From Promethearchaeota archaeon (GTDB taxonomy: Archaea > Asgardarchaeota > Lokiarchaeia > Sigyniarchaeales > SOKP01): 23,562 bases of DNA. The stretch's first letter is position 1. Each line of letters starts with the position of its first letter. The stretch covers positions 88,222 to 111,783 of the forward strand of contig JBHLLU010000004.1 in the NCBI GenBank assembly GCA_048938895.1, written 5' to 3'. The notes under the pieces were generated by a model, which saw only the letters and a program-made list of their open reading frames with translations, searched no databases and was not told the origin of the DNA. Shown one piece after another: positions 1 through 23,562 of the stretch. Position numbers and translations under genes: made by a program.

Positions 1-254
1 ATTTTAATCAACTCTTTTACGGTAATTCAATTCAGAAGATTTTTTTAAAGGATTGAATTAATTAATAATTTTTATGATATAATAATATTATTTGTTTTTT
101 TAATAATTAACGTTTTTCTGGAATTGTTGTATGTTATGGATAATAGATGTGAATAAATATAAAAATACGAAAAATATAATTTAAGTATAAAAGATATTAC
201 TAGTAATAAAAAAATTATACTAATTTTCAATAATAACAGAGGAATTGAAAGAAC

Positions 255-965
255 TTGGTTTCAAAAGAGCAAAAAAAAATCGAACGCGTAATAAATTTTA
301 TGAAGAAGGGATTAACTTCTTTAGCTGATGATCTCGAAGAAACTGTTAAAGGTATTAATGATTTCATTAAATCTTTGGCTAAAGCTCAGAAAGATTTGAA
401 GGAAGTGACTGTAGGTGAAGAAGTCCAAACTGTCAGTACTTCCTCTAAAAAGATCATAGCATCTTCATCTGGTGAGGCAAAAACAGCAGCAGCTAGTACT
501 CTATTCAGTCTTTTGAGTGGTGGTGGTGCATCTCCCGCACCAGCAACTTCTGCAGCCCCACCATTGACAGCAGCTCCGACTCCTCCAAGTAGTGGTGGAC
601 CTCCAAAAGCACCTCCTTCTGGTGGACCTCCAAAAGCTCCTCCAAGTGGTGGTGGACCTCCAGCTGCACCTCCTTCTGGTGGAGGACCCCCTAAAAGACC
701 TAATTTACCACCTGCACCAAAATTACCACCTGCAGCTCCTCCAAGTGGTGGTGGGCCTCCAGTTGCCCCACCTACTGGCGGACCTCCGAAGGCGCCTGCT
801 TTTGCTAAAAGACCTGCCGCACCGAGTGCCCCACCTAGTGGTGGACCCCCTAAACCTCCTGGTGCCCCAGCAGCAGCCCCACAAGCTGGTGGTGGTTTAA
901 GTTCTTTAAGAGATGAGATGTTAGACGAGTTAAACCGTTTGAAAAAAATCATGAGAGGAGAGTGA
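255..965 (+). CDS. Proline/glycine-rich protein: N-terminal coiled coil, PP[ST]GGPP repeats, C-terminal amphipathic helix ending in LKKI (WH2/VASP-like); putative actin regulator
   Basis: 236-aa ORF with TTG start at 255 and an in-frame ATG alternative at 300. Heptad-like N-terminus (LTSLADDLEETVKGINDFIKSLAKAQKDL), low-complexity P/G/A/S middle, C-terminus GGGLSSLRDEMLDELNRLKKIMRGE. A/T-rich third codon positions support this frame. The CDS is well supported; the function is inferred. Confidence 0.8.
   Translation: MVSKEQKKIERVINFMKKGLTSLADDLEETVKGINDFIKSLAKAQKDLKEVTVGEEVQTVSTSSKKIIASSSGEAKTAAASTLFSLLSGGGASPAPATSAAPPLTAAPTPPSSGGPPKAPPSGGPPKAPPSGGGPPAAPPSGGGPPKRPNLPPAPKLPPAAPPSGGGPPVAPPTGGPPKAPAFAKRPAAPSAPPSGGPPKPPGAPAAAPQAGGGLSSLRDEMLDELNRLKKIMRGE
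582..860 (+). repeat. Intragenic imperfect repeat, 7 copies of PP[ST](S)G2-3PP; the first four are tandem 27-30 nt units
   Basis: Units cctccaagtagtggtggacctccaaaagca / cctccttctggtggacctccaaaagct / cctccaagtggtggtggacctccagctgca / cctccttctggtggaggaccccctaaaaga, followed by three more dispersed copies. Confidence 0.9.
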
Positions 966-972
966 AGAAGCA

Positions 973-1022
973 TTACCAGAATCCCAATCTGGTAAATCAG
1001 ATCCGAGTTCCAAATAATCTGA
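973..1022 (+). other. Two adjacent stem-loops just 3' of the Pro-rich gene (possible 3'UTR structure or terminator)
   Basis: Perfect inverted repeats ttaccaga(973-980)/tctggtaa(988-995) and tcagat(997-1002)/atctga(1017-1022); T-rich tracts follow at about 1078-1110. Confidence 0.35.
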
Positions 1023-1395
1023 ACCGGGATATCGCTGGAAACAAAAACCAGAAAATTATTTATATATAATTATTACTATTTTTTGCTCTTTTACATTATA
1101 ATTTTTTTAACAAAAAAAGTAGATTTCAAGAATTAATCCATATTTGAATGATATCAGTTTTAAAATAAATAAAAATGATATCTCTATTTGGAGAGACATA
1201 CACTTAATAAACTTCTTTTATGGTACCTTATTGGAGATTTCTTTCATGAAACTATTTATCTTAAGAAAATTCTAACCAGTGAAATTGGGACTATTGTTCG
1301 CATAAGATTAATTAAAATATTTAAAATTATAATATAATAATTAAGTGTACATTATTAGAAATTTAATAGATTTATAGATTTTTTCGACGTTAAGT

Positions 1396-2517
1396 ATGAG
1401 AAATCTTACTATTGTAATGGACATCGGGCAATTTTCTACCAAAATAGGTTTTGCTGGAGAGGATTCTCCAAATCAAGTCTTTTTAACAATGGTTGGCAAA
1501 CCAAAATATCAGAGTGTGAGTATAGATTATGAACCCCGAAAATCCCAGAAAGATGAACTCTATGTTGGTGATGAGATTCAATCTATTGGACTATATAAAA
1601 TATTTCACCCTATAGAAAAAGGGATCATAACCGATTGGAAACATTTTGAAAATATATTAGATTACATCTTCTACAATCTAAGAGTTGATCCTACTCTAGT
1701 TAATGTACTCTTTGCTGTTCATCCTTTATTTCCATATTCAGATTTAAAAAAAATTTTTGAGCTATTTTTGGAAAAGTATCAATGCATGGCGTTCTATCCT
1801 GTCTTAGATTCTATGCTTACGTTATATTCGGGAGGATTTCAAACGGGATTAATAATTGAAATTGGTGATAGTAACACCAGAATTGTTCCTATTTATGAAG
1901 GTTACAAAATAGAACATGCAGTTAAGATTATAGATATCGGAGGAAGGGTATTAACACATTACATGGAAAAAATTTTAGAATCAATAGGGTGGTCAGTTGA
2001 TTCATCAATTCGCAGAGAATTAGTAAGAGTCCTAAAGGAAAAAGCATGTTTTGTTTCATTAGATTTTGCTGAAGACCTAAAAAGGAGTGAGCAATATAAT
2101 AAAGAATATTCATTACCAGACGGTTCTACCATCTCATTGCATAATGAGAGATTTATGGTTCCTGAGTTATTATTTAACCCTTCCACTGAATTAGAAGTTG
2201 ATTCCTTACCAGTTGCAATTATGGATGTAATTGAGGCATGTGACCTAGATATACGACCAGAATTGTTAAACAATATATTTTTATCGGGAGGTTCATCGAT
2301 GTTTCCCAATCTAAAATCCAGAATGTATCAAGAATTAGAATTGGAGTTAGCAAGAAGAAAAAAGAAAAACCAAGTTGTAAGGATTATTGCACCAAGAGAG
2401 AGAACTTTTTCTGTATGGGTAGGAGGCTCTATTTTGGCTATGATTCCAGAATTTTCAGAAAATTGGATATCTAGAGCAAAATATTTCAATGAAGGTATTC
2501 CTCCTAATTTATTATAA
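1396..2517 (+). CDS. Actin-family protein (divergent Asgard actin-related protein)
   Basis: 373 aa, colinear with actin motifs: MDIGQFSTKIGFAGEDSP (DNGSGxxKAGFAGDDAP), YVGDE, PIEKGIITDW, IVPIYEGY, GGRVLTHY, KEKACFVSLDF, YSLPDG, NERFMVPELLFNPS, CDLDIR, LSGGSSMFP, IIAPRERTFSVWVGGSILA. Confidence 0.97.
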   Translation: MRNLTIVMDIGQFSTKIGFAGEDSPNQVFLTMVGKPKYQSVSIDYEPRKSQKDELYVGDEIQSIGLYKIFHPIEKGIITDWKHFENILDYIFYNLRVDPTLVNVLFAVHPLFPYSDLKKIFELFLEKYQCMAFYPVLDSMLTLYSGGFQTGLIIEIGDSNTRIVPIYEGYKIEHAVKIIDIGGRVLTHYMEKILESIGWSVDSSIRRELVRVLKEKACFVSLDFAEDLKRSEQYNKEYSLPDGSTISLHNERFMVPELLFNPSTELEVDSLPVAIMDVIEACDLDIRPELLNNIFLSGGSSMFPNLKSRMYQELELELARRKKKNQVVRIIAPRERTFSVWVGGSILAMIPEFSENWISRAKYFNEGIPPNLL

Positions 2518-2599
2518 CTATTTTTAAGTGAAATTATGGTATTACTGCGATATTACATTTAAATATATTTTTCCACTCAATATTTACTCATAATATTAA

Positions 2600-2965
2600 T
2601 TGTCTCTTGTTAGGGTCCTTGAGAGTATGGAAGAATTCGAAAAGAATAAGTTTTATAGACCAAATTACTCCATTCTATTTAATAAAATTAAAGATATTAA
2701 AGCTCCAATTAAGAATGAGATCCTTATGTCATTATTAGATGGTCAATGGCATTCTGAGCTTGAGTTGATTAGAAAAACTAAAAAGCAACATGGATATATT
2801 GGAGCAGTCACGTTAGGAACAATGATAAATTCATTGAACCATATGATTCAAAATAACTATTTAGAAAAGAAGGTTGTTAATAGTAAACTTTACTACAAAA
2901 TTTCAGATAATTTTGTAGGTTTGACTAGAGCAGCATATCGATTTGATGCAAAAAAATTCTTTTAG
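2600..2965 (+). CDS. Small basic protein, probable winged helix-turn-helix DNA-binding protein
   Basis: 121 aa, TTG start with ATG alternative at 2627. Pattern EILMSLLDGQWHSELEL...TLGTMINSL...YLEKKVVNSKLYYKIS fits helix-helix-helix plus wing hairpin. Confidence 0.65.
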   Translation: MSLVRVLESMEEFEKNKFYRPNYSILFNKIKDIKAPIKNEILMSLLDGQWHSELELIRKTKKQHGYIGAVTLGTMINSLNHMIQNNYLEKKVVNSKLYYKISDNFVGLTRAAYRFDAKKFF

Positions 2966-2973
2966 AAAATTTT

Positions 2974-5148
2974 TTACTTTTTATTTGAGTTAGATGAATT
3001 GATTTCTTTTTTTATACATTTATCTTTAAAAATTCTGAAATCAACACAGTTAGAGCAGAAACCTTTCCCATTACGATCCCTAAGCCCCTCATTCCAACAT
3101 TTCGGACATAAATAATAATTATAATTTTTCCCATTTTTTTTGAGAGAAATTCTGAATATATTGAAATAACAAATCGAACATCTTGATTCTAATAATTTTA
3201 GGCTTCCATTTTTGGGCAGTGATAAATAATTCTTACATGCATCATCTGAGCAAACTAAAAATCTCTTGTTTTTTAAATTAATAAACTTCATAGGTGCTTG
3301 ATTACAAAATGGACAATTAGATGTTGTTAAGGAATTAGTATAACTTAATTTTATGTTTGTCGCTTTTTTTTCTATCGATATCTTAGTAGCAAGAAGTTTG
3401 TCAAATAAATTTAAAAATTCCTGCCTTATCTCATCCACAACTTCCTGCATTGTTCTTTTCTGTAATTGAATTTCCTCGAGCTTTTGTTCAACATGTTTTG
3501 TAAAATTTGGTTCTAGAAAAGGAAGCCATATTTTAATCAAATTCTCTATCAGAAAAACGCCTAAATCTGTTATTGAATATTGAGTTCTATCTCTACTTAT
3601 TAACTTACGAGTTTGAAGTAACTTTATAATAACTGGTCGTGTGGATTTGGTACCCAAATGATTTTTTTCCATAAGCTTTAATAAAGAAGTATCAGAATAC
3701 TGTGATGGGGGTTTTGTTTCTTTTTGAATTAGTAAAATTTCCTTTATTGGAACTTTATTACCAGTAACTTGGATATGTTCTTCATACTTAGGTTTTAAGA
3801 AGGGAGCAATATCTAAAAATCCTGCAGTAATTAATGAAACTCGTTGAGCTCTAAATGGCTCATCTTTGATTAATAAGTTTAATGTTTGAACAGATTCTAT
3901 TGCCTCACTGCCAAATAATGCTAGATAATGACGCGCTAGTAAGTTATAGACCTTCTTCTGTAGATCACTTTCAAACCTCGAATCATATTCTTCTAAACTT
4001 TCGAGAGGTGTGATAGGGGGATGATCTCCAGCATCTTTTTTCCCTTTTGTAGGAACAATTCGCTGATTTCCAAGTATAGTGTTTACAAATTTTCCATATT
4101 GAGAATGTGAAGAACATTTGTTTAAGATACTTATATGATCAAAATCAGGTTTATAAACGTCACTGTCAGTTCTGGGATATGATATTATCTTATTCAGGTA
4201 CAATGCGTTCATAGTGGTCAAAGCAACATTAGCAGAGATCTTTAAGTTCTTTGTAAGGAGCATTAACGCCTTTGAGGTATTTAATGGAGTAGGGGGGGAC
4301 TTTGTTTTTAATTTTTGAGGTGAATCAACAATTTTTGCCATTTTTTCATCTTTAATTTTTTGAAATATTTGATTTGCTTTAGATTTCAAGGTATTTTTAA
4401 AGGGATTTAAGTTATGGTGCGCTTGAAAAGTCCCTTTATCGTGAAACAACACGGCATCTATTAAATAATATGGTTCTGGGACAAAATTCTTGATCTCCTG
4501 ATCTCTTAAATACAATAAATAAAGAAGACTAGTTTGAACTCTTCCAATAGAAGTAAACTGAACCCCATATCTTACCAACAGAGGACGTAGTATATTAGTG
4601 ACTTCTCTCGTGCTAGAAAAGCCTATAAATGCATCAATAATAGCTCTAGCTTCACCTGACTCACCCCAGCTGTATTTAGGACTGATAAGATTATTGAATT
4701 TATTAGTTATTTCATGCTTTTGTAAAGAACTCAGCCATAATTGGGAAACTTTTATATTTGGGTTTACTTGTTTAATAAATGGAAGTGCATCAATAAATCC
4801 AATATTACATCCCTCAATATCTGCATCTGTACCAATGATGCATTGATTTGAAAGTTTGGAATATTCTTTCAAAACTTTTATGAATGGTTGAGCATAAGAT
4901 ATCGGAAATTTCCTAATGGCATGAGGATTGGTAATAATCTCTCTTGCAGGGTGTTTAGTCCAACTTTTATATCTCTCAGTATTTCTATATTCGAGAATGT
5001 GACCACGTAAAGGAATTACATATAAGTTTTTTGAAGGAACAGAATATATACTCAAAGATTTTGTTTTTTTGATTGTTTTAACTGAACCAAGAGCATTTGC
5101 AATTGCTTCAGCTGCTTTTTTCTTCTCAGCTATTATTAATGTGGCCAT
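2974..5148 (-). CDS. topA: DNA topoisomerase type IA (topoisomerase III class) with C-terminal Cys-rich zinc-binding region
   Basis: TOPRIM motifs IIAEK, GHI and DADIEG; SIGRVQT; catalytic Tyr324 in ISYPRTDS; DAGDHPPITP; LGTKSTR; C-terminal CPFC, CSDDAC, CSIC, CPKC, CSNC. Confidence 0.96.
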   Translation of the reverse strand: MATLIIAEKKKAAEAIANALGSVKTIKKTKSLSIYSVPSKNLYVIPLRGHILEYRNTERYKSWTKHPAREIITNPHAIRKFPISYAQPFIKVLKEYSKLSNQCIIGTDADIEGCNIGFIDALPFIKQVNPNIKVSQLWLSSLQKHEITNKFNNLISPKYSWGESGEARAIIDAFIGFSSTREVTNILRPLLVRYGVQFTSIGRVQTSLLYLLYLRDQEIKNFVPEPYYLIDAVLFHDKGTFQAHHNLNPFKNTLKSKANQIFQKIKDEKMAKIVDSPQKLKTKSPPTPLNTSKALMLLTKNLKISANVALTTMNALYLNKIISYPRTDSDVYKPDFDHISILNKCSSHSQYGKFVNTILGNQRIVPTKGKKDAGDHPPITPLESLEEYDSRFESDLQKKVYNLLARHYLALFGSEAIESVQTLNLLIKDEPFRAQRVSLITAGFLDIAPFLKPKYEEHIQVTGNKVPIKEILLIQKETKPPSQYSDTSLLKLMEKNHLGTKSTRPVIIKLLQTRKLISRDRTQYSITDLGVFLIENLIKIWLPFLEPNFTKHVEQKLEEIQLQKRTMQEVVDEIRQEFLNLFDKLLATKISIEKKATNIKLSYTNSLTTSNCPFCNQAPMKFINLKNKRFLVCSDDACKNYLSLPKNGSLKLLESRCSICYFNIFRISLKKNGKNYNYYLCPKCWNEGLRDRNGKGFCSNCVDFRIFKDKCIKKEINSSNSNKK

Positions 5149-5306
5149 TTTGACATTTTATCTAACAATAATTCTAAATCTCATTTCTTAAAACTTGAAT
5201 AATAAATAACTACGGTTACATAAATTTCTGGTTGTTAATAAAAGAAAAATATACGCTATCTATTTAAAGTATTAAGGTTTCCACTAATCTGTGCAATTCA
5301 ATAAAT

Positions 5307-8300
5307 TTAAGTAGGTAAAGTAAATATAAAAGACGATCCTTTATTAACTCCTTCTGAAGTTGCGTATATTTTACCTCCATGGAGATTAACAATTCCTTTT
5401 GTGATATAGAGTCCTAGACCAGTCCCACTATCTTTTATTGTGACTCTACTATCATCAATCGGCTGTTTTATTCTTTCAAATTTCTTGAATAGCTTTTTTA
5501 ATTCTTCTTGAGTAAGCCCAATTCCATTGTCCTTCACCTCAAAGATATAACCATCTTTATTTTTTTTTGCAGATATTTCAATCCAACCATATTCATGTGT
5601 AAATTTAATAGCATTTGAAATTAAATTAGTAAAAACAGTAAAAATGCGCGTAGCATCTACATTTAGGATTATTTCATGATTAATATTCAAGATAATCTCA
5701 AGGTTTTTTTCATTAATCAAATAACTCAATTCATCAAGGCAATCGTTTATAAGCTTACTCACATCCACGCGTTCTTTATGTAAATCTACTTTATCTTCAT
5801 CTATTTTCATAACTTCTAGAAGTTGATCCATTAATAATTCTAATCTTTTAACATTCCGTTGCACAGTCTTTAAATCCTCAATAATCGCAGGGGTTAATTG
5901 ATTTGTATATTTCATTAGAATATAATCAGTATATCCTGAAATTGAAATCAATGGTGTCTTCAGCTCATGAGCAGCCATAGTGATAAAATCATTTTTAATC
6001 TGGTCCAATTTCATCAGTTCTATGTTCTGTTCTCTTAACTTTCTTTCAGATTCCATTAATTCTTGTTCTAAAGTGAATTTTTCAGTGATATCGATGAATG
6101 TACCTTCAATTTCGATTGGTTCTTCCTCAGAATTATAAATTACATGAGCATTTATGCTCAATGTAATAATATTGCCATCAACATTCTTTACTTGTGCAAT
6201 GAAATTTCTCAACACTCCATATTCTTCTAGTTGTTGATAATATTTTTTGTATGTTTCTGGATTGGCAAACATATTAGATGATGGGACTCCTATAAGGCTA
6301 TCTTCTAGATTTAATCCTAAAATCCTTTTAGCAGCCTGATTATGGAAAAGTAATTTTCCTTGATATTCTCCCCAATAAAATCCTACATCTAAATTATTTA
6401 CCATATTTCGATACTTTTTTTCTGATTCTTTAAGTTGATTTTCCATTTCCTGATTTTCTGTGATATCACGTATAATAGTAATCACCTGTTCTACTTTTCC
6501 CTCGTGAAAGATAGGGATTTTTCTAGTTTCTGTGATTACTTCCTGATCTTCGAGGTGGGTACTTTCTGTAGTTATTAGAGTTATCCCTCGCTCAAAGACA
6601 TCATTATATTCACTATTAATCTTGGGGGGTAAGAAAGGAAATACATCTAATACTTCTTTCCCTTGAATATTTGTAGGCATATTTAGTCGCTCAAGCCAAC
6701 CCTCAAACTCTTTATTAAAAAGAATTATTTTTAGATCCCTATCAACAACATGTAATGGATCTCCTAGCGAGTCAATTGTCGTACGATATTGATATACAGA
6801 TTCCCTTAATCTCTCTTCAGCATTTTTTTTTTCTGTAACATCTTGAATAATGATTTGGATGATTGTCTCTTCCCCCAATTCAATCGTGGAAATTTCTGAT
6901 TGAACCCATGCACTTGTACCATCTTTTTTGTAAATTTCTACTAATTTTGGTATGACTTTTGAATCTAAATCTCCTCGTTTTGATAACAATTCAGGTAGTT
7001 TTCTTAAAACATTTTTTGTATCAGATGGGTATACTCCAATTAAAGAAAAATAGTTATTTCCAATAAGATCTTTTTTATTGTACCCAAAAATCGCCGATGT
7101 AGTAGAATTTATATCTATTATCATGCCCCTTGAATTTAAGAGAACGATACCATAAGGTGAATTTTCATATAAATGTCGAAATTTTTCCTCAGATTCTCTT
7201 AATTCTTTCGTTCTTTCCATTACTATATGTTCTAACTTATCATTTAAATTTCTCAATTCCTCTTCAGATTCTTTCAAATCGGTAATATCTTGAATAATTG
7301 CCTGGGTGAGTGTTTTATCTCCTATTTTTACTAAAGAGCTAGTAATGGCTAGCCAGATGGTTTTTCCATCAAGTCTTGTTATCTGAACTTCTAGAGGACC
7401 GAGTCTCTCACCATTTAAGAACTGATCAAATCTGTCTTTCAAATATGAAATAATCTTTTCAGGACGTTGAAGGAATTTTAAAACATCTACAAATTTCTTT
7501 CCGATAATATCTTCTATTTTCAAAACCGAAAGCAACCGATTAATAGTCGAATTACAGTCTATAATAATCCCGTCTTCATCCAATAACCAGATAGCATAAG
7601 GAGATTTTTCAAACAAATGGTAATATTTTTGTTCAGATTCCTTAAGTTTTTGTTCTAGTAAATACTTTTCAGTGATATCTCGTGCTACCCCACTAAAACC
7701 GATTTTATTTCCGTTAGAATCATAATTTAAGTATATAGAAGATTCACAAGTGACCACACTCCCATTCTTGTTAGAAAATTGAAATTGAAAAGTTAAATTT
7801 GGTATTTCTGTTTCTAAAACTTGAGTGTAAGCGTCTATTAGTTTTGCTTTATTTTGTTCATCAACAAATTTCTGAAAATTTACCCCCATTAATTCTTCTC
7901 TTTGATAGCCAATGAGTTCCATGAAAGCATCGTTGAAAAAGGTAAAATTTCCCCGTAAATCCACTTCAAAAAAAGTTTCTTTAACATTCTCAAGAATACC
8001 TCTGTATTTTTCTTCAGATTCTTTTAGTTTTTGATCAGCGATTTTCCTCTCAGTGATATCTTCATATGTAACAAGAATTCCCACTACATTATGTTTAAAA
8101 TCAAGTAAAGGAATCCGGTTGATTTCAAACCAAACCAGGGTTCCGTCTGAATTAGTCATAGATTCAATTCTATTAAATTCAGGTTTATTATTTTTTATTA
8201 CTAGTCGTTCACATTCCTCAATGTAATTTTTTTTGTCTAAAATCCAATTTAGTTCATTCCCTGTTTTCCCTATAATAGATACTGAGCTTTCTAAAGCATT

Positions 8301-8864
8301 TATTCTGGAAAAATTCGAATTGCACCCTAAAAAGACCAAATCTTTGTCTTTCCAATATATTAATTGAGGGATATTGTTGATTACTAGCTCCAACATTTCT
8401 CTTGATTTTTGAACAGCATTTATTCCCTCTTTTGACTGAATTAACTTCCAATATTTAATTTCTGGTAGAGAATCTGCTAATTGAGAGTATCTAGCCTGAC
8501 TCTGCTTGAATTCATTCTCAAAATATTTATATCTTGCGATGTCATGGCATAGTAGAATTACCCTTGTTGTATTATCCTCAACAAATCGTTTTCCATTTAA
8601 TTCATACCATCTAAATTGGTCAGATAATGTTCTAATTCTTAATTCTGATGTGCTCTTTCCTAATTTAAATGTACTTTTTATAAACCTGCTGGCATTTTTA
8701 GAATCCTCAGGATGTATAAAATCATTTATATGTGGTTTTTGCTTGAAATCTTTGAAATTTGCGTATTCAATGAAAAACCTTTCATTTAGAATAAAGATTG
8801 GATCATCAATATTTTCTGAGATAATGGTATTAATTTTGCTTATATTATTTATTGTACTGGTCAT
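5307..8864 (-). CDS. Cytoplasmic multi-PAS (about 7 domains) sensor histidine kinase, HisKA + HATPase_c
   Basis: H-box AAHELKTPL, N-box NLISNAIKFT, G1 DNGIG, F-box LFKKF, G2 GTGLGLYI. Repeated PAS/PAC ends D[IV]T[ED] followed by L[KR]ESE.K[YF] linkers. No transmembrane segment or receiver domain seen. Confidence 0.96.
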   Translation of the reverse strand: MTSTINNISKINTIISENIDDPIFILNERFFIEYANFKDFKQKPHINDFIHPEDSKNASRFIKSTFKLGKSTSELRIRTLSDQFRWYELNGKRFVEDNTTRVILLCHDIARYKYFENEFKQSQARYSQLADSLPEIKYWKLIQSKEGINAVQKSREMLELVINNIPQLIYWKDKDLVFLGCNSNFSRINALESSVSIIGKTGNELNWILDKKNYIEECERLVIKNNKPEFNRIESMTNSDGTLVWFEINRIPLLDFKHNVVGILVTYEDITERKIADQKLKESEEKYRGILENVKETFFEVDLRGNFTFFNDAFMELIGYQREELMGVNFQKFVDEQNKAKLIDAYTQVLETEIPNLTFQFQFSNKNGSVVTCESSIYLNYDSNGNKIGFSGVARDITEKYLLEQKLKESEQKYYHLFEKSPYAIWLLDEDGIIIDCNSTINRLLSVLKIEDIIGKKFVDVLKFLQRPEKIISYLKDRFDQFLNGERLGPLEVQITRLDGKTIWLAITSSLVKIGDKTLTQAIIQDITDLKESEEELRNLNDKLEHIVMERTKELRESEEKFRHLYENSPYGIVLLNSRGMIIDINSTTSAIFGYNKKDLIGNNYFSLIGVYPSDTKNVLRKLPELLSKRGDLDSKVIPKLVEIYKKDGTSAWVQSEISTIELGEETIIQIIIQDVTEKKNAEERLRESVYQYRTTIDSLGDPLHVVDRDLKIILFNKEFEGWLERLNMPTNIQGKEVLDVFPFLPPKINSEYNDVFERGITLITTESTHLEDQEVITETRKIPIFHEGKVEQVITIIRDITENQEMENQLKESEKKYRNMVNNLDVGFYWGEYQGKLLFHNQAAKRILGLNLEDSLIGVPSSNMFANPETYKKYYQQLEEYGVLRNFIAQVKNVDGNIITLSINAHVIYNSEEEPIEIEGTFIDITEKFTLEQELMESERKLREQNIELMKLDQIKNDFITMAAHELKTPLISISGYTDYILMKYTNQLTPAIIEDLKTVQRNVKRLELLMDQLLEVMKIDEDKVDLHKERVDVSKLINDCLDELSYLINEKNLEIILNINHEIILNVDATRIFTVFTNLISNAIKFTHEYGWIEISAKKNKDGYIFEVKDNGIGLTQEELKKLFKKFERIKQPIDDSRVTIKDSGTGLGLYITKGIVNLHGGKIYATSEGVNKGSSFIFTLPT

Positions 8865-8994
8865 ATTGGAAATACCTCTCTAATGAGAGTATTAAATTCT
8901 TTACATTAAGTAAAATTAGAGATGATAAAAATATAATTTTTGCTAGTGTCGTTCTTTTTTTTACACTTTGAACAGAATAAGAATTTGATATAAC

Positions 8995-10104
8995 CTAACC
9001 TAAGCTACCTGCCCAGCCTCTTACTTCTTTTCTCATCTTTTCTTGTTTAGTAACTATCTCGGAATATTGAGTTTCTGTTTTTCCTTTCAGATCTACTAAT
9101 TCTGGGACAAAATTATGTTTAATAAATAATTCCTTTGTCGCACTTGAAATCAAACCCTCTGTAATTTTTTCGGGATTATTTCTAAAATTTTCAAATTGTG
9201 ACTCCCAGGTGGATAAAAATTCTTCTAAGTCACTCTTAAAGTTAAAAATGGGTAATACCCCTAAACTATTTACAGTAGTCACAGCAATATTTGCACGTTT
9301 TAGACTAAACCTATTTCCATTGAATGATATAGCAATTCCTTCTTCCTCACTTAACCTCTGGAGCATGTTTATATCCGTAATTGAATCTCCTAAAGCTACC
9401 ATCTGTGAAATTGAGGTGTTGGTCCTTCGAGATATATCTTCGACTGCATACTCCTTTCTTTTTCCTCCTCTAACTTTTACTAAGTTCATAGCCCAAGTGT
9501 AATCTGTTTCCTGCCCTTTCCAGAAAAAATCATTCAAATCCTCAATAACGCTATTAAGATGTTTACTATTTATTAGATATTTTTGAAAAATAGTATTTAA
9601 TAATGTTTCCACATCCTTTTCAATATTGTGTAATCCCTTTTTCATTTTTTTAATATTGAAATCTGTACAGTAAACGTGATCTTTTGGAATACCTAAAGAA
9701 GCGGTTACAGTATAAGCGAAATGAGAATAACTAGTTGAGATAACGAATATATCCCAATTCTTATTTAATATATTCATTAGTTCTCTACATCCTGGTAATA
9801 ATCCCAGGTCTTCTTTTGCTAAGTTTATCAATTCTTTATCTGTATAACATGCTAAATATAGGGGTGCCATTAACCTGAGTGTGTCTCCTGGTTGATAATC
9901 AGGGATATTCAGTTTTTCTTTTACACCAGGTTCGTCAATTATATAATCATCATAGTTGGAAATCATTCTGAAGAAATCACTCATATTATACTTCCTTAAA
10001 TTTAGTTCAGATTTCTCCCCCAATAATTTCCCGATCTCTGCTGCAAAATCAATAATACTGATAGGTCCCTCTAAATCCCAGCAACATACCCCCTTATTTG
10101 GCAT
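8995..10104 (-). CDS. HAD-superfamily phosphohydrolase, COG4030 / EhaR-like family
   Basis: Motif I variant WDLEGPIS, YDDY, YQPGDTLRL, motif II ISTSY, motif III K in GGKRK, motif IV GDSITD, and AISFNGN. Confidence 0.8.
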   Translation of the reverse strand: MPNKGVCCWDLEGPISIIDFAAEIGKLLGEKSELNLRKYNMSDFFRMISNYDDYIIDEPGVKEKLNIPDYQPGDTLRLMAPLYLACYTDKELINLAKEDLGLLPGCRELMNILNKNWDIFVISTSYSHFAYTVTASLGIPKDHVYCTDFNIKKMKKGLHNIEKDVETLLNTIFQKYLINSKHLNSVIEDLNDFFWKGQETDYTWAMNLVKVRGGKRKEYAVEDISRRTNTSISQMVALGDSITDINMLQRLSEEEGIAISFNGNRFSLKRANIAVTTVNSLGVLPIFNFKSDLEEFLSTWESQFENFRNNPEKITEGLISSATKELFIKHNFVPELVDLKGKTETQYSEIVTKQEKMRKEVRGWAGSLG

Positions 10105-10226
10105 AAAAATATGCTCTCCAATAATTTAATATCTAAATTAATGCTCTGATTATAAATAATTCTCTTATTAAGAGTTTATTATAGCAAGATATACTCAAAA
10201 AATTAAGACAGATATTTTCAATTTTA

Positions 10227-10709
10227 TTATCTAGCTTTAAATATATCCTGAATTGACTTTTCTTTTCTTTCACTTTGTACTATCCGCTTCCAGTTAGGCT
10301 CTATTGAATCAAAAGCATCTTGGGCAAGATTTTTAATTTCTTCATCAGAAGAATCAAGAAATGGTCCAATATATTCTAAAGCTCTTTTATCTTTTATTTT
10401 TGTTAAAGCTACCAGAATATAAATTATCCTAAATCTATCTGGTTCAGAAGAATTGAGTTCTTCATTGAGTTTTTCAATTATCCTAAGAGTAGCTCGCCCA
10501 TCGCCTATTCTTCCTAATGATTCTATAACTCTATTAATAACAAGATGATCTTTTTCTGATCTCAAGGCACGACAAAGTAAATTAACCGATCTCCCTTCCT
10601 TCATAATTCCGAGTTCCCTTGCAGCATTTGCTCTTTTTTGCCAATCTGAATCATGAAAGAGCTGTTTTATGAGTAAATTGAATTTAAGGTTTTGTTCGTG
10701 CCAATTCAT
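10227..10709 (-). CDS. HEAT-repeat (PBS-lyase-type) protein
   Basis: Repeats DSDWQKRANAARELG, EKDHLVINRVIESLGRIGDGRA, ALTKIKDKRA, DSSDEEIKNLAQDAF. Confidence 0.88.
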   Translation of the reverse strand: MNWHEQNLKFNLLIKQLFHDSDWQKRANAARELGIMKEGRSVNLLCRALRSEKDHLVINRVIESLGRIGDGRATLRIIEKLNEELNSSEPDRFRIIYILVALTKIKDKRALEYIGPFLDSSDEEIKNLAQDAFDSIEPNWKRIVQSERKEKSIQDIFKAR

Positions 10710-10787
10710 ACTTCAATTAAAGCTTACTTTTGAAATAATTATAAGTTGATGATTATAAAATATAAAATAATTGATATAGAGTGGTAA

Positions 10788-12107
10788 TTAATTAGCTAAG
10801 AGAGAATTCATATGATCTATTCGCTTTTGTAATAATCTTCTAGTTCCTACATCTTTTCTATGAAATAATTTTCCCTTAATACACCCTACTCCTATTTCCG
10901 CAATTTGTTCTGCTTTTTCAAGTGTATCGGAAATTCCTAATATGCCCATAGCTCTAGATGTTGTAGTAAAGATATTATCCCCCTCTCTATACACTGAAGC
11001 GTAATAATAACGCGCATTTACTTTTTCTAATCTCTTTTTATCTATAATGATTAATTCATCTTTTTTAGGGTTTACTGGATACCCTTCAGGAGCAAGATAT
11101 TTGCACACCGTTGCTTTCTTTTCAAATTCATAACTTTTAGAAAGAGTACCGTTAATAATAGCCCAACAAACGTCAATAAAATTATCTTCTAAAAGGGGGA
11201 GGACATTCATTGCTTCTGGATCACCCCATCGAGAATTAAACTCGATTAATTTTATGTCAGAAGCAGTTTTCATATATTGTCCATATAAAAAACCCTTGTA
11301 TTCTACACCCGTTTCAGCCTTAACTGCTGCCACTGTTTTTTTCATATCGTCAAGAGCTTGATTAACATCTTCTTTGTTGATAAAGGGCATGAGATGATTT
11401 TCCATGCTATATGAACCCATTCCTCCTGTATTTGGACCTTTATCATCTTCATAGGCTCTTTTGTGGTCTTGAACTAAAGGTGAACCAATGACATTTGTTC
11501 CGTCTACAAATGTTTGAAGTGTAAACTCCTCCCCGTTGCATTTTTCTTCTAATAAAAATCTACTTTTTCTCGATATTAATTCTTGACAATATTCTAAAAT
11601 GTCTTTTTTCGAAAAAAGGTGATCACCATATACTTTTACCCCTTTTCCTCCTGTTAATCCCTCAGGTTTTACTACAAGGTTTTCCTCTCCAAGATCCTTT
11701 AAATAGCTTTCAACACCTTCCATAGAATCAAACATCTTGCTTTCAACATTTGACTTGATTTTATACTTATTAAGTAGACTTCTCATGAAAATTTTTGATC
11801 CTTCCAATTGAGCAGCTTCAATTTTTGGTCCTACGCAAGGGATCCCTCCCTTTTCCAAAGCATCAACTATTCCAACTACTAATGGGGCTTCTGGTCCAAT
11901 TACAGCAAAATCAATTTTATGTTTTTTACAAAATTCAAGCATCTCTTGAAAATCGGTTTCAGAGTGTATTTTAATACTAGTACTTAGGTCCTCTAATCCT
12001 GCATTTTTAAAACTCATGAAAGAAAATAATTTCGCTCCTCCTCTAACAAGAGTTTCACCTATAACGTGTTCTCTTGCTCCATGACCCACAATTAAACAAT
12101 TTACCAT
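10788..12107 (-). CDS. purD: Phosphoribosylamine--glycine ligase (GAR synthetase)
   Basis: VGHGAREH, IGPEAPL, AAQLEGSK, archaeal-type VKPEGLTGGKGV, QDHKRAYEDDKGPNTGGMGSYS, EFNSRWGDPE. Confidence 0.97.
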   Translation of the reverse strand: MVNCLIVGHGAREHVIGETLVRGGAKLFSFMSFKNAGLEDLSTSIKIHSETDFQEMLEFCKKHKIDFAVIGPEAPLVVGIVDALEKGGIPCVGPKIEAAQLEGSKIFMRSLLNKYKIKSNVESKMFDSMEGVESYLKDLGEENLVVKPEGLTGGKGVKVYGDHLFSKKDILEYCQELISRKSRFLLEEKCNGEEFTLQTFVDGTNVIGSPLVQDHKRAYEDDKGPNTGGMGSYSMENHLMPFINKEDVNQALDDMKKTVAAVKAETGVEYKGFLYGQYMKTASDIKLIEFNSRWGDPEAMNVLPLLEDNFIDVCWAIINGTLSKSYEFEKKATVCKYLAPEGYPVNPKKDELIIIDKKRLEKVNARYYYASVYREGDNIFTTTSRAMGILGISDTLEKAEQIAEIGVGCIKGKLFHRKDVGTRRLLQKRIDHMNSLLAN

Positions 12108-12386
12108 AATTTATCAAAACAAGAAGTGTATAAATTCTAATTAATTATATTATCTAAGTAATCATTCACTTAATTTTAACATTAACTATTAACCATGTAA
12201 TTACTCAGACTAAAACATAGACTTTACTATCAATAACGTGAGGTATAAAATGATAAATTTAACTTTCTTTTTGGTAAAAACTACAATGAAATTATTTCTG
12301 AGATTGACTAAAAATTGATAAATTTTTACTAAATTTAAATTCAAGAATCACATAGTAATAATTATATATAGACATGGGAAATAACT

Positions 12387-13334
12387 ATGACAGAAACTTG
12401 TGTAGAGTTTTCTAATGTTTCTAAAAATTACAAAGATCTCCTCGCCTTAGATGATATATCTTTTCAAATTGAGAAGGGAGACATATTTGGATATATTGGT
12501 CCGAATGGAGCTGGTAAGACGACTACAATTAAAATATTAGTCGGACTAATTCAAGAATTCAGAGGAGAAGTCTTGGTGTTCGGAAGAAGCATATCCAAGA
12601 ATAGAAGGGGGCTATATAATACAATTGGATATCATCCTCAAGAGGCGGGTTTTCAAGAATGGAGAACTGTTGACCATGCTTATAAAACCTTTGGTCGTCT
12701 TTCTGGGTTTAGTTCAGATCTGCTTGAGAATCGAATAAGAGAGGTATTAGAATTAATTAATCTTTCTGATAAGCGATTTGAAAAAATTTCTCATTTGTCA
12801 GGTGGAATGTTTCAAAAATTGAGGCTTGGACAGGCTCTTCTCCATAATCCTGAAATATTAGTATTAGATGAACCGTTAGCAGGGTTGGATCCGGCTAGTA
12901 GATATCAGTTTAAGAAAATTATTAAAAATCTTGCGAAAGAAGGAAAAACCATCCTTTTTTCTTCACATATTCTAAGTGATGTTCAAGATATTGTTAATAA
13001 GATTGGAATATTAAATAGAGGAAATATTATGCGAATTGGTACCCCCGAAGAACTGCAAGATAGTTTTCAAATTGGAAATTTAGTTGAAATAAAAGTAGCT
13101 AAAAATTCGCCAGACTGTAAAAATTTAGATCAATTAGATGATATAGAATATGTTGAAAATATTAAGGAAAATAAACAATTGGTTCATTTAAAGCCTGATG
13201 TAGAGGTTGATTCAGCCATCTCTTTAATTTTAATGGAATTAAATGAGCAAAAATGTAAAATAAGAAGTTTTAGTCTTGTTGAACCAAGCTTAGAGGAAGT
13301 ATATCTTAAATTAGTTGGTGGTGAAAAAGAATGA
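12387..13334 (+). CDS. ABC-2 type exporter ATP-binding subunit
   Basis: Walker A GPNGAGKTT, signature LSGGM, Walker B LVLDEP, H-loop SSHIL, C-terminal EPSLEEVYL. Confidence 0.95.
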   Translation: MTETCVEFSNVSKNYKDLLALDDISFQIEKGDIFGYIGPNGAGKTTTIKILVGLIQEFRGEVLVFGRSISKNRRGLYNTIGYHPQEAGFQEWRTVDHAYKTFGRLSGFSSDLLENRIREVLELINLSDKRFEKISHLSGGMFQKLRLGQALLHNPEILVLDEPLAGLDPASRYQFKKIIKNLAKEGKTILFSSHILSDVQDIVNKIGILNRGNIMRIGTPEELQDSFQIGNLVEIKVAKNSPDCKNLDQLDDIEYVENIKENKQLVHLKPDVEVDSAISLILMELNEQKCKIRSFSLVEPSLEEVYLKLVGGEKE

Positions 13335-13993
13335 GTTTAAAACTACTTTTTTTTGATGAATTGATAGGTTATGCAAAGTCAAAGGTTATGATTGTCTTAT
13401 GGGTTGGATTGCCATTATTAGCTTTTCTCATCCAATTTATTAATCCTAATAATTTAGAAGGAATGCCTGTTTCATTTTTAGTATCTCTTGTTGTGTCTAG
13501 TATAGGGGGTACACTTTCTTCAATTATGCTAAGTACTACAATTGTTAGTGAAAAAAATCGTCATGTGTACGAATTATTTCTAATGAGACCCTTAAGACGC
13601 AGTAGTTTGATTTTAGCAAAGTATTTAGCAGTTTATCTATGTTTGGTCATAGCAGTTTCAATTTCGCTAGGTGTTGGTTTAATAATAGATTCAATTAGTG
13701 GTGATTTATCAGAAAACTTTCTTGATTTAACTTTTGAATCTTTAATTATTGGAATTTCTTCGATGTCAATTACTTGTTCTATTGGAATTTTCTTTGGAGT
13801 CTTAGTTTCTTCAGTCCCTGTAGCTGCAATTTTGTCTGTCTATTTAGGGAGTCAACTCTCTTCGATTATTATTTTACCAACATTCTTCATTCAATCCTTA
13901 AATCCTATATATCTTGCTTTATCATTAGGAATAATAATAACTGGTGTTGTTATGTCAATAAATATAGTTTTATTCAGTCGTCAACAGTTTTAA
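13331..13993 (+). CDS. ABC-2 type exporter permease
   Basis: About 6 hydrophobic segments; IVSEKNRHVYELFLMRPLRRSSLILAKY is the typical ABC-2 loop; ATGA overlap with the ATPase gene indicates translational coupling. Confidence 0.9.
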   Translation: MSLKLLFFDELIGYAKSKVMIVLWVGLPLLAFLIQFINPNNLEGMPVSFLVSLVVSSIGGTLSSIMLSTTIVSEKNRHVYELFLMRPLRRSSLILAKYLAVYLCLVIAVSISLGVGLIIDSISGDLSENFLDLTFESLIIGISSMSITCSIGIFFGVLVSSVPVAAILSVYLGSQLSSIIILPTFFIQSLNPIYLALSLGIIITGVVMSINIVLFSRQQF

Positions 13994-14570
13994 AGGCTCG
14001 GTTTGATAAATGGTCAAAAGCAAATCTTATTCTTTGAATTGCTGTGAAGTTAGTTCCTACTGCTAAAGCCATCATTGTCCACCAAATAGCTGTGGAAAAC
14101 CAAATTTGAAAAATTGAACCTATAAATAAAATGGGTACTCTGTCTGTTCGTTCTATTAGACCTACACCATAAAGATTGTCTATTCCTAGTGCCTCTATTT
14201 TTGCACGAGTATATGAGGTTAAGAAGGCACCAATTAAGACTAGTAATCCAATTGGAATTATTGTATACCCTCCAAGTATCACACCAGAAAAGATAAAAAA
14301 ATCCCCTATTCTATCTAAAGTCGAGTCTAAAAAAGATCCCAATTTTGTTGGACCTTGAAGACGAGCTACAACTCCATCTAATTGATCAAAAAATTCTGTA
14401 ATGAATAAAAAGATGATAATTAATAGCAAAAAGTTAAGAAGAAAAGCAAAGAATGTTAAAATAGCAAAGATCAATCCAAGAGAAGTAATAACATTTGCAG
14501 GAACCCTCTTGATCTTCCGTGCTAACGGCAATAATAATTTTCCTGAAAATTTTTTCACTTGTAGTAACAT
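13974..14570 (-). CDS. CDP-alcohol phosphatidyltransferase (archaetidylinositol-phosphate synthase / PgsA-like)
   Basis: Signature DQLDGVVAR...GSFLDSTLDRIGD, plus ANVIT, SYTRAKIE, GLIERTDR, TAIQR. Confidence 0.92.
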   Translation of the reverse strand: MLLQVKKFSGKLLLPLARKIKRVPANVITSLGLIFAILTFFAFLLNFLLLIIIFLFITEFFDQLDGVVARLQGPTKLGSFLDSTLDRIGDFFIFSGVILGGYTIIPIGLLVLIGAFLTSYTRAKIEALGIDNLYGVGLIERTDRVPILFIGSIFQIWFSTAIWWTMMALAVGTNFTAIQRIRFAFDHLSNRAFKTVDD

Positions 14571-14632
14571 ATTAACTAGCTTCTTTTCATGAGATATACA
14601 ATAAAAATAGTAATAAAGAAAAAAAAAATTAT

Positions 14633-16123
14633 TTATAATCTATAAATTGGAGTATATTTATTCTTTATGTATTCTAAAAAGTAGTCTGAATTCAATGCTT
14701 CTCCTGTTACTCTTTTAATTAAATCATCAGCTAAGTAAATACTCCCATGTTGGTGAATGTTTTCTTTTAGATAAGAGAGTAAATTAGAGAAAATACCTTT
14801 TTTATAATCTTCAGGTAAACTTGGCAATTTTTCCAAAGCTTTATTATATATCTGTGCTGCATAAAGATTTCCTAAGAAATAACTCGGGAAATATCCAATA
14901 CTACCCATACTCCAATGAACATCTTGTAAAACTCCTTTAGCATCATTCGGAGGAACTATTCCCAATAATTCTTCAAATTTTGAATTCCAAATTTCGGGAA
15001 GCTCATTCACTTGTATTTTTCCTTCGATCAGATCTTTTTCAATTTCAAATCTTAAAATAATGTGTAATCCATAAGTCACTTCATCAGCATTTACTCGAAT
15101 AAACGAGGGTTGAACCTTGTTGATCGCTCTATGAAATTCTTCTAATGGGAATTTTTTAAGATTCTCAGGGAAATATTTTTTGAATGTAGGATACCAGTAT
15201 ATCCAGAATTCTTTACTACGACCAACAATATTCTCCCACATTCTTGATTGAGATTCATGAATTCCCATTGATGCACCATTACAAAGAATCGTATCATGAA
15301 GTTCTTTTCTAATTCCCATTTCATAAATTGCATGACCATACTCATGGATTGTACTAGTTATACAATCTGGAAATGGTTCAGTTGTCCTGGTTGTTATTCT
15401 TACATCTAAAGATGCCAAAGATGTAGTAAACGGATGAGTCACCTTATCTTGACGTCCATAACCAAAATCAAAGTCTAACTTCTTAATGACCTCACGACTT
15501 AATTCAAATTGTTTGCTTTCATCAAAATGCTTTTTAAATAGTGAATCATCAGGTTGATTGGGAGAAGAATTTAACTTTTTAACAAATTCAATTAATTTGG
15601 GTCTAAGTGGATTGAATATATTAGCAATCCACTCATATGTAGCTCCTGGTTCATACAAATCTATCAATGTGGAATATAAATCAGGGTGAGTTCCTAATTT
15701 TTCTGCTTTTTCTCTTTGCAATTCTACTGTCTTTTCTAATAATTCTTGGAAAATTGAAAAATCACTTTTTGCTCTAGCTTGTCTCCATTCTTTTGCAGCC
15801 AAAATGCTGGTTTCTGCAATTTCAGTTACTAATTTCTCAGGCAATTTGGTAGCAAGATTATATTCCCGAGTAATTTCACGTAACATTGCACTTTCAATAT
15901 CATCAAGCTCAAGCTTTTCAGCTTCCTTTATCAACCTCCCTACTTTTTCATCTGTCACTCGTTTGTGCATTAGTTTTTCTATTAAAGAAACCTGTTTAGA
16001 TCTCCCCCCTAAATCTTTATACTCCATCATGTTCACTTCCTGATCCCAGCCTAAAAGAGCCTGAATATAGTGTAATCTCATTATTTCCTCAAAATGTTCT
16101 CGAAGTTCTTGTATAGCACTCAT
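14633..16123 (-). CDS. Carboxypeptidase Taq (peptidase family M32)
   Basis: LLGWDQEV, HPF, DVRITTR, Zn motif HEYGH, HESQSRMWEN, IRVNADE, GVLQDVHW, GYFPSY. Start moved from 16198 to the ATG at 16123 (MSAIQEL; 16135 also possible) because the upstream extension is non-coding-like poly-T sequence. Confidence 0.95.
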   Translation of the reverse strand: MSAIQELREHFEEIMRLHYIQALLGWDQEVNMMEYKDLGGRSKQVSLIEKLMHKRVTDEKVGRLIKEAEKLELDDIESAMLREITREYNLATKLPEKLVTEIAETSILAAKEWRQARAKSDFSIFQELLEKTVELQREKAEKLGTHPDLYSTLIDLYEPGATYEWIANIFNPLRPKLIEFVKKLNSSPNQPDDSLFKKHFDESKQFELSREVIKKLDFDFGYGRQDKVTHPFTTSLASLDVRITTRTTEPFPDCITSTIHEYGHAIYEMGIRKELHDTILCNGASMGIHESQSRMWENIVGRSKEFWIYWYPTFKKYFPENLKKFPLEEFHRAINKVQPSFIRVNADEVTYGLHIILRFEIEKDLIEGKIQVNELPEIWNSKFEELLGIVPPNDAKGVLQDVHWSMGSIGYFPSYFLGNLYAAQIYNKALEKLPSLPEDYKKGIFSNLLSYLKENIHQHGSIYLADDLIKRVTGEALNSDYFLEYIKNKYTPIYRL

Positions 16124-16258
16124 TTTCAAAACCATTAGTTTATAATTAAAAAAAAAAGTCGTACTTTTGCAATAAAGTTTTTCTAATAATAATGACAATC
16201 CTTAATCATTTTAAAAGAAGTAAGGTATGAACTATTGTTGAACTAAATTTTGTATAGT

Positions 16259-17827
16259 TTAAATTGATTGTTCCTGCTTTACAAAAAAATCTGCTGCTAA
16301 CTCAACATCCTCCATGGTTAAGGGTCTTCCTAGAGATTGCTCTAAATCGTTAACCAAGAGTTCACATAATTTTAAACTAAGTGTACTACCTTTTTCCGAA
16401 ATTATTTTTTGTACTTTTTTAGCATAATCAGATATTTTCGGTTTTTTAACGTCTTTAGCAATGTCTTCATGTGGTGAAAATAATTCTATTGGCATTTTTA
16501 ATTCAGATTTTTTTGGTTTGGTTTCACTACTTTCCTCAAATATAACTGGTTTGGCAAGTTTAACAGATTTAGAGGGAATTTCTGAGGGTTTTATAAGTTT
16601 TAATCCAGAGGGTTCAGTCTCAAGCTTTTGAAATGATACCATTTTACTAGGTTTTTCTTCAGGTGAGGGTTCTGGCACTTCTTCAGTCAACTTTTGAGGA
16701 ATGGATTCAGTTGAAGATCCTGATGCAGGAAGGGGCTGCACTGTTATTTTTGTTTTGAATTTTAATTCTTTTGGGATTTCAAATTCAATTTCTTTTGTAG
16801 ATTCTTTTCTCATTTCTTTTAGTTCTTTTAACTTATTATTTAAGTCTTGTACCTTCTTCTGAAAGATGGTACTTCGCTCAAAATCCTTGTAGGTAGTCGT
16901 AATTTGAACTAATTCTCTATATTTTGCTAATGCTTGAATTATATTCCCTACAATTACTAAATTTTCAGCCTCATTTACCATATCTTCAAAATCTTCCGGT
17001 AATTCTTCTTTTAATCCTAAAGATTGTTTTATTAATGCGTGAATCTCTAATTTAGCATCAGCAGAGTTTAAAGATATTTCCTCAAATTCAGTAATATTGA
17101 TTTCATTTTTAATCCGTCTTAGATCTTCATCTTCTATTAAATCTCTTTTATTCCCAATTGTTAATAACTTAGAATGTCTGCCTTCTAGGTTCTTTATATC
17201 CAGAAAATGATTTAGTATTTTCAAATGGTAATTTGCCAAATTGAATATGAGTATGATTAAATCAGATCCACTAACAAATTTGGACCATAATAAAGAGAAA
17301 TTATCTTTGAGTTGAAAATCCCAAATTTCGAAGGTTAATTCATCAATTTCAAAAGTAGAGGATTTTGCAAAGTCCATCATTGTTTCTTCTTCATTTCTAA
17401 GGATGTTATAAAGTGTTGTTTTACCCGCATTAGTAGGACCTATGATAGTTATTTTCGAATGCATATCTTTTTGAATTTGATTTAAGAATTCTAAAAATTC
17501 TTCGAATAATTCTTCTGATTCTTTAATTCTCATGGGATCAGGAAATAATTCCTGAAATTTCTTGATAATCTTTATCATGATCGTTTCTATATCTTGAGGA
17601 GTATCAATAAGGTCAGTTACTAATAAAAAGTACAATCCTTTTGTACCTCTATGAAAAATTTGAAAATTAGAAATTTTCCTATTCATTGTTTTTCCGGGTA
17701 TCGGCATATCCATATATTTTTTAATAGTCTCAAGAACATTATGCAATTCTTCATTTCCAAAAGCTATAGCATAATCCTTCAGAAAAATATGTTCTTTTTC
17801 ATTAAAAATATGAAGCTGGCGCAACAT
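16259..17827 (-). CDS. Multidomain protein: longin-like N-terminus, degenerate Ras-superfamily small GTPase, helical/coiled-coil segment, P/E/K/S-rich linker, small C-terminal helical domain
   Basis: G1 GPTNAGKTT, G3 position WDFQL, SGSDLIILIFN, G4 GNKRD, G5 position ISL. N-terminal LRQLHIF...HIFLKDY...LYFLLVTD..D....IE.IM.KI.KKF.ELF fits a longin pattern. Likely start is the ATG at 17827 rather than 17902. Confidence 0.8.
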   Translation of the reverse strand: MLRQLHIFNEKEHIFLKDYAIAFGNEELHNVLETIKKYMDMPIPGKTMNRKISNFQIFHRGTKGLYFLLVTDLIDTPQDIETIMIKIIKKFQELFPDPMRIKESEELFEEFLEFLNQIQKDMHSKITIIGPTNAGKTTLYNILRNEEETMMDFAKSSTFEIDELTFEIWDFQLKDNFSLLWSKFVSGSDLIILIFNLANYHLKILNHFLDIKNLEGRHSKLLTIGNKRDLIEDEDLRRIKNEINITEFEEISLNSADAKLEIHALIKQSLGLKEELPEDFEDMVNEAENLVIVGNIIQALAKYRELVQITTTYKDFERSTIFQKKVQDLNNKLKELKEMRKESTKEIEFEIPKELKFKTKITVQPLPASGSSTESIPQKLTEEVPEPSPEEKPSKMVSFQKLETEPSGLKLIKPSEIPSKSVKLAKPVIFEESSETKPKKSELKMPIELFSPHEDIAKDVKKPKISDYAKKVQKIISEKGSTLSLKLCELLVNDLEQSLGRPLTMEDVELAADFFVKQEQSI

Positions 17828-18012
17828 AGCTGTCTTAACATAATCTAATAATTTCGATATTAAAAAAAAAGAAATACTAATTAATAATTCTTTATAATTC
17901 ATTCACATTTAGATTAAGCAATTTGCATGAGAAGAGAAAAATAATAAAAAATATTAGATTTCAATAATTTTATCTCCATAGACCAAGTATAATTTTATTT
18001 GAACTTCCTAAA

Positions 18013-18969
18013 ATGCCACTAACTGCTGATGAGATTCTTAAATTTTTAGACAACGAATCAGAAGCTAAATTTAAAACGGAATTACTGGATTTATTGCGAA
18101 AGAGAATTGATAATCTCTGCTTTGAAGATTGTGAACGTGATAGGATACAGTGTACTCTAACTCCACTATGTAGTCGTAGATTTTTACTTAAATTGCGAAT
18201 TAAAAATGGTCTGAAATATGAAGATTTACCAAAATTTTGTTATAGTGTCCATAAAGGAGTAATTGAGAGGTTTTTTAGAAACAAAACAGTTGTATATAGA
18301 CCCTATGATGCTTATTTATATTTGATTGACTTCTTAGACGTTTTTTTCCATGGAGATTATCGAAAACTCAATAAGTATCTTTCTTTTAAAAATTGGGAAG
18401 ATAGTTTTAAAATTTTTGACGATAGAATTAACAATAGGAATGAGAAATTTGATTATCTTTTGACAGATAACTATTTAATCTTTAAATTTGAAGATACTAT
18501 ACATGTTATTTTTTTGAAAGAACAATATGTTTTATGCAACGCTAATCGTGAAAATATCCCTAATTTGGAGTTGCTTGAAGGTGTTTGTAGATTATATTCT
18601 GGGATCTATTTTCCAGAAATTAATTTAAAACAAAGACAATCTAAACATGTAGAAATTACAGTTAAAGTTCCTTATGATGTCTTAAATGAAGTATCAGCTG
18701 AGCCCTCTAAAGAAAAAGATTCAAAAGTAGATCAATATTTTTGGAACACATTTTGGGAAGACCTTAATGCGTTGAGTCAATATTGTGATGAGATACATCT
18801 ACAAATGGATTTAAACCAAAATCTAGAGATAATATTATATCTTAGTACTGAAACCAGTATAATTGATGAGGATGAAAATCCTGTACCCCTAAGATTTAGG
18901 GATTTACGATTAATATTAAATTTCATTAATCGAATTTATCAAGATTATTATATAGTATGGGTGGAATAA
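18013..18969 (+). CDS. Hypothetical protein with N-terminal Cys cluster
   Basis: 318-aa ORF with C-x3-C-x6-C-x5-C-x22-C-x3-H near the N-terminus; no family recognised. Confidence 0.8.
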   Translation: MPLTADEILKFLDNESEAKFKTELLDLLRKRIDNLCFEDCERDRIQCTLTPLCSRRFLLKLRIKNGLKYEDLPKFCYSVHKGVIERFFRNKTVVYRPYDAYLYLIDFLDVFFHGDYRKLNKYLSFKNWEDSFKIFDDRINNRNEKFDYLLTDNYLIFKFEDTIHVIFLKEQYVLCNANRENIPNLELLEGVCRLYSGIYFPEINLKQRQSKHVEITVKVPYDVLNEVSAEPSKEKDSKVDQYFWNTFWEDLNALSQYCDEIHLQMDLNQNLEIILYLSTETSIIDEDENPVPLRFRDLRLILNFINRIYQDYYIVWVE

Positions 18970-18984
18970 TAAAAATTCAATTTA

Positions 18985-20271
18985 GTGTTAATTATGAATG
19001 AAGAAGAAAAACAAATTACAGAAATCAAAACAATCAAAGATTTTGTAAGAGATGGAAGATTTGATGATGCTGTAAACATAATCGCTCTATACATTAGTGA
19101 TTCTACCGAAGAGGATTATATTGATAGGTTAGAAAATGTAATTGAAACTTTATTAGCTCTTCATGGAGGTAGAACTGTTCTAAGATTTCTTCTTGAAAAT
19201 CTAATAATTGATATTCCTTCCTTGTTAGAGAACCTTTCCAAAAAGGATTCCGTATTAAGATATACCTTTTTATTACTTATAAAAACGATTTGTGAAAATG
19301 AATCAGACCTCTTTTTACCTTACAGTGAAGATTTATTAAAATCTGATGATCCAAATGTCCGAGAAGCAGATTTACAACTTATAATATATATGGCAGATGC
19401 CGTTGCGAATATGGAAGATCAATCTTTAATAAGGGCGATTGTTGAAAAACTAAATGATGAAAAGGATTTTGTAGTTGAAAAAACGATACAAGCTCTTATC
19501 GCTATAGGAAGGATATCCCCAAGTATCATAACAAAAATTCTGACTGATTTTGCTAAAGAAACTTTAGAAGTTTCCGAAAATGAAAAAGTAAAACATTCTA
19601 TTGACACAATTATGAAATCTATTGTAACTGTAGAAAAAATAGAGGAAATTGTTGAGGAAGAGAAATCTAAATTGGAAAAACCTTCTGAAGTTACAGTTTC
19701 TGATGGTACACTTAGTTTAGAAAAGGAAGAATCCGAGATTTTGGATAAAGAATTTGAATTGAAAAAGAAAGAGTTAGAGATAAAGAAAAAGAAACTAGAA
19801 TTAGAAGAAAAGGAAAAGGAAATTGAAGAAAAAGTAATTCAGAAAAAGGAAGAAGTCCTAAAATTAAAAGAAGAAATATTGATTAAGGAAGGAGAAATAA
19901 GTGAAGAGCCTGATACTAAAGAAAAACTTGGGAAGATCAAAATTCCCAAAAAACTAAAAAAGGAAGAATCGGAAATTATTGACAAAGAAATTGAACTAAA
20001 GAAAAAAGATTTAGAAATCAAGAAGAAAAAACTAGAAATTGAAGAAAAAGAAAAAGAATTAGAAGAAAAAGAAATTAAAGAGAGAGAAAAGGCCCTGAAG
20101 TTAAAAGAAGAATTAATTGAGAAGGAAAAGGAGTTATCTCAGGTTGAATTGGAATTAAAACAAAAATCTATTGAACAGAAAGAACAGAATATTAAAGAAG
20201 AAGAAATGAAACGAGTAGCAGATGAGATTAAAAAAATACAACGAGAAGTTGAAGAAGATGATGATAACTAA
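18985..20271 (+). CDS. HEAT/ARM-like solenoid with long E/K-rich C-terminal coiled coil
   Basis: HEAT-like repeats LSKKDSVLR, LKSDDPNVRE, LNDEKDFVVEKTIQALIAIG; the C-terminal half is almost all E/K/L/I. GTG start at 18985 or ATG at 18994; 15 nt after the upstream gene, so a probable operon. Confidence 0.85.
   Translation: MLIMNEEEKQITEIKTIKDFVRDGRFDDAVNIIALYISDSTEEDYIDRLENVIETLLALHGGRTVLRFLLENLIIDIPSLLENLSKKDSVLRYTFLLLIKTICENESDLFLPYSEDLLKSDDPNVREADLQLIIYMADAVANMEDQSLIRAIVEKLNDEKDFVVEKTIQALIAIGRISPSIITKILTDFAKETLEVSENEKVKHSIDTIMKSIVTVEKIEEIVEEEKSKLEKPSEVTVSDGTLSLEKEESEILDKEFELKKKELEIKKKKLELEEKEKEIEEKVIQKKEEVLKLKEEILIKEGEISEEPDTKEKLGKIKIPKKLKKEESEIIDKEIELKKKDLEIKKKKLEIEEKEKELEEKEIKEREKALKLKEELIEKEKELSQVELELKQKSIEQKEQNIKEEEMKRVADEIKKIQREVEEDDDN
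19723..20139 (+). repeat. Intragenic duplication, two copies of about 60 aa with a 237-nt period
   Basis: KEESEILDKEFELKKKELEIKKKKLELEEKEKEIEEK...LKLKEE (19723-19902) versus KEESEIIDKEIELKKKDLEIKKKKLEIEEKEKELEEK...LKLKEE (19960-20139). Confidence 0.9.
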
Positions 20272-21320
20272 TCTTTTGCTTCTTCATCAGTTTCTTCTAA
20301 TTCATAATCTAAACTTGAATGAGGCTTATTCTCAGAAATCGGAGTCTTATGCAATCTCCTGACTAATTTTCTTACATCCTCTACTTTAATACTATCAGGA
20401 GGCAAACTGACCTGTATCTTTTTTGCTAAATCATAGGCAAGTTCGATATACTTTAAATCTTCCAAAAATTCAACTATCTGAATCTTATAATCGCTATCCT
20501 CAAGTATTTCATTCCCATATTCCATTAACTTTTCTTTCAACAAAATATCTATCTTATCTGTCCGTTCAAGATATTTTATCTTATTTACAAGCTGTTTAAA
20601 TGAATTCATGATATTATACATCTCATGCTTTGCATATTCATCAATATTTTTTAGAACATAAAAGATATATAGTTCTGCTTTCTCCCATCTTCTAAACTGG
20701 AGACTTGTTCCAACTAGTTCTAATAAAGCTTGTTCATAGAGGAATTTACTCTCAATATTAGGTACAATTTTTTCAAAAATCCAATCAAGTAAATTAGCTT
20801 GATCAAACTTCTCGATAATATCAATTAGAAATTTTTCAACTGAATAATATAATTTTGCATTTTCTGTTTTTGTTGAAGAAAGAAATGATACTAGAGCATA
20901 CTTTACTCTACCCATCGCATCCTCTAAATTTACTGGGGTTTCCGCAAATTTGTAGAAAGCAGATTCTAAAATTGGCTTTATTTTATCTTTAGCCTCAAAA
21001 TCATATACAAAATATTCTCCCCAAGCAGGACTAAGTTGGGAAGGCTTTTTTGGCTTTTTTGCTTTTGTATCAATTATTTCTCTTTCTGCTTTAGGCTTCT
21101 TCTTTTTTATTTCTTCAGTTATTTCTTTTGCATGGGCTTCATCAACAAATTCTAAAATGATTTTATTCTTTTCTTTAGGAACGGTTAATTTGAAAAAGAT
21201 TTCTGCGTCTTCTTCGAATAATGAATCTCTTAGGTCTTTTGGAAATGTGATTCCGGTTTTGGTTTTCTTTACAATTTCCTCAAAAAAAGGTTCATCATTC
21301 GATTTCTGATCTTCTGCCAT
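20268..21320 (-). CDS. Hypothetical protein: AbrB/SpoVT-like N-terminus, Lys-rich linker, alpha-helical (TPR/solenoid-like) domain
   Basis: VKKTKTGITFPKDLRDSL...IFFKL...KNKIILEFV resembles the AbrB consensus G.ITIPK.IR..L. The remainder looks all-helical (RWEKAELYIFYVL, YIELAYDLAKKI). Confidence 0.7.
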   Translation of the reverse strand: MAEDQKSNDEPFFEEIVKKTKTGITFPKDLRDSLFEEDAEIFFKLTVPKEKNKIILEFVDEAHAKEITEEIKKKKPKAEREIIDTKAKKPKKPSQLSPAWGEYFVYDFEAKDKIKPILESAFYKFAETPVNLEDAMGRVKYALVSFLSSTKTENAKLYYSVEKFLIDIIEKFDQANLLDWIFEKIVPNIESKFLYEQALLELVGTSLQFRRWEKAELYIFYVLKNIDEYAKHEMYNIMNSFKQLVNKIKYLERTDKIDILLKEKLMEYGNEILEDSDYKIQIVEFLEDLKYIELAYDLAKKIQVSLPPDSIKVEDVRKLVRRLHKTPISENKPHSSLDYELEETDEEAKD

Positions 21321-21419
21321 AATTATCTAAAGGTTTAAAGATTTAATAATTATTTCTAATATTATTTAGGGATGAATATAATTGGATTCTTTAAGTAATA
21401 TGGCTATTATTCCTACCCT

Positions 21420-22013
21420 TTAACCTGTAATATTCACAAGTTCTACGCCACGATGATGAAAATTCTGATCTATAAAACATAATATTGCATGCCCTTCATG
21501 AACATACACAATCGGTACGGGATAGGAATCTGCATTTTCGATCATACTTATTTTTACAAACAAAGGAAGAACAGCATTGCAAACTCTACATTCTACTTGA
21601 ATTCTCTTAACTAACCCTAATTCTGCAAAATTGACTATAATATCTTCTAGAATTTTTTTAAATCCTTGGAACATCGCGGGATTAAAATCCCCATATGACA
21701 TTATAACTTCTACATCATACATCTCATGAAACTTAAAACTTATATGTTCAAGAAGAGCTTCTAAAAGTTGAAATTGTACTTTAATGCTAGCTCCTACAGT
21801 GTAGACACAACCTTCTTTTCTAATATGTACAATTTTCATGTTTCCCTTATCATTATGGAAAAATATATCACTTATCTGATTTCTTTTAACAATATTTAGG
21901 TCTAAATCAAATCTTCTATAAGATTTTCCAGGTTTCCATTCAAATAACGTAGAACCTTCCTTACTAATATTGATAAATTCAAGGAATTCTCCAATATTTC
22001 TATAAACGGGCAT
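21420..22013 (-). CDS. Longin/roadblock-like domain fused to a putative Zn-binding CxxC...HxxH domain
   Basis: N-terminal FINISKEGSTLFEW hairpin and LLEALLEHISFKFHEMY helix; C-terminal CRVC...YPVPIVYVHEGHAILCFIDQNF..RGVE. Confidence 0.65.
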   Translation of the reverse strand: MPVYRNIGEFLEFINISKEGSTLFEWKPGKSYRRFDLDLNIVKRNQISDIFFHNDKGNMKIVHIRKEGCVYTVGASIKVQFQLLEALLEHISFKFHEMYDVEVIMSYGDFNPAMFQGFKKILEDIIVNFAELGLVKRIQVECRVCNAVLPLFVKISMIENADSYPVPIVYVHEGHAILCFIDQNFHHRGVELVNITG

Positions 22014-22180
22014 AAATGAGACTCAATCTATTTTAATTTAACTACTTAATAACACTAAAGTTATTTATATTTATCAATAACTATAAATGCTTTATTTATC
22101 CTTTTTTCTCTGAATCAGATAAAATTTTATATTGTTCGCATACTGTATTAAAATAATAGAAATAAAGGTGTATATGGAAT

Positions 22181-22840
22181 TTGATCTATTTAGAAGAAAC
22201 ACTAAATCTTACTCCTGCTAGCCCTGATACACGGGATGGTTTTATTAAAATTGCTCAGGATTTACTAGTTCCTGCTTGTGAGCGTTTGGGAGCACGACTC
22301 GTATGTGCATGGAGTGGTAATTTTGAATGGGTTATGCAAACAATTCAAATTTTTGAGTTTGATGATATTGAGGCATTAAAATTATTTCGGATTAATTCAA
22401 GTCAAGACAAGGATTGGGGTGAATATCTTGCACAACTAGAAGTATTTGCTCCAGAACGACGCACTCGATTATTAGAACCAATAGGTGCGGTTCCACCAGA
22501 AGTACTACATAAAGCAATAGAAGAGTCTCAAGAATCACCACTTAAAGCATATAGTATGGCGATTCTAGAAGTAAATCCAGGTAAAATGGAGAACATGGTC
22601 GCAGGATTAACAGTAGGTTATAAGGTAATGCCAATTATCGCTAGTTGGCGCCCGATTTCTGGAACTGGAAGTCCTAATCAAGTAATTGATTTATGGAAGG
22701 GGGACGTGCTATTTAGTGCTGAGGCTATGGCTTACCGTCCTTTTTCTAAAGAACAACAATGGGTTCGTGACCTTCGGGAAAATGCTCCCAAAGAAAAAAT
22801 AGTCGCGTTATATTCCTTGCCATATTCTCCATTGAAGTAA
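22181..22840 (+). CDS. NIPSNAP-family (dimeric alpha-beta barrel) protein with two repeats
   Basis: TTG start. Repeat 1: IYLEETLNLTP...GARLVCAW...QIFEFDDIEAL...RTRLLEP. Repeat 2: YSMAILEVNPGKM...IIASW...GSPNQVIDLW...LPYSPLK, the LPYSPL end being typical of NIPSNAP. Confidence 0.8.
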   Translation: MIYLEETLNLTPASPDTRDGFIKIAQDLLVPACERLGARLVCAWSGNFEWVMQTIQIFEFDDIEALKLFRINSSQDKDWGEYLAQLEVFAPERRTRLLEPIGAVPPEVLHKAIEESQESPLKAYSMAILEVNPGKMENMVAGLTVGYKVMPIIASWRPISGTGSPNQVIDLWKGDVLFSAEAMAYRPFSKEQQWVRDLRENAPKEKIVALYSLPYSPLK

Positions 22841-22909
22841 ACTTTTTAAGAATGCCTAATTATTTTCTTTTTGTTTTGTTTAAATTGAGTTAAATTTCAA
22901 TACTATGAA

Positions 22910-23562
22910 ATGGGGCAAATTAGGTTGAATAAGAAAAAACTTAAAAGAGATTTAAGTTCATATAAAGGGATTGACATTGCAGAAGAATATAAACTTCTAT
23001 CATTTACCGTAGTGCTAGTAAAACCTGAACATGCTGGAAATATAGGCGCGATAGCTCGGGTAATGAAGAATTTTAATTTTGAGAAGTTAATTATTTTTAA
23101 TCCAATAGAAAGTAAGAAGAATATCTATAGTTATGAAACTCAAGGATTTGCTATGCATGGAAAAGATATTTTGATGAATGCTATTCTTAAAGAAGTAATT
23201 AATCAAGATAATCATTTGTCCGAATTTAAAAAATTACTTGCTCAATTTGATCTAATCATTGCAACTACAGCTAGAGGAAAAAGAAATTCTAACATAAAGA
23301 GATTAGCAATATTCCCTATGGATTTATCATTACCAATCTCAAGTAAACCCTTAAATATCGCGATCTTATTCGGGAGGGAATCTCGAGGATTAACCAATGA
23401 AGAGATTAGTCTTGCAGATATTATATTAAGGATACCTACTGGAACAGGTTATCCTGCTTTAAATATTTCACATGCTTCTGCAGTAATTTTATACGAATTA
23501 TTTAAAAAATTATATGTATTAAATATTGGCAGGGGAAGTCACCCTGTTTTGATAGCTGATAG
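22910..23562 (+). CDS. trmJ: SPOUT tRNA/rRNA 2'-O-methyltransferase, TrmJ/LasT family (3' partial, runs off the window)
   Basis: Not in the ORF track. Manual translation from ATG 22910 (in-frame TGA upstream at 22886): VVLVKPEHAGNIGAIARVMKNFNF...AMHG...IATTAR...ILFGRESRGLTNEE...IPT...YPALNISHA..VILYE, open to the last base. Confidence 0.92.
   Translation, partial: MGQIRLNKKKLKRDLSSYKGIDIAEEYKLLSFTVVLVKPEHAGNIGAIARVMKNFNFEKLIIFNPIESKKNIYSYETQGFAMHGKDILMNAILKEVINQDNHLSEFKKLLAQFDLIIATTARGKRNSNIKRLAIFPMDLSLPISSKPLNIAILFGRESRGLTNEEISLADIILRIPTGTGYPALNISHASAVILYELFKKLYVLNIGRGSHPVLIAD

What the first reader, a model, noticed from the sequence alone, without database searches (positions are those of the whole stretch)
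255..2517. Candidate archaeal nucleation-promoting-factor-like protein encoded next to an actin-related protein
Seen: the gene just upstream of the actin homologue, on the same strand, has an N-terminal coiled coil, seven Pro-Gly repeats and the C-terminus GGGLSSLRDEMLDELNR-LKKI. Established: eukaryotic WASP/WAVE/Ena-VASP regulators combine an oligomerisation or targeting module, a Pro-rich region and a WH2 motif (amphipathic helix + LKK[TV]); the VASP F-actin-binding helix also follows a Gly run. Inference: this may be a primitive WASP/VASP-like actin regulator partnered with the neighbouring ARP, i.e. a filament nucleation or elongation module. Caveats: the genes are 430 nt apart and may be transcribed separately, the helix-to-LKK spacing is shorter than in canonical WH2, and there is no acidic-Trp motif.
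Basis: partly seen in the sequence, partly recalled or inferred. Interest (0 to 1): 0.85.

Follow-up and report, generated by a model that had tools for sequence, protein, structure and literature searches.

The report
Conserved Asgard proline-rich tether protein
A widespread but unstudied Asgard-archaeal protein made of two highly conserved helices joined by a proline-rich thread is paired across the phylum with a small unknown partner gene, not with the actin-like gene beside it, and whether it recruits actin or something else is still untested.

Summary
ORF 255-965 (236 aa) has a 46-residue N-terminal helix, seven GGPP repeats and the stated C-terminus. An actin paralogue lies 430 nt downstream on the same strand.

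The ORF belongs to an unnamed family matched in 272 of 400 genomes of its phylum. L229 and K230 of "LKKI" are at least 90% conserved.

- **ARP linkage:** it holds in one GTDB family (76 of 80 loci, as part of a larger syntenic block) and in 0 of 19 loci outside it. The ARP orthologue itself is confined to that lineage.
- **WH2 or VASP membership:** no Pfam or PDB search supports it. The motif lies inside a continuous predicted helix, 2-7 residues from the C-terminus.
- **A rival resemblance:** the helix resembles the C-terminal MIM1-like helices of Asgard ESCRT-III about as well as it resembles the VASP F-actin-binding site.

The conserved neighbour is a small 88-aa α/β protein ("SP90"), adjacent in three gene orientations. 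Its model is confident and no solved fold matched it convincingly.

The Pro-rich region plus terminal helix also ends membrane-anchored proteins in other lineages.

Best reading: a modular tether whose terminal helix docks a conserved partner. Actin binding remains possible (about 0.25) but untested, because the co-fold job was not run.

The parts
1..26 (-). 5' end of the gene for the small partner protein SP90. The rest lies left of the window, at G000:C37:88053-88247, and is interrupted by a run of N in the genome copy.
   Evidence: An HMM of SP90 hits C37:88053-88247(-), with the C-terminal stretch VVIKRKDEFYIPHASILFRLISA. The minus strand of window 1-26 reads ITVKELIK, which aligns with the family's N-terminus. 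In 68 of 71 close loci with enough flank, SP90 sits divergently upstream.
27..254 (.). AT-rich spacer between the divergent SP90 gene and the Pro-rich protein gene. It may hold a shared promoter region, which is inference. AGAGGA lies at 240-245, ahead of the TTG start.
   Evidence: Sequence. The divergent spacing in relatives is 169-2729 nt, median 275, with 62 of 68 at 500 nt or less.
255..965 (+). Gene for the 236-aa helix / Pro-rich / helix protein, the subject of the finding.
264..401 (+). Residues 4-49: a single long helix of coiled-coil type, nearly invariant in close relatives. It is probably an oligomerisation or partner-binding element.
   Evidence: AlphaFold2 gives H4-49 with pLDDT about 86-96. 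PDB profile hits are only to coiled coils. Invariant columns are listed.
474..515 (+). Residues 74-87: a short conserved amphipathic helix (AKTAAASTLFSLLS). L83 is invariant and L87 is at least 90% conserved phylum-wide.
537..896 (+). Residues 95-214: a low-confidence region, taken as disordered, with seven GGPP units. It carries two linear motifs kept in close relatives: NLPPAPKLPP (residues 150-159, nt 702-731) and P-x-FAKRP (residues 181-187).
   Evidence: pLDDT is about 46-70 with no secondary structure.
897..956 (+). Residues 215-234: the C-terminal amphipathic helix LSSLRDEMLDELNRLKKIMR. It is the most conserved element and is read as a one-face docking motif.
   Evidence: AlphaFold2 gives H215-234 with pLDDT about 86-94. 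M222 is invariant, and R219, E221, E225, L226, L229 and K230 are at least 90% conserved across 46 diverse members. It lies 2-7 residues from the end in 22 of 23 representatives that carry the pattern.
1396..2517 (+). Actin paralogue (ARP), 373 aa. It is a lineage-restricted neighbour and is not a conserved partner of the family.
   Evidence: Pfam Actin 303.6 bits. It is 43% identical to the genome's Lokiactin. Its best PDB matches are conventional actins. Distribution is, and synteny.

Best explanation
ORF 255-965 encodes a member of an undescribed protein family found across the phylum. I read it as a modular tether.

**Anatomy (shown)**
- A 46-residue N-terminal helix.
- A short second helix.
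- About 120 low-confidence, presumably disordered, residues of GGPP-type repeats carrying conserved linear motifs.
- A 20-residue amphipathic helix at the extreme C-terminus.

**How it most likely works (inferred)**
- The long N-terminal helix oligomerises and/or binds the small α/β protein SP90, whose gene travels with this gene. Together they form the assembly or localisation end.
- In at least three other lineages that end is replaced by transmembrane segments plus a coiled coil.
- The Pro-rich thread is a flexible, possibly multivalent spacer.
- The terminal helix docks, through one face, onto a conserved cytosolic protein. That face is a hydrophobic stripe (L218, M222, L226, L229, M233) flanked by E221 and E225 on one side and R219 and K230 on the other.

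**The ARP**
The neighbouring ARP is a lineage-specific neighbour and is not the partner.

**The docking target is not shown.** My odds are:
- Lokiactin (monomer or filament, VASP-FAB or WH2-like): about 0.25.
- A Vps4-type MIT domain (MIM1-like): about 0.2.
- SP90, or self-association: about 0.15.
- Something not yet considered: the rest.
For: **A real, conserved family**
- 214 homologues at E up to 0.01, all unnamed.
- 40 representatives at 50% clustering.
- Matches in 272 of 400 genomes of the phylum, and in 69 of 90 high-quality ones.
- The same architecture in divergent members.

**Structure:** helices 4-49, 74-87 and 215-234, with no regular structure between them.

**One-face conservation:** the phylum-wide conserved helix residues fall within about 180° of the helical wheel, around the hydrophobic stripe (angles). 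The amphipathic moment is reached by 61 of 2000 shuffles.

**SP90 linkage**
- SP90 is within the locus in 68 of 71 close loci and 15 of 20 distant loci that have enough flank.
- It occurs in three arrangements: divergent upstream 94, convergent downstream 12, same strand 3. This is counted over 130 loci, some of which are the same genomes fetched twice.
- A divergent copy lies convergently about 560 nt downstream in one more family.
- The phyletic patterns agree. SP90 versus the family HMM: f1 122 vs 119 of 134; f3 13 vs 14 of 14; f19 16 vs 16 of 19; f26 3 vs 3 of 3; f27 4 vs 4 of 4.

**Portable C-terminal module:** three loci, in families where no sampled genome matched SP90 (f16, f28) or very few did (f31 group), encode transmembrane or coiled-coil proteins of 319, 305 and 573 aa. 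Each ends in a Pro-rich stretch plus the same helix. SP90 matched 0 of 22 genomes in f16, 0 of 5 in f28, and 3 of 89 in the f31-f33 group.

**ARP not the partner:**
Against: - No binding of any kind was tested. The one co-fold job was not run.
- The link between SP90 and the N-terminal helix is inferred from co-occurrence, and from only three examined membrane-anchored loci.
- In one sister family (f3) both genes are present but lie far apart in complete genomes: 25 kb in G135 and about 260 kb in G138. Adjacency is therefore not obligatory.
- Inside the close family every position of both helices is nearly invariant, including the face that varies across the phylum. A simple one-face docking model does not explain this. 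It could mean a buried bundle.
- Weak family-HMM hits (E 1e-5 to 1e-11) in several families may partly reflect Pro-rich composition. Only five such genomes were inspected.
Confidence: 0.55

Rival explanations
1. Actin assembly or tethering factor acting on Lokiactin. This is like Ena/VASP or a C-terminal-WH2 protein and does not depend on the ARP. The oligomeric or membrane-anchored N-terminus concentrates several Pro-rich arms, and their terminal helix binds G- or F-actin to nucleate, elongate or anchor filaments.
For: - The architecture parallels Ena/VASP: a Pro-rich region, then a Gly run, then a helix, plus an oligomerising helix.
- The helix matches the human VASP F-actin-binding site 259[20 protein letters not shown]278 at 6 of 16 positions in one ungapped register. 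The sequence comes from passages of PMC10340426; the alignment is by hand.
- L229 and K230 are at least 90% conserved, and position 232 is always hydrophobic.
- Membrane-anchored versions exist, as expected for cortex-bound actin regulators.
- Passages of PMC13716822 name no formin or Ena/VASP-type polymerase among the actin regulators found in Asgard archaea, only profilins and gelsolins. A factor of this kind would fill that gap.
Against: - There is no WH2 profile hit and no PDB sequence hit to WH2, VASP or thymosin chains.
- Only two residues separate the last helix hydrophobic residue (L226) from L229, and AlphaFold2 draws one continuous helix through LKKIM.
- Prolines come in doublets, not in long runs.
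- Lokiarchaeal profilins were reported not to bind the VASP polyproline peptide (passages of PMC8410842).
- The Lokiactin co-immunoprecipitation described in PMC13716822 names profilin, gelsolins, an ARF GTPase and BAR proteins only. Its supplementary table could not be read.
- No actin-related gene lies near the family gene outside one GTDB family.
Confidence: 0.25
2. MIM1-like adaptor. The terminal helix is a MIT-interacting motif that recruits Vps4, or another MIT-domain protein, to wherever the N-terminal end sits. This would be like the C-terminal helices of ESCRT-III subunits and of non-ESCRT-III MIM1 carriers.
For: - The helix lies 2-7 residues from the C-terminus, after a Pro-rich linker.
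- It is predicted as one continuous helix.
- ESCRT-III C-termini were read from the window's genome and five other Asgard genomes...KLQDEIEKLRKELQS...ALKKEIEKLKKELDM...TKRELERLKKEVKE...LREEVKKLKKKLSEG and others.
- Most of those ESCRT-III C-termini share the pattern hydrophobic-x-x-E-hydrophobic-x-x-L-basic-basic with M222-x-x-E225-L226-x-x-L229-K230-K231. This covers five of the seven most conserved helix residues.
- Asgard Vps2/24/46 proteins are reported to carry Leu/Ile-rich MIM1-like C-terminal helices (passages of PMC7240154).
- The genome encodes Vps4 with a MIT domain of 59.9 bits.
Against: - The shared pattern is generic for Glu/Lys-rich amphipathic helices, and no statistic was computed for it.
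- No genomic linkage to ESCRT genes was seen in any inspected neighbourhood.
- The eukaryotic MIM1 consensus, recalled as (D/E)xxLxxRLxxL(K/R), is only partly met, with E in place of the central R.
- Binding was not tested. The co-fold that included the MIT domain was not run.
Confidence: 0.2
3. One reading: a WASP/WAVE-type nucleation-promoting factor that activates, or acts with, the neighbouring ARP as a dedicated pair.
For: The two genes share a strand and are adjacent in 76 of 80 loci of close relatives. The ARP is highly conserved there, with a median identity of 79% against 65% for the topoisomerase.
Against: - The gap varies from 129 to 4937 nt, with a median of 921.
- The wider block, including the topoisomerase and the histidine kinase, is kept as well.
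- 0 of 19 loci outside the family have any actin-family gene within 7 kb.
- The ARP orthologue is confined to that lineage, while the Pro-rich protein is found in many more.
- There is no C/A (acidic-Trp) region.
Confidence: 0.05
4. A closed structural complex. The N- and C-terminal helices, from one chain or several, bundle with each other and/or with SP90, so the terminal helix has no external target.
For: - Within the close family all faces of both helices are nearly invariant.
- The helix is acidic in its first half and basic in its second, which would suit antiparallel pairing. This is read from the sequence.
- SP90 co-occurs with the soluble form of the protein.
Against: - The same terminal helix ends membrane-anchored proteins that lack the N-terminal helix, in lineages where SP90 was not found.
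- The AlphaFold2 monomer does not pack the helices (pTM 0.23). This is weak evidence.
Confidence: 0.12

Closest known systems
Ena/VASP proteins (EVH1, Pro-rich region, EVH2 with G- and F-actin-binding sites, tetramerising coiled coil)
   Same: - A Pro/Gly-rich region is followed by a Gly run and a short amphipathic helix that ends in basic residues.
- There is a separate helix suited to oligomerisation.
- 6 of 16 residues are identical to the VASP F-actin-binding site printed in PMC10340426 (hand alignment).
   Different: - There is no EVH1 domain and no Pfam hit.
- The order is reversed: the helix suited to oligomerisation is at the N-terminus.
- There is one actin-site-like helix, not two, and it lies at the extreme C-terminus.
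- Prolines occur in doublets, not long runs.
- No homology was detected.
WH2 domains (Pfam PF02205), including the WH2-like LKKT-type motifs described inside Asgard two-domain gelsolins (PMC9433394)
   Same: An amphipathic helix is followed by L-K-K-I. The L and the first K are conserved.
   Different: - No profile match was found.
- The helix-to-LKK spacing is two residues, and the motif is predicted to lie inside a continuous helix.
- It stands free at a C-terminus instead of sitting between gelsolin domains.
MIM1 helices of ESCRT-III (Vps2/24/46 class), reported as MIM1-like in Asgard archaea (PMC7240154)
   Same: - It is an amphipathic helix at the extreme C-terminus, after a flexible linker.
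- It shares the pattern hydrophobic-x-x-E-hydrophobic-x-x-L-basic-basic with most of the Asgard ESCRT-III C-termini read here.
   Different: - There is no ESCRT-III (Snf7) core.
- The Pro-rich linker is far longer.
- There is no linkage to ESCRT genes.
- Binding to a MIT domain is untested.
WASP/WAVE nucleation-promoting factors
   Same: An N-terminal helical element, a Pro-rich region and a WH2-like end.
   Different: - There are no central or acidic (Trp) regions; the protein ends four residues after LKKI.
- The link to the ARP is lineage-restricted.
- Whether an Arp2/3-type complex is present was not tested.

Membership tests
WH2 domain (PF02205) | Match to the family profile | tested here: not met
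   Pfam hmmscan of the last 31 aa at E up to 10 gave 0 families. With 46 family members scanned at E up to 1, WH2 is not among the 25 families shown. The list runs by number of members matched and its last rows match one member each, so no unshown family matched more than one member. Short motifs are hard for profile methods, so this lowers membership only.
WH2 domain (PF02205) | About three helical turns, then a short linker, then an extended LKK[TV] (consensus recalled; a 16-19 aa motif according to PMC10340426) | tested here: inconclusive
   Only N227 and R228 lie between L226 and L229. The AlphaFold2 monomer model draws one helix over 215-234. A monomer model does not show the bound state.
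WH2 domain (PF02205) | Conserved L-basic-basic-(T/V/I) motif | tested here: met
   L229 and K230 are at least 90% conserved in 46 diverse members. Among 28 representatives with the motif, the variants are LKKI 15 and LKSI 3, with LKGI, LKSV, LKTI, LKKV, LRHV, IKSM, LKTL, LRAL, LKKL and IKEI at 1 each.
WH2 domain (PF02205) | [quoted passage not shown] | not testable with these tools
   The single co-fold job (Lokiactin, SP90, Vps4 MIT, C-terminal 41 aa) came back NOT FOLDED because one chain looks eukaryotic.
Ena/VASP | EVH1 domain and an EVH2 region with G-actin site, F-actin site and C-terminal tetramerisation coil | tested here: not met
   No Pfam family at E up to 0.01. Only weak coiled-coil-type hits on the N-terminus at E up to 1. 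There is one actin-site-like helix only.
WASP/WAVE nucleation-promoting factors | WH2 followed by central and acidic (Trp) regions | tested here: not met
   The sequence ends LKKIMRGE. No member examined has an acidic-Trp tail.
WASP/WAVE nucleation-promoting factors | Functional coupling to an ARP, tested here as conserved gene linkage | tested here: not met
   76 of 80 loci in one GTDB family, inside a larger conserved block. 0 of 19 outside it. The ARP orthologue is confined to that lineage.
MIM1-bearing MIT ligands | Amphipathic helix at the extreme C-terminus | tested here: met
   The pattern ends 2-7 residues from the C-terminus in 22 of 23 representatives that carry it. The helix spans 215-234 of 236.
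MIM1-bearing MIT ligands | Consensus (D/E)xxLxxRLxxL(K/R) (recalled) or its Asgard form | tested here: inconclusive
   The hydrophobic positions and the final basic residue fit (M222, L226, L229, K230). The central R is E225, as in most Asgard ESCRT-III C-termini read here. No statistic was computed.
MIM1-bearing MIT ligands | Binds a MIT domain | not testable with these tools
   The co-fold job was not run.
ESCRT-III (Snf7, PF03357) | Match to the family profile or core helical hairpin domain | tested here: not met
   No Snf7 hit for the protein. The genome's own ESCRT-III is elsewhere, on contig C75.

The most novel reading that the evidence does not exclude
This family is a missing actin-assembly factor of Asgard archaea. 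An oligomeric protein, held in place by SP90 or in some lineages by a membrane anchor, would use its flexible Pro-rich arms to present a terminal VASP-FAB/WH2-like helix to Lokiactin. It would thereby nucleate, elongate or anchor filaments at the cell cortex and in protrusions. That would make it an archaeal analogue, or even a forerunner, of Ena/VASP and C-terminal-WH2 proteins, with SP90 as a new kind of small cofactor.
Probability: 0.2. Interest if true: 0.9.

Novelty: new variant of a known kind. Interest (0 to 1): 0.6.

Why it matters
Asgard archaea build dynamic actin-based protrusions, yet the regulators named in print are profilins and gelsolins. Passages of PMC13716822 name no formin or Ena/VASP-type polymerase among them.

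Here is a two-gene module, found widely across the phylum, that nobody has named:
- a helix / Pro-rich / helix protein whose ends are almost invariant;
- a small α/β protein with a confident model that no solved structure matched convincingly.

If the terminal helix binds actin, the module would be the first candidate filament-assembly or anchoring factor of the archaeal relatives of eukaryotes. If it binds a Vps4 MIT domain, it would be a new ESCRT adaptor. Either result bears on how eukaryote-like cell biology is organised in these archaea, and it can be tested directly with a 25-residue peptide.

Tried and rejected
- **Co-folding.** It came back NOT FOLDED because a chain looks eukaryotic.
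- **Related loci with the diverse alignment.** The search for related loci with alignment A2 failed because it has no sufficiently conserved stretch. I used the closer alignment A1 instead.
- **Family libraries for the protein.** Pfam and NCBIfam gave only sub-threshold coiled-coil-type hits.
- **ESM Atlas.** Only unnamed archaeal clusters came up. The Atlas's own model is poor (pLDDT 0.51), and all its structure rows have TM below 0.5.
- **SP90 annotation and fold.**
  - No Pfam or NCBIfam family.
  - 0 PDB sequence hits.
  - Atlas: hypothetical only.
  - Foldseek against the PDB: 0 matches at E up to 0.001, best 0.27.
  - VIA-align over 48,161 chains: best Z 4.4, none at 5 or more.
  - A missing match does not show that the fold is new.
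- **Expression.** No RNA holder was listed for window 1-2600, and no reads were laid.
- **Neighbourhoods.** Those of distant family members (110 proteins) and of membrane-anchored or divergent members (32 proteins) hold housekeeping genes only. There are no actin, profilin, gelsolin or ESCRT genes.
- **MIM2 idea.** That NLPPAPKLPP is a MIM2-type motif was considered from a recalled consensus and was not tested.
- **Membrane-binding helix.** This was considered and set aside, because the helix is highly charged and the membrane-anchored variants already have anchors.
- **Literature.** Four full-text searches found no paper that describes this family:
  - WH2 + Asgard + actin;
  - Asgard + polyproline + profilin;
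  - Asgard, VASP, Lokiactin;
  - Asgard + Vps4 + MIT domain + MIM.

  The family has no name to search by, and supplements were closed.


Full report
**What is there**

The window is G000:C37:88222-111783, from a 4.65-Mb genome with about 30% G+C. It carries typical Asgard genes:
- an actin paralogue;
- a 547-aa protein with an Arf/Ras-like GTPase domain;
- HEAT-repeat proteins;
- a PAS-rich histidine kinase.

ORF 255-965 (+) encodes 236 aa from a TTG codon. Homologues start at the same residue with ATG, GTG or TTG, so the start at 255 is sound. The DNA shows a 27-30 nt tandem array at 582-701. The actin-family gene follows at 1396-2517 on the same strand.

It is also more than chance:
- 41 of 4947 six-frame ORFs of at least 100 aa in this genome have L[KR][KR][IVT] in their last 12 residues;
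- only this ORF and its antisense frame combine that with three or more GGPP.

**The family**

- A word-indexed search found 214 homologues at E up to 0.01. Every one that a source names is called "hypothetical protein".
- Among the 120 listed, 119 end with the same 25 residues, differing only by D/E, S/G, N/T and by one residue in length. The other one is a truncated record.
- An exhaustive HMMER search over 1.84 billion cluster representatives found 40 proteins at E up to 0.001.
- Divergent members keep the whole plan. They have a long N-terminal helix, a short motif of the form L-hydrophobic-x-x-L-x-G, GPP-type repeats, and a terminal helix of the form hydrophobic-[RK]-x-E-M-L-x-E-L-x-x-L-K-x-hydrophobic-hydrophobic.
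- In a 46-member alignment L83 and M222 are invariant. R219, E221, E225, L226, L229 and K230 are at least 90% conserved.
- A family HMM matched 272 of 400 genomes sampled across the phylum, and 69 of 90 high-quality ones. Matches are strong in coded families f1-f7, f19, f26 and f27, which includes genomes of 1.3-1.4 Mb. They are weaker elsewhere, and there are none in f15 (0 of 12), f24 (0 of 7) and f25 (0 of 5).

**Structure**

AlphaFold2 with the 46-sequence alignment gives:
- one helix over residues 4-49 (pLDDT about 86-96);
- a weaker helix over 74-87;
- no regular structure over 88-214;
- one continuous helix over 215-234 (pLDDT about 86-94).

The family profile finds only designed coiled coils and GCN4 in the PDB, on profile positions 16-60. 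The "LKKI" therefore lies inside a predicted helix and is not an extended segment after one.

In 80 loci from one-genome-per-species contigs (all close relatives; 53-84% identity for this protein), the ARP lies downstream on the same strand in 76. The four without it comprise two that lack downstream DNA and two with 2-4 kb of other sequence.

The next genes are kept as well:
- the winged-helix-like gene in 74 of 80;
- the topoisomerase in 70 of 80;
- usually the histidine kinase.

The gap between this gene and the ARP ranges from 129 to 4937 nt, with a median of 921. This is general synteny within one GTDB family.

I then took 19 loci from nine other coded families, with 7 kb on each side. 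None has any actin-family gene at tblastn E up to 1e-5, while the one extra locus from the same family does.

The ARP is 43% identical to the genome's Lokiactin, and its nearest solved structures are conventional actins. Orthologues of at least 63% identity were found in 23 of 25 sampled genomes of family f1. A sister family has 50-55%, and everywhere else the best hit is at most 47%, which is the Lokiactin level.

The Pro-rich protein is therefore much more widespread than this ARP and cannot depend on it.

**The real conserved neighbour**

In the distant loci a small ORF of about 90 aa kept turning up next to the gene. I call it SP90.

- An HMM of SP90 finds it immediately upstream of the window's gene, on the opposite strand, at C37:88053-88247. 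It runs over the window's left edge: the minus strand of window 1-26 reads its N-terminal residues. A run of N interrupts it in the genome copy.
- With enough flank available, SP90 is within the locus in 68 of 71 close loci. There it is divergent, at 169-2729 nt with a median of 275. It is also there in 15 of 20 distant loci.
- Over all 130 loci scanned, some of which are the same genomes fetched twice, the arrangements are divergent upstream 94, convergent downstream 12 and same strand 3.
- A divergent copy lies convergently about 560 nt downstream in yet another family, f21.
- Adjacency kept through three different orientations is much stronger evidence of a functional tie than the ARP synteny.
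- The phyletic patterns agree: SP90 is in 181 of 400 genomes, in the same families that hold the strong matches of the Pro-rich protein.
- The tie is not absolute. In complete genomes of family f3 both genes exist but lie 25 kb or more apart.

SP90 has 436 homologues, all unnamed, and no Pfam or NCBIfam family. Its model is confident: pLDDT 92.8, pTM 0.84, topology α-β-β-α-β-β-β.

No solved structure matched that model convincingly:
- Foldseek's best E-value is 0.27.
- The best Z over 48,161 chains is 4.4.
- No profilin, gelsolin/cofilin, roadblock or MIT chain appears among the rows listed. Families that are not listed are not excluded.

**A portable C-terminal module**

I inspected five genomes with weaker matches.
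- Two (f20, f21) have the same soluble architecture.
- Three (f31, f28, f16) encode proteins of 319, 305 and 573 aa. These have one or many hydrophobic transmembrane-like segments (judged by eye), a coiled-coil stretch, a Pro-rich stretch and the same terminal helix.

SP90 matched no sampled genome of f16 (0 of 22) or f28 (0 of 5), and 3 of 89 in the f31-f33 group.

From these three loci I infer that the Pro-rich thread plus the helix is the common working end. I also infer that the long N-terminal helix with SP90 is one way of placing that end, and a membrane anchor is another.

Their neighbourhoods hold ribose-5-phosphate isomerase, a PIN-ATPase-KH protein and tRNA-intron endonuclease. No cytoskeletal or ESCRT genes are there.

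**What the terminal helix could bind**

*For actin:*
- The layout recalls Ena/VASP.
- In one ungapped register the helix shares 6 of 16 residues with the human VASP F-actin-binding site printed in PMC10340426. That site also follows a Gly run (the alignment is by hand).

*Against membership in WH2:*
- No profile hit for the last 31 aa, or for any of the 46 members, in the lists shown.
- No PDB sequence hit to WH2, VASP or thymosin chains.
- A two-residue spacing between the helix and LKK, and a continuous predicted helix.
- Proline doublets instead of long runs. Passages of PMC8410842 report that Lokiarchaeal profilins do not bind the VASP polyproline peptide.
- The Lokiactin co-immunoprecipitation in PMC13716822 names profilin, gelsolins, an ARF GTPase and BAR proteins. 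I could not see its supplementary table, which may or may not list this protein.

*For a MIT-domain target:*
- The helix sits 2-7 residues from the C-terminus in 22 of 23 representatives.
- Its conserved positions (M222, E225, L226, L229, K230, K231) fit the pattern hydrophobic-x-x-E-hydrophobic-x-x-L-basic-basic. I read that pattern at most of the C-termini of ESCRT-III proteins from this genome and five other Asgard genomes.
- PMC7240154 describes such C-terminal helices as MIM1-like.
- That pattern is generic for Glu/Lys-rich helices and I computed no statistic, so this is a resemblance of about the same weight as the VASP one.

*Where the conserved residues sit:*
- The phylum-wide conserved residues lie on one half of the helical wheel, as expected for a helix that docks in a groove.
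- Within the close family, however, every position is fixed. One-face docking does not explain that.

The one co-fold job that could have separated these readings was not run.

**Verdict**

Actin binding itself remains open.

My best reading is a modular tether that works with SP90 and presents a terminal docking helix. My odds for the target are:
- actin, about 0.25;
- a MIT domain, about 0.2;
- SP90 or self-association, about 0.15;
- something else, the rest.

The family, its partner and the membrane-anchored variants were not found described in any paper returned by four full-text searches. Supplements were closed, and the family has no name to search by.

Noticed in passing
window 1396-2517 (+): In the BLASTP alignment with the genome's Lokiactin, the ARP has D where Lokiactin has the Q of ...ATQAV.... 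It has E-I-G-D-S-N-T-R where Lokiactin has D-I-G-D-G-V-S-H. By recalled actin numbering these are Q137 and H161, the residues tied to ATP hydrolysis, so the paralogue may hydrolyse ATP poorly or differently.
   Followed up: no
window 2600-2965 (+), 2974-5148 (-), 5307-8864 (-): A 121-aa protein with no Pfam hit, a type IA topoisomerase and a 1185-aa PAS-rich histidine kinase stay in the same order after the ARP in most close relatives. The 121-aa gene is kept in 74 of 80 loci and the topoisomerase in 70 of 80. This shows how far plain synteny reaches in this lineage.
   Followed up: partly
window 16259-17902 (-): A 547-aa protein has an Arf/Ras-like GTPase domain at residues 140-277. A weak match to the clathrin-adaptor small chain (longin-like) covers residues 26-123, with E 0.006, below Pfam's cut-off.
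   Followed up: no
G000:C88:47949-48419 (-), outside the window: A 157-aa open frame holds an internal helix, FLRDAMINELENLKSIF, that resembles the family's terminal helix. It is followed by two Cys pairs that look like a zinc ribbon. It is a weak hit of the family HMM, E 8e-4.
   Followed up: no
P0122 (549 aa): One representative carries the family region at about residues 57-290. It sits between an N-terminal hydrophobic segment and a C-terminal extension of about 260 aa. Here the helix (LRDEMLTELDRLKGIM) is internal, 290 residues from the end. This could be a real fusion or a gene-calling artefact.
   Followed up: no
coded genomes G158-G161, G172, G174 and others: Several genomes of the close family have two to four matches to SP90 on different contigs, so SP90 has paralogues that are not next to the Pro-rich protein gene.
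   Followed up: no
L156, L157, L158: In three different coded families the membrane-anchored variants share neighbours: ribose-5-phosphate isomerase A in two of the three, and a PIN / T2SSE-type ATPase / KH protein and tRNA-intron endonuclease in two of the three. tRNA-intron endonuclease also lies two genes from the soluble form in L128 and L130. This hints that the anchored and soluble forms occupy the same ancestral position.
   Followed up: partly
G000:C37 about 88120-88221, just left of the window: The genome copy has a run of N inside the SP90 gene. The visible N-terminal residues (ITVKELIK, directly after a TGA) lack an ordinary start codon at the position where relatives have M-P-K-R. 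The gene's 5' end in this assembly is therefore uncertain.
   Followed up: partly
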